Of a stretch of DNA of 64,000 bases, positions 1-64,000 are shown piece by piece. The stretch lies in the IMG/VR virus record IMGVR_UViG_3300030339_000003, positions 62,001 through 126,000 of that record; one strand, 5' to 3'. Each line of letters starts with the position of its first letter. The stretch's first letter is position 1. The notes under the pieces were generated by a model, which worked only from the letters and a program-made list of their open reading frames with translations, was not told the DNA's origin and ran no database searches. The position numbers and the translations under genes were made by a program.

Positions 1-1422
1 CACATGATAGTTATAATACGCTTCGCGTAATTGAGCAAACGCATCGTCCACGTTACGCATGTTTTCTTCATCTTTGTCACGGTTGAAGAAAGCTTTAGCA
101 TCTAATACAGAAACCTTTTCAGTACCTTCCTCGATAATTTCATCTTCTAACAAAGGAATCAGTTTAGTAGGATCAGATAAGATCATTTCTTTATCCACAT
201 CTTTAAAACGAATTGAACGAGACGTCCAACCAGCAAATGAAGATTCATTATCAAAGTCATATTGCACTAAGCGCACACAACCACTGAATAATGTTTCTTC
301 TGAACGTTGACTTGGATTTCTTTTTAATACATGTTTAATATATTTCCAGTTGGATTCATCAATGGTAAACCAATTAGACAAACACGTTTTACGGAAATAA
401 CCTTTGATATTAAACATCTGAACATTATCTGGTTTAATATTTTCCAGATCTTCACGGTAACTACCATTAGGACCATAATACGTTTTAGCATACCCATCAT
501 TAACAGGTGGCGCCGCATTATAATCAATAGGCTGATGACGTGATGATTGCGCCATACGTAAAGGAATTTCATACAGCTCTTGGTCACCACGGTATTGTGA
601 CTCAGGACTGTCGATTACTTGAGGCATACCAAATGCTACCAGTTCTGGGAACACTTGAGCACCATTGAGTGAACTTTCTCCTTTATTAGTAAAGTCCATA
701 CGATCGTACGGAGATTGCTCGTCAAACACAGCCCAGATTGCAGAAGCAATTTCTTTCTTCTGTTGGAACTTAGACAACAGTTGAATGATATCTGGGGTTT
801 GGTTATATAAATAATGCTTGGCCTTACTAAAGCCATGCAACCAGGCAATAATTTCAATATTTAAAATATTGACGACTGCTATGTCTAATGCATTAAACAT
901 CTCATTAGGATTGACCGTCATGTTGCCATTCGTTTGGCCTTTCTTTATAATCTCCATCATTAAACGACTGAACCAAAAAGAAGCGTTAGTCATAATGTTG
1001 TTTGAAAAGTCAATGCGCTTTAAAATGAATTGCGCAAATTCTTGTTTGGCTTGAGAGTTCTCATTACCCATACGCCCGTAGTTATTTAAGATCTGATAAA
1101 AACGGGAATGGAAGCGACCTATACGTGATATCTTAGCTTCTTCTAAGAAAGCAATACCATAACGCGCTGCGTGATCGCGATAATAGTTGGTAGTCTCTTT
1201 TGAATTAGCACCACGAGCTTCTTCCAATTGCTGAAGAGTTACGTCTTCATACATATTGTTATATTGTGGATCGTACTCGATAGTTTGCTGCGCCGTGCGA
1301 CGCAGCTCACCACGTAGAGCATTGGTGTAACTATTTTGTTGGGCCATTCCTTGACCCGGTTCGGCACCCGCTCCCGCATTTGGCTGACCAACTGTTGCGG
1401 TGTATTTATTAGGAGCTAACAT
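1..1422 (-). CDS. Conserved hypothetical jumbo-phage protein downstream of nvRNAP beta-N (3' end runs off the window)
   Basis: Not in the ORF track because it has no stop in the window. Read by hand: AGGA RBS, ATG at 1422, MLAPNKYTATVGQPNAGAG... open in frame to base 1 (...AYYNYHV). Confidence 0.75.
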   Translation of the reverse strand, partial: MLAPNKYTATVGQPNAGAGAEPGQGMAQQNSYTNALRGELRRTAQQTIEYDPQYNNMYEDVTLQQLEEARGANSKETTNYYRDHAARYGIAFLEEAKISRIGRFHSRFYQILNNYGRMGNENSQAKQEFAQFILKRIDFSNNIMTNASFWFSRLMMEIIKKGQTNGNMTVNPNEMFNALDIAVVNILNIEIIAWLHGFSKAKHYLYNQTPDIIQLLSKFQQKKEIASAIWAVFDEQSPYDRMDFTNKGESSLNGAQVFPELVAFGMPQVIDSPESQYRGDQELYEIPLRMAQSSRHQPIDYNAAPPVNDGYAKTYYGPNGSYREDLENIKPDNVQMFNIKGYFRKTCLSNWFTIDESNWKYIKHVLKRNPSQRSEETLFSGCVRLVQYDFDNESSFAGWTSRSIRFKDVDKEMILSDPTKLIPLLEDEIIEEGTEKVSVLDAKAFFNRDKDEENMRNVDDAFAQLREAYYNYHV

Positions 1423-1428
1423 TATTAA

Positions 1429-3123
1429 TTATTCCTGTGAATCGATGGTTCTTATTTCCCTGAACTTTAATCGCTTCTCCATTGACTCAAGTAACTCAAG
1501 TCTTTCCGGCCGCACCCCTGTCAAATTACCGCTGACGGTGTACACACATGGGGCCAGATAACCACTAGCATTCGGGTAAGGTTTGGTTACACGCTGATAG
1601 CTATTGATAAAGGCTTGTGTTGCGTTGGTCAAATTGGCTGTGTCATGAACATCGAAATCCCCAGACGACTGCTTCCTTTTACCCGTGAATACTTTATGCT
1701 GAGGCATGCAACCCAGCATATATTCCGAAAAAGGATTATCTGTTGGTGTGGGTTCCAATATCATATTCGATATACGCGCGTTATCGATTGACCGCAGCTT
1801 AAAGCTATTATTAGTCAAGAACTGTTTAAGTTTGTGGTAACTTAATTCGGAATTATTTTTGATATAATGTTTAAATTGGTTTGCTAATGTGATCATACAG
1901 TCGAACGTGAATTCCAACGAAGCAAGCTCTTTATGCAACATTGAACTACGATCGGTAGTTTGAACAATTTCAGAACGGTTGGCAATGATGTAGTTGAATA
2001 GTTCAAATATATCTTTGACATAAACCGACTGAGACGCAAAGTTTTTGATTGAATCCTCGTCTAAGTAATCGTTGTTGATGGAATCAAAATGTTCCAGCAT
2101 TAAACGCATGATGTATTCGTTGGTATCACCAGGACGAACACTGCAACGTCCGATTAATAATTTCCAATAGTCAGGGTTATCGATCTGGTCTAGATCAAAG
2201 TAGGATGGCATACAGCTTGCTACGAACAATAAGCCCGCACAATACTGCAAACCGATACTACTGAGTTCTTTACGACGCACATCTTTATTACGTATCGCGA
2301 TAGCAATATCCAGCGAAACGAATTCACCCAAGAATTTGTTATTTGAAGCACCACTCAATGTAAAGATTTCCCAACGATCTTCGGGTTTACATTGACTGAC
2401 CAAAACATCCACAGAACCAATTTCGTAATCACATTCGCCATAACGACTGATCGCTTGATCGAAGCCAATGTTACCAAACAAATACCAGGCCAATAAAGGA
2501 TAAGGTGTTTTCTTGCTAGTAACGTCACGGGTACTTGATGCAGAATAGAAACGGTTAGCGGCTAAGTTAATGTTAAAAGTAGAATGCGGTAGATTTGGAA
2601 CTTCCGTATGGACTTTATCGAAACGGAAGAACTCTGCACCAATTTTAGTTTTCAGTGACAATACTTTAAAGAAGATAGACTTCTCTTTCGTCACAGACAA
2701 ACCACGTTCTGCTAATACGATCTGGAGTGAGTACATTGAGTCACGCAAGAACATATCACCATAACGATCACAAAAAGATAGCATTGTGTAAATCGGTGGT
2801 AACGGCATTTTTTCACCGGTAGTGGGATTAATCCAGCTGAAGTTAATCGTTACTGGATAATACGACTCACGATGTGTTTCATAAACCTTAGGTTGCTTGT
2901 TCTTTAAGTACTGAATAAACTCCTTTGGTTTAACACGTTTGATCCCATCGAACACAACGCCTTTATCTTCGACGCTGCCAAAGATCATACGGTAAATATT
3001 GTTTAACCAGCGATGACCACCCTCAAATTGCTTGAGATGAAACCCTTCAGTGATTGCCTTATTAAAACGAGGCATTGTTTCATCTACACGCTTTACTAAT
3101 CTAGGGTCCATCATAACTCCCAC
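1429..3123 (-). CDS. Non-virion RNA polymerase beta subunit, N-terminal part (phiKZ gp123-like)
   Basis: 564 aa; N-terminus MDPRLVKRVDETMPRFN resembles this family; position two genes downstream of the MCP; early-promoter motif upstream of the operon. Confidence 0.75.
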   Translation of the reverse strand: MGVMMDPRLVKRVDETMPRFNKAITEGFHLKQFEGGHRWLNNIYRMIFGSVEDKGVVFDGIKRVKPKEFIQYLKNKQPKVYETHRESYYPVTINFSWINPTTGEKMPLPPIYTMLSFCDRYGDMFLRDSMYSLQIVLAERGLSVTKEKSIFFKVLSLKTKIGAEFFRFDKVHTEVPNLPHSTFNINLAANRFYSASSTRDVTSKKTPYPLLAWYLFGNIGFDQAISRYGECDYEIGSVDVLVSQCKPEDRWEIFTLSGASNNKFLGEFVSLDIAIAIRNKDVRRKELSSIGLQYCAGLLFVASCMPSYFDLDQIDNPDYWKLLIGRCSVRPGDTNEYIMRLMLEHFDSINNDYLDEDSIKNFASQSVYVKDIFELFNYIIANRSEIVQTTDRSSMLHKELASLEFTFDCMITLANQFKHYIKNNSELSYHKLKQFLTNNSFKLRSIDNARISNMILEPTPTDNPFSEYMLGCMPQHKVFTGKRKQSSGDFDVHDTANLTNATQAFINSYQRVTKPYPNASGYLAPCVYTVSGNLTGVRPERLELLESMEKRLKFREIRTIDSQE

Positions 3124-3134
3124 AAGTCAATTAT

Positions 3135-4148
3135 TTAACACATCAACTTGTAAACCGTTAGACCTAACCCTAGCACAGCTGAGATGTTCTTCACCGTAGA
3201 ACCGAAACCATCGTGTTGACTTTTTAGTTTCAACATATTGAATTCACTCTTTTGCGTCGCTTCCTTTATTGTGTAACTTTCCTTTAACCTTCCAATGCTA
3301 GAAGCGTGGTTAGCTAACTTAATTTCAAGTTGAGCAATTTTACCGATTTGTCGTATCGCATCATCTGCATATACTTGGATCGATTTCTTATTTTCTACTG
3401 CCTGCTTTTCTAGTTTGATTATTTTCTCTGTATTGCCTCCTTGTAGTTCTGCTTCTCTTTTTGTGGTAAATATACCATACTCTTCCAGTAATTTTTCATT
3501 AATATCATTAAACCCAAAGTATTTCTTTAAATAAACATTTCCATCAATATTTGAAACTATGTACAAGCCGGGTACGGCATTTAGTGTACGCTGACTTTCT
3601 AACTTAATTGCCCTGCCTAATAAATTAACCCAAAGTGATCCATAACGGTTATCAGGATCCACCAGTTGAATGGAGGTCGTCAAACTATTATCTTTTAACT
3701 CTGTGTCTTCTAACTTATCAAGTGCAGCTTGTGGTGTGTTACGCGCGTGTTTATTTGATCGGTTCTCTGATGCAAATAAAGTTATGCCTAACATTTCTGA
3801 ATGTATTACGTCGTTCTCTACTGTATGCTTTGCTGTTAACTTAATAGTCGTTGCAAAAGCACGATTACCAGAATAGGTGCCCAACATTCTTTTCTTTTCT
3901 TCTTCTAACCACACGATCATGTTTTGGATGATTTCTTTATCCAAAGGAGTCAACGCATCGTCAATGTTTAAACGCAACATCGCAATGTCTACATTTAATA
4001 ATTTTACTTCAATGTTTTGTTCTTTATATACTGACGGCTTTTCAGGACGTGCTACTTCGTAAGACAAGCCACCTTTTACTTTAACCCAGATAGAACTATC
4101 TGAAGTGTTATCAATACGATAACTCAACTTAAACCCATTTGTTGACAT
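3135..4148 (-). CDS. Conserved hypothetical protein (phiKZ gp122-like by synteny), coiled-coil and hydrophobic C-terminus
   Basis: 337-aa ORF with AGGA RBS between the MCP and the nvRNAP subunit. Confidence 0.6.
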   Translation of the reverse strand: MSTNGFKLSYRIDNTSDSSIWVKVKGGLSYEVARPEKPSVYKEQNIEVKLLNVDIAMLRLNIDDALTPLDKEIIQNMIVWLEEEKKRMLGTYSGNRAFATTIKLTAKHTVENDVIHSEMLGITLFASENRSNKHARNTPQAALDKLEDTELKDNSLTTSIQLVDPDNRYGSLWVNLLGRAIKLESQRTLNAVPGLYIVSNIDGNVYLKKYFGFNDINEKLLEEYGIFTTKREAELQGGNTEKIIKLEKQAVENKKSIQVYADDAIRQIGKIAQLEIKLANHASSIGRLKESYTIKEATQKSEFNMLKLKSQHDGFGSTVKNISAVLGLGLTVYKLMC

Positions 4149-4205
4149 TACATTTTATCCTAATTTTTTTGGCCAAAAAAATCAACTATGTTCAGTGTTA
4201 CCAAT

Positions 4206-4224
4206 AGATAATATAGGCTTCAAA
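4206..4224 (-). promoter_or_regulatory. Putative early (virion RNAP) promoter TTTGAAGCCTATATTATCT
   Basis: 19-mer identical to 55903-55921; resembles the phiKZ early consensus TATATTAC. Confidence 0.65.
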
Positions 4225-4250
4225 TATAAACGGCTAAATATAAATAAGGT

Positions 4251-4286
4251 TAATACTCCTACTCCCTTGCGGGAGTAGGAGTATTA
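4251..4286 (-). terminator. Hairpin terminator after the MCP
   Basis: 16-bp perfect stem TAATACTCCTACTCCC / GGGAGTAGGAGTATTA; GCAA loop on the minus strand. Confidence 0.85.
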
Positions 4287-4367
4287 TATTTAAGACGACT
4301 GTCTTTTATTACAGCAAGTATTCGGTATCACTTAGACTACCATAGTACGTTGCCGGAATACGAAGAG

Positions 4368-6617
4368 TTAAGGCGCCGTCACGTCTTTGGTAAAAACCGG
4401 TTTCACTTCGGTGTTAACCAGTTCTACTTTGCTTACCGCGTCAGGATCAACAGCGCCAGCAGTAGTAGCAACAGACTGACCAGGAGCGGTACGAATGTTA
4501 ACGCCACCCAGTTTGCTGAAGACACCATTGTCGTCCAGGAAGTCAACAGCGTCGAGGATGTCGAGACGACCCATCAGCACGTTGAGGTTCCATTGACGGT
4601 AGCAAGGCATGGTCATCATGACGCCGTAGTCTACGGTACCACGAGTTACGTTGCCGTGCAGAACGATGTTTTCTTTAGCGATGTTAACGCCAACACCGGC
4701 CAGTGGGTTGATACGATCTTCGGTAGAGTCATTGGTAGGGATAATGAAGATCTTACCAATCATCAGGTCGAAGTTAGTTGGAACGATTTCGAAGTTCTGC
4801 ATGGCAGAAATACGGGAATCGCCAACACGCATCAGGAAGCGCGCCAGGTTCTGGTGAGCAATGACGGTCCATTTGGTTTTCTCAACGCCAGAGTACTCGT
4901 TGATAGCCGCGATGTTCGATTTGAATTCCAGAGCTGCTGCAATATCCTGGATTTCATAAAGAACCAGCGCACAAATGTTTTCGAACACGTCAACGTTGTC
5001 CGGAGAGCTGATATGATCTTGGATACGCAGGGAGCGCAGTACTGCAGCTGGGCGGCAGAACATACGACCTGGCAGATCATTACCACCGGTGTTGTTATCA
5101 ACAACAGGCTGGCCATCGATGCTACGCAGATAATCGAAGTGATTAAACGCTTCATCGAATGCTTTACGGGAACAGCGAGTCTGAATGGTCACACCCATAT
5201 AGGAGATCGCATCATCCAGAGATTCTTTGTTCACGTCTTCTGCACGCACAGGGTATTTGACGGAAACAGGAGTCTGACGGTTAGTGGTCAGTTCTTTGTT
5301 TGCATCATACACTTCCAGGCGGTAACCGAAGTTGCCGTTGTTGGCGTTGGTCAGGTTCATTTCAGGTGTTGCACCGTTAACGGTAGAACCCTGCAGTTTG
5401 CGCATCAGAACTTTCTCTGCATCGGTGCCGTTCACGTGAGTGATACGAGCGCCATCAACCAGACGGGTCAGTGATTCGATAACCACTTTACCGGTAGTCA
5501 GAGACAGGGCAGTTGTTTGACGGTTATAACGACCAGTCATACGGATGTGCAGGTTAGGCTCGTAACCAGCAGTATAGAACGCCTGGAACAGAGCTTTAGC
5601 AGAAGCGCCTTCATCATCAACGATCTGAGATGCGGCAACATGACGCAGAGAAATATCAACGTCACGGTCGTTCGAGTTCTGACCGATAGACGTTGGCGCC
5701 ATATTGGTGTTGGTCATTGAGCTAGTGTCAATGAAGAACTGGATTTTAGTACCGTCGAGAGTACCTTCAACGCCGACTTCGGTGATGCGGATAGATGCTG
5801 ATTCGATATCATCAGTATCAGTCCAACCACGTTGGCCAGGAGCTTGGCAAAGACCGAGCAGTGAAGGAATAGACGCAGGAACCGCCAGCATTTGGGTCAG
5901 GTGGTCTTGACGGCCATATGCGTCGCCGGAAGCGTAAGCAGCAGGAGTAGCAGCTTTGATAGTAGGATCCAGGAACAGATCGTAGTTATCATCAGCTTCT
6001 TCTTCTGGGAATACCGGGTAGATGCGCAGCAGATCGTCTTTGAACAGATCGCCAGTACGCAGCACACCGAAGATCGGAGTCAGTTCAGTCATTGATTCCC
6101 ATGCGTTTGCGCCGTTGACATAAGAGCCAACACCCGCAGCACGGACGTTCATGCGAACACCTTCGTCTTCGTATTTGATCTGGATAGTTTTGTACAGCTG
6201 CTCAGCAGCGGCAGTTTGCAGACGGGTCTGAGTGTTCAGAACGATGTTAACTGCTTTGGTAGTAGCTGAGCTACCTTCAAAGTTGTTCATCGTAAAGCCT
6301 TCAAGACCTTCGCGTTTTGCCATAGACTTTACGTCAGCGTCGGTAATAACGTTTTCAACAGCTTTTGCGTAGTCAGTACGACCCATAGAGGCAGCGACCG
6401 CGGAGAAGTTTGAAGCGTTAACGTTTTGTTTCAGACCGCGACCAAAAGCAGAGACACCGGATTCAGCATTGCTAAAACCATTCAGTTGCTGTTCAGCGGC
6501 GCCAAAAGATTCCATACCGGATAAGGAGGAGAACTTTTTGTTATCAATCAGATCCAGTGTTTCTTTAACCAGGTTACCGGAAAGGCGAACGCTGGCGCGA
6601 ACATCTTTTAAAGTCAT
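4368..6617 (-). CDS. Major capsid protein precursor (phiKZ gp120-like)
   Basis: 749 aa; strong highly-expressed codon bias; N-terminal prohead-protease sites SGMES and EGLEG; own late promoter and terminator; synteny with the DnaB-like helicase. Confidence 0.9.
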   Translation of the reverse strand: MTLKDVRASVRLSGNLVKETLDLIDNKKFSSLSGMESFGAAEQQLNGFSNAESGVSAFGRGLKQNVNASNFSAVAASMGRTDYAKAVENVITDADVKSMAKREGLEGFTMNNFEGSSATTKAVNIVLNTQTRLQTAAAEQLYKTIQIKYEDEGVRMNVRAAGVGSYVNGANAWESMTELTPIFGVLRTGDLFKDDLLRIYPVFPEEEADDNYDLFLDPTIKAATPAAYASGDAYGRQDHLTQMLAVPASIPSLLGLCQAPGQRGWTDTDDIESASIRITEVGVEGTLDGTKIQFFIDTSSMTNTNMAPTSIGQNSNDRDVDISLRHVAASQIVDDEGASAKALFQAFYTAGYEPNLHIRMTGRYNRQTTALSLTTGKVVIESLTRLVDGARITHVNGTDAEKVLMRKLQGSTVNGATPEMNLTNANNGNFGYRLEVYDANKELTTNRQTPVSVKYPVRAEDVNKESLDDAISYMGVTIQTRCSRKAFDEAFNHFDYLRSIDGQPVVDNNTGGNDLPGRMFCRPAAVLRSLRIQDHISSPDNVDVFENICALVLYEIQDIAAALEFKSNIAAINEYSGVEKTKWTVIAHQNLARFLMRVGDSRISAMQNFEIVPTNFDLMIGKIFIIPTNDSTEDRINPLAGVGVNIAKENIVLHGNVTRGTVDYGVMMTMPCYRQWNLNVLMGRLDILDAVDFLDDNGVFSKLGGVNIRTAPGQSVATTAGAVDPDAVSKVELVNTEVKPVFTKDVTAP

Positions 6618-6685
6618 GTGCTAATCCTTAATTAAGCGAATTTTTTAGTACTCGATATAAATAAACAAATATTTGTTTGCTCAAC

Positions 6686-6694
6686 GCATAAAAT
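6686..6694 (-). promoter_or_regulatory. Putative late promoter ATTTTATGC upstream of the MCP
   Basis: The same ATTTTATG(C/T) recurs at 13783, 17098, 22905 and 33110 upstream of structural operons; the phiKZ late consensus is TATG. Confidence 0.6.
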
Positions 6695-6709
6695 ACTACT
6701 TAGATGGTT

Positions 6710-7267
6710 TCAGTAACCTTGTTCTAGCGCATAGAATGCGTTGCTCAAAGTGAATTCATCTGGACCTACATTTACTATAGGATTAAAGTGAACGTCCTGA
6801 TAACCATATACACGGAATAAAACATCAGTGATTGCTAATGAAAGTTTGTCCCCTTCCAATAAAGTCCAGCCGGGATAGTCGATTTCCTTACTGCCTTTGT
6901 TAGCAATCATAACTACAATCCCGGAATTACCGTTATGGTAGAAATATGAGTTATGTTGATCTAACAATTCAATAAAATATTGTGTAATGTCTGCGCCGTT
7001 CTCAACACGAGCTTTAAGTGGCTTGTGTTCTGGCAAATCACTGCCTTCAAAATAATCGCGATGCTCTTGTTTACCCAAGAGATTCGCCATCACTCGTTGA
7101 AGTAAAATGAAACTGGCTGCCTCATCAAATGATAAATTTTTATGAAGTGCTGTGACGTTATCCAGCTCTGAATATCCTATACCTACTTTTTTAATAAGAT
7201 CATTTAGGTCTTCAGTGACGAGCAAAAAATCGATCTTAGTATTTTTGTTCTTTAAAATAAATTTCAT
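6710..7267 (-). CDS. Virion/capsid-associated protein (phiKZ gp119-like by synteny)
   Basis: ORF between the MCP and the helicase; ATG start at 7267 (MKFILK) preferred over the track's TTG at 7297. Confidence 0.55.
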   Translation of the reverse strand: MKFILKNKNTKIDFLLVTEDLNDLIKKVGIGYSELDNVTALHKNLSFDEAASFILLQRVMANLLGKQEHRDYFEGSDLPEHKPLKARVENGADITQYFIELLDQHNSYFYHNGNSGIVVMIANKGSKEIDYPGWTLLEGDKLSLAITDVLFRVYGYQDVHFNPIVNVGPDEFTLSNAFYALEQGY

Positions 7268-7288
7268 ATCTACCACCGGAGTTAAGAA

Positions 7289-8839
7289 ATGGGACATCTG
7301 TTAATGTTGGTAAAAGTATTAACGTGCTTTTATCATGCCAAGACTTTAAAAGACAAACTGCTAATGAACGAATTGGCTGATTTGTTAAAGACCATCAAAA
7401 CGCCGACAACAGATGTATTTGTTCAAGACCGTAAAGTAGATGCCGAAATTCGTTCTACTATAGATTGGGTCATAGAACAACCAGATGATGAAGCAATCAT
7501 AAAATCAATGCTTTTGCAACGTGTTTATAGCTTTGTAAACAACGCACCGGAACTTAAAGAACTCATTAGTGCAGGATTTGAAGATTATCCGACTAGTGAA
7601 CGTACTCGTCAAATTATTTATAAACATATCGAAGAAATTCGTAAAGAACAAGAAAATACAAAGATCAATACAGCTTTAAAGAAAAAGTTTAAAGATTTTC
7701 ACTTTAAAGAATTGCATACCTTGGGTAAAACTGAATGGCTTGACTTGATGGAAGCTATTCAAAATAAAGTTAACCATAACTACAATGAAGAAAAACAAAC
7801 AGAAATTGTTGAATCGGTAAACAGTGAAGATAAAAACGTATTCTTAGAAATTGTACAACGAGCACAGAACGAAAGTAATGGCAGTGGTATTATCAAGTTA
7901 GGCATTCAAGGCATGAACCGTGGGTTAGGTCCAGACCAAGGTCAACGTCGTGGTAAGACTTACTTATGGAACGCATTGACTAACCGTGGTAAGTCTTTAA
8001 TGATGGGTCATGCAATTGCAAGTTGTGGTTTGTATAACAAAGCTCAACCTATGTTGCGTAACAAAGCTAAGATACCTACAATCGTCCTGGACTCTGCGGA
8101 AGATGGCATTGAACTTATCCTAACCCGTATGTACAAACTTATCAGTGTGGCTAAGACAGGCACTGTAGTGCCGTTTGAAGAAGTCACTGCTGAAATTGTT
8201 CACAAAACTATTACCGAAGCCTTTATTGAAAATGGTTGGTATTTTGTATTCAACCAAATTGAACCTAACAAAGATAACTTTAATAACTTCTGTTCACGTC
8301 TCCGTCGTTTAGAAATGAAAGGTCACGAAATCATTTACTACGTTTATGATTATCTGGCTATGATGGAACTCGATGGCATTATCGGTGACTCCAAGTCTGA
8401 CCGGTTACAGATGTTATTACGTAAAGCTCGTGCCTTTACTTCTGCTCGTGGTATTTGTTTCAATACACCTCATCAACTTAACCCTGACGCTAAACGATTA
8501 TTACGAGAATCAGATGATGACTCGGAAATATACTTCGCACAGATGGTTGCCGGTAAGTCAATGACCGAAGGGTCTACTAAATTGACGAACGAAGTTGATG
8601 CTGAAATAACTATACATGTTGCCAAAACAACAACCGGTAGTTATTTCACTTACGCCATAGGTAAGATTCGTGGTGAAGCGGGGGAAATAGAATACAGCTT
8701 TGGTATTTATGATCTAGACCCTGTGTTAGGGTTAGTGCATGATATCAATGAGAAGAAACCTAAATGTCGTCGTAAGATAAGTCAACGCTTTAATGAGAAC
8801 GGTGATACCGTAGATGATTGGGATGCCTTAGCGGCATAA
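7289..8839 (+). CDS. dnaB: DnaB-like replicative helicase (phiKZ gp118-like)
   Basis: Walker A ALTNRGKS, LDSAED, Walker-B-like VYDYL, and PHQLN equivalent to DnaB SQLNR. Confidence 0.85.
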   Translation: MGHLLMLVKVLTCFYHAKTLKDKLLMNELADLLKTIKTPTTDVFVQDRKVDAEIRSTIDWVIEQPDDEAIIKSMLLQRVYSFVNNAPELKELISAGFEDYPTSERTRQIIYKHIEEIRKEQENTKINTALKKKFKDFHFKELHTLGKTEWLDLMEAIQNKVNHNYNEEKQTEIVESVNSEDKNVFLEIVQRAQNESNGSGIIKLGIQGMNRGLGPDQGQRRGKTYLWNALTNRGKSLMMGHAIASCGLYNKAQPMLRNKAKIPTIVLDSAEDGIELILTRMYKLISVAKTGTVVPFEEVTAEIVHKTITEAFIENGWYFVFNQIEPNKDNFNNFCSRLRRLEMKGHEIIYYVYDYLAMMELDGIIGDSKSDRLQMLLRKARAFTSARGICFNTPHQLNPDAKRLLRESDDDSEIYFAQMVAGKSMTEGSTKLTNEVDAEITIHVAKTTTGSYFTYAIGKIRGEAGEIEYSFGIYDLDPVLGLVHDINEKKPKCRRKISQRFNENGDTVDDWDALAA

Positions 8840-8850
8840 AAGCAAACATA

Positions 8851-8882
8851 TAACTACTACTCCCGCAAGGGAGTAGTAGTTA
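8851..8882. terminator. Bidirectional hairpin between convergent genes
   Basis: TAACTACTACTCCC-GCAA-GGGAGTAGTAGTTA; identical 32-mer at 41678-41709. Confidence 0.85.
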
Positions 8883-8885
8883 GTA

Positions 8886-10235
8886 TTATGCTGCTGTTGA
8901 AGTGACTTCATTTTCAAAAATAAAGAATACTAACAAATCGGTCATTTCACGAAACACAGGTTGTGGGTCACCTGGAGTATTCATCATTAAACGCGATCTT
9001 GCTCCTATCACCACTCCTTCACGTTCTACCAAGTTTTCATTGTTAGTCGTGTAGTAGTATTTACAAGGCATACCGGGAACAATCAAAGCAGAGTTAGAAG
9101 AATCCCAAGGAATCCTTAATATCTCACCGTCGTATAATGCGTTAGCACTTAAACCTTTCCAAACGTTGGACGTAGGTTCTGCTTCAAAGACAGAGATTTC
9201 TTCACCTGATGTACGCTGTGAAGTTTTGTACTCTGTAAGTGTGTCGGTACGCGTAGTAACTGCTGCACCTTTTTCGTAATAGTTACCTGCTTTAGAGATA
9301 ACTGCATCAGGATTAATGATGCGCTTACCAACCCCTTTGTTTTGTTTGGTAATATCGCTACGGCTGTCATGGTTAGCTTGTCCTGTTGACAAAATGATAG
9401 TGTGGGTGCCATTGATGTAATACGTGGTTTCTACGGCTGGTACAGCGTCTTCTGGAAGACGATAGATATCCAACACACGTTTAGCGGTATCATAGCGACC
9501 CATTTTAAATAACGGGTAAACATAGAACATACCCTTCCGATAATAACACCCCAGCCCTTTAGAGTACATTCCGTATTTAGTATCGTTTTGTAAATACCCA
9601 GGCAAATCCATTAAACGTAACCCGTCTTTCATTTCAATATGTTTAAAGACTTTTGGGTTATCTATTGGAGTGACCATATCTACGCCACGAAACGCATCAG
9701 GGCCTGTTAATGTAAGTTCCTGACCTTTCTCTATCAGTTCATTCATTAACACCGTGTCGAGCGTTCCCATGAGGGCTACGTCACCTACCATTTCATTTCT
9801 CAGAGCAGCAAAACCTAATTCTTGTAATTGGAATGTTACCCCAACCATGTTTAGGTTATCCATGTTCTTTAAATTACTAAGTTGAGTGTTGTTACCTTCT
9901 TTTTCTGGGTCACTACCGATTAACGGAATGGCGCGATACAAACGTGATGTTTGTTTAATCCCTTGTCTAAAAATTAATTCAATTTTTAAATCATCACAAT
10001 AAGGGACCACATCTTTTAAATATACCCCGGGCTGTACTTGCACTAACAAACGAAAGTCATCTGAACGTGCAGTAGCAAACATTGCATCGCAACTAAATGC
10101 AGTCGGGAAATATAAAGGGATGTGTTGTGTTGGGGTAATAACCGAAGCAGTGAGCTTGTAGTAGTCTACAGTGCCTGCTACGGATATCGCCTTAGCTTGT
10201 TTTAATAAGTTAAGTAGCGGTCTTGATATTTCCAT
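8886..10235 (-). CDS. Virion structural protein, possibly baseplate hub (phiKZ gp101-like)
   Basis: 449 aa in the late structural operon; C-terminal LRIPWD...LIVPGMP pattern is reminiscent of hub proteins (weak). Confidence 0.5.
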   Translation of the reverse strand: MEISRPLLNLLKQAKAISVAGTVDYYKLTASVITPTQHIPLYFPTAFSCDAMFATARSDDFRLLVQVQPGVYLKDVVPYCDDLKIELIFRQGIKQTSRLYRAIPLIGSDPEKEGNNTQLSNLKNMDNLNMVGVTFQLQELGFAALRNEMVGDVALMGTLDTVLMNELIEKGQELTLTGPDAFRGVDMVTPIDNPKVFKHIEMKDGLRLMDLPGYLQNDTKYGMYSKGLGCYYRKGMFYVYPLFKMGRYDTAKRVLDIYRLPEDAVPAVETTYYINGTHTIILSTGQANHDSRSDITKQNKGVGKRIINPDAVISKAGNYYEKGAAVTTRTDTLTEYKTSQRTSGEEISVFEAEPTSNVWKGLSANALYDGEILRIPWDSSNSALIVPGMPCKYYYTTNNENLVEREGVVIGARSRLMMNTPGDPQPVFREMTDLLVFFIFENEVTSTAA

Positions 10236-10236
10236 T

Positions 10237-10962
10237 TTATCCCCAAACGCCGTATTGTTCCTGAGCTTTGTTTAATGCCGTAATGGAATCACGAGCTTTA
10301 AACTCAGGAACGTTAACATAGTTACTTGGAGGTGTTGGGTCACCGAAGGTCGGAATGTGCCGTGAATTCAACAGATCATAATAAGACGTGAATTCTGGAA
10401 CCGGGGAACGACTAGCTCCACCGCGCACACCAGGCATGGCCATGATACTTAACATATCGGCCAACCCATTGATTTCAAGATCTTTAGTTTTCTTACCAAG
10501 TGCACGTTGTTCGCTGTTAATGGCATACAGTTTTAATTTGCGGTAATCGTTATAAAGATAAGCACTCACCGATTCTAATCCTTTAATCTCCGCCATTGGA
10601 AGATTACTGTAACCCGAGTGTGTAATCATTAGCTCGTACCACAGTGAATTGTATTCTTGAATCGTTTCGTAGATTTCTACAACGTTTTTCTGAGCTTTGT
10701 TAATAGTAACCGGAGAAGAGTCATTAACACGCTCCATAAGGTCTATCAGCGCTGCAACAGTAATACGACGTTCAATAGGGCGTTCGTAAAACTCGTGGTC
10801 AGGAACCGTGTTTTCATGCATCTTAAATTCACGGTCACGGATTTCATCGGTTGACATTGTGTGAGTAGGCAATATCCACACCGGATATAAACGTTTAGTT
10901 AATATCACCCACAAAACCGATAAACGTTGGCGTATCGCCTTGTGTCTTTCAGGTGTTATCAT
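10237..10962 (-). CDS. Conserved hypothetical protein (phiKZ gp100-like by synteny)
   Basis: 241-aa ORF, translationally coupled within the operon. Confidence 0.55.
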   Translation of the reverse strand: MITPERHKAIRQRLSVLWVILTKRLYPVWILPTHTMSTDEIRDREFKMHENTVPDHEFYERPIERRITVAALIDLMERVNDSSPVTINKAQKNVVEIYETIQEYNSLWYELMITHSGYSNLPMAEIKGLESVSAYLYNDYRKLKLYAINSEQRALGKKTKDLEINGLADMLSIMAMPGVRGGASRSPVPEFTSYYDLLNSRHIPTFGDPTPPSNYVNVPEFKARDSITALNKAQEQYGVWG

Positions 10963-12236
10963 ATCAGTTTACCCATGCGTTTAGATTTGTGTATCATGGC
11001 AATTAAAATTACACCGTAATACAGTTGTTCACGAGGAGTAAGATCCCAATACCCTTCTAACGTATCATTAATCTTTCTCAAGTCAATGATGTTATTTTTG
11101 AATACATTAACAACTAATGATTCAAAAGGTGTTTGTGGATGACCTTGGTAGAATTCGGGAGTAAACAAATAATCAATTGGTTTAGCCGGGATTGGATTGT
11201 CATCACGAATGTTATCATTCCAACTTACCCAACTGGACATATCACGGAAGTTTTCAGGATCCGTTACAACTACACCGTCAAAGTTAGAAGAACGAATGTT
11301 ACCGTGTAAACGCGTGGAATAAAAAATACGCGTATCCAAAATAGCCGCTTGATTGTTACAACGTCTTAAAAGATTCCAGTCGTTGCGAAATAAGACGTCC
11401 CAGATGTTGTAGGTGCCGTGCTGTGCTCCTTTGTTGCCACCGTATTCAAGTGACTGCAACTGAACGCGTGGATACGTTCCTAGGGCTTCTGAACCGACAA
11501 CTGTAGAGAATACCTTAACTAAGTAAGGGTCGTAATAATGTTTATTCCCGATGGTATAGGATAATGTACGCTCGTCTTCCCAATAGAAAGCTTCATACAT
11601 GTAATGCACTAAAGTCGGATACCAGCTATTGAGTTTTTGTTTATAATCAAATTCACCCTGGGTAATGATAGGGTTGCCACCGTTAATGTGTTGGTCGCGG
11701 GTATAAACTAATTCCTCAATAACAAAGCTATCCAGTTCATCAGCAATGGCTTTACTGACAATACCTTCAAGCACATAGTCAATGGTATAAACTTTGTTGG
11801 CTGTCATTTCACCGAATTTAACTTCAGTTACTGTAAACAAGCCAGCGTAGCCATCACCGATATCAGAAATAAACGCATCACCTTTACCCGGGACTAAACC
11901 AAAGTTAGTTAATGCGCTACCTGTTTTACCTGACGTCGCATTAGCAACATTAAAATCAAAAGACAGATCGGATTCTTTTAAGATAACTTTGCGGATACGA
12001 GTGTATTGTTGATAAACGCCACTACCGGGTTGATATGCGTGAGCTTCAGTTCCGCTTTTAGTAACATTACGATAGTACTCGACTAATCGCGGATGGCCAG
12101 GAACCATTGAAAGGATACTGTTTTCGTTCTGATAAACAGAATCTACAATTGGGTGGTGATATTGTTCAGAATAAATCTTTGGTGCTTCCGGTGCCGGTAA
12201 GTTGGAGTCGCCTACCGGAGTGATATTTAAAGCCAT
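10959..12236 (-). CDS. Virion structural protein, putative neck/head-closure protein (phiKZ gp99-like)
   Basis: 425 aa; PGKGDAFISDIGDGYAGLFTVTEV resembles the T4 gp14-type neck pattern (P.xGD....LFxV). Confidence 0.5.
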   Translation of the reverse strand: MALNITPVGDSNLPAPEAPKIYSEQYHHPIVDSVYQNENSILSMVPGHPRLVEYYRNVTKSGTEAHAYQPGSGVYQQYTRIRKVILKESDLSFDFNVANATSGKTGSALTNFGLVPGKGDAFISDIGDGYAGLFTVTEVKFGEMTANKVYTIDYVLEGIVSKAIADELDSFVIEELVYTRDQHINGGNPIITQGEFDYKQKLNSWYPTLVHYMYEAFYWEDERTLSYTIGNKHYYDPYLVKVFSTVVGSEALGTYPRVQLQSLEYGGNKGAQHGTYNIWDVLFRNDWNLLRRCNNQAAILDTRIFYSTRLHGNIRSSNFDGVVVTDPENFRDMSSWVSWNDNIRDDNPIPAKPIDYLFTPEFYQGHPQTPFESLVVNVFKNNIIDLRKINDTLEGYWDLTPREQLYYGVILIAMIHKSKRMGKLI

Positions 12237-12237
12237 G

Positions 12238-13761
12238 TTAATATCCTTTTGGCATTTGAGTTATGTTACCTGCGCATAATCCCAAATACATTTCATAGTT
12301 GTTCCAATGACGTGGAGCATCTACAGGCAAGTTATAAGGCGCATCAGTTTCCCAATCGTCTGGCAGTTTATCCCAAGGGAACCAAGGATAGATGCCTGGG
12401 ATGATTCCTTTATCCCCTGGGTGATCACGTAAGTCATCCCAAATGCTTGGGTCATAGTTGTCAACATCATAATCGATATTGATTAACAGATGATGCATAC
12501 GGCTAGTGGTTGCTGTACGCGTAATGTAAACATTACCTAATTCATCTAAACGTAATTGGGAAGGTAGCACTTGTAAATCAGCGGCATACACTTCAAACAT
12601 AAACGGAGTGAAGTGATGGGTGAATGCAAATGCTCTACGACGGATGATATAATTTTTAGTCGTTTCATTCCAGGTAAAACGAGGAATGTCAAAAATATTG
12701 CACAACAGTTGTTCACCCGGTACGTCATCCACAGACAACTGAACTTTAATAACAGGAGACAAGTTATTGAAGTTTGGTGACTCCCAAGAATCGTGAGCAG
12801 GTAATGACAAATGGAATGGCGCTTGGGTGCTACGATCGTTGTCTGTAAAGGCCGCCCCTGCAACGTATTCAGGGTTAGCACTAGTCGCGTATGGATTAGA
12901 CGTGTCATAGCGCTCACCTTTGTTAGGGATCCATTTATCGTCAATTTGATCTTGGTGAACGGATAACGGATAATCAATATTCCAACCGGTGAATTCGTTA
13001 TGGAAGAAAGTATATGAGAACCCTACTTCGTATTGACCAAAGATTTCTGCTTTTTGTGGTAAACGAATTTCAGGATCTTCGAATTCAACAACAACATCAC
13101 GAACCATGATTGGGAAAGCTAATGTTTTGTAGTTGCCCGCTAAGTTACTAATGATGGTAAATGGATGTTCTTGCATTTCCGTCAAGTAATCCATAAACCC
13201 GTCCGTACGAAGTTTATTCTTAACTAACAGATCGTGAATATTTTTGATTAGCTCAACAATGCCATCGTTTACTGGTAAGTGTGCAGTTGGACTAAAAGTA
13301 AACATGGTTAAGTCACGTGAACGAATGTTATTAATTCTGTTAACGAACTCTTGTGCTTTTTGACGACTGGTAAAATGGGTGATGACTTCAACAACCACTT
13401 GCCGTCCTTCAAATACTGGTGACATGCCTAGTTTAGTTAAAGCGTCTAACCAAAAGTAAGCTTCCGTACGTGAACGACCTTGGTTGTGATAACCCGCATT
13501 AAAAGGAGATGGGTTAACTGTAGCGTCCACATATACTTTATTACGGAAAGTGCCATTCGTATAGAGGGAGTCGGCTGGGTTAGAACCAAAGTCCGCACCT
13601 ACTAATTTGGTAATCTCTGATTCACCACGAAAATAGATGTTCATGCTGTTTTGCAAATCAAAGTGTTTCAATACTAAACGAATCGAGTCATAAATGGTGG
13701 GCTGGGTAAAAGACCGGTAGATCTCCATGGCGTCGACAAACGTGCTGATCATTGCGCTCAT
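12238..13761 (-). CDS. Virion structural protein, putative neck/tail-junction protein (phiKZ gp98-like)
   Basis: 507 aa, first gene after the late promoter motif at 13783-13791. Confidence 0.5.
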   Translation of the reverse strand: MSAMISTFVDAMEIYRSFTQPTIYDSIRLVLKHFDLQNSMNIYFRGESEITKLVGADFGSNPADSLYTNGTFRNKVYVDATVNPSPFNAGYHNQGRSRTEAYFWLDALTKLGMSPVFEGRQVVVEVITHFTSRQKAQEFVNRINNIRSRDLTMFTFSPTAHLPVNDGIVELIKNIHDLLVKNKLRTDGFMDYLTEMQEHPFTIISNLAGNYKTLAFPIMVRDVVVEFEDPEIRLPQKAEIFGQYEVGFSYTFFHNEFTGWNIDYPLSVHQDQIDDKWIPNKGERYDTSNPYATSANPEYVAGAAFTDNDRSTQAPFHLSLPAHDSWESPNFNNLSPVIKVQLSVDDVPGEQLLCNIFDIPRFTWNETTKNYIIRRRAFAFTHHFTPFMFEVYAADLQVLPSQLRLDELGNVYITRTATTSRMHHLLINIDYDVDNYDPSIWDDLRDHPGDKGIIPGIYPWFPWDKLPDDWETDAPYNLPVDAPRHWNNYEMYLGLCAGNITQMPKGY

Positions 13762-13782
13762 ATTGGGTTCCTGTAAAAGTTA

Positions 13783-13791
13783 ACATAAAAT
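13783..13791 (-). promoter_or_regulatory. Putative late promoter ATTTTATGT
   Basis: Motif copy 22 bp upstream of the start at 13761. Confidence 0.55.
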
Positions 13792-13795
13792 TTAC

Positions 13796-13826
13796 TATTA
13801 CTAGCGGGGTAACCCCGCTAGTAATA
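13796..13826 (-). terminator. Hairpin terminator
   Basis: 14-bp stem TATTACTAGCGGGG / CCCCGCTAGTAATA. Confidence 0.8.
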
Positions 13827-13835
13827 TATTTATTA

Positions 13836-14588
13836 TTATTCGGTAAGCAATACAGGAAAGCCAGCGCTATCAGTATTTTTGATAGACAACGTAAATAAAC
13901 GTCCTGCTTGAGTTTTAACAACAAACATTGAACAAGAATCAAATTGCTCAATTCCCATTACTTGACCTGCCGCAATATCGTCAATGACGCCAGGTAATAT
14001 GGCTGGGTTATCTTTACACGCTATTGTTAAGGCATTAATATATTTGGATGATAATTTATTGCCGGTGAAAACTTTACTTGTCGGATGAACCATGATGAGG
14101 CTTAGTGCAGCAGCACAGATATCTTCTTTAAAAGAAGGCACAAGGCTTTTGTTACTTGCACTAGATTTCACATGACTTGCCGCAACAACCTTAATATTAC
14201 ATTTACCAAAATATAACAGAGATTTATCTGATACATTTAACGTCAATGTTTTAAAAGGTTGGTTCATCGCATTCAGGTCCACGGTAGTAGTGTCGTTATC
14301 GTAATCCGTATTGCGTATTAAACCTAAACCGGTAGCCTTGCTAAAAGCTTCCCAGACGTCGTTTAACGTGCACAGATCATTAACTGCCACCGTAGGAGGT
14401 TCAATGCCAAATAACCCTTCCAGGTTTGTCTTGTTAAGAATAACAGACGCTTGGACACCATTGAGTGAATAAACAATCTTAGCCGTATTGCGATCGATTG
14501 CATCTACGTATAAAAGTTTACTTCCTTCTGGTAATGACTGAACGAGTAAAGCTTGGTTAGCGATACTAATGTTTTCTAAAGGGGTCAT
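13836..14588 (-). CDS. Beta-rich putative virion protein, paralogous module to 17106-17585
   Basis: 250 aa; motif TGLGLIRNTDYD...LTLNVSDKSLLYFGKCNI; ATGA overlap with the upstream head gene. Confidence 0.55.
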   Translation of the reverse strand: MTPLENISIANQALLVQSLPEGSKLLYVDAIDRNTAKIVYSLNGVQASVILNKTNLEGLFGIEPPTVAVNDLCTLNDVWEAFSKATGLGLIRNTDYDNDTTTVDLNAMNQPFKTLTLNVSDKSLLYFGKCNIKVVAASHVKSSASNKSLVPSFKEDICAAALSLIMVHPTSKVFTGNKLSSKYINALTIACKDNPAILPGVIDDIAAGQVMGIEQFDSCSMFVVKTQAGRLFTLSIKNTDSAGFPVLLTE

Positions 14589-15994
14589 TTGGTTTCCTCT
14601 TTCTTAGGCGCAACAAAAATGCCAGGAGTGATACCTTTGATCGCTTTACTGATTGCATTGATTTCTTTACGTTGGTTAGCAAGCTTGGTCTTCAGTTCAT
14701 TAAAACGATCTTTAAGTTCTTTAGACTTTTCACTAATAGCCGCTTTTTTCACCTGGATAGCATCTTTGTCTTCATCATCAGGACTGCCGGACGTAGTACT
14801 ACTTTCCAGTGCTTTTAAATCAGAATCAATTTGATCAAATTCTTTTTGTAATTCAGTTGATGCATTAAAGCTGGTGGTAAACACTATCATCAGCTTGTCA
14901 ATAACGTTAGAAGCATCAGACACTGTATTCAAACCTGACACTGCAGTAACTGCCGCATCATTACCGGTGTTCTGAGCTAAACGAGTGACACTTGCTTTAA
15001 CGTTGTCAGGAATAGCCGCATCCTTTTCACTTACTGCATTCAATGCTTTCTTATTGGCATCTGCTGCAGTTTTAGTGGCATCAGCAATTTCTTGCAATGA
15101 CTTATCAAAATAGTTTTCTTTCATCGCAACTAAACCATCACGAATCATTTGATAAGCTTTCTGCATACCTGTTTTAACTTTATCCCATACCGCACCTTCT
15201 TGTCCTGCTAAACGATCAAGATTCAAACCGTTACACATTAAGATGCCTGAAAGATAACGTTGGTCATAGGACTGCTGAGCGTAAGGAGTGTACTGTTCCG
15301 CATTAATGAATTGTTCTAATCCACCAATCATTGTACTGTAATGGTCGAGTGTATTAAACGATTCAGTACCTTGGATTTCACCCACAGCAAAGACTTCAGG
15401 ATCAATAGTTGTTTCTTCACCCAGGTCTGTAGGTCTTTCTTCTACGTTCTGACCAAAGTGTTCACCTACGCCTTTAGCTGAACCATACTTAGCCACCATG
15501 AACGTACACAATGCTTGACACAATACACCAATACGATCTAAACGATCAACGATATCGTTTAATTGATCCAGGTCATGTGTTTCATTATCTACACATTCCA
15601 TGTAGCCTGTCTTAAGCGTACAAATGGATTCTTTCAGATGAGCTAATCCCGCAGGTACATCGTATTCAGTACTGGCATTACCTAACGAACATACCGCTGA
15701 TGCAATTACCATAGGACTGTATGGTTTGTTATCAGTAAGGAAGTTATCAATGTAATTACTTAATGCCTGGTTAGTATGTGTTAAACAGTCAATGTAATCT
15801 AGCCAATAGTCGCATGCTATCATTACTGCTGTATTGATTTGTTTCTTAATATCTTTAACTTCACCAAATGTAACGTATGGAGCTATGCTTTCTCTAATAT
15901 CTTTAAACTCATCTGAAGTAAAGATAGTCTCCCTTTCATCCTTATTCAGTACCAGTAAAGTATTGAGTAGCTTCAACAAACTAATATCTATCAT
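14585..15994 (-). CDS. phiKZ-like internal head protein (gp93-gp97 family)
   Basis: Acidic propeptide, sites GTES and GQEG, then amphipathic helix AVWDKVKTGMQKAYQMIRDG. Confidence 0.75.
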   Translation of the reverse strand: MIDISLLKLLNTLLVLNKDERETIFTSDEFKDIRESIAPYVTFGEVKDIKKQINTAVMIACDYWLDYIDCLTHTNQALSNYIDNFLTDNKPYSPMVIASAVCSLGNASTEYDVPAGLAHLKESICTLKTGYMECVDNETHDLDQLNDIVDRLDRIGVLCQALCTFMVAKYGSAKGVGEHFGQNVEERPTDLGEETTIDPEVFAVGEIQGTESFNTLDHYSTMIGGLEQFINAEQYTPYAQQSYDQRYLSGILMCNGLNLDRLAGQEGAVWDKVKTGMQKAYQMIRDGLVAMKENYFDKSLQEIADATKTAADANKKALNAVSEKDAAIPDNVKASVTRLAQNTGNDAAVTAVSGLNTVSDASNVIDKLMIVFTTSFNASTELQKEFDQIDSDLKALESSTTSGSPDDEDKDAIQVKKAAISEKSKELKDRFNELKTKLANQRKEINAISKAIKGITPGIFVAPKKEETK

Positions 15995-16060
15995 TCCTTC
16001 CTCCCCCTTTCAGGTTTAGCGACATTATATCAAAACCCTAGTGAGAAAATAATTATACCT

Positions 16061-16084
16061 TGTTGTGGGGTTTCCCCCACAACA
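16061..16084 (-). terminator. Hairpin terminator
   Basis: 10-bp stem TGTTGTGGGG / CCCCACAACA; GAAA loop on the minus strand. Confidence 0.8.
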
Positions 16085-16178
16085 GGCATTAGGCTTTATA
16101 AGTGATAACCGCTAGGATAACCATTCGTACTATACGGCATTTCACGCACAATACGTTCAGCGCCTACGGTAAAGTCAC

Positions 16179-17060
16179 TTAAGCCTCCTTTTTTCTGAAA
16201 GACTTAATGGTCAGTTTATCAACCATTGATTTGATCAGAGAACGGAAAGTTGTTTTCATGTTCTGAATGATTGAATAAGACTTCATCGTTTCTTTCAAAG
16301 AAGCCAGGCGTTCTCTTACTTCATCGCTGACTGTTTCACTACCGGACTTAATTTTATCTTCGATCTTTTTGATCATTTCGCTGGTTTTGTTAGCGGCCGC
16401 TTTGATGTCAGCAGTAATGATACCGCGGAACTTAACAAAGTAAGCAGCCCACAATTGAGCGCGAATAGAAACAGCTAATGCAATTCCCAGACCTTGTTTA
16501 CGGGCTGTGGCTTGTACGCTTTCCATAACAGCACCCAGCTTTTCGATAGCCGCTTCCAGTTTTTCTTGGAGGTGCATATCGTCAGCCATGATTTTTGCTT
16601 TCACAATACCGGCTTTAGCTTTTTGTACAGCAGACTGACCCAGGGCTTTAGCTTTATCGGCAGCACTAACGATGGCTTCTTTAACAGAAGAAGACATTTC
16701 GGCACCGCTATCAGCTTTTTCCAGCTCAGCAGTTTCAGCTTTGATTTCAGCATCTTCTTTGGTATCTTTTTCTTCTGAGTCTTTGCCAAAGAAGAAACCC
16801 CAAATGCCCGTAAAGATATTACGGATATACTGAATACTTTTACTGAAACCAGTTTTGACAGTTGACCATACAGACTCATTGCCGTGTACTGCATTACCTG
16901 GCAACATACCTGAACCAACCATCGCACCAGCCAGATAACGAACGCAATATGATTCGTTACCGTCCAATGCATCCATTGATCCCTGGATAGACATGGACTC
17001 GTGGGTCTGGTCTAAGTCTTCAGGCAACAGTGGTTCGTCTAAAACAATATCATCTTCCAT
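16179..17060 (-). CDS. phiKZ-like internal head protein
   Basis: Two GNES sites followed by VWSTVKTGFSKSIQYIRNIFTGIWGFFFG; own late promoter motif at 17098-17106. Confidence 0.75.
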   Translation of the reverse strand: MEDDIVLDEPLLPEDLDQTHESMSIQGSMDALDGNESYCVRYLAGAMVGSGMLPGNAVHGNESVWSTVKTGFSKSIQYIRNIFTGIWGFFFGKDSEEKDTKEDAEIKAETAELEKADSGAEMSSSVKEAIVSAADKAKALGQSAVQKAKAGIVKAKIMADDMHLQEKLEAAIEKLGAVMESVQATARKQGLGIALAVSIRAQLWAAYFVKFRGIITADIKAAANKTSEMIKKIEDKIKSGSETVSDEVRERLASLKETMKSYSIIQNMKTTFRSLIKSMVDKLTIKSFRKKEA

Positions 17061-17093
17061 TATAAATCCTTAAAGGGGGTTAATTTGTGTGGT

Positions 17094-17107
17094 GTAAGCA
17101 TAAAATC
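17094..17107 (-). promoter_or_regulatory. Putative late promoter GATTTTATGCTTAC
   Basis: 14-mer identical to 22901-22914. Confidence 0.6.
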
Positions 17108-17585
17108 AGAATACGGCTGTTAACGTACCTGTAAACCAAACAGAGCGTGTAATAGCTACTGATAATGTACGATCGACAATAGAAAGATCAACATCATCGA
17201 TAGAAAGAGACACCAAACCGGTTAACCAGATTAAGAGATTAAACAGACGTGTAGGTTCATCAGAAGACGTTGGGATTACATTAACTAATCCGTTCACTGA
17301 GCCGTTTGTAAAGGTCGTAGAGACATCAAAACGTTTATCCAGTAAACTGACCACTGGTTGGGTAAAATCATTACCTGCGTAATCTGAGAGATCTACAGGG
17401 TGAAACGTAAGCGCGCTCAAATCTACTTTGTCAATTTTAACCAAGTTAGACTTGTTAGTACGGTCGTAAGCAATAAAACGTTTATCGTCCAGGCCAACCA
17501 TAACAGGTGATGTTAATGGATTGCCTGTTTTAACGCTGTTTACTGCCTTTAAGATGGTTCCAATGTCAATACGGTTTATATTCAT
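17106..17585 (-). CDS. Beta-rich putative virion protein, paralogous module to 13836-14588
   Basis: 159 aa; TGLVSLSIDDVD...LSVAITRSVWFTGTL; ATGA overlap with the upstream head gene. Confidence 0.55.
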   Translation of the reverse strand: MNINRIDIGTILKAVNSVKTGNPLTSPVMVGLDDKRFIAYDRTNKSNLVKIDKVDLSALTFHPVDLSDYAGNDFTQPVVSLLDKRFDVSTTFTNGSVNGLVNVIPTSSDEPTRLFNLLIWLTGLVSLSIDDVDLSIVDRTLSVAITRSVWFTGTLTAVF

Positions 17586-18688
17586 TTAAATGCCTTTTTC
17601 ATGATGTCATGTGCTGCAGTGTCTGCACGCTGTAATGCACTTAACCCATTCTTAACAAATGAAATATAACTTACCAATGAACCTACGGCAGCAGTCATCG
17701 TGTAAGCTTCCGCTGTTGACATCCCTTCCAGATCGTTATCAGTTTTCAGTTTAATCCCAAACAACGCAGATTCTTGTTTAGAAATATCAGCAATCGCCAT
17801 TAACATGTCGGCGGTCTTAGCGAGTTTCTTCGCCAGATCGTCGTAGCGCGCCTTACTTACTTTAAACTTAGCGTCTTTAACCTCAGTAGGTTTAATCGGC
17901 ACTACGCTGAACTGGAGCACTTTACGCTTAGGTTCCGTCTGAATATCAAACCACGTAGAACCCACCAGCTTAGCATAACTGAAACGTTTCTTTTCAGCAG
18001 CTGTACCTTCGGCTACGGTTGTACCTAGATCACGAGCAATGGTGTTACCAAAGTTAACAACATCAATTAACTTAACTGATTTGTCTTGTACTTTAGCAAA
18101 CAATGATTTAGCTTCTGGGAATGAATCTTTAATAGACTTCATTTTACCTAAAACAAAATCAAGTTCTTTGGTTAACCAATCCAGGTTTTCAGGATAGGAC
18201 TTAAGCTTGTGACTATCTAAAATTAATTTAGCATTACCTGGGTAAGCAAGTTCTTTATCGAACTCAATTTCCCCTGCTTTAATCTTAGCTTCCAAACGAC
18301 CTAAGTCAGTTTTAGATTTCTTACCAAAGCCAAAGAATACTTCGCCCAGCCATTTGAAGAAGTTACCGATCATAGAGAAGAAACGTTTAATCAATGTCCA
18401 CAGCGTACTAAACAAGCCTTCGCTGCCATCGATTATAGATTGACCCTTAGGTAACAGGTGTTGGCTAAACTTTAAGTACAATGATTCAGTACCCGTCAGT
18501 TCGTCTTTATCTTTCTTAGACAATTCGTCATGCTTAACTTTAATAGTTTGCTTGCCATCATCTAAGAAATCATCAACACTTTTCTTATCCATTTCATAAA
18601 GCTGTTCAATAGTCGGGGTAGTAACGTAGCGACCATTGATATCCTCGGACTTTACATTATGATCAAAATCTTTAAATAAAGTAGTCAT
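17582..18688 (-). CDS. phiKZ-like internal head protein
   Basis: GTES and GSEG sites, then LFSTLWTLIKRFFSMIGNFFKWLGEVFFG. Confidence 0.75.
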   Translation of the reverse strand: MTTLFKDFDHNVKSEDINGRYVTTPTIEQLYEMDKKSVDDFLDDGKQTIKVKHDELSKKDKDELTGTESLYLKFSQHLLPKGQSIIDGSEGLFSTLWTLIKRFFSMIGNFFKWLGEVFFGFGKKSKTDLGRLEAKIKAGEIEFDKELAYPGNAKLILDSHKLKSYPENLDWLTKELDFVLGKMKSIKDSFPEAKSLFAKVQDKSVKLIDVVNFGNTIARDLGTTVAEGTAAEKKRFSYAKLVGSTWFDIQTEPKRKVLQFSVVPIKPTEVKDAKFKVSKARYDDLAKKLAKTADMLMAIADISKQESALFGIKLKTDNDLEGMSTAEAYTMTAAVGSLVSYISFVKNGLSALQRADTAAHDIMKKAFK

Positions 18689-18708
18689 AAATAAAAAAGC
18701 TCCGTTAA

Positions 18709-18736
18709 TACTAGCCTGGTTTTACCCAGGCTAGTA
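18709..18736 (-). terminator. Hairpin terminator
   Basis: 11-bp stem TACTAGCCTGG / CCAGGCTAGTA. Confidence 0.75.
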
Positions 18737-18758
18737 TAAGGTTTTAGAACGTTAACAC

Positions 18759-20006
18759 TTAAACGTGTGCAGCGATACCGTCGATCACAGCGCCACAGAT
18801 GTCAGCAGCCAGGCTGTTAACAGTTTTGGTCAGAGTTGCAGCAGAAGATGCTACAGCTTTAACCAGTGCAACTTTCTTGCCTGCATCAGCATCAGCGCCA
18901 GCGGCATTGATATAGCCAACCAGTTTGTCGCGTTTTGCAGCTGCGAATTTCTGATCAACTTTAGCAGTTTCCAGAGATTTCAGATGTTTCTCAACACCGG
19001 TCAGTGCAGTTTTCAGAGCGCCAACGTTGTTAACTTTAGGAGCCGCTTCACCTTTAGACAGGGTAGCAAACTTCTCAGTTTTAACAGCGCGCAGGCCCAG
19101 TGAACGTGCAGCTTTAGCAGCATCTTCCAGGGAATCGGTTTTGCCTTCGCTGGTGAACACCAGGCGCAGACCAGCGAATTCGCCGATGTAGTTGGATTTA
19201 TCACCTTCTTTCTTCTCTGCAGTTGCAGCGAATTCAGTGATTTTGGATTTCATGGTAGAAACCAATGCGCCGTAAGCGGTATTGAATTCACCCAGGCCGA
19301 TTTCGCCATCGAGCAGGTTAGCGTAAGCGCCAGTTGCTACTGCAGCGTCAGTCAGTGCCAGAGCTTTCTCGAACAGACCTTTTTCGCCGTAGTTGACGTA
19401 GCCGTTCCAGCTGCCGAGTTTGATTTTCTCTTTAACTTTAGCGCCTTCTTTATCCAGCGATACGCGGACGTTAGCGGCTTTCTTCTGCAGACCTTTAACT
19501 TTGTTAAACAGGCCAGTGAAGAATGCAACAACACCGTTGAAGATACGACGGATGAATTCCAGGACAGCTGCACCAGCGCCTTTCACTTTATCCATCAGAC
19601 CTTCCATACCGTCGCGAGCAACAGTTTCGGTAGTAGAAGCATCATAAAGATCTTCTGCGCCGACACGTGATGCGCCTTTAGAAGGTGCGCCGCCCAGGTG
19701 ACGAGCTGACAGTTTAGAAGCGTTGTTGTACAGGGATGCGAATGCACGGCTGTCGAAGTTACCAGATTTCAGCATGGATTCCATACCTTCAACGGCTTCA
19801 ACAACTTCTTCGCTTGCTTCTTCAATGGCGTCGATCTGGTCAGCCATTTCTTCGATCACTTCGGACTGTTCCTGAATTTCAGCAGTCGCTTCGGCAACTT
19901 CAGCGCGAATTTCTTGCATCACTTCAACAACAGCTTCAGTACCAGCAGCGCCTTCTTCGGACAGACCCAGTTCTTCAGTTCCAGCATACAGTAATGAATT
20001 AAACAT
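18759..20006 (-). CDS. Abundant internal head protein (phiKZ gp93-like)
   Basis: Acidic N-terminus with multiple S/A/G-x-E sites (GTEE, GMES, GAED, GMEG); amphipathic helix EFIRRIFNGVVAFFTG; strong codon bias. Confidence 0.85.
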   Translation of the reverse strand: MFNSLLYAGTEELGLSEEGAAGTEAVVEVMQEIRAEVAEATAEIQEQSEVIEEMADQIDAIEEASEEVVEAVEGMESMLKSGNFDSRAFASLYNNASKLSARHLGGAPSKGASRVGAEDLYDASTTETVARDGMEGLMDKVKGAGAAVLEFIRRIFNGVVAFFTGLFNKVKGLQKKAANVRVSLDKEGAKVKEKIKLGSWNGYVNYGEKGLFEKALALTDAAVATGAYANLLDGEIGLGEFNTAYGALVSTMKSKITEFAATAEKKEGDKSNYIGEFAGLRLVFTSEGKTDSLEDAAKAARSLGLRAVKTEKFATLSKGEAAPKVNNVGALKTALTGVEKHLKSLETAKVDQKFAAAKRDKLVGYINAAGADADAGKKVALVKAVASSAATLTKTVNSLAADICGAVIDGIAAHV

Positions 20007-20060
20007 TGATAACTCCTGATAAATGATTTTGTTTTTACTTAAGTAAAAAAGTTTATTTAA

Positions 20061-21044
20061 TTAAATAACTTTTGAAAAGATACCCAAGACGTCTTGAATA
20101 TACTTGTCAACGTAGTTCACTACGCGCGGAGTGAATCCACTATAAAATGTAAGTGCAATCGCATCACCCTTTAAAGTGTTTTCCGCCTCGTGTATAATTT
20201 GGTTCCCTACGTTCTGGATTTTGCTCAATCCAGTATCTGCTTCTTTAACGACGTCAGACCAGGCTTTAATGAAATCAAGATAAGTGGCATAAGATTCTTT
20301 AACTTTTTGGTGCACGCCATTTAACTTATTAATTTGATTTAAGATGTGTTGGACTTCGCTTTTAGAAACCGACAAAGTATGCGATTCACCTGCGGGTTTA
20401 TCTCCGGACATAGAATACTCGATATTACCATCAGTATCCTTGAACTTAATCACCCGGCCAGCAGGTAATACATGAGATAAAGCCCAACCGTTATTTTTAT
20501 TGGGTAGTGTTAAAGGAGGGTAAGTAATCCCTTCGAACTCTTTAACAATCGCCATAACAGCGCTGGTGTTTGACGCACTTTTGTATTTGCGAATAGTGAC
20601 CAGCTGATGACCAAGGTAGTCGTTCACCTTACCCATGTGAGCCGTCAACAGTTCTGCCGTCTTAATCAGTTCTTCCAAGTCACGATCAAAATCTGACCAT
20701 TGGCCTGTGGATGTGATTGAACCAACTAATACCGTTGAAAGAGTAAAGTCATAATGCTCTTCTTTCAACGCCCCATTAATTTTGCTGGACAACATTTTGT
20801 TATCGTCAAAAACTTTGTGCAGTTGTACACCCAGTTTTTTGATGCCGACACTAAACAGGTTAAAGGATTTTCCACCTACCCATTGTGTGACAGATAACAG
20901 ACCGGTACCCAGGTCTTTCAGGTTGTCCACAAAATCTTCATTACCAACACGTGAGTCAATAGTATTTCTAATACTAGAAGCTAACGTGGTAAGTTCTGCA
21001 TGATTATTTAAACAAACGATACGGTGTTCACGAATATCATTCAT
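20061..21044 (-). CDS. Internal head protein family member
   Basis: VGNEDFVDNLK processing-site context; lies in the head operon. Confidence 0.65.
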   Translation of the reverse strand: MNDIREHRIVCLNNHAELTTLASSIRNTIDSRVGNEDFVDNLKDLGTGLLSVTQWVGGKSFNLFSVGIKKLGVQLHKVFDDNKMLSSKINGALKEEHYDFTLSTVLVGSITSTGQWSDFDRDLEELIKTAELLTAHMGKVNDYLGHQLVTIRKYKSASNTSAVMAIVKEFEGITYPPLTLPNKNNGWALSHVLPAGRVIKFKDTDGNIEYSMSGDKPAGESHTLSVSKSEVQHILNQINKLNGVHQKVKESYATYLDFIKAWSDVVKEADTGLSKIQNVGNQIIHEAENTLKGDAIALTFYSGFTPRVVNYVDKYIQDVLGIFSKVI

Positions 21045-22359
21045 TTTTACCTTCTTTCACAAAATTAATGGTGTCGTTACACAGGCCCGCTACAGCGTTC
21101 AAGGTTAACACCAGATAACGCGTGAAATCAGAGGTGATGTTCAGCAGGTCTTGTTGGTTCTTACGTACCAGCATAGAGTACATCGCTAATACGCGTTGTT
21201 TCAGAACTGGGTCACATTCTAGTTTCAGAATATTGTCACCAATTTCTTCATAGTCGCGATCATTGATGCGATGCTTGTTTGCTTTTTGACAAACTTGTAA
21301 CCAGCTTTCCAGTAACTTAACGGAAAGTTGAGAAACGTGTTTAATGGTGTCGCTGCTCAGAGTATCGATTTCTTGTTCGATATCCAGGAAGTCTGCAGTT
21401 TCACGTTTGTTCAGACGTACACCAATATCGGTAATACGTGAATCAAACCAATCGTCAATTGCTTTGGTAGAATCAACCTTTAAAGGTGTCTTCCAACGTG
21501 TATCAACTAAATGACGATCACCCATTAGATTGACTGAACGCATAACACGCAGCCATGGAACATTGCGAGGTGAAATATCAACCTTGCATTCTTTGAAACC
21601 AGGGTTATTCAAAATAACCGAAGTTTTCATCAGCTGAGCGATAACCTGATCATCGGTCTGCAGACCTTCAAAGCCGGAGAACACTGACATAATCTGCGTC
21701 AATTCTTTTTCAGAATAGTCGTAGTAGTTAATGGTCAGCGCAGTTGTGGTTTTGTAAAGGTTCAGGATTTGGTTATACCAGTCTTCCTTTACTTCGCCAT
21801 TAACTTTCAGCAGGTTGTATAAACGAGCCGATAAATTAAAACGTTCCAGACCTTCCGGGAATTGTTTCAATTGCTTAGTTGCGGTATCGATCAAACGAAA
21901 ACGTTCAACCAAAGACTCGGCATCTTCAGTCACCAGGGTATACGCTTCCTGGAACTTAGCAGCAATGGTCTTAGTGAAAGTCTTGGTAGATTCAACAACG
22001 TTGTCTAAAAAGCCCTCACAAGCCGCTACACGAGACGCAATGAATACGCTTGGGCGCAGAGTCAAACCAAAAGCTTCAGCGCCTTCAACGCGGGTAGCAT
22101 TGAATTCAACATCAGAACCATCGGTAGTGATAACACGCAGTTCGGATAACTGACCGTCAATTTCAATGGCGTCTTCAGGAGACAGCTCGTGGGGTTGCTT
22201 GTTTAAAAGCAGATCTTTGATCGCTTCAACTTTGTTAGCAGAACCCAACACTTCGTTTGTGATCAAATTTAAATCACGGGATGACTGCGCAACTTCCAAT
22301 AACTCAGCGGACTTAACAACTGAGATAGCAGCCAGATCACTATCCAGGTCATTTGACAT
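21037..22359 (-). CDS. Internal head protein (phiKZ gp92-like by synteny)
   Basis: 440 aa; EGAEA and AACEGFLD sites. Confidence 0.65.
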   Translation of the reverse strand: MSNDLDSDLAAISVVKSAELLEVAQSSRDLNLITNEVLGSANKVEAIKDLLLNKQPHELSPEDAIEIDGQLSELRVITTDGSDVEFNATRVEGAEAFGLTLRPSVFIASRVAACEGFLDNVVESTKTFTKTIAAKFQEAYTLVTEDAESLVERFRLIDTATKQLKQFPEGLERFNLSARLYNLLKVNGEVKEDWYNQILNLYKTTTALTINYYDYSEKELTQIMSVFSGFEGLQTDDQVIAQLMKTSVILNNPGFKECKVDISPRNVPWLRVMRSVNLMGDRHLVDTRWKTPLKVDSTKAIDDWFDSRITDIGVRLNKRETADFLDIEQEIDTLSSDTIKHVSQLSVKLLESWLQVCQKANKHRINDRDYEEIGDNILKLECDPVLKQRVLAMYSMLVRKNQQDLLNITSDFTRYLVLTLNAVAGLCNDTINFVKEGKNE

Positions 22360-22864
22360 AACGGTTCTCTCCTAATACGACCAAAATTAAACGTGCCAGG
22401 AATTCAACACCAATACCACGTAACAAACGATAGTAATCAAAGTTAGTTACGCTATCTAACAAGATAGGAGACTTTTGTTCAGTACTCCGGGTAATGCTGC
22501 GTTTTTCCCATGCATTCATATTGCTGTTGTTATAAATGACGGTGGATTCGCCAATGGAAATATTAGAACCGATACTGCGAGCACTCAGCTGACCGTTTAA
22601 ATACAGTAAGATAGTGCCCACAATATTTGCACACGGACCTAATCCATTTTTATAGTTAGCCACAAGCCAACCTTTAAAATCTTCCCCAATTAATACACGC
22701 GCAGCACGCAGCACTTCTTGATACGAGCGTGAACTCGTTTTCATTTTGTAGTCTTGGGTTGACGAATTTAAGAACGTCCTGATATTGGTACTGGCAGCCG
22801 CAATATCCGCGTCTCTGACATTACCATTAACAAACCCATTTTTCACCTGCACATAAGTACCCAT
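22349..22864 (-). CDS. Small head protein (phiKZ gp91-like by synteny)
   Basis: 171 aa, first gene after the late promoter motif at 22901-22914. Confidence 0.55.
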   Translation of the reverse strand: MGTYVQVKNGFVNGNVRDADIAAASTNIRTFLNSSTQDYKMKTSSRSYQEVLRAARVLIGEDFKGWLVANYKNGLGPCANIVGTILLYLNGQLSARSIGSNISIGESTVIYNNSNMNAWEKRSITRSTEQKSPILLDSVTNFDYYRLLRGIGVEFLARLILVVLGENRYVK

Positions 22865-22900
22865 TGTGCGTTAACTCCTAAAATAGTGTTAAGGTATAAA

Positions 22901-22914
22901 GTAAGCATAAAATC
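22901..22914 (-). promoter_or_regulatory. Putative late promoter GATTTTATGCTTAC
   Basis: Identical to 17094-17107. Confidence 0.6.
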
Positions 22915-22916
22915 TC

Positions 22917-22944
22917 TTACTAGGAGGGTTTCCCCTCCCAGCAA
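22917..22944 (-). terminator. Hairpin terminator (G-U wobbles, GAAA loop on the minus strand)
   Basis: Minus strand TTGCTGGGAGGG-GAAA-CCCTCCTAGTAA. Confidence 0.7.
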
Positions 22945-22950
22945 AGGTAT

Positions 22951-23841
22951 TTATTGGTAGGATTCAACGATACCCGAAATGGTTGCAGAGTTCTTAATGA
23001 TTTTGCCGCGGTACTTTTCAATACGGTAATCTAAAGCAGCATCTTCCGACCCGTTCTTCAAATTGATCGCTTGAGATATTTTCATTGACAGGTATTCGTT
23101 GTTATCTTGTAATTCACGAATACGCCACAAATTAATATCTTTCATTAATGAATCGAACCAGTACTTAGGATTCAATGCATGCAACCCAAAGCCACGGTGC
23201 AGTTCAGGACGTTTGTCACCCAGACCTTCCAGCACAGCTGCCGACACTTCATCATCCGCAGCAAGTTCTGGGATAGATTCGATTTCTTTAATCAGAAGAG
23301 TAGAACCCTTCAATAAAGAAATACTGATGTTGGCAAACAAAGTACTTGAACCGTTTAAGAACAGCATTTCGTTCTTGGTCAAATATTTGTCAATGCGGAA
23401 ATTGGTTTCGGTCGACATGGTCAATAAACAGTCTAACAGTTTGTTAGCGTATTTGATCCAGTAATCGAGTTGTTCGATAGTGGAAAGCAGATACGTTTGT
23501 TTAACAGTCAGATCAACACCAGACCAAATGGAATCCGAATAATGGTTAATATTTTTCAGCAGTTTATCGTGCAGAGAAACAATAACTTCAGAAACGGTTG
23601 ACAGCAAAGTCAAAGGCGGAGTGTCGGCGCTGTAAGGCAATGCACGCGAAATCGCATTATTAATGGATTTCAATACTGCCCAGCTACGACCTTCAGACTC
23701 CAACGTAATGCCATTGGCTTCCAGGATGTTAATATTATCAATGATATTTTTAGCACCCACATCAACAACACTGAGCAGAGATACTACGCTTTTCTTTTCA
23801 ATGTTCTTAACGGTACGTGCATAAGCTACAACGTCGGTCAT
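22951..23841 (-). CDS. Head/inner-body protein (phiKZ gp90-like by synteny)
   Basis: 296-aa helical ORF coupled to the gp89-like gene. Confidence 0.6.
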   Translation of the reverse strand: MTDVVAYARTVKNIEKKSVVSLLSVVDVGAKNIIDNINILEANGITLESEGRSWAVLKSINNAISRALPYSADTPPLTLLSTVSEVIVSLHDKLLKNINHYSDSIWSGVDLTVKQTYLLSTIEQLDYWIKYANKLLDCLLTMSTETNFRIDKYLTKNEMLFLNGSSTLFANISISLLKGSTLLIKEIESIPELAADDEVSAAVLEGLGDKRPELHRGFGLHALNPKYWFDSLMKDINLWRIRELQDNNEYLSMKISQAINLKNGSEDAALDYRIEKYRGKIIKNSATISGIVESYQ

Positions 23842-23843
23842 AA

Positions 23844-24977
23844 TTAGCGGCCCATGAGTATGCGCGTTAAAGCTTCCAAGGTATCTGCACCTTCTGCTTT
23901 CTTCGCTTTGTTTTCGATATCTTTCATCGTGAACGTTTCAATGGAGAAATCGCCATTGTCGATGAAATGGAATACGCCATTACGTTCTTCATCACAAATA
24001 ATGATGCGGGACGCTTTAATGGCTTTAAAGATGGCTGGTAAAGAACGTTCGTTCAGGAAACGACGACCTACTTTTAATTCGATTTGTTTTGCAACATCCA
24101 TACCGATAATGAAAGTGTTAGCCATAGTGTTCAAAGAGAACACGCCAGAACGTAAAGCGGCTGCTTTGTTCAGACGTTCGCGTTTCGACATTTCGTCATA
24201 GTAGCCAGTCAGGTCATCGTTACGAATTTTGAATTTCTCTTTAACGACATCACGACCTGTAAAGAATTCAGGATAAGTGATTTCGCCAGAGTTGACCATA
24301 TCCAAACGCGCAAAGAAACCTTCTTCTACTTTTGCTGCACTGAAAATGTTTTCTAACAACTGTTGGCTAGCGGGCAAAGGGATTTCACGGAATACCAACG
24401 GAAAATCTATTTTAACACCAGTTGGTCCAATTGCGGTACTTTTAACAACCTTGCCAATGGCGAGGTTAGTGTGCTCTGTGAGTTCTGGATAAGACTGGCC
24501 ACCAATAACAATACTAGCATCACCATTACCAACAGCGGGTTGCTCGGCCGCATTAGGTGCTCCTTGTTTATTCGGCACCGGACCTGAAGTCGTTAATGCT
24601 TCACAGCCCATTAAGCCTACTAGTCCTGCACGACGCGGCTGTACTTCTCCCAGAATATCATTAATTTTGATACCATTAGCTTCTGCATTCTTAATCGCGA
24701 AGTGAGTCAAAATAGCCTGGATGTCGCGAGCCATGACAACTTGCATTAAGCCGTTCATATAAGAAGCGTGAAGGATGCTTTTATCAATTACGACGATCGG
24801 TTTGATTAACGCACGGTTTGCACTTTGAGTAATAGAACTGTCATTGAGCAAATTGTATGTATAACCCGCCTTGTCCGCAATGGAGGAAGCGCTATTAATT
24901 TCTTTATTATCTGGGAAAACCATTTTGGCTGCATCCAGCAGCAATTTTCCAATTCCTATGATGGTACCTAATGCCAT
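23844..24977 (-). CDS. Inner-body head protein (phiKZ gp89-like)
   Basis: ATG at 24977 with GAGG RBS (the track uses TTG at 25001); internal GLMGCEA processing site; size and synteny fit. Confidence 0.65.
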   Translation of the reverse strand: MALGTIIGIGKLLLDAAKMVFPDNKEINSASSIADKAGYTYNLLNDSSITQSANRALIKPIVVIDKSILHASYMNGLMQVVMARDIQAILTHFAIKNAEANGIKINDILGEVQPRRAGLVGLMGCEALTTSGPVPNKQGAPNAAEQPAVGNGDASIVIGGQSYPELTEHTNLAIGKVVKSTAIGPTGVKIDFPLVFREIPLPASQQLLENIFSAAKVEEGFFARLDMVNSGEITYPEFFTGRDVVKEKFKIRNDDLTGYYDEMSKRERLNKAAALRSGVFSLNTMANTFIIGMDVAKQIELKVGRRFLNERSLPAIFKAIKASRIIICDEERNGVFHFIDNGDFSIETFTMKDIENKAKKAEGADTLEALTRILMGR

Positions 24978-25004
24978 ACTAACCTCTTTATTTATGGTCA
25001 AATT

Positions 25005-26138
25005 ATGAGTGAAAAATTTGATATCAACAGTTTGGCGGGGTTGACAAAGACACCAGGTCTAATCGTCCCTGAACTATTAAAGAATACTTCAATCGCCGCG
25101 AGTACAAAAACACAAACTTCATCAGATATTGTTTTGTCAAGTGATGATAGAAATATTTTGCTGGACTATGCTTTTTCTGAACAAGGTGGACCGGGGTATC
25201 AATCCGCTTTGGTTAAATCGTTATCTGGTTTAAGGATGTATGGACCAGGTCACCAACAGATCCCTATAGCAGATGATGCCATAGGATTGGCATTTACTTC
25301 TCGCCCTTTGTTGAATTTATCTGATGATAACGTTCAATTGTCCCCAATATTGCAACCGTTCTATCGTTCTAGACCCAACAGTATTATGTCATATGTTCGT
25401 GGGTTATTAGACAAACAATGGGGATTGGCAAACAGCGGAACAATTAAATTCTTAGATCCTAAAACGGCTTGGCTGACACCTTTAACCAACTACCTCAAAG
25501 TCAGCAGTGGTTTCCCGGATCTCTCCCTTACGATCTCTACATCGTCTCCTGGGTTCAGACAAGAAGTGTATCGTTGGGTATCAGGTATTTTAGAACACAA
25601 CGGTTCTTATCAAATACGTCAAAGTTATTACATGTCCCAGCCTAAGTTTTTACCTTTCTTATTTGAAGCGTGGCTGAACTATATTAACGAAGTAACATTG
25701 GGTGACAATGGATTAGAACCGTATGGCGAAGCATTAAAACAAAGCTACCAAGATTACGATTGTCGTATTTACCATATTATCCTTAACCGTAATATGCGTA
25801 ATATCGAATGGATCTTCTGTAGCGCTTCATCATTACCTTCTACTTACCCGTCAGGTGCTTTCAGTACTATTGACAGAACACAGAACTCTTTACGTGGTCA
25901 AGGTCAAGACGAATTTGATATTCAATTCGACTCTATCGGTTTCCGTTATGGTAACGCATCTGTTGCTAAGATGTTTAACTCCACAACAGAATACTTTAAT
26001 CCCGATATGAAAGATGACCAGCGTGCAAATAAAATGAGAGCTTTGGAATTTAGTGAATACTACGGTTCGGGCTACAACCAAGTTTATCCTTATATTAATT
26101 TGGATAAAATGATTTTACAATATTGGGTGGCGAAATGA
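25005..26138 (+). CDS. Virion structural/baseplate protein (phiKZ gp88-like)
   Basis: 377 aa, coupled by ATGA overlap to the large wedge-like gene. Confidence 0.55.
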   Translation: MSEKFDINSLAGLTKTPGLIVPELLKNTSIAASTKTQTSSDIVLSSDDRNILLDYAFSEQGGPGYQSALVKSLSGLRMYGPGHQQIPIADDAIGLAFTSRPLLNLSDDNVQLSPILQPFYRSRPNSIMSYVRGLLDKQWGLANSGTIKFLDPKTAWLTPLTNYLKVSSGFPDLSLTISTSSPGFRQEVYRWVSGILEHNGSYQIRQSYYMSQPKFLPFLFEAWLNYINEVTLGDNGLEPYGEALKQSYQDYDCRIYHIILNRNMRNIEWIFCSASSLPSTYPSGAFSTIDRTQNSLRGQGQDEFDIQFDSIGFRYGNASVAKMFNSTTEYFNPDMKDDQRANKMRALEFSEYYGSGYNQVYPYINLDKMILQYWVAK

Positions 26139-29056
26139 CAATTCAAAACAGTGATCTCTTAGTTTTACCCGCAAACCCCATGCGTGGTTTAAACTGGTTA
26201 TTTGATCAAGTGGAGCAAACCTGGTTCGATCAAACGACTGCGATCAATAGCGGAACACATCCCGCTATCTTTTGTGCCGATCTGAGTGTCAGTACGACGT
26301 ATGCGTTTCTGAACTCATTGAGTGACGCAATCAGTCAAGTGTTTCCTGAACACGCTCGTTCAATCGGTGAACTCAGTCGCAATATGTCAACTGAACAGTA
26401 TTACGGATTATTTGGCACACCAGCTAAAGGTACTGTTAATTTAGTATTGGCTTTACCTAACTTAATTCGTTTTGCTCCGGCTGCTACAGATACCGTTAAT
26501 GGTGTTGATCTTAATTACCAGAAATTGTTAATTCCAAAAGATACCACGTTTGATGTTAACGGTTATGAGTTCGCAATCAGTAACGGTATTGAAATCCGTT
26601 ATAACGAACGTACTGGTGTAGCCGTTGTATACGACTCGACAACCAATAACCCGTTTAACGTTATCGGTACTAACGTACTGCAAAAAGAAATCCGCAGTGT
26701 TCAAGGCACCGATTACATTATCATTAACGTTCCTGTGCAGCAATTGGCTACGGGTATTAAAGATAACGTTCCTTCTACACAAGGTTCGGGTTGTTCGGGC
26801 ACTATTACCTATACCGATTTCCTTTACGGTATCCGTGCCTTTATTACGCAGAACGGTGTTAAGTCTGAATTGAACGTCGCTTATGATAAAGCGGTATTCG
26901 ATCCAGGCATTGCTACGTTAACTGTTAATTTAAACACAACACAGTTAAGTTACGATTTTGCCATCCCGGATGTTTATATTGAAAACGGCTTAGGTGTGGG
27001 TACGGTTTCTATTTATACCTATACCACTAAAGGTACGTTGTCTAAAGACTTCCAGGACGTCGATACGCGTGAGTACAGTACAATCTATCGTGACTTCCGT
27101 TATTCGGCAGGTAACCTTAATGCGTATTCCGCTCCGTTAACAACAATGGGTGGGATTGTTTGGAAATTTAACTCTGCTGTTGAAGGGGGCTCTTTACCTA
27201 CATCGTTTAGCAAAATTAAATACGGTGTGGTTACTGGGCGTCGTCAACAAAAGCAACCTATTACTTCTAATAACTTGGAAGGGAGTGTGTCTGCTGCCGG
27301 ATATTCTGCGGTTAAAGCAATTGACTATGTTACTAGTCGCTTGTATTCATTAACTAAAGAACTCCCATTACAATCAAACAAAGACTTCTACAGTGGCGTT
27401 AACTGCATTGTTGGATCTAACTTGATCAGTGGGCAGCAATTGGTTAACTCGGGCGTTGTGTTCGATAACAAACTGCGCGTGACTATTCCTTCCGGTACAA
27501 TGTTTGATGTAACCAGTGAAGTTCCTGTGCTGTTAACAAAGACCCAGGTCGACACTATCAAAGGTTGGTCGTATAACCGACTCGTAAGTAACATGGCTGA
27601 TTTGACTTATTCTTATTTGCCGTATCATTACGTGTTCGATATGACGAACAACCAGGCTTCTATCCGTACGTACTACATGGATAACCCTTCAATGGGGGTA
27701 CAGAGCTTCCAAGAAGAAAATATTAACTTGGGTATTGCTGTATCGGTCGATAGCTCTACGATCACGTATGAGAACAATGGTTACACTATCCGTATCCAAA
27801 CATTATCAGACGATTCGTTCAAAACGTTGCTGCAAGAAAACATCGGTGTTCAGATGTCTATTGCTAATGCGAGTTCAACTACGTGGGCAAGTGTTAAAGG
27901 TGAATTAGAATACAAGACGGTTGACGGTGAATACGTTTATAAATTCCGTCTGGAAACTAATTTTGATTTGGATAACTCAGATCAATTACATTTAACCAAC
28001 TTTAGTCAATACGGTGCAATCCAACCAGACACTATTATTAACTTAACGCAAGATTTCATCTTTGTGTTCTTGCAGAAAACAACAGCATGGAACACGGTGA
28101 TTGAAGCCGACAGTTATATTGACCATAATCTGTTCCCTACGCCTTATAACGCGATTATTCAAACAATCATTACTGCTAACATCGGTAAACGTTTGAACTA
28201 CGTGTATAACCGTTTACGTCCATTAATCGGTGAAGGCCAATACCAGGTTTACTTGCACGATATTCCTTCTGTGTATGCAGAAGACATCTACAAGCGTGTT
28301 AATGGTGAATTGGTGTTTGATGATAATAACCTAGCCGTTCTGTTACACAAGAAAGGTGAAGTTATTTATGATGATGCCGGGTTAATGCAATTGGAACATC
28401 GTGCCGGGGATTACGTTAAAGACATGAACGGTAATTTTGTTGAACTGTCCGCACGTAACCTAAGTTATCATTGGGACTTTGTTGGGTTTGATGCGGTATA
28501 TGCATTGTCTCTTGATCAGTATGACATTTCTTTTGCTCAGAACATCAAAGACTATATTGCTAATGCCATCAGTGGCGATTTGGCATTGTTCTCTGACAGT
28601 GTTATTGACCAGACCAAATTGGTATTCCAACCACGTAACAAATTGGGTTACCGTAACGTTGTTATAAACAACAATGCGGAAATCACAATGAAACAAGATC
28701 TGTCATTTGAAGTGACGTATTACTTGACCAAAGCCGGTTACAATAATACCAACTTAAAAACATCATTGAAAACTAACACGCCTAAACTGATTAACAATTA
28801 TTTATTACCGAATAACACTATCGGGGTAAGTAGTTTGGTGAAAGCATTGTTAAGTGACGTTACTGATGATGTTGTGGATGTTAAGATCAATGCGTTTAGT
28901 GGTAATGCTGCAATTGATGTCATTAGTAGTTTGAACGCACTGAGTGGATTTAGTATTCGTAAGAAACTGACCTTAGGTGATGACAAACGACCAAGCATTG
29001 AAGAAGCGTGTAGTGTTGATTTCCTTCAACATGCTCCTGAAACAATTGGCTTATAA
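26135..29056 (+). CDS. Baseplate wedge protein, T4 gp6/baseplate-J-like (phiKZ gp87-like)
   Basis: About 973 aa; FPEHARS...GTPAKGTVNL, LIPKDTTF and VEGGSLPTSF match the baseplate-J/gp6 layout; start at the ATGA overlap at 26135. Confidence 0.6.
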   Translation: MTIQNSDLLVLPANPMRGLNWLFDQVEQTWFDQTTAINSGTHPAIFCADLSVSTTYAFLNSLSDAISQVFPEHARSIGELSRNMSTEQYYGLFGTPAKGTVNLVLALPNLIRFAPAATDTVNGVDLNYQKLLIPKDTTFDVNGYEFAISNGIEIRYNERTGVAVVYDSTTNNPFNVIGTNVLQKEIRSVQGTDYIIINVPVQQLATGIKDNVPSTQGSGCSGTITYTDFLYGIRAFITQNGVKSELNVAYDKAVFDPGIATLTVNLNTTQLSYDFAIPDVYIENGLGVGTVSIYTYTTKGTLSKDFQDVDTREYSTIYRDFRYSAGNLNAYSAPLTTMGGIVWKFNSAVEGGSLPTSFSKIKYGVVTGRRQQKQPITSNNLEGSVSAAGYSAVKAIDYVTSRLYSLTKELPLQSNKDFYSGVNCIVGSNLISGQQLVNSGVVFDNKLRVTIPSGTMFDVTSEVPVLLTKTQVDTIKGWSYNRLVSNMADLTYSYLPYHYVFDMTNNQASIRTYYMDNPSMGVQSFQEENINLGIAVSVDSSTITYENNGYTIRIQTLSDDSFKTLLQENIGVQMSIANASSTTWASVKGELEYKTVDGEYVYKFRLETNFDLDNSDQLHLTNFSQYGAIQPDTIINLTQDFIFVFLQKTTAWNTVIEADSYIDHNLFPTPYNAIIQTIITANIGKRLNYVYNRLRPLIGEGQYQVYLHDIPSVYAEDIYKRVNGELVFDDNNLAVLLHKKGEVIYDDAGLMQLEHRAGDYVKDMNGNFVELSARNLSYHWDFVGFDAVYALSLDQYDISFAQNIKDYIANAISGDLALFSDSVIDQTKLVFQPRNKLGYRNVVINNNAEITMKQDLSFEVTYYLTKAGYNNTNLKTSLKTNTPKLINNYLLPNNTIGVSSLVKALLSDVTDDVVDVKINAFSGNAAIDVISSLNALSGFSIRKKLTLGDDKRPSIEEACSVDFLQHAPETIGL

Positions 29057-29064
29057 GAAATATA

Positions 29065-29096
29065 TACTACTCCTACCCGTGAGGGTAGGAGTAGTA
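29065..29096. terminator. Bidirectional hairpin between convergent genes
   Basis: TACTACTCCTACCC-GTGA-GGGTAGGAGTAGTA. Confidence 0.85.
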
Positions 29097-29105
29097 GTAT
29101 TATGT

Positions 29106-29795
29106 TTAGAACTTAGTTTCAAGAATTTCGTCAAACACTGAAACGATACGCGCTAACAAAATGAATTGTTTCTTAGCCGCAATCAAATCATGGTGGGAAT
29201 TGATATAACGAATTTCCTGATTAATGACGTTGTTTTCTTTGCTTTCACGCAACTGTTCTTTACCAGTACGCATGACCACTTCAGACAACCCAGTCATTGC
29301 ATCACCGCAACACCAGTTATGACCTTTACCCAGTTCCGCATAATTTTCAGGGTTAACATAGTTGACGTTAACATCGACATATGCACGGAAAGATTGCGCA
29401 AACGCACACACAACAGATTTTAAATAGCCGTAGCGAGTAGGTGGTAAACGGTCAGGGTCGTTGGTCAATGCAAACACTTTATCCGACAATTCAGTAATGG
29501 CCTGATAAAACAGATCATTCAGTGCAATGGAGAAAATGTAAGCTGGACCAAACTTGAGATTAAAGCTCATGATGCTCGAGATAACAATCCAACGCAGATC
29601 TTGATTGTCAGATGAATTATAACGTGTCATCAGTTTGTCTTTAATTTCAGTACGCAATGGGTCGTCGATACAGTGCAGCAAATCCAGAGCTTCATTAAAC
29701 GTTAACTGATGTGGGATAGTAAACCCCAGGGATTCAGTAATAACGTTTTCAAAGTTGTCCGTCATTGTTTTCAATAACTTTAACGTGTCGCTCAT
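29106..29795 (-). CDS. Hypothetical protein
   Basis: 229-aa ORF with AAGGA RBS, last gene of the operon. Confidence 0.65.
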   Translation of the reverse strand: MSDTLKLLKTMTDNFENVITESLGFTIPHQLTFNEALDLLHCIDDPLRTEIKDKLMTRYNSSDNQDLRWIVISSIMSFNLKFGPAYIFSIALNDLFYQAITELSDKVFALTNDPDRLPPTRYGYLKSVVCAFAQSFRAYVDVNVNYVNPENYAELGKGHNWCCGDAMTGLSEVVMRTGKEQLRESKENNVINQEIRYINSHHDLIAAKKQFILLARIVSVFDEILETKF

Positions 29796-29803
29796 AATTA
29801 TCC

Positions 29804-31306
29804 TTAGGCCAATTTACCGAAGCCCAAACGACTTCCTATTTTGTTTAATGCGTCTTGAGCACCCAGCACATTAACTTCAATAAGTTCGTGTGTTGTAGTG
29901 CTTATTTTTTCCATCACGGTTTGTGCATCTGCTTCTTGCATGAATACCATTTTGGTAGGAAGACCACTAGCCGATAACGGAACATTAAAGTTAGGATTAG
30001 TTGCTTTAGCTTTTAGCATCAATTCCTTAATAACTTTAACATCATTGGCCAAACCAGCAAACATGAAACGCAATGCATTATCATACCAGCCAGTCAAATC
30101 TTTTAAGGTATTACGCGCATTCTTAACGATAGTTAAAGTCATGTTGGCAAAGTTAGTGAATTGGCTCACAACGTTTGTCATTTGCTGATAAGTAACCAGA
30201 TAATCATTATTACCAGTAGCTTGTGTAATAGCGCGTACTTTGGCTAATTCACTTGCATCAGTTAAATCGTAAAGTTCTTTTAAGAACCCTTTGATTTCGT
30301 TCTGTTCACCAGTCTTCATATCACGGGTCGCAGAGAAACCAATCAACTGATTGATCTTATCCACAAATGCACTGTCAGCCAATACCTGCGCAGTCTTAAT
30401 GGAAGCAGTCAATTGTTCATTGATAGTGACAAAGTTGTTTTGCAGGGTTTCTTCAGTTACTTTGATGCCAGAAGATTTATCCAGCATTTCTTTTAATGCA
30501 CCAACAATTTCTGGAATGTTAAAAGCTTTAATAACTTCCAGCATGTCAGTCTGCAGGCCAGCCAGATCGCCGTCTAAATAATTTGCACGACTGTTGTTAC
30601 GCAAAACAGTTTGAATGTGTCTGGTGACGCGTTGTTTAGCCGTTGTGGCTGCACGTGAAGAACGCCCAATGCTGTGCAGTACTTTGTCAGCCAAAGGAAT
30701 AACTTCAGTCAGACTACCCAAGGCTTCTTTTTCATTAACCAATTTAGAGGTTAAGAATTTCAGCTGAGGGATACGGCGTTGGTTGGTAGGCAGATCTTCC
30801 AGGTAATGGTTGATATCCAACAAATGCGCCGGGAAACCTAATGCGGTCAGATAACCAGCCAGTTCTTCTTTTAGTTTAGGGAGTTCCGTAGCAATAACTT
30901 CTGCTTGGCGATCACTTGGTCCAAACCCAAAGATGAATTTAACTTTATCCACACACCACAACACAATTTTCTTAATGAAACGGATAACGGCAACAATGCC
31001 TTTTTCCAATCCATCCATAACCGTAGTGAAGAAACCTTCGCCACCAAACCGTGAATTATAAGAACCACCAGTTGGGTCAGCTTTGTTACTTGGCATCGGG
31101 ACGTTATAAAAGTCAGCCAATGCTTTAGTAACGATGCCGGTCTTAACGTAGTGCTCAACACCAGCAACCATTGATTTTACTTTATTTTGTTTGTCGTAAT
31201 GAATAACTTCGGTCAGATCAATTGTCTGATTTTCAGCATCATCAAAGGAGATGTTATCAATGTTGTCATCGCCGTTAATGCTGTCGACGGTAACCGTATT
31301 ATTCAT
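29804..31306 (-). CDS. Head protein (phiKZ gp86-like), internal-head family signature
   Basis: GVEH and GGEG sites, then FFTTVMDGLEKGIVAVIRFIKKIVLW...FIFG. Confidence 0.65.
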   Translation of the reverse strand: MNNTVTVDSINGDDNIDNISFDDAENQTIDLTEVIHYDKQNKVKSMVAGVEHYVKTGIVTKALADFYNVPMPSNKADPTGGSYNSRFGGEGFFTTVMDGLEKGIVAVIRFIKKIVLWCVDKVKFIFGFGPSDRQAEVIATELPKLKEELAGYLTALGFPAHLLDINHYLEDLPTNQRRIPQLKFLTSKLVNEKEALGSLTEVIPLADKVLHSIGRSSRAATTAKQRVTRHIQTVLRNNSRANYLDGDLAGLQTDMLEVIKAFNIPEIVGALKEMLDKSSGIKVTEETLQNNFVTINEQLTASIKTAQVLADSAFVDKINQLIGFSATRDMKTGEQNEIKGFLKELYDLTDASELAKVRAITQATGNNDYLVTYQQMTNVVSQFTNFANMTLTIVKNARNTLKDLTGWYDNALRFMFAGLANDVKVIKELMLKAKATNPNFNVPLSASGLPTKMVFMQEADAQTVMEKISTTTHELIEVNVLGAQDALNKIGSRLGFGKLA

Positions 31307-31712
31307 GGCAACCTCTCAGTTCCTGAAGTAAGTAACTTACCAGGTCTTTATATTCTTGAAGTTCACTGATGCATGGGAGCACAACAGTGCCTTCATTAGT
31401 AACCGGAGTAACTTTAACATAGTTACGACCCAATGAAGTCAGTGAAGATAAAGACAGGTTAATGAAAGACAACACGCCAGTCCAGATCAATTCATAACCG
31501 ATTGGAGACACGGAGTTCCAGCAATCCAGTTTATCACGGTATTTGTCTTTTTCTTCATTTGGGACAAAATACGTTGGGTTATAAATAAAGTGGGCACGAA
31601 CAATGGCGTCGACGTAAGCGTTATCAATCAGCTGACGGTGATATTTTGGACACGTTACTCCCAGTTCGTTCAATTTGGTTTTAACACGTACAATGTGATC
31701 TAAGTGAGACAT
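31299..31712 (-). CDS. Small head protein (phiKZ gp85-like by synteny)
   Basis: 137-aa coupled ORF. Confidence 0.5.
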   Translation of the reverse strand: MSHLDHIVRVKTKLNELGVTCPKYHRQLIDNAYVDAIVRAHFIYNPTYFVPNEEKDKYRDKLDCWNSVSPIGYELIWTGVLSFINLSLSSLTSLGRNYVKVTPVTNEGTVVLPCISELQEYKDLVSYLLQELRGCHE

Positions 31713-31721
31713 AACGAATCC

Positions 31722-33056
31722 TTAAGCTGTAAGTTCATTTAATTTAACATCTAAAATAGCCATTTCATTATTTGCAATAGCTTGTGTGAAATGTTCGAAT
31801 TCTTGTGCTTTGAAATCAGCACCTTGGATAATACGGCCAATCATGCGGTCAACAAAAGTACCTGAAATGATAGGACGGTATTTTTCACAATCACGTAGTA
31901 AGATAGCAGCACGTTCTGCAATCTCAGATTTATCTTTAGCGCTCATGTTAGGAACTTCTTTCATCTTAGCGATGAGTTGTCGGATGCCATCTTCGTAGCG
32001 ACGGAAAGGACTGTTGTACGCGCCGGAATAAGAACTTACCCCATAGATTAATAGCATCAATGGTGCAGTTACGGCAATCCAACAAATAATGCCAGTTACG
32101 CCAGCAACTAAAATCAGTTGGAAGAACATAGACCCAATAAATAAAGCAGTCATGCCACAACCCCAAAGGATTGAACTAGTGCGCGTAGAGGACATTACAG
32201 CAATACCAGCGATCAACCCGCGATCAAAGCCCATACGAATAGCGTAAACGTCTGCCAGTACTTCAGAAGACATTGTAGCCACACCTAAAGATAATGCGCG
32301 TGCGGAGTTACGACGATTGATCAAAGCATTAAAATAAATCAATGTTTCTTCTGGAGATGATTCGGCAATCGTTTCAATATCGTCTTTATTATCAACGGTG
32401 GCTTCTAACAAACCCGCCACACTACGAATAACCATAACGCGTTTTTCAGATGTTGGTTGCGCACCTAATGCGTTAAGGGCGCCGCGAATAATAAAGTTAT
32501 CGTTACTGGTAATATCCACCATGGCGCAGGCAAAGAACGCATGACCCAGTTCGTGCGCAATACAACCGGCGGTAACTTCAGGATGTTCAACTTTAAAACG
32601 TTCCAGTTTTTGCTTTTGGAATAACACATCGACCATTGTTCCCAGATAAAGTTTTAAAGGTACTTCAGCATACGCACCGTAAACTTTGCCCGTTTTATAA
32701 TCGATACTACCTTTAAAGGCTTTACCTTTATTTTTGGTGTACCAGTTAGATAAATTAGTATCAGTAACGTCAAAGTATTTATCAATGCCGGGAATGTTCA
32801 AAATATTGGCAGGTGAAAAATATCCAACGTCAATTGCAAAGTTTGGTTGCTGCATCATTTCGACTGAAATGTTATTAAAGCCAGTGTATTTTTCGATGAC
32901 TGGTAAGATCGAATCTTTAACTGTCCCTTTAAGAACACCATTAACAAGATGCGGGGTAATCGCTTCGGTTAGAGCAGAACGGAAATCATCATTTTGAAAG
33001 TTGATAAATTCTAACCCTGAGCGTTTCCCCTGTTTTAAAAAATCAATACCCAGCAT
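31722..33056 (-). CDS. Virion-block protein with M48-like zinc metalloprotease motifs and a hydrophobic segment (phiKZ gp84-like)
   Basis: CIAHELGHAF (HExxH), downstream SEVLADVYAIRMGF, hydrophobic stretch, and YNSPFRRYE. Start at 33056 (AAGGA RBS) preferred; the track's ATG at 33113 coincides with the late promoter motif. Confidence 0.6.
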   Translation of the reverse strand: MLGIDFLKQGKRSGLEFINFQNDDFRSALTEAITPHLVNGVLKGTVKDSILPVIEKYTGFNNISVEMMQQPNFAIDVGYFSPANILNIPGIDKYFDVTDTNLSNWYTKNKGKAFKGSIDYKTGKVYGAYAEVPLKLYLGTMVDVLFQKQKLERFKVEHPEVTAGCIAHELGHAFFACAMVDITSNDNFIIRGALNALGAQPTSEKRVMVIRSVAGLLEATVDNKDDIETIAESSPEETLIYFNALINRRNSARALSLGVATMSSEVLADVYAIRMGFDRGLIAGIAVMSSTRTSSILWGCGMTALFIGSMFFQLILVAGVTGIICWIAVTAPLMLLIYGVSSYSGAYNSPFRRYEDGIRQLIAKMKEVPNMSAKDKSEIAERAAILLRDCEKYRPIISGTFVDRMIGRIIQGADFKAQEFEHFTQAIANNEMAILDVKLNELTA

Positions 33057-33109
33057 ACTTCCCGTCCTTATTTTATTACTATATAGGCAATTGAATAGAT
33101 TCATTTTAA

Positions 33110-33118
33110 ACATAAAAT
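33110..33118 (-). promoter_or_regulatory. Putative late promoter ATTTTATGT
   Basis: Motif copy upstream of the gp84-86-like operon. Confidence 0.5.
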
Positions 33119-33134
33119 ATCGAGGGTCGATTAG

Positions 33135-34913
33135 ATGACCGAAATCGTTAGTTCACCGATCGTGGGACGTGTTTGTAAACATGTTCATCAAGGTTTTAGT
33201 CGTATTAATAAGTTTGATGACTTAACAGCCTTAAAAATAACTAACGTCCATGCTGATGGTTCACGTAGCGAAGAATTTAAACTCATTAAAAACTTCCAAC
33301 AGCCATTGTGGATTGTCAAGCCAGAACATCGTAAATTTAAACAGCAAAAAGATTACATCGAGCAAAAGAAATGTCGTCCATTTAAAAGTAATGCGGCTAA
33401 GATGGCTTATACCATATCTAACGTATTACATGGTCAGCCCAATCCAAAAGCTGATTTACGTATGATGATGTCATCACCGTATGTGTTCGGTATCGACCAA
33501 AGCGTACCAGTATTCTTAAAACAAAAGTATTTTGATTTGTATGAAGAATACCAACAAACCGAACGTTATACCGTGGCGGGTTATGACGTTGAAACCGATA
33601 TGGAAAAACCAGACCAGCCCGTAATGATGGCGTCTGTGACCTTTCGGGAACGTGTATACTTTGCAACGGTGCGTAGTTGGTGGGATGGTTTAACTGACGA
33701 GGAAATACTTGCAGGGTTAAAAGCGGAAGAAACAAAACGTTTTGCAGAAGAACTTAAAACGCGTAAATGTGTTATCGAATACGAAGTGGTCGATACACCG
33801 GCTGAAGTTGTTAAACGATGTATTGATAAATTCCATAGTTGGTCGCCTGACCTTGTAGCGTCATGGAATGCAACATACGATATGGAGAAAAACGAAGAAG
33901 CATTAAATGCAAATCGTTATCCTTTATCTCGTATTTATAGTGACCCCACTATACCTGACGAATATGCTTTTTATCGTTTAGATAAAGGTCGCACACACAA
34001 GATCAAAGAAAACGGTGACAAGTCCTCATTAGAACCACAAGAGAAGTTTCCTACTGTGCGTTGTATGGCTCGCTGGCAATGGTTGGACTTTATGTCTTTC
34101 TATGCTATCAAACGCGCGGCTGGCGGTAAGCTTGATAGTTATACGTTAAATGATTGTGCAAAGCGTGAAGGTGTTGAAGGTAAACTGTATACCGAAGAAG
34201 GTAGTCACTTAATTGAAGGTAAAGCTGACTGGCATCGGTACATGCAGAAACATCATAAATTCATTTATTCAATGTACAACATTAAAGATAACTGGATTAT
34301 GGAAGACTTAAATGATAAGACATTAGACTTATCTATGTCATTCCCGTTGTTAATTAAGTCATCTGAATACTTTAACTATCCAAGCCAACCACGTATCATA
34401 TCTGATGCATTGTCATTTATTGCGCGTGACAACGGTTATGTGTGGGGTTGTGTTGGTAACAACACCAAGAACGAATTCAATGACATGCTTCCTACGCTTA
34501 AGAACTGGATTGCATTGTTACAGACTGAGAAGAACGCAGACAAAGGCTATAAACTGTTCCAAGGTCTTATGGACGTTTACAGTACTGGTCGTTCTAGCGT
34601 ATCAGACGTTGACGTTGAAGGTGCTTATCCTACAGCTACATTGACTGCTAACGTAAGTAACTTTACCACGCAAATTGAAGTGTGTCGTATGCAAGGTAAA
34701 GATCCACTTAAACAACGTGAAATCAGTATTAACTATGCGAGTAGTCCAGAAGCTAACGCGATTGGATTGTGTGAAGAACTTTATCACTTCCCATCTTACG
34801 ATAATGTTCAAAACGTATTCGAAAGAATTTTGGCTGAAAACAATGTATTGACTAAGTTCAAATCATTTGTAGATAACAAAGAAGAAGTTGTGGATGTTGA
34901 AGAAGTATTTTAA
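33135..34913 (+). CDS. Split family-B DNA polymerase, 3'-5' exonuclease plus motif-A subunit (phiKZ gp82-like)
   Basis: ExoI YDVETD, ExoII WNATYD, ExoIII YNIKD, and polymerase motif A DVDVEGAYPT; no motif B or C in this ORF. Confidence 0.85.
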   Translation: MTEIVSSPIVGRVCKHVHQGFSRINKFDDLTALKITNVHADGSRSEEFKLIKNFQQPLWIVKPEHRKFKQQKDYIEQKKCRPFKSNAAKMAYTISNVLHGQPNPKADLRMMMSSPYVFGIDQSVPVFLKQKYFDLYEEYQQTERYTVAGYDVETDMEKPDQPVMMASVTFRERVYFATVRSWWDGLTDEEILAGLKAEETKRFAEELKTRKCVIEYEVVDTPAEVVKRCIDKFHSWSPDLVASWNATYDMEKNEEALNANRYPLSRIYSDPTIPDEYAFYRLDKGRTHKIKENGDKSSLEPQEKFPTVRCMARWQWLDFMSFYAIKRAAGGKLDSYTLNDCAKREGVEGKLYTEEGSHLIEGKADWHRYMQKHHKFIYSMYNIKDNWIMEDLNDKTLDLSMSFPLLIKSSEYFNYPSQPRIISDALSFIARDNGYVWGCVGNNTKNEFNDMLPTLKNWIALLQTEKNADKGYKLFQGLMDVYSTGRSSVSDVDVEGAYPTATLTANVSNFTTQIEVCRMQGKDPLKQREISINYASSPEANAIGLCEELYHFPSYDNVQNVFERILAENNVLTKFKSFVDNKEEVVDVEEVF

Positions 34914-34932
34914 ACAAAAATAAATAAGTTTA

Positions 34933-34964
34933 TATAACTCCTACCCTTGCGGGTAGGAGTTATA
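34933..34964. terminator. Bidirectional hairpin between convergent genes
   Basis: TATAACTCCTACCC-TTGC-GGGTAGGAGTTATA. Confidence 0.85.
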
Positions 34965-34974
34965 GTTATGTTTG

Positions 34975-35553
34975 TTAAATTTTGTAAGCGACTAATTTAC
35001 GCATGAAGTAGTTGAGGTTATCCGCTGATGCTTGATTAAAAGTACGGGACAACGTTTCAACATCTTTAAGCTTAGCTGCTTTAGCACGAGTAGGCCAGGA
35101 CTTCGCTAAACGTACCAGGTAAGTAATTAACAAACGATAGTTAGTTACAGATGCAGAAGGATAACCGTCTTTCTCAATGCCGTGTGTAAGGCGTAATACA
35201 GTGCCGTCATCCATAGCCGATTTACAGTTACGCAGAGTATTGATCAGATAAAGGATGCCTGTTTCAAAATCCATATAGATCTTGGTACCTAACAGGCGGC
35301 CAGTTAACTCAATAAAGTTAATCGCTTCATCACGACGTTCTTTATCAGTACGGAAACCAAGTTCACGGTTAATGTATTTGAAATGCTTGTCTACTGCTGC
35401 AGTATATAACGCTACAGTTTCGCTCATTTCAGTTACAGGGGTTTCAGGTTGAACCGTGGTAGATGCATCGTTAGTGGTTTTTGTATCAACCACAGTCGTT
35501 ACAGGCTCTGTAGTGACGGTTTCTACTACAGGTGGAGTATAGGTACTTTTCAT
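34975..35553 (-). CDS. Conserved hypothetical protein
   Basis: ATG at 35553 (MKSTYTPP) preferred; T/P/E-rich N-terminal tail followed by a helical body. Confidence 0.6.
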   Translation of the reverse strand: MKSTYTPPVVETVTTEPVTTVVDTKTTNDASTTVQPETPVTEMSETVALYTAAVDKHFKYINRELGFRTDKERRDEAINFIELTGRLLGTKIYMDFETGILYLINTLRNCKSAMDDGTVLRLTHGIEKDGYPSASVTNYRLLITYLVRLAKSWPTRAKAAKLKDVETLSRTFNQASADNLNYFMRKLVAYKI

Positions 35554-35588
35554 TATAATGACCTTTATGTAAAATGACGGAAACATAG

Positions 35589-35616
35589 AATCAGTAGGGT
35601 GTTACCCCTACTGATT
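35589..35616 (-). terminator. Hairpin terminator
   Basis: 11-bp stem AATCAGTAGGG / CCCTACTGATT. Confidence 0.75.
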
Positions 35617-35620
35617 TGAG

Positions 35621-36031
35621 TTATGTTTTCTTTGATATTTGATTAAAGGTATCGGCAGCAGCTCGTTTAGATTTCTCTAAGGCAGCAGCTTCTGTTTCTT
35701 CTTGTGCTTTACGAAGATCATAGTTGATACGATCTTCGATACCAATGGACAACCCTTCAATCAATCCTGCTACAACTTCTGTAGGTAATTTCAAGTATAA
35801 TTCCAAAGGAATAATGTCTTGAAGTTTGTTTGCAGAATAGTGACGACCGACAGACACAATAGATAAGTCGTGGTCGTACACATGTTCAGCAGGATGGTAC
35901 TCAATGGAATCATGGGCTTTTGGTTCAAATGGATTCGTGTAACCCATTTTAATACGATAAAGCATCATGTCGTAAAACATAAGTTTATCGGGGGGAATAT
36001 CTTTTATCGATTTCCCCACCAAATTACCCAT
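35621..36031 (-). CDS. Hypothetical protein
   Basis: 136-aa ORF in the operon. Confidence 0.6.
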   Translation of the reverse strand: MGNLVGKSIKDIPPDKLMFYDMMLYRIKMGYTNPFEPKAHDSIEYHPAEHVYDHDLSIVSVGRHYSANKLQDIIPLELYLKLPTEVVAGLIEGLSIGIEDRINYDLRKAQEETEAAALEKSKRAAADTFNQISKKT

Positions 36032-36054
36032 ATACTGCAGATAGACAGGATCGT

Positions 36055-37821
36055 CTATTCGAGTATCCTTGAAAGGGCTTCTTCCATTGCATTCTCTCCA
36101 ACCCTCGCTCGTCCAGTAAACGTCTGGCTGGTTAGGGTAAAAAAAGCATTGATGACGTTAATAGGTGTATAACCTAATTCTTCCATCCCTGCTGATTTAC
36201 CTGAACAGTTTTCACACGTGTAGTTGGACATGCCCACAAATGTCTTGGACATATAAGGGTAGTGGCGCACGATGGTATCAATGAGGTCAGCACCCATTTC
36301 CTGGTTTTCCAGAATGATGTCGATAAGACCTTTGTTGAACTCATCAGGCGGTGATTCGCTGCGACGAACGATGGTAACGTTTTGTTCTGGGTCGTTATCT
36401 GACATGGTGTGGTATTCAGACACGTAATGCAGATAGTCGGTACCCACCAGACCATTCAACAGTTCGTCACGACGTTCAACGAATTGCTGTTCGGTAATAC
36501 TGGTCTGTTGAATTTGGCTGATTTTTTCTTTGATGTGTTCGGCAAAGAATTCTTCTGCTTCAAACGATTCAGACAGTGTCGGTGCTTTCAACACAAACCA
36601 GCTGTTTTTCAGATGGTTATAAACCGGCTGAATGTCATGCTGATAATTAGTACCGCGTTGGAACGCAATTGATTCTTCACGGCTGTATTTACGACTGAAG
36701 TTAATCATGTTGCCATAAGCGGCAGCTTCTTCTTTCGTATCCAACCATTTGCGATTACGAACCAATACAGACGGGTCAACGACTTTTGTTCTAGTCCAGT
36801 CGCAGCTATCTTCACCTAAACACTGCAATTGGAAATTAACACCACGCGGATAAGCGTTATCCAGCAAAGCAGTAGCAATAGCTTGCATGTCAGTGATCAA
36901 AATAACGTCAGCCAATTCATCAAAATCATTGACATCTTTCATTGACGTACGAATGGTGCGATCTTTAATGAAATTCCAAATAACGCGAATAACAGCGATG
37001 TTAGATAATGCCGGAACGTTTTGCTGAACATGACGAACGTGACCAGTGACAGCTTTAGCGATATTGTTAATGAGATCAGCCAGATCAAGTTTGCCAGACT
37101 TCTTATAGCTAAGTGCAACATAAGAGTTACGCAGCAACAGATCGTACTGGTAAGCTTCGCCCGTAGAGTTTAACGAAGTACGGCGCATGAATTCAGACAA
37201 TGAAAAACGTTTATCGTCTTTAGCACGACTAGGGACTACACCATTAACATCGGCTGTAGCAATTTTGGTAGTACGTTGGTTTTGGTTGGAGATACCCTGT
37301 TCGTTAAGAATCGGGAACTGCACCATAACCGGGTCAAAGATGTTTTGAATGAACCCATACAGCGCCAAGAAGCGAGTATTGAGAACTTCCATATCAATGC
37401 CAGGATAATGTTGATCACAGTACTCAGTCCATTTGGCAACCGCTGCTTGACATTCAGAAACCGTGATATCCAATTTATCACGTTCTTTATCGCTCATGCT
37501 CAAATAACCCAAAGAAGCACGATAGAGCGTCCAGTCAGTAACTGTTTCATTCAAACGGTTATAGTTGTCTTTATTCAAACCGATGAATGTTTTAAAGAAC
37601 TCAACACCTTTACCGTTAGAATCGAAATCGCCTTTAGTGTCCGGCTTTGATGGAGTAGGGTCAGCCATCAATGTGGTTTCTGCTGTTTGAATATCAGCAA
37701 TCTTTACCAAAGGTCTTTCAGCTGCAGGCTGCACATTTGGTGGAGTGACCGGCGCAGCTGGCTGTTGTTCAGCTGAGTGATTAATATCAGTGGCGATTTG
37801 TTCCAGATCTTTATCGTTCAT
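36055..37821 (-). CDS. Conserved protein with Cys pairs, possible baseplate hub assembly factor (T4 gp26/gp51-like)
   Basis: 588 aa; QCLGEDSC and TCENC Cys clusters plus LKAPTL. Confidence 0.4.
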   Translation of the reverse strand: MNDKDLEQIATDINHSAEQQPAAPVTPPNVQPAAERPLVKIADIQTAETTLMADPTPSKPDTKGDFDSNGKGVEFFKTFIGLNKDNYNRLNETVTDWTLYRASLGYLSMSDKERDKLDITVSECQAAVAKWTEYCDQHYPGIDMEVLNTRFLALYGFIQNIFDPVMVQFPILNEQGISNQNQRTTKIATADVNGVVPSRAKDDKRFSLSEFMRRTSLNSTGEAYQYDLLLRNSYVALSYKKSGKLDLADLINNIAKAVTGHVRHVQQNVPALSNIAVIRVIWNFIKDRTIRTSMKDVNDFDELADVILITDMQAIATALLDNAYPRGVNFQLQCLGEDSCDWTRTKVVDPSVLVRNRKWLDTKEEAAAYGNMINFSRKYSREESIAFQRGTNYQHDIQPVYNHLKNSWFVLKAPTLSESFEAEEFFAEHIKEKISQIQQTSITEQQFVERRDELLNGLVGTDYLHYVSEYHTMSDNDPEQNVTIVRRSESPPDEFNKGLIDIILENQEMGADLIDTIVRHYPYMSKTFVGMSNYTCENCSGKSAGMEELGYTPINVINAFFTLTSQTFTGRARVGENAMEEALSRILE

Positions 37822-37832
37822 TACACTTTACC

Positions 37833-38534
37833 TTATTGTGCTGGCTGGTTAACTTCGATTGGCGCGTCTTCTTCAGTAGCGTCAGAGCCGTATTCATCTG
37901 CTTCTGCAGCAGTAACTTCTTCACCAGTAACAGGCAAAGGAGTTGCATATTTAGGACGGATACGAGCCATACGTTCCATGGCGTAACCAAACACGGTTTG
38001 CTGATAGGTGGCGTCAGTTGCATTGTGCTCATGCATATAACCGTCGATCAGTTTACTGTGGTCATAGATAGCGGTCATGACTTCTTTTGCTATCATGTGC
38101 AGTTCTTGTGACTTGTCGGCTAAGTCAAACAACAATTCAGGCGGAACATCAGACAGCTTACCATCTTTGGTTAAGATCATGATGATGTCGGCGTTTTCAT
38201 TAAACAACACGCTAATGCGGTCGAAGTTTACAATCGCTGATGTTTGATGATCATCAGGTGTTACTTTACCTTCGGTCACGATACGTTCAAACACTTCAAC
38301 TGCACAACCGGTAGCCGCACTTACTTGGATGGTTTCACCAATCAAAGAATGCACATCGCTGATAGATGCCTGGCGACCAGTGATTTGCTGACCACGCATC
38401 AACAAATTAGTAACGTACTTACGATCAAATTGCTGAACCGGTTTACCCACGATTACTTTAGGCGCTTTGTTTTGACGTTTAGTACGATTTTTTAAATGTT
38501 TGGCCTGTGCTTTACTTGAATTATTTTTGGACAT
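37833..38534 (-). CDS. Conserved hypothetical protein, basic N-terminus and acidic C-terminus
   Basis: ATG at 38534 (MSKNNSSK) with GAGAG RBS; the track start at 38603 overlaps the divergent gene. Confidence 0.65.
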   Translation of the reverse strand: MSKNNSSKAQAKHLKNRTKRQNKAPKVIVGKPVQQFDRKYVTNLLMRGQQITGRQASISDVHSLIGETIQVSAATGCAVEVFERIVTEGKVTPDDHQTSAIVNFDRISVLFNENADIIMILTKDGKLSDVPPELLFDLADKSQELHMIAKEVMTAIYDHSKLIDGYMHEHNATDATYQQTVFGYAMERMARIRPKYATPLPVTGEEVTAAEADEYGSDATEEDAPIEVNQPAQ

Positions 38535-38567
38535 GTTATGACTCTCTTTATAGATTAAGGTATAATA

Positions 38568-39494
38568 ATGGAAACTGTTAATGACGCTACGGCGCATAAC
38601 CACGCGGTGGTTTTGAACTACATAGGTAACCTCTGGTTAGAATTCAGTTCCCAGGTACCTAGTGAACACATAGCGTTATATGAACGTGGTATCGCTACTG
38701 TTTTATTTGCTTACCCAGATTCACTGATGCCTTCTCAAATTATTGAACTGTTGAGCGACGAAACATTGGCGCCAGAAGATCGCGGCATGGCACTGCGTTA
38801 TGTTTTACTCGACCAGTTAGTTGATATAATCAATAAGATGGGCGTTACGTTAAATAAAGATTTTGTTGAAGTTAAACACTTAACAGAATTTTTAAATATG
38901 GCTGAGTTCTTTTACGTGTGCTCAGAAATAGAAGATGCTTACAATACAATCTTACCGTTGCTGTTAGCGTCTGATAACGCACCTAAATATCGTTTAATCG
39001 GTTGTTTGGGTAAAGCCTTCTTTTTTGAAAATGAAGACCCTGATGTTTCAGAATACGAATGTCTTATTGATGACGTAGCGGAGTCAACGTTAAAAGCGTT
39101 AGCCGATGCAATTACCCAAGAAGACACTTCGGACGTCCCACCTGATTCCGTTATACTTCGCTTGAAAGCCAACCAAGCAATTTATGGCGAAACACTGGCG
39201 TATCAGTACGTTAGAAAAGGTGGGTCTTTGTGTAATGCCTTAGAAACGTATTTGAGCTATTTCCGTCAACAACTTAATGCACTGTTAAATGAAGACGGGA
39301 TTGAATACACAGTTCAATACGGTAAAGACATTATTGCTTTACATCTCATTAGTGACCTTAATGATTCTCAAATTGTCGACAAACTGTTAACGTTCTTTGA
39401 CGGTCGTGTAGACAACATTGCTGCTGTATTCCAAATTGAGAAATTAGTTAAGACATTGGTGTTGGGACAGGATTCTACTGATGAACAAGATTGA
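38568..39494 (+). CDS. Conserved protein coupled to vRNAP beta' (phiKZ gp79-like by synteny)
   Basis: 308-aa acidic ORF with AAGG RBS, overlapping the next start. Confidence 0.55.
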   Translation: METVNDATAHNHAVVLNYIGNLWLEFSSQVPSEHIALYERGIATVLFAYPDSLMPSQIIELLSDETLAPEDRGMALRYVLLDQLVDIINKMGVTLNKDFVEVKHLTEFLNMAEFFYVCSEIEDAYNTILPLLLASDNAPKYRLIGCLGKAFFFENEDPDVSEYECLIDDVAESTLKALADAITQEDTSDVPPDSVILRLKANQAIYGETLAYQYVRKGGSLCNALETYLSYFRQQLNALLNEDGIEYTVQYGKDIIALHLISDLNDSQIVDKLLTFFDGRVDNIAAVFQIEKLVKTLVLGQDSTDEQD

Positions 39495-40776
39495 TTTCTT
39501 AAAAGCATCATTTGCTAATCGCGCTTACAATAATAAGGAATACATGGTATCCCTTATTACGATTGGTTTTGATGACCCGGAAAATAAAGCAATCCTCTCA
39601 CCTCTTCCTTATTGTGTATGGATTGAAGACAACAAGTATCATTTCAACGATGAGAACAAAGTAGAACACATCTTAGAAGGTTCTGTCACTGAACCTGTCT
39701 TTATGATGGATACCTTGTTATCGTTGCCTCATGAATTCCATCCGGTATTAGATGCGGATACTGAAACAACTTTTGGTATCTTCCTCTTTAACGTGGTGTT
39801 GTTCTATGAAACTGTAGGCAAACTGATTCCTTATTTAAATAAAGAATTAACTAAGGATAATATCAAGCCTTGGATTTCTGAATTAATGTGTGATGAATTA
39901 CCAGGCATACCTATTCCAGAAGGTAAGGCGGGTATTAAGAAAGTCTTGCAGATATCGCGTAACGCTAACTATCTTGAAGGCATATTGGTTCATATCGTCA
40001 AGTGTGGTTCTCAAGACTCATTAACAATCAGTCCGGCTATTCTTAAACGTAAAGCGGAATTGATTAAAGAACACAAAGATCATTTGACCGACCCTATTGT
40101 ATTCAACAACATTGTTGAAGAACTCGTTAATATGGACATGGAAATTCAAAAGAAAGGCGCATCTAATACTTTCTATATTTCCAAAGACTATATCAGTAAC
40201 TGCCGTAAACGTATGTTCATGGTGTTTGGTATCGAGTTCAATAGCGAAACAGGCCAATGGGTTCCTTTATTAGATCCACTGACTGAAGGCTGGGATCCTA
40301 ATCTCTTAACTGATTACATCAACACCACTATCGAAGGTTCTTATAACCGCGGTAAAGCAACAGGTGAAGGTGGTGCTCGCGTTAAAGATATTCTGCGTGT
40401 TATGGGTTCGAGTCATGTGTCAGAAGAAGACTGTGGGTCTATTGTCACAGAACAAATCGATATCCGCGAATACAACCGTAGTCAATGGGTGGGTGCGTTT
40501 ATATTGTTGGCCAATAAGCCTACGTTGTTGACTAATGAACTCAGCAAGAAACTGCTAGGTAAAACAGTAGATGTACGTGTACCGCAGTTCTGCTTAACAA
40601 CTGATGGTAACTACTGTAAGATTTGTTTAGGTTCCGGGTTAGGCAAGTACTCTACTCGTTTAGCATCTGACACGGTTAAGGTACCAACCACGTTCATGTT
40701 AACGAGAATGAAAGCGAGTCACATATCAGGTAGTAGTAACGCCAAAATGAATCTTGAATATGTGTTTAGAACATAA
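39481..40776 (+). CDS. Virion RNA polymerase beta' subunit, C-terminal part (phiKZ gp80-like)
   Basis: Bridge-helix-like GKATGEGGARVKD, VSEEDCGS, and Zn site CLTTDGNYCKICLG. Confidence 0.85.
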   Translation: MNKIDFLKASFANRAYNNKEYMVSLITIGFDDPENKAILSPLPYCVWIEDNKYHFNDENKVEHILEGSVTEPVFMMDTLLSLPHEFHPVLDADTETTFGIFLFNVVLFYETVGKLIPYLNKELTKDNIKPWISELMCDELPGIPIPEGKAGIKKVLQISRNANYLEGILVHIVKCGSQDSLTISPAILKRKAELIKEHKDHLTDPIVFNNIVEELVNMDMEIQKKGASNTFYISKDYISNCRKRMFMVFGIEFNSETGQWVPLLDPLTEGWDPNLLTDYINTTIEGSYNRGKATGEGGARVKDILRVMGSSHVSEEDCGSIVTEQIDIREYNRSQWVGAFILLANKPTLLTNELSKKLLGKTVDVRVPQFCLTTDGNYCKICLGSGLGKYSTRLASDTVKVPTTFMLTRMKASHISGSSNAKMNLEYVFRT

Positions 40777-40814
40777 AAAATAAACAGCATTAATGCTTTT
40801 ATAGGAATCTTTAA

Positions 40815-41666
40815 ATGAGTGATACCGAACTTATTAGTACGGGCAGTATGGATTACGTATCAGGAACTGAATCCTACGCTATGCGTTATTTCCAAGGCGT
40901 ACTGTTCAGTAATGGCATTATTAAATTATCCGATGTAAACGGCATGGAAGGATTGTTCAGTTCCGCTGCTGCCAAAATCAAACAATTTATTAGTTGGATT
41001 TATAAACAACTTAAATCTTTATGGAATATTTTCTTCGGTCCCAGAGCAACCGTTAAAGTAACTGGAGCCGATGCAGTAAACATGTGGGATACAAAGTTTA
41101 CTCTAAAAGAAGGGGCAGCAGAAAAATTAAGCGGTCTACTTAAAGTTGAACATACTAAACTTGAATCTGCATTGGCGCGTTATTTTTCTAAACAAACCGA
41201 ATGGAAAATTAACGTACTTAAATTAGGTGAAGAAATAGGGTTTAATCATTTAAAAGTTGATAAGGATGAGTTGGCTGCCAAATATTGGGAGTCTATCAGT
41301 AAAAGAATGCAAATCAATATTGAAAATATTGAAAAGTCTTCTACCTTACGAGGTTTCGTTAATAATTTTAATGATCATATCACGCTTACGGAAAACTTGT
41401 TTAAAAACATCATGCTGCACGCTCCAGGATACATTGATGATTTTAAGAATAACGAGTTTGCCGAATCTGATAAAGTAGAACAATCTGTTTTAAACGATTC
41501 AGAACGTATTAAAACTGAAGAGCTTTATAACAAGTTCGTGGCTTTGATGATAAGTGGTAACAACTTACGATTAGCAGTCATGAAAGATCTTAACCACTCG
41601 CTTAGTATGTTGGATCAACAAATAATGGCTTTCAACAGACGCGATTACTTTGTAACAAAAAAATAA
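40815..41666 (+). CDS. Internal head protein paralogue outside the main cluster
   Basis: SGTESYAMRYFQGVLFSNG...NGMEG followed by LFSSAAAKIKQFISWIYKQLKSLWNIFFG. Confidence 0.7.
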   Translation: MSDTELISTGSMDYVSGTESYAMRYFQGVLFSNGIIKLSDVNGMEGLFSSAAAKIKQFISWIYKQLKSLWNIFFGPRATVKVTGADAVNMWDTKFTLKEGAAEKLSGLLKVEHTKLESALARYFSKQTEWKINVLKLGEEIGFNHLKVDKDELAAKYWESISKRMQINIENIEKSSTLRGFVNNFNDHITLTENLFKNIMLHAPGYIDDFKNNEFAESDKVEQSVLNDSERIKTEELYNKFVALMISGNNLRLAVMKDLNHSLSMLDQQIMAFNRRDYFVTKK

Positions 41667-41677
41667 ATAAATTATAC

Positions 41678-41709
41678 TAACTACTACTCCCGCAAGGGAG
41701 TAGTAGTTA
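41678..41709. terminator. Bidirectional hairpin, identical to 8851-8882
   Basis: TAACTACTACTCCC-GCAA-GGGAGTAGTAGTTA between convergent units. Confidence 0.85.
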
Positions 41710-41726
41710 AGTTATATGAATGCAAG

Positions 41727-41903
41727 TTATTTTTGAGATGTACGTAAATGGACATCTTCAGCTTTAATTTCTGGGCGCGCTCGTTGTTCCATTGGGATGT
41801 AACGATAACCAATAGTGCCATCTTCACGAGTATATTTTTCATGAGTACGGAACTGCTGTGTAAAAACAAACTCTTTCTTCATCGTCAATTTACTTAAAGA
41901 CAT
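41727..41903 (-). CDS. Small hypothetical protein (58 aa), below the track cut-off
   Basis: AAGGA RBS, ATG at 41903, MSLSKLTMKKEFVFTQQFRTHEKY...RTSQK*; fits the operon spacing. Confidence 0.65.
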   Translation of the reverse strand: MSLSKLTMKKEFVFTQQFRTHEKYTREDGTIGYRYIPMEQRARPEIKAEDVHLRTSQK

Positions 41904-41912
41904 TACAATTCC

Positions 41913-42287
41913 TTAGTGTTTACACGTGTAAATATAGGCGTCATTTTCTTTATCAAAAGAAACACTGAAATCTGGATGACGTTGGATAACGCGGAGAGCC
42001 ACGTGGCCTTGGAAAGGTATTACTGACGGGCTTTCGGGAATGATTAATTTTGAAACCAATTCTTTTTCAACAATAACTTGATTTAACATTACCGTACTAT
42101 GATCGACATGACGTTCACTGTGTAAAGTGAATTTAAAAGTATGATTGCGAATAGAATGATGGGTTGATTTTTCTTCCCAAGTTGCATTCTTTGCTTCTTC
42201 AACAATTAATTCAATGACACTATTAATTAAGTTGCTAAAGATTAAATGTTTGGGAGGAACTTCAAAAGCTTTCATTGGCTCTACCAT
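41913..42287 (-). CDS. Small accessory orphan (array member F)
   Basis: 124 aa, start overlaps the upstream stop. Confidence 0.65.
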   Translation of the reverse strand: MVEPMKAFEVPPKHLIFSNLINSVIELIVEEAKNATWEEKSTHHSIRNHTFKFTLHSERHVDHSTVMLNQVIVEKELVSKLIIPESPSVIPFQGHVALRVIQRHPDFSVSFDKENDAYIYTCKH

Positions 42288-42709
42288 ACCCAGTAGTATC
42301 CTTTTTCATTACATTTGATTAATGTGTTAGTTAAACCGGAACGAGAATAAGCTGCATTAAAGATAAAGTCTTTAACATAATCTTTATTACGATCAAAATG
42401 TTTAGAATTGACTTTGATTGTTTGACAACATACTTCTCGCCCAAAATGATGGTCGTATTCTTTCCACACGTAAGCAGTAATTTCAATACGAGGGCTTATA
42501 ACATAAAGATGAGTTAACACCTTTCCGTTCGTAAGTTCACCAGGCGATTGTCTATAACGTAGATAATTACTTAAAGCAATTTCATAAATCTGTTGAGTAA
42601 TTTCTATTTCGACGTTACACTTTAATATTTCATTAAAATCGGCAACAGTCAATGCCGCTGTTGCTGGGTCATAAATAGTTGTTATATCGGGTAAAATGTT
42701 TTTAGACAT
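42281..42709 (-). CDS. Small accessory orphan (array member E), paralogue of 42715-43032
   Basis: ITAYVWKE...EVCCQTI...DYVKDFI...NEKGYYWVW. Confidence 0.7.
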   Translation of the reverse strand: MSKNILPDITTIYDPATAALTVADFNEILKCNVEIEITQQIYEIALSNYLRYRQSPGELTNGKVLTHLYVISPRIEITAYVWKEYDHHFGREVCCQTIKVNSKHFDRNKDYVKDFIFNAAYSRSGLTNTLIKCNEKGYYWVW

Positions 42710-42714
42710 ATCGA

Positions 42715-43032
42715 TTACCAGGTTAAATAGATACCATTATGATCACTACGTACAGTAACCCCTTTAAACTGATTCAAACACATCATAATGAATTCGTTTA
42801 AATAGTTGATACCATCGCCTCCCTTATTAGGAGAGGCTGTGATACCGCAACACACTTCGTCTGCCGTCAATGATTTCCATACATGACACGTCAAGCCAAC
42901 ATTACCCACTTGATATGTCTCAATAACGGAATCTTTACCTTTTTTACGTTCTAATGTTGCAACGCTGGGATATTCTTTTAACATGGAATAGTAAAGCTGA
43001 ATCATTGTGGATGTAACGCTTTTGTCTCCCAT
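42715..43032 (-). CDS. Small accessory orphan (array member D), paralogue of 42281-42709
   Basis: LTCHVWKS...EVCCGIT...NYLNEFI...DHNGIYLTW; ATG at 43032 lies 1 nt after the upstream TAA. Confidence 0.7.
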   Translation of the reverse strand: MGDKSVTSTMIQLYYSMLKEYPSVATLERKKGKDSVIETYQVGNVGLTCHVWKSLTADEVCCGITASPNKGGDGINYLNEFIMMCLNQFKGVTVRSDHNGIYLTW

Positions 43033-43033
43033 G

Positions 43034-43378
43034 TTAATCCCACAACTTAATAAAGAGTTTGTTTTCAGTAATGATGGCGATTTCATAATAAGGCTTACTG
43101 ACACGCGCTAATGAACTCAACGTTGCCATATAAGTTTTGCCATCTTCTACATCATCAAACATGGCATCAATAGTCGCTATTTCATTTTCTAAATAACGTT
43201 CTTCCATACCAAAATAACATTGCGGGATAGTGTAATTGTCTACTACTACCTTACGGACATCTCGATTAAATCCGTTACCCGTAATTACAGAATCAATACG
43301 ATTTAACAAAAGCTCAAATAAGGCGTTTGATTGTTCGCCCGTAATATCTTCTGGGAAATCATACTTAACAATTTCCAT
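43034..43378 (-). CDS. Small accessory orphan (array member C)
   Basis: Start at 43378 inferred from TAATG stop/start overlap (the track starts at 43444). Confidence 0.65.
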   Translation of the reverse strand: MEIVKYDFPEDITGEQSNALFELLLNRIDSVITGNGFNRDVRKVVVDNYTIPQCYFGMEERYLENEIATIDAMFDDVEDGKTYMATLSSLARVSKPYYEIAIITENKLFIKLWD

Positions 43379-43800
43379 TACTTGCTTAGGAACGATTTCA
43401 GTAACCACTTTTTCGTTGTCAGTGTTTTTAGTTCTATTTTCCATATTGGGAAACTCGCCAGTACGTTGATAGTTGCACGATTAAGTTCTAAGAATTCTTT
43501 AATAAATGAACGCGAACCTATTTCAAATTCATTAACGAAATCTAAGTAACTGGTTGATTGATAGTTCAACATTGACGACCAAGATTCTTCACCTAAGAAT
43601 CTGTTCGCGAACTGTTGTTGTATAACCAAAGAATTCTTAGTTATGTGAGTATCCAACTGTTCAAAGAAGTAATCGTCATCAAATGTTGCTGCACATTCCC
43701 CACGCAATATACTGACCTGCAATACATCACAAGCAAAATTAGTGACATCGTCAGTATAACCTTCAGGAATGCGTAATACATCACTGTATATTTTTTCCAC
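43378..43800 (-). CDS. Small accessory orphan (array member B)
   Basis: 140 aa, coupled on both sides. Confidence 0.65.
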   Translation of the reverse strand: MEKIYSDVLRIPEGYTDDVTNFACDVLQVSILRGECAATFDDDYFFEQLDTHITKNSLVIQQQFANRFLGEESWSSMLNYQSTSYLDFVNEFEIGSRSFIKEFLELNRATINVLASFPIWKIELKTLTTKKWLLKSFLSK

Positions 43801-44206
43801 TTGACGCCTTAGTAATTTTAATTTTACCGCTGAGGGTTAATGTTACGTAAGTTCCGGTCAAGTACTTAACACGTATGTTAAAAGCTTGATCTTTATTAAG
43901 TGTTTCAAAATGGTCATTGATGTCGTGTTTTAAATGCACACGGCGAACTTCTGTCGACCAAAACAAAGGACACTGTTCTTCAATAACAAATTGAGCACGG
44001 AAGCTGACGAATTCTTCCCCAGAGAAAATAATATCAACAACGGGATCATTAGATATTCTTAACGAACCATTATAATGAGGATTAACTTTATAATATTTGA
44101 AATGATCTTTAACGATGGAATGAACGACATCGATCTTATTTAATCCAATTGTGCGATAATGATCGGCGTAATGATTACGTAATACACGTTTTGTTTTAAA
44201 CATCAT
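43781..44206 (-). CDS. Small accessory orphan (array member A), first gene of the early operon
   Basis: AAGGGG RBS then ATG ATG at 44206/44203; about 40 bp downstream of TATATTAC. Confidence 0.65.
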   Translation of the reverse strand: MMFKTKRVLRNHYADHYRTIGLNKIDVVHSIVKDHFKYYKVNPHYNGSLRISNDPVVDIIFSGEEFVSFRAQFVIEEQCPLFWSTEVRRVHLKHDINDHFETLNKDQAFNIRVKYLTGTYVTLTLSGKIKITKASSGKNIQ

Positions 44207-44245
44207 AACCCCTTTTAAAAAATAAATAGTTATCAATACTAATAA

Positions 44246-44253
44246 GTAATATA
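44246..44253 (-). promoter_or_regulatory. Early promoter TATATTAC
   Basis: Exact match to the phiKZ early consensus, between a terminator and the operon start. Confidence 0.7.
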
Positions 44254-44270
44254 GTGTTAAAATATAATAA

Positions 44271-44298
44271 CTTACTAACTGGTTGCCCAGTTAGTAAG
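44271..44298 (-). terminator. Hairpin terminator
   Basis: 12-bp stem CTTACTAACTGG / CCAGTTAGTAAG; GCAA loop on the minus strand. Confidence 0.8.
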
Positions 44299-44303
44299 GA
44301 GTG

Positions 44304-44636
44304 TTATTTTTTAGTAATGATGTAATCGCTACGGAACATGTCAGCTGGAGTTGGGTGCCATACGTCTTGATCAAGCACATTTGAAGATGTCCACATAATT
44401 AAAACATCCATAGTTCCAAAATCACTAACGGCATTTCTCTTTGTAACTTCATGTTCTTTATCAGTCCAACTCACAGATTTAATACTAATTGAACCCCTAG
44501 GGAAATCTAACAAGAAATTCAAAGCAGTACCAAAGGTTACATATTTCAATGTTCCTTTTGCTTCGAGTTCAGCAATGAGTTTCTTATCGATTTTGTCTTT
44601 TACAGTTTTTAATGAAGGTTTATAAGGACTAAGCAT
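44304..44636 (-). CDS. DUF2829/Tad2-like protein 2 (candidate immune-signal sponge)
   Basis: VTFGTALNFL...SVSW...VWHPTPADMFRSDYII; start at 44636 with GGAG RBS. Confidence 0.6.
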   Translation of the reverse strand: MLSPYKPSLKTVKDKIDKKLIAELEAKGTLKYVTFGTALNFLLDFPRGSISIKSVSWTDKEHEVTKRNAVSDFGTMDVLIMWTSSNVLDQDVWHPTPADMFRSDYIITKK

Positions 44637-44913
44637 CAGCAAGCTCCAATACCCATTCAGTGTCAAAAAGATCTGCGGTAGACGGGTGCCACGGCAGCAC
44701 TAAGCCATTAGAAAAAGTTATTACGGCCATTCGGAGTTTAAATTCTTCACTATACTGAATAGTGACGCGTGCTGTTTCATTACTCCAATGTTTGCACCAC
44801 ATACTTACTTTACCGGGCAATGCACTAACTAACATTCCCCATGCTTCACTAAATGTTTGTTTTTCTAAGAACTTTTCTTCTTCCAAATACATCATTGTTT
44901 CTAAAGCGGTCAT
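44629..44913 (-). CDS. DUF2829/Tad2-like protein 1 (candidate immune-signal sponge)
   Basis: QTFSEAWGML...GKVSMWCKHW...LPWHPSTADLFDTEWVL. Confidence 0.6.
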   Translation of the reverse strand: MTALETMMYLEEEKFLEKQTFSEAWGMLVSALPGKVSMWCKHWSNETARVTIQYSEEFKLRMAVITFSNGLVLPWHPSTADLFDTEWVLELADA

Positions 44914-45093
44914 TTAAACCTCGTCTACCGGTACATGATTCTTTAATACAATAACTAAAGCCTCTAATTCTTCCAGACTGTAGTCGCCATCAAGCGTTAC
45001 CCGTTCAAGTGTCTGTTGATCCATCCATTTACCAGATTGCTTTATAGTGGCTCTGGCTTGATCGAGTGACATTTGTTTTATTTGCCTTTGCAT
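44914..45093 (-). CDS. Small hypothetical protein (59 aa), below the track cut-off
   Basis: AAGGA RBS; MQRQIKQMSLDQARATIKQSGKW...LDGDYSLEELEALVIVLKNHVPVDEV*; stop abuts the next ATG. Confidence 0.65.
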   Translation of the reverse strand: MQRQIKQMSLDQARATIKQSGKWMDQQTLERVTLDGDYSLEELEALVIVLKNHVPVDEV

Positions 45094-45135
45094 ACATAGT
45101 CCTTATAAGAAGTGAGGCGAACCCCACCCTTATTT

Positions 45136-46683
45136 TTAATACATAAATATGCCGCTATCTACGTTCTGATAACTTAAACTACTTTCTTCAAACAGTTCTT
45201 TACGATAGTGATGATAAGACACATGTTTATCAACATCGTCACACACGGTATAACCAAAGATTAAGTCAACACCGTTATGTAATGGGTTTTTGTTTTCACG
45301 AACACGACCACGCATCTGATAGTTACGTTGGACGGATTTAACGTTATGGAAACTGATACACGTAATTAACCCAGGAATGTCTTTACCTGTACCACAACTG
45401 CCAGGTGTACTAAAGACTATTTCGTGCTTACGGTATTCATCCTTGGTATCAGCTTTACCGCCTTGTTCACCAGTAAACGATATGGCGTCCAGTTCAGGAT
45501 AACGTTTCTTAAGTTCTTCTACCATGAACTTGCAAGTTTCTACTTTAGTAAAGAAGAACAAACATTTGGATTCCGGTTTACGGCGATTAAGATAGTATTC
45601 TCTGAAACACCACAACATCAACTCGATATAGTGTGGACGTAACTTTTTGTTATCCATGATGGATGCTTCAAAAGTCGTGTCATTATAAACACCACGAGCA
45701 GTTGTTCGTATTTTGTTTTGCCTGGTATTAATACGATAATGGATTGCTTTGATGTGCATGTGTGCGGTATACACGGTATCTTTTAAACGAACGCTTTCAG
45801 GGAACAAGTACTTATAGATTTTGTTCGTGAAAGGATCTTCCGCTTTAAAGGTTGCTGTGTTACCGATTGTTTTCTTAATGTTACCAAACATCAAGGACAA
45901 ATAAACCTGATGAATGGATTCATGCACTTCATCGTAAATACGTAAGCCAGGACGGAACAACTTATAAACATCATCCAGCGTTGGATAGGTTTCATCCAAA
46001 CGTGACTTACGTACCATGACGTCAATTTTACTTAATGAAATAACTAAGATCTTGGGATTGATTACCCCAGATTTTAATTGATCCATTAATACGTCTAAAC
46101 CGCCCGCATCTGCCACATGATAATCTTTGGGTTGTAAGTCTAAGAACTTACCACACTCGACATTCCAAATAGGAAGGAAGCGAGCATTACCAATAATGAC
46201 CACACGTTCACCAGCAGCTACAGCAGCATATAAATCTAACCAACCTTTACCTACACCTGTGGCTGCATTATTTAACTTTAACGGCCCGTCGTCGGTCAGG
46301 TAAGGCATCCAGTCGTATTGCTCTGGTTTGTTAGGTTGATCGAATCCTACTTTAAACTTTAATTCAACTTTAATAGGTTCTATTAACGGTTCATCGTCAA
46401 TTAAAATATCGTTGTCACTATAACCACGTTGGGTTATGAAATTCTTTAAGTCGGGTAATAACGTTGAGGTTATACGGAGTTCTGTTTTGTCTTTATTAAA
46501 TCTTGCGAAACGATGCGTTACCCCATAAGTCTGAATCATTGGGTTAGATTCAGAAGGTATCATACCGAACTTAAATAAATGATGGTGACAAAACGGAAGA
46601 AGAATCTTTCGTGCAAATTCTTCGGCATAACCGTGTATTCTCAGGTAGCTATTAGCGACGCTTATCGTACACTTGTATCGCAC
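45136..46683 (-). CDS. SF2 helicase, UvsW-like (phiKZ gp75-like)
   Basis: Motif I AATGVGKG, motif II DEVHE, motif III NTAT, motif VI QMRGRVRE. Confidence 0.85.
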   Translation of the reverse strand: MRYKCTISVANSYLRIHGYAEEFARKILLPFCHHHLFKFGMIPSESNPMIQTYGVTHRFARFNKDKTELRITSTLLPDLKNFITQRGYSDNDILIDDEPLIEPIKVELKFKVGFDQPNKPEQYDWMPYLTDDGPLKLNNAATGVGKGWLDLYAAVAAGERVVIIGNARFLPIWNVECGKFLDLQPKDYHVADAGGLDVLMDQLKSGVINPKILVISLSKIDVMVRKSRLDETYPTLDDVYKLFRPGLRIYDEVHESIHQVYLSLMFGNIKKTIGNTATFKAEDPFTNKIYKYLFPESVRLKDTVYTAHMHIKAIHYRINTRQNKIRTTARGVYNDTTFEASIMDNKKLRPHYIELMLWCFREYYLNRRKPESKCLFFFTKVETCKFMVEELKKRYPELDAISFTGEQGGKADTKDEYRKHEIVFSTPGSCGTGKDIPGLITCISFHNVKSVQRNYQMRGRVRENKNPLHNGVDLIFGYTVCDDVDKHVSYHHYRKELFEESSLSYQNVDSGIFMY

Positions 46684-46777
46684 GGTTTTGCTCCTAATTC
46701 ATTATTTATGAATGCACCATAGTCTCATAACATCCAAAACCAGTTTATTTTTAATGATAAATACATAAATAATGATA

Positions 46778-46805
46778 AACCTCCTACCCTTGCAGGTAGG
46801 AGGTT
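46778..46805 (-). terminator. Hairpin terminator after nvRNAP beta'-C
   Basis: AACCTCCTACC / GGTAGGAGGTT with a GCAA-containing loop on the minus strand. Confidence 0.8.
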
Positions 46806-46814
46806 ACTCGTAAG

Positions 46815-48821
46815 TTAGTGGGCGGCACCAGACCAATAACAGGCTAGTGGGTTAGGTTGACGTTCTTTAATCAAGAAAGATTTAAAGTTATTTAAAATGA
46901 TTTGTTGATGATCGTAAATCATTTCAGTACCAAAGTCACGATGGTAAATGGTGTTCTGGAACGAAGTGAAATAACGAGGAGCGTCACCGTTAACCAAAGC
47001 ATAGTTTCCTTTATTAGGATTCTTCGCCATAACCGCGTGCAACAATATTTCACAATGGAGAATGTTAATACCCTTGAACTTATGGTTTAGCATTTCCCAC
47101 ATTTCTACCAGGACTTCACCAAAGCGTTCTGGAGTAACTGGAGTATCTTTCCACTGCTGGTTACGTTTAGACCAGGAGATAAATGATTCAACTTCACGGC
47201 GATAAATATCCATGTCTTCATGTGTATACGGTAAAGTAAACAATGGAGACGTTGGTGGCCACTCGGATAAATCAACAGAGATAAATTTCTTATCTACAGC
47301 TTCCCAACCATTGTCAAAGATGAACTCTAACAGATCTTTAGACATACGTGCAGCACGCGAAGGAATGGCAGTTTTGACTGAACGCTGGAAGACTGACTTG
47401 TTACCGATCATAATGTCTTCGATCAAACAACTTAATGTTGCTTCTTCGAAATACGATAACTTGTCAATTGTTACATCATCCAGACTATCCAGGGAACGAA
47501 TGTCAGTAAGTTCTTTAATTACAGCAGAACTCACAATCAATTTAGTTCCTTCGACGCACAGTTCTTTATTCAAGAATATGTCATCGCCATTCGTATTGAT
47601 TGCATCGCGGTCTTGCAAACGAACAGAGAACGGAGTCGCCACAGTATTACGCAAGATATGTTTAATAGATAACATACCCTGACCGATTGGACGACAAACG
47701 GCTGTACCGGAATAGATACCGATGTTACCGTCCATTTGCATCATCACGTTAAATGGAAACGCCGATTTTAATTGCCCAGCACACACACCACAAGGAATTG
47801 CGGGGTCATGTGATTTACAATAGGGAATCGAACGAATGTATAACGTGTCACCCACTTTAACTGATTTACTGAACGTTGGGGTGATCAGATGCTGAACACC
47901 TTCTTTGTCTACGTGATACTTGCCAAAACAAGCATGCAGGAACTCACGAGACGCGATCTTGATAGGAACCGGAAGATTACTATCACAATCTAAGAAATGA
48001 TCAAACCCACGCACTACAGCCGCATACAGATGGTTTTTACGGTGGAACCATTCGGCACCCTGCAATGCTTTACCTGAGGTAACCAATGCTTTGGAGGCAC
48101 TGTTACGTTCAGCTAAAGAATCCGCCAGGTTAACGATACCTTCCGCATAACCATTCATGATACCATTTGGGAAGATTGAGTTATTAATGTCAAATACAGC
48201 ACCACGACAAATGATGGTTTGATACGCTTGGTTATAAGACGTACCGCCTGTACGACAAAGTAATGCTAATTTTGCATTATCTAAATCGACATCCGTTGCC
48301 ATAACTTCAATGAACTCAGTTTCCCCTTCATCGATCGTAATAACTAAACGCATTACACGATCTTTGATATCTTTGATCTTTGGGTGGTCCATGATCTCGA
48401 TAACATCATCCATTGTTACTGAGATAGCATAACGTTCAGTCATTGCTGTCAACAGGTTGTTCATCTTAGCATGCCAAAGATGAATTAACATTTTGATGTT
48501 ATCGGTTTCTACTGGATCTTTCATATCGTGCATGACGATCGGCAAAAACACATTAATAGGTTTAGTTAATAATGTGTCGTTACTGACGACCAAGTTCTGG
48601 TTTGGAATCCATGCACTAATGACTTCATTAACTGAATATTTAAAGTCGTTATAAAGACGATGAATAGACAGACCTAAATGCGTCAACATTAAAGATTGTG
48701 TGTCGCTGATAACTGTCTTGCCGTGATCATCAGTAACTTCCACTGCTTTAAAGTATCCAATCCAACGCAACACCATTGATTCCGGCGTATTAGCAAATTC
48801 ACGCAAATTAACTTTAATCAT
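46815..48821 (-). CDS. Non-virion RNA polymerase beta' subunit, C-terminal part (phiKZ gp74-like)
   Basis: 668 aa; SKALVTSGKALQGAEWFHRK bridge-helix-like segment, HFLDCDS, Zn site CKSHDPAIPCGVCAG, and GQGMLSIKH. Confidence 0.85.
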   Translation of the reverse strand: MIKVNLREFANTPESMVLRWIGYFKAVEVTDDHGKTVISDTQSLMLTHLGLSIHRLYNDFKYSVNEVISAWIPNQNLVVSNDTLLTKPINVFLPIVMHDMKDPVETDNIKMLIHLWHAKMNNLLTAMTERYAISVTMDDVIEIMDHPKIKDIKDRVMRLVITIDEGETEFIEVMATDVDLDNAKLALLCRTGGTSYNQAYQTIICRGAVFDINNSIFPNGIMNGYAEGIVNLADSLAERNSASKALVTSGKALQGAEWFHRKNHLYAAVVRGFDHFLDCDSNLPVPIKIASREFLHACFGKYHVDKEGVQHLITPTFSKSVKVGDTLYIRSIPYCKSHDPAIPCGVCAGQLKSAFPFNVMMQMDGNIGIYSGTAVCRPIGQGMLSIKHILRNTVATPFSVRLQDRDAINTNGDDIFLNKELCVEGTKLIVSSAVIKELTDIRSLDSLDDVTIDKLSYFEEATLSCLIEDIMIGNKSVFQRSVKTAIPSRAARMSKDLLEFIFDNGWEAVDKKFISVDLSEWPPTSPLFTLPYTHEDMDIYRREVESFISWSKRNQQWKDTPVTPERFGEVLVEMWEMLNHKFKGINILHCEILLHAVMAKNPNKGNYALVNGDAPRYFTSFQNTIYHRDFGTEMIYDHQQIILNNFKSFLIKERQPNPLACYWSGAAH

Positions 48822-50920
48822 TATGAAGGATCTCGATCGTCTGGACGTTCATGTCGCAGTATATAACCAGAATCAGAAAGCATGTCTGCACCCATAATCA
48901 AAGCACGGTTTGTTTTGATCTCATCATCATTAACGATTACATCAATATCAAATGGATCTTCCGCAGCAATTAAACGACGCACTACGTTATTACGAACGAT
49001 CTCACTATTCGCAATAGCCAATTGTTTAATTGTTTCACGTGGACCTTTTTGAGCCACCATCCAACGTGACTCCGCTTCACCTTGGTTACGACTACCTTTG
49101 TTAATATACGCTTCCGTATATTTGTCAGCTTGACTATTAGAAGTCGGCAGACCAAAGGCGTTGGCTTTAGGGAATGCTTGTGAACTGTCATCAGTACCAA
49201 ACTTATCCAACAACAGATAATCCATTGTTGTAATTAGAATTGGATAATGAGATTCGCCTTCATGGCCGAATGAGTCACGGAACATAACCTTCTGCAGTTG
49301 ATAGTCAAACTTCTTACGCAGTTCACGAACAACGTTAACACCGTACAATTCTGAGTCAGAACGCACTTGAGCAGAAATAATATCTTTACACACGTAATCG
49401 ATATGCTCTGCTTTATCTAGGTCAGTCAAGAATTCACTTTTAACAATCTCAGCAAATTCTGGGAAACCAGAAGTATAGAAAGACATAACCAAATCCCAGG
49501 CAGCTTTATAATTACCTTGTTTCCGGAAGTCTTTCAGTTCTTGGTGGATCTGCATGTTGATAAAGTTAATCGTCGATGTATTCAGCATTGACATAATCTG
49601 ACGACGGAATGCCGGCGTGTTGTTGATAATGATATCGCAGTGTTCACCATTAGCGTAACGCGGAGCATCTTGCCAAGGAATGACTTTAACCGCAACACCT
49701 TTGTCCCCATCCAGACCCGCTAATTTAAACTTAACGCGCCCGACAACTTCTTCTTTCAGCAAGATCTTAACTTTCCAATCTTTCTGACGAATGCCTTTGA
49801 ACGAATAAGACAATTGGTTTAACGTATTGTTACGACGGCTGAAACAACCGTAAGCATTACGAATAAAGCGATCGAGTTCATAAGACATTTCTGGTTCAAT
49901 ACCACCGTTCTTGGTGATCTGACGTTCCCACCAGTTAATGATATCCAGATAGAAATTGTTCTGAACATTTTCATGTTCTTTCAGTGCATCGGTGTGTTGT
50001 TGACGAATTTGATCAGTAGAACGATTGTGGCTACGATCTTTCAGCTTTTCGCCTTCAACTTTAACATCCATCAAAATAGATGATGGTGGTGCACGGAATA
50101 GCTTGTCAAATGCATAGTCAGGTTGCATCAAACCTTTCTTGGTTAAAGACACCAAAGGATTGGACGCTGTACGACGCCGGAAGCCCATAACAATACCATC
50201 ACTACGGATACGTTCACCAGGTTGTGCAAACGGCTGAGGATCGTCTATGGTTCCATATAAGTTCAATGGGATCCATTCTGATTCATTCCACTCAAACCCA
50301 CGATCGTGTTTGAACATGCACATCATCTTTTCACGTGCATAACGGTCGGTGATGACAATACCATCTTCTTCGGTAGCATGAGATGACATCGCGCAAACAA
50401 TCGTACGAGTAGAGAACATCCACTCACCAGACGGACTGATACGCGGGGTCTTGGCAAATACTTCACCTTTAGAAAACGTTGCGGTAGGACTCAAACGACG
50501 AATCATATCGCGGTCATAAACGTATTCAAACCCGACGTAAGTATTTTGTGCGTTGAAACGTGGTAACACTAATAAATCCAGATAGTTCTTATCTTCGTTT
50601 TTGAATGCTACAAAGATTTCTTTCCAGCCATCTGACAATATGCCATCGCCTTTGCTAGACTTTACGTTGAATACTTCTTCAACGGTCATGTCAGAAGGAC
50701 ACACTACAGAACGAGCAACATCACCATATTGCTTTTCAAAACCACTTGTCAACATACGAGTGGACGAACCGTTAGTGACAACGGATTTACCGACCATGTT
50801 ACCTTCCATATATAAACGTGAAGCCGAGTCCATATATGGGAAGACGTTTAAATTCGTATTTACCCCAACAGTGTCTGGATAACACTGGTTTATTTTAATT
50901 TTGCCTGTAAGTTTCTTCAT
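48821..50920 (-). CDS. Non-virion RNA polymerase beta subunit, C-terminal part (phiKZ gp71-73-like, uninterrupted)
   Basis: 699 aa; EEDGIVI, KFKLAGLDGDKGVAVKV (catalytic K/GDKG region), and SRNQGEAE. Confidence 0.88.
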   Translation of the reverse strand: MKKLTGKIKINQCYPDTVGVNTNLNVFPYMDSASRLYMEGNMVGKSVVTNGSSTRMLTSGFEKQYGDVARSVVCPSDMTVEEVFNVKSSKGDGILSDGWKEIFVAFKNEDKNYLDLLVLPRFNAQNTYVGFEYVYDRDMIRRLSPTATFSKGEVFAKTPRISPSGEWMFSTRTIVCAMSSHATEEDGIVITDRYAREKMMCMFKHDRGFEWNESEWIPLNLYGTIDDPQPFAQPGERIRSDGIVMGFRRRTASNPLVSLTKKGLMQPDYAFDKLFRAPPSSILMDVKVEGEKLKDRSHNRSTDQIRQQHTDALKEHENVQNNFYLDIINWWERQITKNGGIEPEMSYELDRFIRNAYGCFSRRNNTLNQLSYSFKGIRQKDWKVKILLKEEVVGRVKFKLAGLDGDKGVAVKVIPWQDAPRYANGEHCDIIINNTPAFRRQIMSMLNTSTINFINMQIHQELKDFRKQGNYKAAWDLVMSFYTSGFPEFAEIVKSEFLTDLDKAEHIDYVCKDIISAQVRSDSELYGVNVVRELRKKFDYQLQKVMFRDSFGHEGESHYPILITTMDYLLLDKFGTDDSSQAFPKANAFGLPTSNSQADKYTEAYINKGSRNQGEAESRWMVAQKGPRETIKQLAIANSEIVRNNVVRRLIAAEDPFDIDVIVNDDEIKTNRALIMGADMLSDSGYILRHERPDDRDPS

Positions 50921-50980
50921 TAGTCTACCTTTATTCGAAACATTATTTGTTAGTAATCAGCAATCCCGCCTCTTACATCT

Positions 50981-50998
50981 AAATAATATAGGTCTGAA
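50981..50998 (-). promoter_or_regulatory. Putative early promoter TTCAGACCTATATTATTT
   Basis: Variant of the 4206/55903 motif upstream of the nvRNAP beta-C/beta'-C operon. Confidence 0.55.
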
Positions 50999-51017
50999 TT
51001 TATCTTAGGGAATACTT

Positions 51018-51347
51018 ATGCCAATCGCTTCTATCAGTTCGATACAATCTAACGATGCTTATTACACGGAAGACTTTAAAACATTAGTGCGCTCCAATAA
51101 AGAAAACATTATAGCTAATTCTTTTAAAGTGCCTATCGCCATTGCCGAATTTAAGTATGCCTTTAAAACTTCACAGTACCAGTTCCTACGTACTCAAAAC
51201 GTAGACCCTAAATATTGGTGGGTGTGTTCTTATATCAATGGTTGGGATAAGCCTACTTTTGACATTCAACGTATTGACGGATGGTTAAGACCAAACGAAG
51301 ATTACATTGATAACATGTTAGCACGTAATAATACCGAACGTAGTTAA
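51018..51347 (+). CDS. Small protein with a LysM/T4 gp53-like signature, divergent inside the nvRNAP block
   Basis: YQFLRTQNVDPKYWWVCSYINGWDKP resembles the W(W/V)xIxxxNxIxxP pattern. Confidence 0.45.
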   Translation: MPIASISSIQSNDAYYTEDFKTLVRSNKENIIANSFKVPIAIAEFKYAFKTSQYQFLRTQNVDPKYWWVCSYINGWDKPTFDIQRIDGWLRPNEDYIDNMLARNNTERS

Positions 51348-51363
51348 ATAAAAAAAGATATAC

Positions 51364-51395
51364 TATTACTCCTACCCGTGAGGGTAGGAGTAATA
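51364..51395. terminator. Bidirectional hairpin between convergent genes
   Basis: TATTACTCCTACCC-GTGA-GGGTAGGAGTAATA. Confidence 0.85.
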
Positions 51396-51416
51396 TGGTT
51401 ATTTAATAATTGTTGC

Positions 51417-52841
51417 TTACCAGAAAGGCTGGATTGGCTCACCGGCTGTCAATGGAGACGGCAGTGGTTGTGACTGTTGTTGATAACCATACATCGGTTG
51501 TTGTGGTTGTTGGTAACCATAGACTGGTTGCTGCTGGCCATAGTTAACGTAACCACCCATAGGCTGCTGCATTTGTTGCATGCCACCTTGACGCTGAATG
51601 AAAGTACCCATACGAGTACAAACATAAATTGCCGGTTGGTTCATCGCATCTACAATAAAGTGCAGAACGCGCTGTTGGGTTTGGTCGACTTCTGAACGCT
51701 GGTAACGATCACCATTGGTCATCTGCGGGATAGTGAAGTCGTAATCGATACCATTGATATTACGAACATCACGCGCTTGGTTTGCAGTTGCAGCTTGAGT
51801 GTTATTACCCATATTGGTAACGTTAGCTACCATTTGTGACGGCTGAGTTGTTGTTGCACCAGAAATAGACAACAGTGATGACATACCAGAATTAATTGCC
51901 GCAGCAGATTCTTCAGGTTCGTTATACACATTGTGACTATTGTAATCGAGTTCTGGTACTTGACGATAGAACTCAGGCGCTTCTTCCATCATTTCATGCC
52001 AGCTGAGATCAATGGCAAATACAGATTGCTTATCGAAATCAGCACGGAACATGTTCTGCGCGTAGTTGATCTGTTCAGCCAGGTCTACATAGCAAGACAT
52101 GAATGCGGTGAAACGAGCAGCTACTGGAATAACAGATTCGTATTCGGCAGTACGCAGTGTTTCGTCATCGAACAAAATAACGTCAAACAAATGAATCGCA
52201 ATGCTCAAACCTTCCATTGAAATCGGAATGTTGTTCACTTCGATTTGTTTGGTAGCCGCTTCGCCTTCGTAACGTGTGCGCGCACGAACCATTGCATCAT
52301 AGAACGGATATGATGGTTTGGCTTTGTAGTACACGCGCTGGGCGTGAGCTTTAGCAGTCTTGCCGCCTTTGGTTGTTTTGATGTGAATAAAACGGTTGTC
52401 AACGTTGTCTTCGATTTCAACAGACATTTTGGCAAACAGATTAAACACTTCGTCACGCACTGAACGTTTCACTTTCTTCAGCGGATAAACCACATCGCGT
52501 ACTTTTTGGTTCCAAGATTTCTTTGGTTCCTTAGTGGCGATATCAAACAACGGAACAATCATGTCACGGAACAGCGACAGCAGACGGATAGAAACCAGGC
52601 GACGAACCAATTTAAATACTTCGGTTTCTTTAGAAAGAATGTTTTCGCACAGTGGGTGGAAATACACTTTCTTGTCACTATCTTTGTTCAGCGCTTCGGA
52701 CGTAGGCAAATACAAATCTTTGCCATCGATACGCAGAGGATAATCAGTACCCGCCAAATTTAAAGACATACGGAAGTCTTTATCAATCTTACCATTCCAG
52801 GATTTGTGGATGGCTTCGTATAAACGATTTAGTTCATTCAT
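51417..52841 (-). CDS. Conserved core protein (phiKZ gp70-like) with a Q/Y/G/P-rich low-complexity tail
   Basis: 474 aa; C-terminus GGMQQMQQPMGGYVNYGQQQPVYGYQQPQQPMYGYQQQSQP; synteny. Confidence 0.6.
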   Translation of the reverse strand: MNELNRLYEAIHKSWNGKIDKDFRMSLNLAGTDYPLRIDGKDLYLPTSEALNKDSDKKVYFHPLCENILSKETEVFKLVRRLVSIRLLSLFRDMIVPLFDIATKEPKKSWNQKVRDVVYPLKKVKRSVRDEVFNLFAKMSVEIEDNVDNRFIHIKTTKGGKTAKAHAQRVYYKAKPSYPFYDAMVRARTRYEGEAATKQIEVNNIPISMEGLSIAIHLFDVILFDDETLRTAEYESVIPVAARFTAFMSCYVDLAEQINYAQNMFRADFDKQSVFAIDLSWHEMMEEAPEFYRQVPELDYNSHNVYNEPEESAAAINSGMSSLLSISGATTTQPSQMVANVTNMGNNTQAATANQARDVRNINGIDYDFTIPQMTNGDRYQRSEVDQTQQRVLHFIVDAMNQPAIYVCTRMGTFIQRQGGMQQMQQPMGGYVNYGQQQPVYGYQQPQQPMYGYQQQSQPLPSPLTAGEPIQPFW

Positions 52842-52854
52842 TTCTTTTTATTCC

Positions 52855-54279
52855 TTAACTAACGAAAAATTCTTGCAAATTGGACACGTAGCTTTCAGCC
52901 ATTGATTTCTGGTTTTCAGAAGAAGCAATGTTGGAACTGGTACGGTTGATGGTATAACTTGGGAACACCCAATTCATTTCAGTGGATGGATCGTTGTTAT
53001 ACGTCATCGAGATAACGATTTCTGACAGGATACTACATTTGACTTTCACGCCAATCAATGTTGCAGCACCCCATTGACGCGCAGCATATTTCTGGAAGAA
53101 GCTTTGTTCCAGATAATCTTTAAAACGTTCTGCACGAGCATTGACTGCGTTATCGTTATCCAAAATAGATTGTGGAATGCCTGGTTTAAAATAGATACCG
53201 CCGTTAACATTTAAATGGTTAACTGCATTGGACGCAACAAAGTCCAACCCCATTAAGCCGCAGTCGATTAACGCATGCATAGTAATGAATGCAAGTTCGT
53301 TAGCCGTTGTTTCGTTTTGGTTAGCCGTGCCCAACTCGTTAGACATCATACGATGGTCAACAGCTGCAACCGCAGTAGCTACACGCTTGTTACCAATGAC
53401 AACATTATCGAAGCCAGAGAATACGGAACGCAATTCACCAAAGCTAAATCCAACAAAACCATTCCAAGTCGCCATGCCCAGTGCTGATGACATCATCGCT
53501 AAGAATGGATGCTCGTACACTTCCATATCAGAGATGCCATTCATAGACAATGCCATGTTTTCGCTCAACACGTTATTGCTGACTTGGTTACTTGATACGG
53601 ATGCCGCATGACGAATAACAGTTTGTGCGTGTGCAACTGGGTTCAGGTTTTGTGCTTTAGAAACAACAACACCCTGGGAATTCAGATCGCTTGAACTCGA
53701 CCCCATGTACTCACGTTCAGGAGTTGATTCTTGCATTTCTTGGAAACCAATACCGTGGTTAACGATATCAACCGGACGAATACTTTTAAGTTCCCGCGTT
53801 AAGGTTGGAGACGCTAACAGGAACTGGGAGTTTTCAGTGATTGCACGTTTGTTCAATGACAGTCCATTGATTCCCACGGCACTACTGGTTTCGCTAGTCC
53901 AACTACGCACCGGTTGAAAAATAACTTCATCTGGTACTTGGCCCAACATGACATCACCACCGCCAGTCAAATAACCCAATACTGACATTTTGGTTTCAGT
54001 CAAATTGTTTTCGATAACCGTGAGTTTCATGATACACAAACCACGACGAAGACTCCAACCGTCTTCCATATCAACTAAACCACCATGCTGCGCAGTAAGA
54101 CCACCAGCAGCCGCACCCAAACGAGCAATGGTAGAACCCTGAATGCCACCATTGTAACGTTCGTTGTATGCCTGATCAACGATAGAAGGATCCATATCGA
54201 TTCGGTTAGTACGATGGAACTGGTCGTGCAAGTTGTTACCGATTCCATAAAGAACTTGGTCTAAGCGCATCTCTGCCAT
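52855..54279 (-). CDS. picA: Probable phage-nucleus protein importer PicA/Imp1 (phiKZ gp69-like)
   Basis: Position directly after the gp68-like gene and before the gp70-like gene; assigned by synteny only. Confidence 0.55.
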   Translation of the reverse strand: MAEMRLDQVLYGIGNNLHDQFHRTNRIDMDPSIVDQAYNERYNGGIQGSTIARLGAAAGGLTAQHGGLVDMEDGWSLRRGLCIMKLTVIENNLTETKMSVLGYLTGGGDVMLGQVPDEVIFQPVRSWTSETSSAVGINGLSLNKRAITENSQFLLASPTLTRELKSIRPVDIVNHGIGFQEMQESTPEREYMGSSSSDLNSQGVVVSKAQNLNPVAHAQTVIRHAASVSSNQVSNNVLSENMALSMNGISDMEVYEHPFLAMMSSALGMATWNGFVGFSFGELRSVFSGFDNVVIGNKRVATAVAAVDHRMMSNELGTANQNETTANELAFITMHALIDCGLMGLDFVASNAVNHLNVNGGIYFKPGIPQSILDNDNAVNARAERFKDYLEQSFFQKYAARQWGAATLIGVKVKCSILSEIVISMTYNNDPSTEMNWVFPSYTINRTSSNIASSENQKSMAESYVSNLQEFFVS

Positions 54280-54303
54280 TTTGTTTTGCCCTTTTGCTTT
54301 GTA

Positions 54304-55866
54304 TTATTGGTTAATTTCTTGAACTAAACGAATCAGTTCATTTTTGATTTCTACTTCGATATCGATCGGGAACAGTTGTCCTTTTTTCACTTCACGATAG
54401 ATATCCGGTTCGTCGAGTACGCCATATTCCAGATTACTTATCCAGTTATGGGATTCGAGTTCTTCCAACAACTCTTTAACGAACAACACTGCTTCGTTAA
54501 ATGAACCTCCTTCATTGTTTTTCGCCTGCACGTCACACAACTCAGAAAGTATTACTCGATCTTCAGATGTTAATTGTAAGAACGAGTTACCCGATGTTTG
54601 ATCTTTAGTACGATCAATTTGGGCACAACACAACGCTGGCAAATAAGTATAACCGCGTTCTGTTAACAGCACCTGTGCTAACGCAATAGCTGGAGTCAGC
54701 TGATTATAGTCACAGTAATCGTATAAACGTTCGGGCACTTCATATGCAAAAGCTAATTGCATAATGGTGATCATTGGCTTGGTTAATTGGAAATCCCAAA
54801 CCTGAGGAAAACGATCGTAAACGTTATTTACCAATTCCTCATTTTTAATACCCAAACCAACACATTGATGTTTGAAACGATCTTTATAGCGCAGCTGGCC
54901 TTTTTCATCACGCAAACCAAAGCTAAAGTATTCCGCTGTTTGTGTAATCACAACCATTGGAGTTTCTTCTGTGATTTGGTGTTCATCCAGGTACGATGTA
55001 TTATCTTCATCATCACCGAATGATTTCTTTTCACGATAACCACCCACATTGTTTTCGTACTGCTTAACCTCTGACGAAATGTGGTTGATGATTGATTTAC
55101 CTGCCGGATCTGTTTCCGGAATGATTGCTACCGATAAACGATTAAACAAGATACGATACAAAATCATAATCATTGTGTATTCGCTGTTATCGATATCAAT
55201 GTTAGCGGTGTGGTTAGATGGTTTCTGGAAGCTATGGTTTACATAACCTACCAAACGTTTCCAGCCATACGTTTCAGTAATCATTGCGATCTTGTGAATT
55301 GACTTGCCACAAATCAATTCCGCATAGTTAGAGCCAGTCATTGGTGTTAAACGTGCCAACAGACCATAGAACACTGGGAACAACATGCGAGATAAGAAAG
55401 TCATTTTGACTAACTCAATATAGTCATTAACCAGGAACGTTGTTTCTTCTGGATAATAACCATGGTCTTTTGTTTTCTTAAGATCTTTTGGTATGACCAT
55501 GAACTTGGTGGAATACGCAAAGAAATTAAACAAATTGTTTGGTTTGATGATTTCGAGAATAGAATAAAGCAATGGCTCGATCAAAGACATTTCTTTTTCA
55601 TAGTTGATGAAATCATTATTTTCAATGATATCAGCAGCTGTCTGATAAAGATGGAACAACTGAGTATGTTGTTTTTCGTCCAACGCCATGTTCAAATATT
55701 CATTCAAAGGATGGAACAGATTGACTTCTTCATCTGTTTCTTCTTTCTTTGGGTTGTTTAACTTAAGTGTTCCTTCACCGATGAACTCCACTACATCATC
55801 ACCATTCCTAACAATGATTTTGTTGAAATTCTTTTTGGAATTACGCTTAATGGATATGTTAATCAC
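54304..55866 (-). CDS. Non-virion RNAP promoter-specificity (sigma-like) subunit (phiKZ gp68-like)
   Basis: GTG start at 55866 with AAGGAA RBS gives 520 aa; the track's TTG at 55920 lies inside the promoter; synteny. Confidence 0.7.
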   Translation of the reverse strand: MINISIKRNSKKNFNKIIVRNGDDVVEFIGEGTLKLNNPKKEETDEEVNLFHPLNEYLNMALDEKQHTQLFHLYQTAADIIENNDFINYEKEMSLIEPLLYSILEIIKPNNLFNFFAYSTKFMVIPKDLKKTKDHGYYPEETTFLVNDYIELVKMTFLSRMLFPVFYGLLARLTPMTGSNYAELICGKSIHKIAMITETYGWKRLVGYVNHSFQKPSNHTANIDIDNSEYTMIMILYRILFNRLSVAIIPETDPAGKSIINHISSEVKQYENNVGGYREKKSFGDDEDNTSYLDEHQITEETPMVVITQTAEYFSFGLRDEKGQLRYKDRFKHQCVGLGIKNEELVNNVYDRFPQVWDFQLTKPMITIMQLAFAYEVPERLYDYCDYNQLTPAIALAQVLLTERGYTYLPALCCAQIDRTKDQTSGNSFLQLTSEDRVILSELCDVQAKNNEGGSFNEAVLFVKELLEELESHNWISNLEYGVLDEPDIYREVKKGQLFPIDIEVEIKNELIRLVQEINQ

Positions 55867-55902
55867 ATTAGTTCCTTTAATTATAGTGGGAATTATACAC
55901 TC

Positions 55903-55921
55903 AGATAATATAGGCTTCAAA
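55903..55921 (-). promoter_or_regulatory. Putative early promoter TTTGAAGCCTATATTATCT
   Basis: Identical to 4206-4224. Confidence 0.65.
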
Positions 55922-55929
55922 ATTAATAG

Positions 55930-55953
55930 CTAGGTAGGGTTTCCCCTACCTAG
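55930..55953 (-). terminator. Hairpin terminator
   Basis: 10-bp stem CTAGGTAGGG / CCCTACCTAG; GAAA loop on the minus strand. Confidence 0.8.
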
Positions 55954-55971
55954 TTGTATTAGGGTTATTGT

Positions 55972-56709
55972 TTACCAATCGATTTCGTCGAATGCTTCTT
56001 CAACTGGTTTGCTTGCGCCATTACCAGCATTTGCTGCGCCGCCGTTATTACGTGGCTGCCATTGTTGACCACCACCTGCGCCGCCTTGACCACCAGCACC
56101 ACCAGCATTAGTTACACGCGGTGTCCATGCAGCACGTTCCATATCGTTAAGCAGTGATTCGTGGAAGTTACACCAGGTGCGGGCAGAAGCACGAGAAGGC
56201 AGACCGGCGTCATCTTTGATTTCACCAGTAACTGTTTTGATTTTCCAGGATGCGCAGTTCTTCAGACGGAACAGAACTTTAAAGCGGAAGTCAGCTTTAA
56301 CGTATTCCAGCGATACACGACCATCGGGTTCACGACTAACAATCAGGTTACACATGTTGATTGGATCGTCGGTCAGTTTGTTACCTGTCGCGGTACGCAT
56401 CCAGCCACGTTGGTTAATTGGAATATTAACTGATGCGAATGAACATTTTTCATCGGATGCCTGACGAACTGCTTCGAACAATGTACCGCGTTCGTTATAG
56501 TCCAGTTCCACTTCACGCGTGGTTTTCTTTTGATCACTCCACACGTTATCATAAACGCGCAGAACAATACGGCCATTTGCTTTCTGTTCGAAACGCAGGG
56601 CACCGTTGTGTTTTGCACCTTGTACGGGTTGTTCGGTTTCTGGGTGCGGTTGCATGTAATCGTTTAAGATTGTTTTAGCGCGCGGTGTACCCTTTTGATA
56701 TTCAGCCAT
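55972..56709 (-). CDS. chmC: Probable nucleus-associated nucleic-acid-binding protein ChmC-like (phiKZ gp67-like)
   Basis: 245 aa; basic beta-rich core, G/N/Q-rich disordered tail, acidic-aromatic end EEAFDEIDW; strong codon bias; immediately upstream of the gp68-like gene. Confidence 0.55.
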   Translation of the reverse strand: MAEYQKGTPRAKTILNDYMQPHPETEQPVQGAKHNGALRFEQKANGRIVLRVYDNVWSDQKKTTREVELDYNERGTLFEAVRQASDEKCSFASVNIPINQRGWMRTATGNKLTDDPINMCNLIVSREPDGRVSLEYVKADFRFKVLFRLKNCASWKIKTVTGEIKDDAGLPSRASARTWCNFHESLLNDMERAAWTPRVTNAGGAGGQGGAGGGQQWQPRNNGGAANAGNGASKPVEEAFDEIDW

Positions 56710-56783
56710 TTCGATGTTGCTCCGTAATTTGAGATTTTTTAAATTTGAGTTAGATTAGTCTACAATATAAAGGTAACGCAGTT

Positions 56784-57572
56784 TTAAAATAACATTTTTA
56801 ATCCTGCTTTCTCGATACTTTGTGGTAATCGATTAATATCTGATCTGACTTTACTAAAAGAAGTTCCGGACGTCCAATTACTGGATTGGGCTAAATCTTC
56901 TACAAGTCGTTTTAATCCAATTTTGGAATTATAAAAGTTGGTAGCTTTGTCACCAAACACTTGAATGGTGAGCTTATTAAATGGCATGTAGAAAAGGTCT
57001 TTGCCTCCGGTTAATTTGGTGAACCATTGGGTGTATGGTTTTGCAGTGCCCGTGTAAGACTCCAATAAACGCAACCGTGTGGTTGATGGAGTTAAAGTCA
57101 GGTCTACTACATGATGCGTAATGATCAACCCCTTGCCTTGGAATACAGGTAATGTAGAATCATTACGTGTTACTTGTTTAGGAAAGTCTTTATAGAAACG
57201 ATCACAGATTTTAGTAATCAATTCGTATTTGGCTTTCCCTTTAGCCGACATAGTTTCTAAAGTAACCAACTCGGCTTTATTGAATAAACTTTTTAATGAT
57301 TTGTACGAAGGATAATAAACAGTAAATGCAATAGCCTTTGGACCAGTTGATTCTGCTAACCACTTAGCGATTTCAGTAAGGTCGGTTTTAGCCGCTACAT
57401 ATATTTCGTCTACTGTTGGGTCATCATCCTTAGCATATGCTTCAATGGTATTACGCACTAAAGTCCGCAGGTTAATTAAAAAAGTTCCTACACCTTTCAG
57501 TTCACCAAATGCATCTTTTTCAAATGCTAATGATGTTCCAACGGACATGTTGTAAGCACCTAATGCCCTCAT
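56784..57572 (-). CDS. Conserved core hypothetical protein coupled to the SbcD-like gene
   Basis: 262 aa; ATGA overlap with the upstream gene. Confidence 0.6.
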   Translation of the reverse strand: MRALGAYNMSVGTSLAFEKDAFGELKGVGTFLINLRTLVRNTIEAYAKDDDPTVDEIYVAAKTDLTEIAKWLAESTGPKAIAFTVYYPSYKSLKSLFNKAELVTLETMSAKGKAKYELITKICDRFYKDFPKQVTRNDSTLPVFQGKGLIITHHVVDLTLTPSTTRLRLLESYTGTAKPYTQWFTKLTGGKDLFYMPFNKLTIQVFGDKATNFYNSKIGLKRLVEDLAQSSNWTSGTSFSKVRSDINRLPQSIEKAGLKMLF

Positions 57573-58690
57573 AAGAATTCCTTTATTAACTCGTGGATTT
57601 CATCAGCGGTAATATCCGTACCTTTAATGTCGGGTTCAATGACAGGCATAACTAACTCAAAGATATTTTCTTTGGTTACAGAAACGCCCTCATATTCATC
57701 CATGGTAAACAGCTCATCGTCAACAATAGCTTCATCATTTTCAGAGTCTTCTGCAAAACCAAAGTCGGGATATTCTTTTTCAAGAGCATTGACAATTGGA
57801 TTGACAACTGAACGATGGCCGCCTTGTAAACGGAATTGAGATGCTTTAGGAAACTTTTTACTTTGCAACAATGCCTTTACTTTATTAATTACGTGTTCTG
57901 GAAGATCTCCAATTTGAACTTTAATTGTAATATAAGGCAGAGCATTCTTGTTCACCCAAAATGTGGGTTTGAAATATTCTTTCTTTAAATCTAAATCAAT
58001 TATCCACGCACCTTTATCATGTTCTTCACCGTGACGACAACGATCAAAAGAACCGTTACTGTAGATCTTGTTACCGTTGTGTGAAGGTACGTGGATGTGC
58101 CCTGAAAAGATCCCATACTTAACAATGGATTCCCAACGGGTTTCCATGTGCGCGTGACGTCTTCCTTTTTCAGGCAATTGGTAATAAAATCCGCCATGTA
58201 GAGCAATAAGATCTACTTGACTTAATCCGGCAGCAGACAATGTATTTAAAGCAAGTTCCCATATTTCGTCTGGTGTTTTAGACGCCATATTATCGGGAAC
58301 ATACATGACTGTTAATCCATCTAGATCGTCAAATGTTTCGATGGATATTTTATCAAAATGTTTGACGTCCATGTCTTCTTCTACGGTTAACATGATGTGT
58401 TGGATTTGATCCCAATCATGTAACGTAGTTCCTTCTACAAAACGTACCTTTCCTTTTGGATTAGCTTTCTTATACCGTTGGAAAAGGTCTTTGAAGTAAT
58501 TTAACGTATACTTAAATTCTTCATCTTCTTTTTCTACACGACGATCAAATACATCCCCGGTGAAAAACAATATATCAATGGTACTTAAATCGACGTCAGT
58601 ATATAGAAAGGTTGACAAGTTTCGTAAGACGTGTGCAGTGGGAGTGCGTCTATGAGAAGTGTGATGGTCTGAACTTGATATTAGACGCAT
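57569..58690 (-). CDS. sbcD: SbcD/Mre11-like metallophosphoesterase nuclease
   Basis: SSDHH, TGDVFD, GTTLHD, LHG and GHIH calcineurin-like motifs. Confidence 0.85.
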   Translation of the reverse strand: MRLISSSDHHTSHRRTPTAHVLRNLSTFLYTDVDLSTIDILFFTGDVFDRRVEKEDEEFKYTLNYFKDLFQRYKKANPKGKVRFVEGTTLHDWDQIQHIMLTVEEDMDVKHFDKISIETFDDLDGLTVMYVPDNMASKTPDEIWELALNTLSAAGLSQVDLIALHGGFYYQLPEKGRRHAHMETRWESIVKYGIFSGHIHVPSHNGNKIYSNGSFDRCRHGEEHDKGAWIIDLDLKKEYFKPTFWVNKNALPYITIKVQIGDLPEHVINKVKALLQSKKFPKASQFRLQGGHRSVVNPIVNALEKEYPDFGFAEDSENDEAIVDDELFTMDEYEGVSVTKENIFELVMPVIEPDIKGTDITADEIHELIKEFL

Positions 58691-58704
58691 TCCGTTTTAT
58701 CCTT

Positions 58705-59529
58705 TTAACACGTCGGTTGGTCTTCGTCGGTTTCTCTATTATTGTCATTGTCGTTAATATTTACTGTTTCTTTTGCAGAAGCAGTTAACGTTTTGTCATT
58801 CAACAGATGTTCCGGAATAGTGTACCAGGCACCACAAATCAGTTTAACCAATTTGTAATCTTCCAGGGACGCCACACCGTCACGTTCTTCGGTTTCAAAA
58901 ACCTTTTTAACAAAATCCAAAGTTTCCATATCGGCTTTACCTTCAAACACAACATCACGCACGTAGAAAGCTTTGCGTAATGCTTCAGGATAGACATTGT
59001 GTTTGTGGTAGAAATCAATAGGAATCAGATCATGCATAGGAATGCGTGCTTTTTCAGGATCCAGGAACGTGCTGGCTTTATCAACAATATCTTTGCCATC
59101 AAGTTGAGGGATTTGACCTTCCATGATTTCACGGGCAGAGTTAGCCATAGCCGCAGACGTTTGGCGCATGATGTCGCGTTCAATCGGTGTCATCTGATAA
59201 CCGGAAATAGGTTTGATGACGAGCAAGATCTTTTTAGGATCATTGTCATCGATAACCAATACAGACATTGTGTGTTGGTTACTGATTTTACCCCATTCAA
59301 TGAAGTTGAAATAATTGACGCCGGTAGTGTCGTTGACCGCAAAAGGCAACAACCACTTTTCAACGAATTCTGATTCGGTCATTTCAGTGTACGCGTTAAG
59401 CGGAACACCTTCGGTCGTCAGATATTGTTCGCCGTTAATTGGAGTCACGCCAACTGAATCAGCAAACTTAAAATCTTCCATCATTTTGGCATAGTTGCTT
59501 GCTGACATACCATTTAATTCAGGACTCAT
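58705..59529 (-). CDS. Conserved hypothetical protein
   Basis: 274-aa acidic ORF with ATGA coupling. Confidence 0.65.
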   Translation of the reverse strand: MSPELNGMSASNYAKMMEDFKFADSVGVTPINGEQYLTTEGVPLNAYTEMTESEFVEKWLLPFAVNDTTGVNYFNFIEWGKISNQHTMSVLVIDDNDPKKILLVIKPISGYQMTPIERDIMRQTSAAMANSAREIMEGQIPQLDGKDIVDKASTFLDPEKARIPMHDLIPIDFYHKHNVYPEALRKAFYVRDVVFEGKADMETLDFVKKVFETEERDGVASLEDYKLVKLICGAWYTIPEHLLNDKTLTASAKETVNINDNDNNRETDEDQPTC

Positions 59530-59930
59530 GTACCACTCCTATGTTTTTCTAACAGTTGGAAATTATTAGGGTTAACTTCGACAATCTTTGATAAAGAATA
59601 GGGAATGTTATTATCAGTTACAGTAACATTGACCGCCAAGTTATATAAAGATTGCGTGTTATCAACCTGAATAAATTGACAATCCACGTTAACAACTGGA
59701 AATTGTTCCTGCATATATAATTTCAGGAATTCTTTAACGGCTGCTTGTAATTCGTTTTGCTTTTCGCCATAACGTTTCCATAATGCATAGAAACTAGGGA
59801 TGTTGCCAATCGATTTGGATTGAGATTCTTTTGCCACAAACCAATAATAGAAATGTAATTCCATTCCTTTATTTATCGATTTGGTTTCCCACCCGATACC
59901 TGATGACATAGTTGCAATGCAGTGAGTCAT
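59526..59930 (-). CDS. Conserved small hypothetical protein
   Basis: 134 aa with AAGGA RBS; first gene of the SbcD operon. Confidence 0.6.
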   Translation of the reverse strand: MTHCIATMSSGIGWETKSINKGMELHFYYWFVAKESQSKSIGNIPSFYALWKRYGEKQNELQAAVKEFLKLYMQEQFPVVNVDCQFIQVDNTQSLYNLAVNVTVTDNNIPYSLSKIVEVNPNNFQLLEKHRSGT

Positions 59931-59991
59931 TTTGTTTCCTTTAAATTATTGTACCATCATAGATTTGAAACAAAAAAATAAAAAGAATTAA

Positions 59992-60013
59992 GTGAGGAGC
60001 CGAAGCTCCTCAC
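59992..60013 (-). terminator. Hairpin terminator with a cUUCGg loop
   Basis: Minus strand GTGAGGAGC-TTCG-GCTCCTCAC followed by a T-rich tract. Confidence 0.85.
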
Positions 60014-60016
60014 ATT

Positions 60017-60439
60017 TTACAACACTTTAACAATGCCTTTGATATAGCCATCGTTCATAAGGGCGTTTAACTGGTGCGCATAAATTACAGCGCCGACAGA
60101 ACCCGTGTTCAAATACACTTGACCGTCTTCAACAGTTACTGGGTTTAAACATGTTGGATAAGAGCGGTGAACTGGACAAACGTGTAAGATACCACGATGT
60201 TGAAACAATGCAAACAACTGATAAGGATTCGGACCAGCTGTTTCATGTTTGTTGTGTCCGTCTTTATATAATGCATGAGCTGCTAATGCATCAAGGACTT
60301 GCTCGGTAGATTCGCTGAACTCAGTATAAGGAGAAACTCGAATGTCAAGTTTACCCGCATACTTTTCATCCAGGTCTTTGTGGTTTACAACAGGACCGGT
60401 GGATTTAACTTCTTGATTGAATACGAATGGATTTTGCAT
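60017..60439 (-). CDS. Accessory hypothetical protein
   Basis: 140 aa with GGGG RBS. Confidence 0.65.
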   Translation of the reverse strand: MQNPFVFNQEVKSTGPVVNHKDLDEKYAGKLDIRVSPYTEFSESTEQVLDALAAHALYKDGHNKHETAGPNPYQLFALFQHRGILHVCPVHRSYPTCLNPVTVEDGQVYLNTGSVGAVIYAHQLNALMNDGYIKGIVKVL

Positions 60440-60478
60440 TTTTGTTACCCCAAATAGTTTAATAAGTTAAAAGAACAA

Positions 60479-60916
60479 TTACATCCAGTTATTCATTTCG
60501 GATGTTTTCTTGCTTGCATTGATACCGACTTGAGTCAGACCATAACCCAGATCAATGCCAATAACCAGACCCAGTGCTTTGCCCAGGCCATTGTCTTGCA
60601 TACCAAAGCATTCGGTGATCCACTTGGTAGCCAAATAAGAAGCACCCACGCCAGCAGCAGCACCTAACAATGCAGAACCGCTAACATTGTCAGAACCACC
60701 GATAGTGATACCAGCAGTCACAGTAGCCGCGATTGCAGCAACAACATCAGCTTTCAACCAGTTGTCTTCTTTACCTGTGAAGGTTTCAGTTACTGGTTCT
60801 GGTTGTTTTGGAACAGCGCTGAATGCAGCTTGGCCAGGAGCAGTTTTACCGTCAGCAGAACCGCACAGAGTAGCCATATTGATAACGTCAACAGAAGAAG
60901 CCAATTTGTTTTCCAT
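60479..60916 (-). CDS. Accessory glycine-zipper membrane protein
   Basis: Hydrophobic segments VVAAIAATVTAGITIGG, ALLGAAAGVGASYLA and GKALGLVIGIDLGYG (G-x3-G-x3-G-x3-G). Confidence 0.65.
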   Translation of the reverse strand: MENKLASSVDVINMATLCGSADGKTAPGQAAFSAVPKQPEPVTETFTGKEDNWLKADVVAAIAATVTAGITIGGSDNVSGSALLGAAAGVGASYLATKWITECFGMQDNGLGKALGLVIGIDLGYGLTQVGINASKKTSEMNNWM

Positions 60917-60974
60917 GATAAATCCTTAATTAAGTGGGAGGTTAATAAACATTATTGTTTATTTATCTACCCAA

Positions 60975-60982
60975 GTAATATA
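60975..60982 (-). promoter_or_regulatory. Early promoter TATATTAC
   Basis: Exact consensus in the context TTCAAGTCTATATTACTT, about 60 bp upstream of 60916. Confidence 0.7.
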
Positions 60983-61022
60983 GACTTGAAATCAACTGTA
61001 ATCTAAAAAAATAAACATAGTC

Positions 61023-61054
61023 TAACTATCTTCCCCGTGAGGGGAAGATAGTTA
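61023..61054 (-). terminator. Hairpin terminator
   Basis: 14-bp stem TAACTATCTTCCCC / GGGGAAGATAGTTA. Confidence 0.8.
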
Positions 61055-61057
61055 TTA

Positions 61058-61516
61058 TTAATAGTAAGCGACTTCAACGTATTCAGGAACCAGGCGAGCG
61101 TAGGCTAATTCTTCAGTGCCATAAACAAAAACATTGGTAACCAGTAAGTTGGAAGGGATTTTGTTATCGTCTAAAGTCAAAGCTAATTCAACTTTAATAT
61201 CCAACGTAGGAACACCCAAGTCAGCCAACAACTTATCCATGTAAGTGTTTACATTATAAGTGCTGCGAATTTGTGTAGCAAAGCTCTTTAAAGTGGAAGC
61301 ACTACCGGTATCATTTAAACGTTGAGCAAAAGCCTTGTTCAGACCAGTCACTGTAAAACGGTAAGCGGTATCAAGATCCACAAAATAGATATTGCGGATT
61401 GATTCAATTGTAGAAACCCTTACATTAGACAATGAACTAAAATCAATTTCATTGTTGACAACAGGCAAAGTAGCGAGTCGTAAGGGCGCGGAATTTAAGA
61501 TATCAGCGGCGGGCAT
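61058..61516 (-). CDS. Accessory hypothetical protein
   Basis: 152 aa with TAAGGA RBS; monocistronic between two hairpins. Confidence 0.65.
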   Translation of the reverse strand: MPAADILNSAPLRLATLPVVNNEIDFSSLSNVRVSTIESIRNIYFVDLDTAYRFTVTGLNKAFAQRLNDTGSASTLKSFATQIRSTYNVNTYMDKLLADLGVPTLDIKVELALTLDDNKIPSNLLVTNVFVYGTEELAYARLVPEYVEVAYY

Positions 61517-61580
61517 GGCAAATCCTTATTAATTGGGAACTCATACGATTCTCATATAAAATAAAAAATACAGTAAATAA

Positions 61581-61600
61581 CCCCTTACCGAAGTAAGGGG
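61581..61600 (-). terminator. Hairpin terminator with a cUUCGg loop
   Basis: Minus strand CCCCTTAC-TTCG-GTAAGGGG followed by a T-rich tract. Confidence 0.8.
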
Positions 61601-61606
61601 CATTGT

Positions 61607-62365
61607 TTAAATGGCGATATAGAAAGATTGATTGAAACGGTAGAATTTCGGATTGGCGTTGGTTTTGATTTCTTTACACGCGTTAGGGTACATGCGAATC
61701 AGATCATGAGTCAGCAACGTTGGGTTCGAGTCTAACAGTTTCATCAGAGTTCGGGCTTTAAGCGATAACGTCGGAGGGAGCGTAATCGTTTTCAATTTAA
61801 CAACGGAGTCATCGGCATTGCCACGATCTTCAAAATCAAGCTTAACAGCAACAGGCTGAATACCTTCTTCAGTTTTTACTGATTTAGCAATTTCGTTAAT
61901 GTTTTTGGCAAAAACGATTGTGTTGGTTAACGACGTGCTTTTATCATGATACGCCAAAATAGGGTCAATCAATGTTTCTTTGATTGTTTTCAGATACACG
62001 ATTGTGTTTGGTGTATAACCTGCCAAAGACATTTCACACAAAGATTCATCAAGTATGGCATTAGCATACGGATAATGCTTTAACAAACGATCAGTATTAA
62101 CATCGCCTAACACGCTCGCAAACCATGCTACTGCAAGAGGATTAGCAACCACGCTGAAACGTTCATCGAATTCACTTTGAGCGACGACTACTTCTTTTTT
62201 CTCAAGGCGGTCATGAATAACACGAACCAGCCAAGCAATGTTTTCTTTATGGTTATGCATAGAAAGTTCTTTGAGTGGTTTAAACCATTCGATGTTAACC
62301 AGTTTGTCCATGTCTAATGTGGAAGAAGCATATGGTTCTAATTTAAACATTGTTCTTTTACCCAT
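61607..62365 (-). CDS. Accessory hypothetical protein
   Basis: 252-aa ORF between two hairpins. Confidence 0.65.
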   Translation of the reverse strand: MGKRTMFKLEPYASSTLDMDKLVNIEWFKPLKELSMHNHKENIAWLVRVIHDRLEKKEVVVAQSEFDERFSVVANPLAVAWFASVLGDVNTDRLLKHYPYANAILDESLCEMSLAGYTPNTIVYLKTIKETLIDPILAYHDKSTSLTNTIVFAKNINEIAKSVKTEEGIQPVAVKLDFEDRGNADDSVVKLKTITLPPTLSLKARTLMKLLDSNPTLLTHDLIRMYPNACKEIKTNANPKFYRFNQSFYIAI

Positions 62366-62371
62366 GAAGTA

Positions 62372-62399
62372 AATATTTCCGCCTTTCGACGGAAATATT
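62372..62399 (-). terminator. Hairpin terminator
   Basis: AATATTTCCG / CGGAAATATT; GAAA loop on the minus strand. Confidence 0.7.
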
Positions 62400-62405
62400 A
62401 ATTAG

Positions 62406-63062
62406 TTAAAATTCTTTATCTTCAGTTTTGTAATCGCGTCTGTATTCGCCAGTTGGGCTGGTGATGTCCAGATATTGATTTGCCAGATGATCATTGACAG
62501 CTGCCCAAGTCTTGTGCACGTTAACACGTTCACGGAAACTCAGACGACCACCAATTGAATCATGGAAGTGCGTATGAAGCCAGCGATCTTTTTCATCACG
62601 TTCTTCTTTACGCGCTACACCATCATTAGCTTGACGGAAGAAATAGTTCTCACGCCCTATGCCATGGTTGTGCGGGCTAAGATCGCCACCATAACCTTCA
62701 ATGATTTCATCATCATACAACTTACGAACATTTGGGTTCGCCATGATATATTCGCGCATCAAACCTTCGGCATTTTGCAAACCAGAGATTGTACCCAAAT
62801 AACCTACTTCGAAACGACCCACGTATTCGCCCTGACTATCACCTAACAGACGCGCAGAATATTCCCATAACCGAGAACTTACAAATTGTGTAAATTCCTG
62901 ATTAAGTTGCGTAGCTTTTTCAGCGATCCATCCAGTTAAACCAGAAGGAACATGTTCATTTTGATTTCCAACATATTGCTGATAAGCTCCAATACTTTGT
63001 TCTGTTTGGGAACCTGCTGCGGCGAAAGCGAATATATCACTACTGTTTAGCGACATCTTCAT
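62406..63062 (-). CDS. Conserved core protein downstream of nvRNAP beta'-N (phiKZ gp59/Imp3-like by synteny)
   Basis: AGGAG RBS before ATG at 63062, overlapping the RNAP gene end; identity by position only. Confidence 0.45.
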   Translation of the reverse strand: MKMSLNSSDIFAFAAAGSQTEQSIGAYQQYVGNQNEHVPSGLTGWIAEKATQLNQEFTQFVSSRLWEYSARLLGDSQGEYVGRFEVGYLGTISGLQNAEGLMREYIMANPNVRKLYDDEIIEGYGGDLSPHNHGIGRENYFFRQANDGVARKEERDEKDRWLHTHFHDSIGGRLSFRERVNVHKTWAAVNDHLANQYLDITSPTGEYRRDYKTEDKEF

Positions 63063-64000
63063 CCAACTCCTTTTTGATTGCATTCATAAACATGTTCAAG
63101 TTCATTAAATGCGTGGACGGTAGACCTGCTAGATTACTTACTTTGAATGGGATGTTCTTATCCAAAGTTTGATGATGCCCAAAGGAACCATATGCTTTTG
63201 CTTTTGATTCATTATCTAAATGAATACGGATAGGCATTTGGTCACCATCGAAGTCAGCATTATAAGACGCACAAGCCAATATGCTAATCTTCAACGACTC
63301 ATCATCTAAACTACGGTTTACACTTACCCAGAAAGACTTAATGCTCAAATATTCGTTTGATGGGTTTCGATGTGATTCCCCTAAGATCTTTCTTTCTTTT
63401 TCCATGCGGGCTAAGAAGTCATCAATGATCGGATCTACCGTATACATTGACACGTTCAAATGACGCATAGCTTTTAATGGTGTAAACCCGCGACGATACA
63501 ACATACTTGTCAAATGCACAGACAGCATCGAAACGGCTAACTTCCACGGGATAACAATTTCATTTGGATCTACCAGGCCAGTGATTGACGTAATAACACG
63601 ACGACCAGTTACCGGTAAGTTACCCGAACAAATATGTTTACGACTGATAGCTTTTTTATGGAAGATGCTGCGCTTATTCAGTTTCTTCACATACATATCA
63701 GTCAACTCGATTAACTTACGACCTACAAGGCTTTGGTTAGAAGCAAGTTCACGAGGAGTCAACGGACTGAATTCAGTAGACTTCTTACAACCAGCAATGG
63801 TGTAATAAATCTGTTTGGTTTCGAGCTGACCTTCTACACCCCAAGTACCGCGTTCATTCGTTTCCAAGATGGTCGAATAACGACTCGGCACTTTGATGTA
63901 ATGACAAAAAGCTTTATCTTTAAATTTGGTCCAAAATTCCCAAGCGTCAGCTGCTAGTTCTTTTAATCCTGTAAACTTAGAACCTGGGCCCATGATCAAA
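63040..64000 (-). CDS. Non-virion RNA polymerase beta' subunit, N-terminal catalytic part (phiKZ gp55-like); 5' end probably beyond the window
   Basis: Catalytic motif ASYNADFDGDQM; also GRRVITS and LGESHRNPS. Confidence 0.9.
   Translation of the reverse strand, partial: LIMGPGSKFTGLKELAADAWEFWTKFKDKAFCHYIKVPSRYSTILETNERGTWGVEGQLETKQIYYTIAGCKKSTEFSPLTPRELASNQSLVGRKLIELTDMYVKKLNKRSIFHKKAISRKHICSGNLPVTGRRVITSITGLVDPNEIVIPWKLAVSMLSVHLTSMLYRRGFTPLKAMRHLNVSMYTVDPIIDDFLARMEKERKILGESHRNPSNEYLSIKSFWVSVNRSLDDESLKISILACASYNADFDGDQMPIRIHLDNESKAKAYGSFGHHQTLDKNIPFKVSNLAGLPSTHLMNLNMFMNAIKKELDEDVAKQ

What the first reader, a model, noticed from the sequence alone, without database searches (positions are those of the whole stretch)
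44304..44913. Tandem pair of divergent DUF2829/Tad2-like proteins: candidate immune second-messenger sponges
Both ORFs have the DUF2829 layout: N-terminal TF(S/G)xA helix, a central W, and C-terminal W-H-P-(S/T)-x-A-D-(L/M)-F-x-x-(E/D)-(W/Y). Tad2 of this family sequesters Thoeris gcADPR, and some homologues bind CBASS cyclic dinucleotides. A nuclear shell blocks DNA-targeting defences but not signalling-based abortive infection, so sponges fit this phage's needs. Both copies lack the usual R-x-G-W-N-G-K segment and differ strongly from each other, and their genes overlap. This suggests different ligands or a hetero-oligomeric sponge with new specificity.
Basis: partly seen in the sequence, partly recalled or inferred. 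Interest (0 to 1): 0.8.

Follow-up and report, generated by a model that had tools for sequence, protein, structure and literature searches.

The report
Tandem divergent Tad2-like sponge genes
Two small overlapping genes in an uncultured jumbo phage are real but very divergent relatives of Tad2, a phage protein that soaks up bacterial immune alarm molecules, and both genes vary unusually fast between near-identical phages; this is a new variant of a known counter-defence family, and its function has not been tested.

Summary
Two minus-strand genes, A (44629-44913, 94 aa) and B (44304-44636, 110 aa), overlap by 8 nt and are paralogues (26% identity, E=4e-8).

Both score below the Pfam threshold for PF11195 (Tad2-like). 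The family assignment is still well supported:
- A profile of the pair finds only Tad2-like proteins in 1.84 billion sequences.
- Seven of its eight weak PDB matches (E up to 10) are Tad2 chains.
- AlphaFold2 models (pLDDT 92 and 82) match only Tad2 structures.

The main gcADPR-contacting residues of SPO1 Tad2 (W25, W73, D79) are invariant. Both copies have almost no β2-β3 insertion. That insertion carries the dimer helix and, in HgmTad2, the cyclic-dinucleotide site. Both copies also carry an extra N-terminal helix.

The pair is conserved in at least three related phage genomes. Two more distant relatives carry a single copy at the same locus. The pair is under purifying selection, yet A and B alleles are reshuffled between genomes that are 92-96% identical. 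One 120-nt patch of B, which lines the predicted pocket, is only about 60% identical.

Most likely these are minimal Tad2-type sponges for TIR/ADPR-derived signals. Whether they form a hetero-oligomer or have new ligands is untested. Tad2-like genes already occur in related jumbo phages.

The parts
44629..44913 (-). ORF A, 94 aa. Tad2-fold protein and the copy nearer the single-copy relatives. Acidic (pI 4.6). Predicted elements: extra N-terminal helix (3-13), strand (15-19), α1 TFSEA helix (21-30), β1-β4, W75-HPSTAD α3, β5.
   Evidence: ORF list. PF11195 is the top Pfam hit at 19.8 bits, E=1.2e-3. AF2 pLDDT 91.9. The top 21 Foldseek PDB hits are all Tad2, TM 0.56-0.87. dN/dS is 0.10-0.21 against orthologues.
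44304..44636 (-). ORF B, 110 aa from the ATG at 44636. Tad2-fold paralogue and the more derived copy. Longer N-terminal helix (12-27). Basic in this genome (pI 8.8). The W57+1 position is hypervariable among alleles (T/A/V/L/E).
   Evidence: 110-aa gene calls in relatives. PF11195 at 17.6 bits, E=5.5e-3. AF2 pLDDT 81.5. The top 6 Foldseek PDB hits are all Tad2. dN/dS is 0.06-0.28. pI.
44629..44636 (-). 8-nt overlap ATGCTTAG. The start codon of B lies inside the last codons and stop of A, an arrangement typical of translational coupling.
   Evidence: Read directly from the sequence. The same 8-nt overlap is seen in L001, L002, L009, L010 and L012.
44361..44480 (-). Hypervariable cassette inside B (residues about 53-92). 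It covers the W57 loop, β2, β3 and the β3-β4 loop. In SPO1 Tad2 the β1-β2 and β3-β4 loops line the ligand pocket.
   Evidence: 60-62% nucleotide identity to L009, while the flanks are 93-100% identical. pN/pS is about 0.5 here against 0.08 in residues 1-43. The substitution spectrum is not adenine-specific, so this is not a diversity-generating retroelement.
44914..45093 (-). 59-aa gene whose stop abuts the ATG of A (TAAATG). It accompanies the Tad2-like gene or genes in L001, L009, L012 and L005. Function unknown.
   Evidence: No Pfam or PHROG match, only one weak (E=0.0058) PADLOC endonuclease-effector match, and no useful Atlas lead.
44271..44298 (-). Perfect 12-bp hairpin followed by a T-rich tail, 6 nt after the stop of B. 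Probable intrinsic terminator closing the helicase-59aa-A-B unit.
   Evidence: Terminator scan: 8 sites found against 3.1 expected. The 60-nt bin containing the hairpin (44241-44300) is 100% identical in L001 and L009.
45136..46683 (-). Conserved DNA helicase gene immediately upstream. It anchors the locus and is preceded by another hairpin at 46778-46805.
   Evidence: PHROG 16 DNA helicase, E=4e-40. Synteny with L001, L005, L006, L009 and RisingSun gp45. Hairpin.

Best explanation
A and B are two diverged copies of a stripped-down Tad2-type sponge.

Each copy keeps the Tad2 core: helix α1, a five-stranded antiparallel sheet, and helix α3 carrying W-x-P-(S/T)-x-A-D. Each keeps the two tryptophans and the aspartate that clamp glycocyclic ADP-ribose in SPO1 Tad2. 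I therefore propose that they oligomerise and sequester a TIR-derived, ADP-ribose-based alarm molecule in the host cytoplasm. Candidates are Thoeris-type signals such as 3'cADPR, His-ADPR or N7-cADPR. Sequestration would keep the abortive-infection effector off.

Copy A keeps the ancestral W-N pocket loop. Copy B has replaced it and carries a fast-evolving cassette over the pocket-lining loops. The pair therefore most likely widens or retunes the range of signals covered.

Both copies lack the β2-β3 insertion, which forms the dimer helix α2 in SPO1 Tad2 and the cyclic-dinucleotide pocket in HgmTad2. Both have gained an N-terminal helix. Their assembly mode may therefore differ from the canonical homotetramer.

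Shown: homology, fold, residue conservation, conserved pairing, purifying selection, and allele mosaicism. Inferred: oligomerisation, ligand, and anti-defence activity.
For: Family:
- PF11195 is the top Pfam hit for both proteins.
- An exhaustive profile search of 1.84e9 representatives returned six proteins. Two are the pair's own families. Of the other four, three pass the PF11195 gathering score (32.6, 26.2 and 46.6 bits) and the fourth is sub-threshold.
- The 11-sequence profile against PDB returned 8 matches at E up to 10, and 7 are Tad2. SPO1 gp34.65 scores E=1.4e-4; the others include HgmTad2/AcrIIA7, ModTad2 and SptTad2.

Fold:
- AF2 pLDDT is 91.9 for A and 81.5 for B.
- For A, Foldseek hits 1-21 against PDB are all Tad2, then E jumps to 0.3. 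For B, hits 1-6 are all Tad2.
- Against BFVD the top hits are Tad2-like-domain proteins.

Pocket:
- The invariant columns across all 11 sequences are W43, W75, P77 and D81 in A numbering.
- HMMER aligns these to SPO1 W25, W73, P75 and D79. W25, W73 and D79 are the principal gcADPR contacts (10.1101/2023.05.01.538930). The equivalent HgmTad2 mutants W21A/N22A and S90A/T92A/D93A lose binding (10.1101/2023.11.15.567273).

Real, selected genes:
- The 94+110 aa pair with its 8-nt overlap is kept in L001, L009/L010 and L012.
- dN/dS is 0.06-0.28.

Arms-race signature:
- In genomes 92-96% identical overall, A (against L001) or a 120-nt patch of B (against L009 and L012) falls to 60-77% identity.
- Allele combinations A1B1, A2B1 and A1B2 all exist.

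Context:
- The pair sits in a variable block of small genes between the conserved helicase and RNA polymerase genes.
- In relative L005 the same block also holds a protein with an Acb4-type domain, PF13876.
- Sponges in this phage family have precedent: phiKZ Tad1 gp184 (10.1101/2025.11.23.690004) and RisingSun gp7, which scores 37.4 bits on PF11195.
Against: - Neither protein reaches the Pfam gathering score.
- SPO1 N26, which contacts the phosphates, is S in A of this genome and T in B. In B this position varies across alleles as T/A/V/L/E.
- Other pocket positions differ: SPO1 T78 is A in both copies, H71 is L in A, and D67 is N in A (mapping).
- The α2 dimerisation element is missing, so the canonical tetramer, and with it the inter-protomer pocket, cannot be assumed.
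- There is no ligand, binding, oligomer or expression evidence. The only RNA-labelled run that holds related sequence covers only the 5' part of the helicase gene, not A or B.
- The host and its defence systems are unknown.
- The AF2 alignments are shallow (11 sequences) and include Pfam-level Tad2-like proteins.
Confidence: 0.55

Rival explanations
1. A and B co-assemble into one hetero-oligomer, for example A2B2. Pockets would be built from one A and one B protomer, giving an asymmetric binding site with a specificity that neither homo-oligomer has. This is a sub-variant of the sponge reading and concerns only how the proteins assemble.
For: - The 8-nt start/stop overlap with its own Shine-Dalgarno suggests coupled, near-equimolar synthesis.
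- The two genes were never found apart in the pair-bearing lineage.
- In Tad2 every pocket is formed by two protomers (10.1101/2023.05.01.538930), so a mixed assembly would directly create new pockets.
- In this genome A is acidic (pI 4.6) and B basic (pI 8.8).
- Residues 1-43 of B, comprising the extra helix and α1, are almost invariant (pN 0-0.03), as expected for an interface.
Against: - A and B alleles are found in all combinations (A1B1, A2B1, A1B2), so their variable parts are not co-adapted.
- The charge complementarity is not conserved. B orthologues range from pI 5.1 to 8.8.
- Overlapping genes are common in phages whatever the protein interactions.
- All sponges characterised so far are homo-oligomers (PMC12265669).
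- No multimer model could be run here.
Confidence: 0.2
2. The proteins have the Tad2 fold but a different job. They might bind a host or phage protein, or a non-immune nucleotide or metabolite, perhaps linked to the helicase they are co-transcribed with. They might instead act as an anti-CRISPR, as was once claimed for AcrIIA7.
For: - They sit at the 3' end of what looks like a helicase operon bounded by two hairpins.
- They fall below the Pfam threshold and lack both N26 and the α2 insertion.
- A DUF2829 protein was first reported as AcrIIA7 (cited in 10.1101/2023.05.01.538930).
Against: - The residues kept invariant over about 20-30% sequence identity are exactly the ligand-clamping W, W and D, not a protein-interaction surface.
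- The AcrIIA7 anti-Cas9 activity could not be reproduced (10.1101/2023.11.15.567273).
- RisingSun has the same helicase without these genes, so they are accessory to replication.
- Of the 18 Tad2 homologues tested in 10.1101/2025.08.24.671296, many inhibited more than one signalling defence system, and each of the systems tested was inhibited by at least one homologue; no non-sponge role has been demonstrated for a Tad2 homologue.
Confidence: 0.15
3. Only A is an active sponge. B is a degenerating or regulatory duplicate with no ligand pocket of its own.
For: - A clusters loosely with the single-copy relatives (support 84/87) and keeps W-N(N).
- The N26-equivalent position in B is unconstrained, and its central region shows pN/pS of about 0.5.
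- The B model has lower confidence in residues 70-90.
Against: - B keeps W57, W93, P95 and D99 in all five alleles, with an intact frame.
- Whole-gene dN/dS is 0.06-0.28.
- The termini are under very strong constraint (pN/pS 0-0.12).
- Divergence is confined to a cassette with sharp borders, which looks like allele exchange, not decay.
Confidence: 0.08
4. The similarity to Tad2 is a chance or convergent resemblance of two small β-rich proteins.
For: - Pfam scores are sub-threshold.
- Single-sequence PDB searches found no Tad2.
- The first 7-sequence profile found nothing in PDB.
Against: Five independent lines converge on the same family:
- two separate Pfam top hits;
- transitive profile hits;
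- a PDB profile search in which 7 of 8 hits are Tad2;
- Foldseek with probability 1.00 and a sharp gap to the next fold;
- identity of the invariant residues with the functional residues.

Confidence: 0.02

Closest known systems
SPO1 Tad2 (gp34.65; PDB 8SME/8SMF/8SMG, 8WJE), founding Thoeris anti-defence 2 sponge
   Same: Small protein of about 90 aa. Same α1 / five-strand sheet / α3 core, with Foldseek TM 0.6-0.78 and rmsd 2.1-3 Å. W25, W73, P75 and D79 are conserved, S76 is conserved as S or T, and the N-terminal (T/S)-F-G-x-A helix is shared.
   Different: 15-20% identity and below the Pfam threshold. The R-S-G-W-N-G-K loop is reduced to the W alone, or W-N in A orthologues. The insertion at residues 36-59, with α2 (the V-dimer interface), is replaced by a 4-5 residue turn. 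There is an extra N-terminal helix of 11-16 residues plus a strand. The gene is present as two diverged, overlapping copies.
HgmTad2 / AcrIIA7 and SptTad2 (PDB 8KBI-8KBM, 8WJC, 8WJD, 9KZR): dual gcADPR and cyclic-dinucleotide sponges
   Same: Same family and the same conserved C-terminal W...(S/T)-x-(T/A)-D-(L/M)-x-x-x-D-W segment. One gene locus may cover more than one signal.
   Different: HgmTad2 gains its second specificity from a roughly 40-residue insertion inside one polypeptide (10.1101/2023.11.15.567273). The window proteins have essentially no insertion and instead have two genes.
Erwinia phage RisingSun gp7 (annotated 'putative thymidylate kinase') and Edwardsiella phage pEt-SU DUF2829 protein: Tad2-like proteins of cultured jumbo phages
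   Same: Tad2-like proteins in the same group of phiKZ-like jumbo phages. They are Foldseek hits of model A. RisingSun gp7 scores 37.4 bits on PF11195 and aligns to the pair's profile (hhalign E=1.5e-4).
   Different: RisingSun gp7 is a single gene at another locus, next to dTMP kinase. It has a canonical-length insertion, passes Pfam, and has E in place of D79. RisingSun has nothing Tad2-like detected after its helicase.
phiKZ Tad1 (gp184)
   Same: A signal sponge encoded by a nucleus-forming jumbo phage, non-essential in the laboratory (10.1101/2025.11.23.690004).
   Different: Unrelated fold and a hexameric assembly.
Tad2-Acb4 and Tad2-Sequestin fusion proteins (PMC12265669)
   Same: Phages combine two sponge modules at one locus to block several signals.
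   Different: Those are fusions of unrelated sponge families in one chain. Here two paralogues of the same family are separate, translationally coupled genes.

Membership tests
Tad2 / DUF2829 (Pfam PF11195) | Sequence match to the PF11195 model at or above the gathering score (25 bits) | tested here: not met
   A scores 19.8 bits (E=1.2e-3) and B 17.6 bits (E=5.5e-3). PF11195 is the top hit for both. The link is transitive: the pair's profile finds P0008, P0009 and P0010, which score 32.6, 26.2 and 46.6 bits.
Tad2 / DUF2829 (Pfam PF11195) | Tad2 fold: helix α1, antiparallel β1-β5 sheet, and helix α3 before β5 | tested here: met
   AF2 models have pLDDT 91.9 and 81.5, with elements in the right order. 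Foldseek against PDB gives only Tad2 chains with probability 1.00: 21 for A and 6 for B, with the next hit at E of at least 0.3. BFVD hits are Tad2-like-domain proteins. This rests on predicted, not solved, structures.
Tad2 / DUF2829 (Pfam PF11195) | Core gcADPR-clamping residues W25, W73 and D79 (SPO1 numbering) | tested here: met
   These correspond to W43/W75/D81 in A and W57/W93/D99 in B. They are invariant across all 11 aligned sequences and are aligned to the SPO1 residues by HMMER.
Tad2 / DUF2829 (Pfam PF11195) | Phosphate-binding N26 within the R-x-G-W-N-G-K loop | tested here: not met
   A has S44 here, whereas its orthologues have N (W-N-N). B has T58, and the position varies as T/A/V/L/E among alleles. 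The R, G, G and K of the loop are absent in both.
Tad2 / DUF2829 (Pfam PF11195) | β2-β3 insertion carrying helix α2, which forms the V-shaped dimer interface and, when long, the cyclic-dinucleotide pocket | tested here: not met
   SPO1 shows a 13-residue insert relative to the pair's profile. The models have a 4-5 residue turn between β2 and β3 and no helix there.
Tad2 / DUF2829 (Pfam PF11195) | Homotetramer with two inter-protomer ligand pockets | not testable with these tools
   Only single-chain prediction was available. This needs AlphaFold-Multimer or AlphaFold3, or SEC-MALS or a crystal structure.
Tad2 / DUF2829 (Pfam PF11195) | Binds and sequesters an immune signalling nucleotide without cleaving it, and rescues phage from Thoeris, CBASS or Pycsar | not testable with these tools
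   Requires biochemistry and plaque assays.
Phage counter-defence (accessory) gene in general | Located in a variable accessory region, dispensable in relatives, and fast-evolving or mosaic alleles between close genomes | tested here: met
   Nothing Tad2-like was detected at this locus in RisingSun, and only a single copy is present in L005 and L006. There are local drops to 60-77% identity in backgrounds that are 92-96% identical.

The most novel reading that the evidence does not exclude
A and B assemble into a hetero-tetrameric sponge, which would be the first heteromeric immune-signal sponge. Each pocket would pair the conserved 'ancestral' half-site of A with the exchangeable half-site of B. 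Swapping the 120-nt B cassette by recombination between co-circulating phages would then retune which alarm molecule is captured. The N-terminal helices would replace the lost α2 helix as the assembly interface.
Probability: 0.15. Interest if true: 0.7.

Novelty: new variant of a known kind. Interest (0 to 1): 0.45.

Why it matters
Sponge proteins are one of the main ways phages defeat signalling-based immunity (Thoeris, CBASS, Pycsar). The Tad2 family has proved unusually versatile.

This locus offers a natural experiment with three features:
- a minimal Tad2 core without the insertion that normally provides dimerisation and second-ligand binding;
- duplication into two coupled genes;
- a sharply bounded, exchangeable cassette over the pocket loops, seen in otherwise near-identical phages.

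If the pair is active, comparing the natural alleles (A1/A2, B1/B2) would show which loops set Tad2 ligand specificity. It would also show whether sponges can work as hetero-oligomers; all known ones are homo-oligomers. It would add a Tad2-type counter-defence to an uncultured branch of nucleus-forming jumbo phages, which are expected to depend on such cytoplasmic countermeasures.

If the pair is inactive, it marks the limit of what the Tad2 fold predicts.

Tried and rejected
- Single-sequence phmmer of A and B against PDB gave only noise: Myb, proteasome and Fab chains.
- The first 7-sequence profile found nothing in PDB. Tad2 appeared only after four distant relatives were added.
- Megablast of the locus against 50,697 phage records found no match. 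tblastn of A found no match. tblastn of P0008 gave only weak DUF2829 hits.
- PHROGs and PADLOC were uninformative for A, B and the neighbouring small genes.
- The word-indexed protein search with the profile added no new members.
- The IMG/VR and JGI metagenome scans returned only the window's own contig and identical copies. One call failed for lack of a conserved stretch.
- RisingSun gp46-gp49, at the syntenic position, were tested as possible cryptic Tad2-like proteins. gp46-49 gave no PF11195 hit, and hhalign of gp47 against the pair's profile was null.
- A diversity-generating retroelement was considered as the source of the B cassette and rejected. Substitutions are not adenine-biased.
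- A programmed A-B fusion was considered and rejected. B has its own GGAG and ATG, and the overlap includes A's stop.
- The phylogeny of A, B and the single-copy relatives was unresolved. Branches are long, support is 84/87 at best, and P0010 is attracted to B. The order of duplication and divergence therefore remains open.
- Public runs gave no transcript evidence. The one RNA-labelled run covers only the 5' part of the helicase gene.
- The 588-aa protein at 36058-37821 was tried as chimallin. It had no PDB sequence match, and the homologues' annotations were uninformative.
- The ESM Atlas gave nothing for the 59-aa neighbour.
- The window gene at 10240-10962 is not a thymidylate kinase. The RisingSun gp7-type locus could therefore not be examined in this window.
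Full report
**What is there**

The window belongs to a 231-kb uncultured viral contig, IMGVR_UViG_3300030339_000003. The same sequence is recovered from peat metagenome runs.

It is a phiKZ-like jumbo phage:
- Two split RNA-polymerase β-type subunits (PHROG 3015 and 3295), a family-B DNA polymerase and a phiKZ-type major head protein are present.
- The best relatives of the RNA polymerase subunit are Erwinia phages RisingSun and Joad (52% aa identity), followed by Pseudomonas phage EL.
- No nucleotide-level match exists among 50,697 deposited phage genomes.

On the minus strand a DNA helicase gene (45136-46683) is followed by three tightly packed genes:
- a 59-aa gene (44914-45093);
- ORF A (44629-44913, 94 aa);
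- ORF B (44304-44636, 110 aa from its ATG).

After these comes a perfect 12-bp hairpin with a T-rich tail (44298-44271), 6 nt after B's stop. The stop of the 59-aa gene abuts A's ATG. A and B overlap by 8 nt (ATGCTTAG). Each has its own Shine-Dalgarno sequence.

**Are A and B related to each other and to Tad2?**

A and B are paralogues: BLASTP gives 26% identity and E=4e-8.

PF11195 (Tad2-like, formerly DUF2829) is the best Pfam hit for each. Both scores are below the 25-bit gathering score: 19.8 bits (E=1.2e-3) for A and 17.6 bits (E=5.5e-3) for B.

Close homologues are very few, namely two clusters for A and three for B besides its own. An exhaustive HMMER search with a profile of both families against 1.84 billion representatives found only six proteins. 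Four of them are distant (P0007-P0010). Three of those four pass the Pfam threshold for PF11195 and the fourth is sub-threshold.

An 11-sequence profile searched against all PDB sequences returned eight matches at E up to 10, and seven are Tad2 proteins. SPO1 gp34.65 scores E=1.4e-4. The others are HgmTad2/AcrIIA7, ModTad2 and SptTad2.

AlphaFold2 models built without templates are confident: pLDDT 91.9 for A and 81.5 for B.
- For A, Foldseek hits 1-21 against PDB are all Tad2 chains, with TM 0.56-0.87 and rmsd mostly 2-3 Å. The E-value then jumps from 0.02 to 0.3.
- For B, hits 1-6 are all Tad2, followed by noise.
- Against the viral structure library the top hits are proteins named 'Thoeris anti-defense 2-like domain-containing'.

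I regard membership of the Tad2 superfamily as established, as an outlying subfamily that the current Pfam model does not capture.

**Anatomy compared with characterised Tad2**

Only four columns are invariant across the 11 sequences: W43, W75, P77 and D81 in A numbering, equivalent to W57, W93, P95 and D99 in B. HMMER aligns them to SPO1 W25, W73, P75 and D79.

In the SPO1 Tad2-gcADPR structure, W25 and W73 of both protomers provide the van der Waals clamp. N26 and D79 provide the polar contacts (10.1101/2023.05.01.538930). The equivalent HgmTad2 mutants lose gcADPR binding (10.1101/2023.11.15.567273). The residues that survive at about 20% identity are therefore the ligand residues.

There are three differences from canonical Tad2:
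1. The R-x-G-W-N-G-K loop is reduced to the tryptophan. A orthologues and the single-copy relatives keep W-N-N (the window's A has W-S-N). B has W-x-D-K, with x = T/A/V/L/E among five alleles.
2. The β2-β3 insertion (SPO1 residues 36-59) is replaced by a 4-5-residue turn. In SPO1 this insertion contains helix α2 and forms the V-shaped dimer. An enlarged version forms the cyclic-dinucleotide pocket in HgmTad2.
3. Both proteins have an extra N-terminal helix (A 3-13, B 12-27) and a short strand before the T-F-(S/G)-x-A helix.

Two consequences follow, both by inference. Cyclic-dinucleotide binding by the known insertion-domain route is not available. The quaternary structure cannot simply be assumed to be the canonical tetramer.

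**Evolutionary context**

The 94+110-aa pair, with its 8-nt overlap, recurs after the same helicase and 59-aa gene in related contigs from independent samples: L001/L002/L003, L009/L010 and L012. L011 has B and a truncated A. These contigs are 92-96% identical in nucleotide sequence to the window overall.

Two more distant relatives carry one Tad2-like gene at the same position:
- L005, whose helicase region is about 77% identical, has P0008 (111 aa, passes Pfam), preceded by the same 59-aa gene.
- L006/L007 have P0007 (97 aa) directly after the helicase.

RisingSun shows nothing Tad2-like between its helicase and the next RNA polymerase gene. It does encode a canonical Tad2-like protein elsewhere. 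This is gp7, mis-annotated as 'putative thymidylate kinase', which scores 37.4 bits on PF11195.

The simplest reading is a tandem duplication of a single locus-resident gene in the window's lineage. A is the conservative copy and B the derived one. However, the tree is too weak to fix the order of events. No third copy exists in the window.

**Selection and mosaicism**

Whole-gene dN/dS is 0.10-0.21 for A and 0.06-0.28 for B. Both are functional genes.

Their divergence is strikingly uneven:
- Against L009 the whole 3-kb region is 93-100% identical, except for 120 nt inside B (44480-44361, residues about 53-92) at 60-62% identity.
- Against L001 the divergent patch is A (68-77% identity), while B is 82-97% identical.
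- Against L012 both are affected.

A of the window is therefore 98% identical in nucleotide sequence (97% in amino acids) to A of L009 but 72% identical in amino acids to A of L001. B is 93% amino-acid identical to B of L001 but 73% to B of L009. The combinations A1B1, A2B1 and A1B2 all exist, each in at least two assemblies. This means there is recombination between, and within, the two genes.

The B cassette spans the W57 loop, β2, β3 and the β3-β4 loop. In SPO1 Tad2 the β1-β2 and β3-β4 loops line the pocket. Its pN/pS is about 0.5, against 0.08 for residues 1-43.

This pattern is typical of genes in an arms race. It is not proof of positive selection, because pN/pS stays below 1 and synonymous sites are near saturation. 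The substitution spectrum excludes a diversity-generating retroelement.

**Mechanism proposed**

Shown:
- Tad2 fold;
- conserved W/W/D clamp;
- conserved coupled pair;
- purifying selection with exchangeable pocket cassettes;
- accessory location.

Inferred: the proteins oligomerise in the host cytoplasm and sequester an ADP-ribose-based TIR signal (Thoeris-type), which prevents effector activation. A would provide the ancestral specificity and B a second or retuned one.

Precedents exist:
- Tad2 homologues inhibit types I, II and IV Thoeris, CBASS and Pycsar, often more than one system per protein (10.1101/2025.08.24.671296).
- Phages fuse different sponge families to cover several signals (PMC12265669).
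- phiKZ itself carries Tad1 (10.1101/2025.11.23.690004).

The hetero-oligomer idea remains open. Coupled translation, strict co-occurrence, and the fact that every Tad2 pocket is shared by two protomers speak for it. The free reassortment of A and B alleles, the non-conserved charge complementarity, and the fact that all known sponges are homo-oligomers (PMC12265669) speak against it.

**Limits**

- There is no ligand, oligomer, expression or host evidence.
- The public runs holding this sequence are almost all DNA metagenomes: peat, biofilm, food and freshwater.
- The structure models rest on an 11-sequence alignment.
- The 'nuclear shell' premise is inferred from the phage's relatives. Chimallin was not identified in the window.

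**Verdict**

This is a new, structurally pared-down and duplicated variant of a known counter-defence family, in a phage group where Tad2-like and Tad1 sponges already occur. Interest is moderate. The natural allele series and the possibility of a heteromeric sponge make it a worthwhile bench target.

Noticed in passing
window 43781-44206 (minus strand), with L001 6711-7139 and L012 2056-2484: The 141-aa gene just downstream of the hairpin is another mosaic patch. It is 42-72% nucleotide-identical to L001 and L012 but 100% identical to L009, while the surrounding genes are 85-100% identical. It has no Pfam, PHROG or PADLOC match.
   Followed up: partly
L005 7568-8404: In the relative that has a single Tad2-like gene, the same accessory block also encodes a 278-aa protein. 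Its C-terminal 80 residues match PF13876 (Phage_gp49_66, the Acb4 anti-CBASS sponge family) at 35.8 bits. This suggests the block is a counter-defence island in this clade. No equivalent was found in the window.
   Followed up: partly
L017 (Erwinia phage RisingSun MF459646.1) 7340-7711: RisingSun gp7 is annotated 'putative thymidylate kinase' but is a Tad2-like protein (PF11195 at 37.4 bits, 123 aa). It sits next to the true dTMP kinase gp6. It carries E where SPO1 Tad2 has D79. RisingSun is a cultured phage in which a Tad2-like protein could be tested.
   Followed up: partly
window 44914-45093 (minus strand): A 59-aa gene abuts ORF A. It travels with the Tad2-like gene or genes in L001, L009, L012 and L005, but is absent from L006 and RisingSun. 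It is helical by composition and has no family match. It could be a partner or another small counter-defence protein.
   Followed up: partly
window 46778-46805 and 41677-41710 (minus strand): Two further strong hairpins with T-rich tails (12 and 15 bp stems) lie at gene-block boundaries, one after the RNA polymerase β gene and one at the end of the small-gene block. Together with 44271-44298 they look like the terminators that partition this region into transcription units.
   Followed up: no
window 36058-37821 (minus strand): A 588-aa protein (PHROG 4585, function unknown) is conserved across phiKZ-like phages. It is homologous to RisingSun gp53, annotated 'ZipA-like cell division protein'. 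It was considered as a chimallin candidate, but there was no sequence match to solved structures, so its identity is unresolved.
   Followed up: partly
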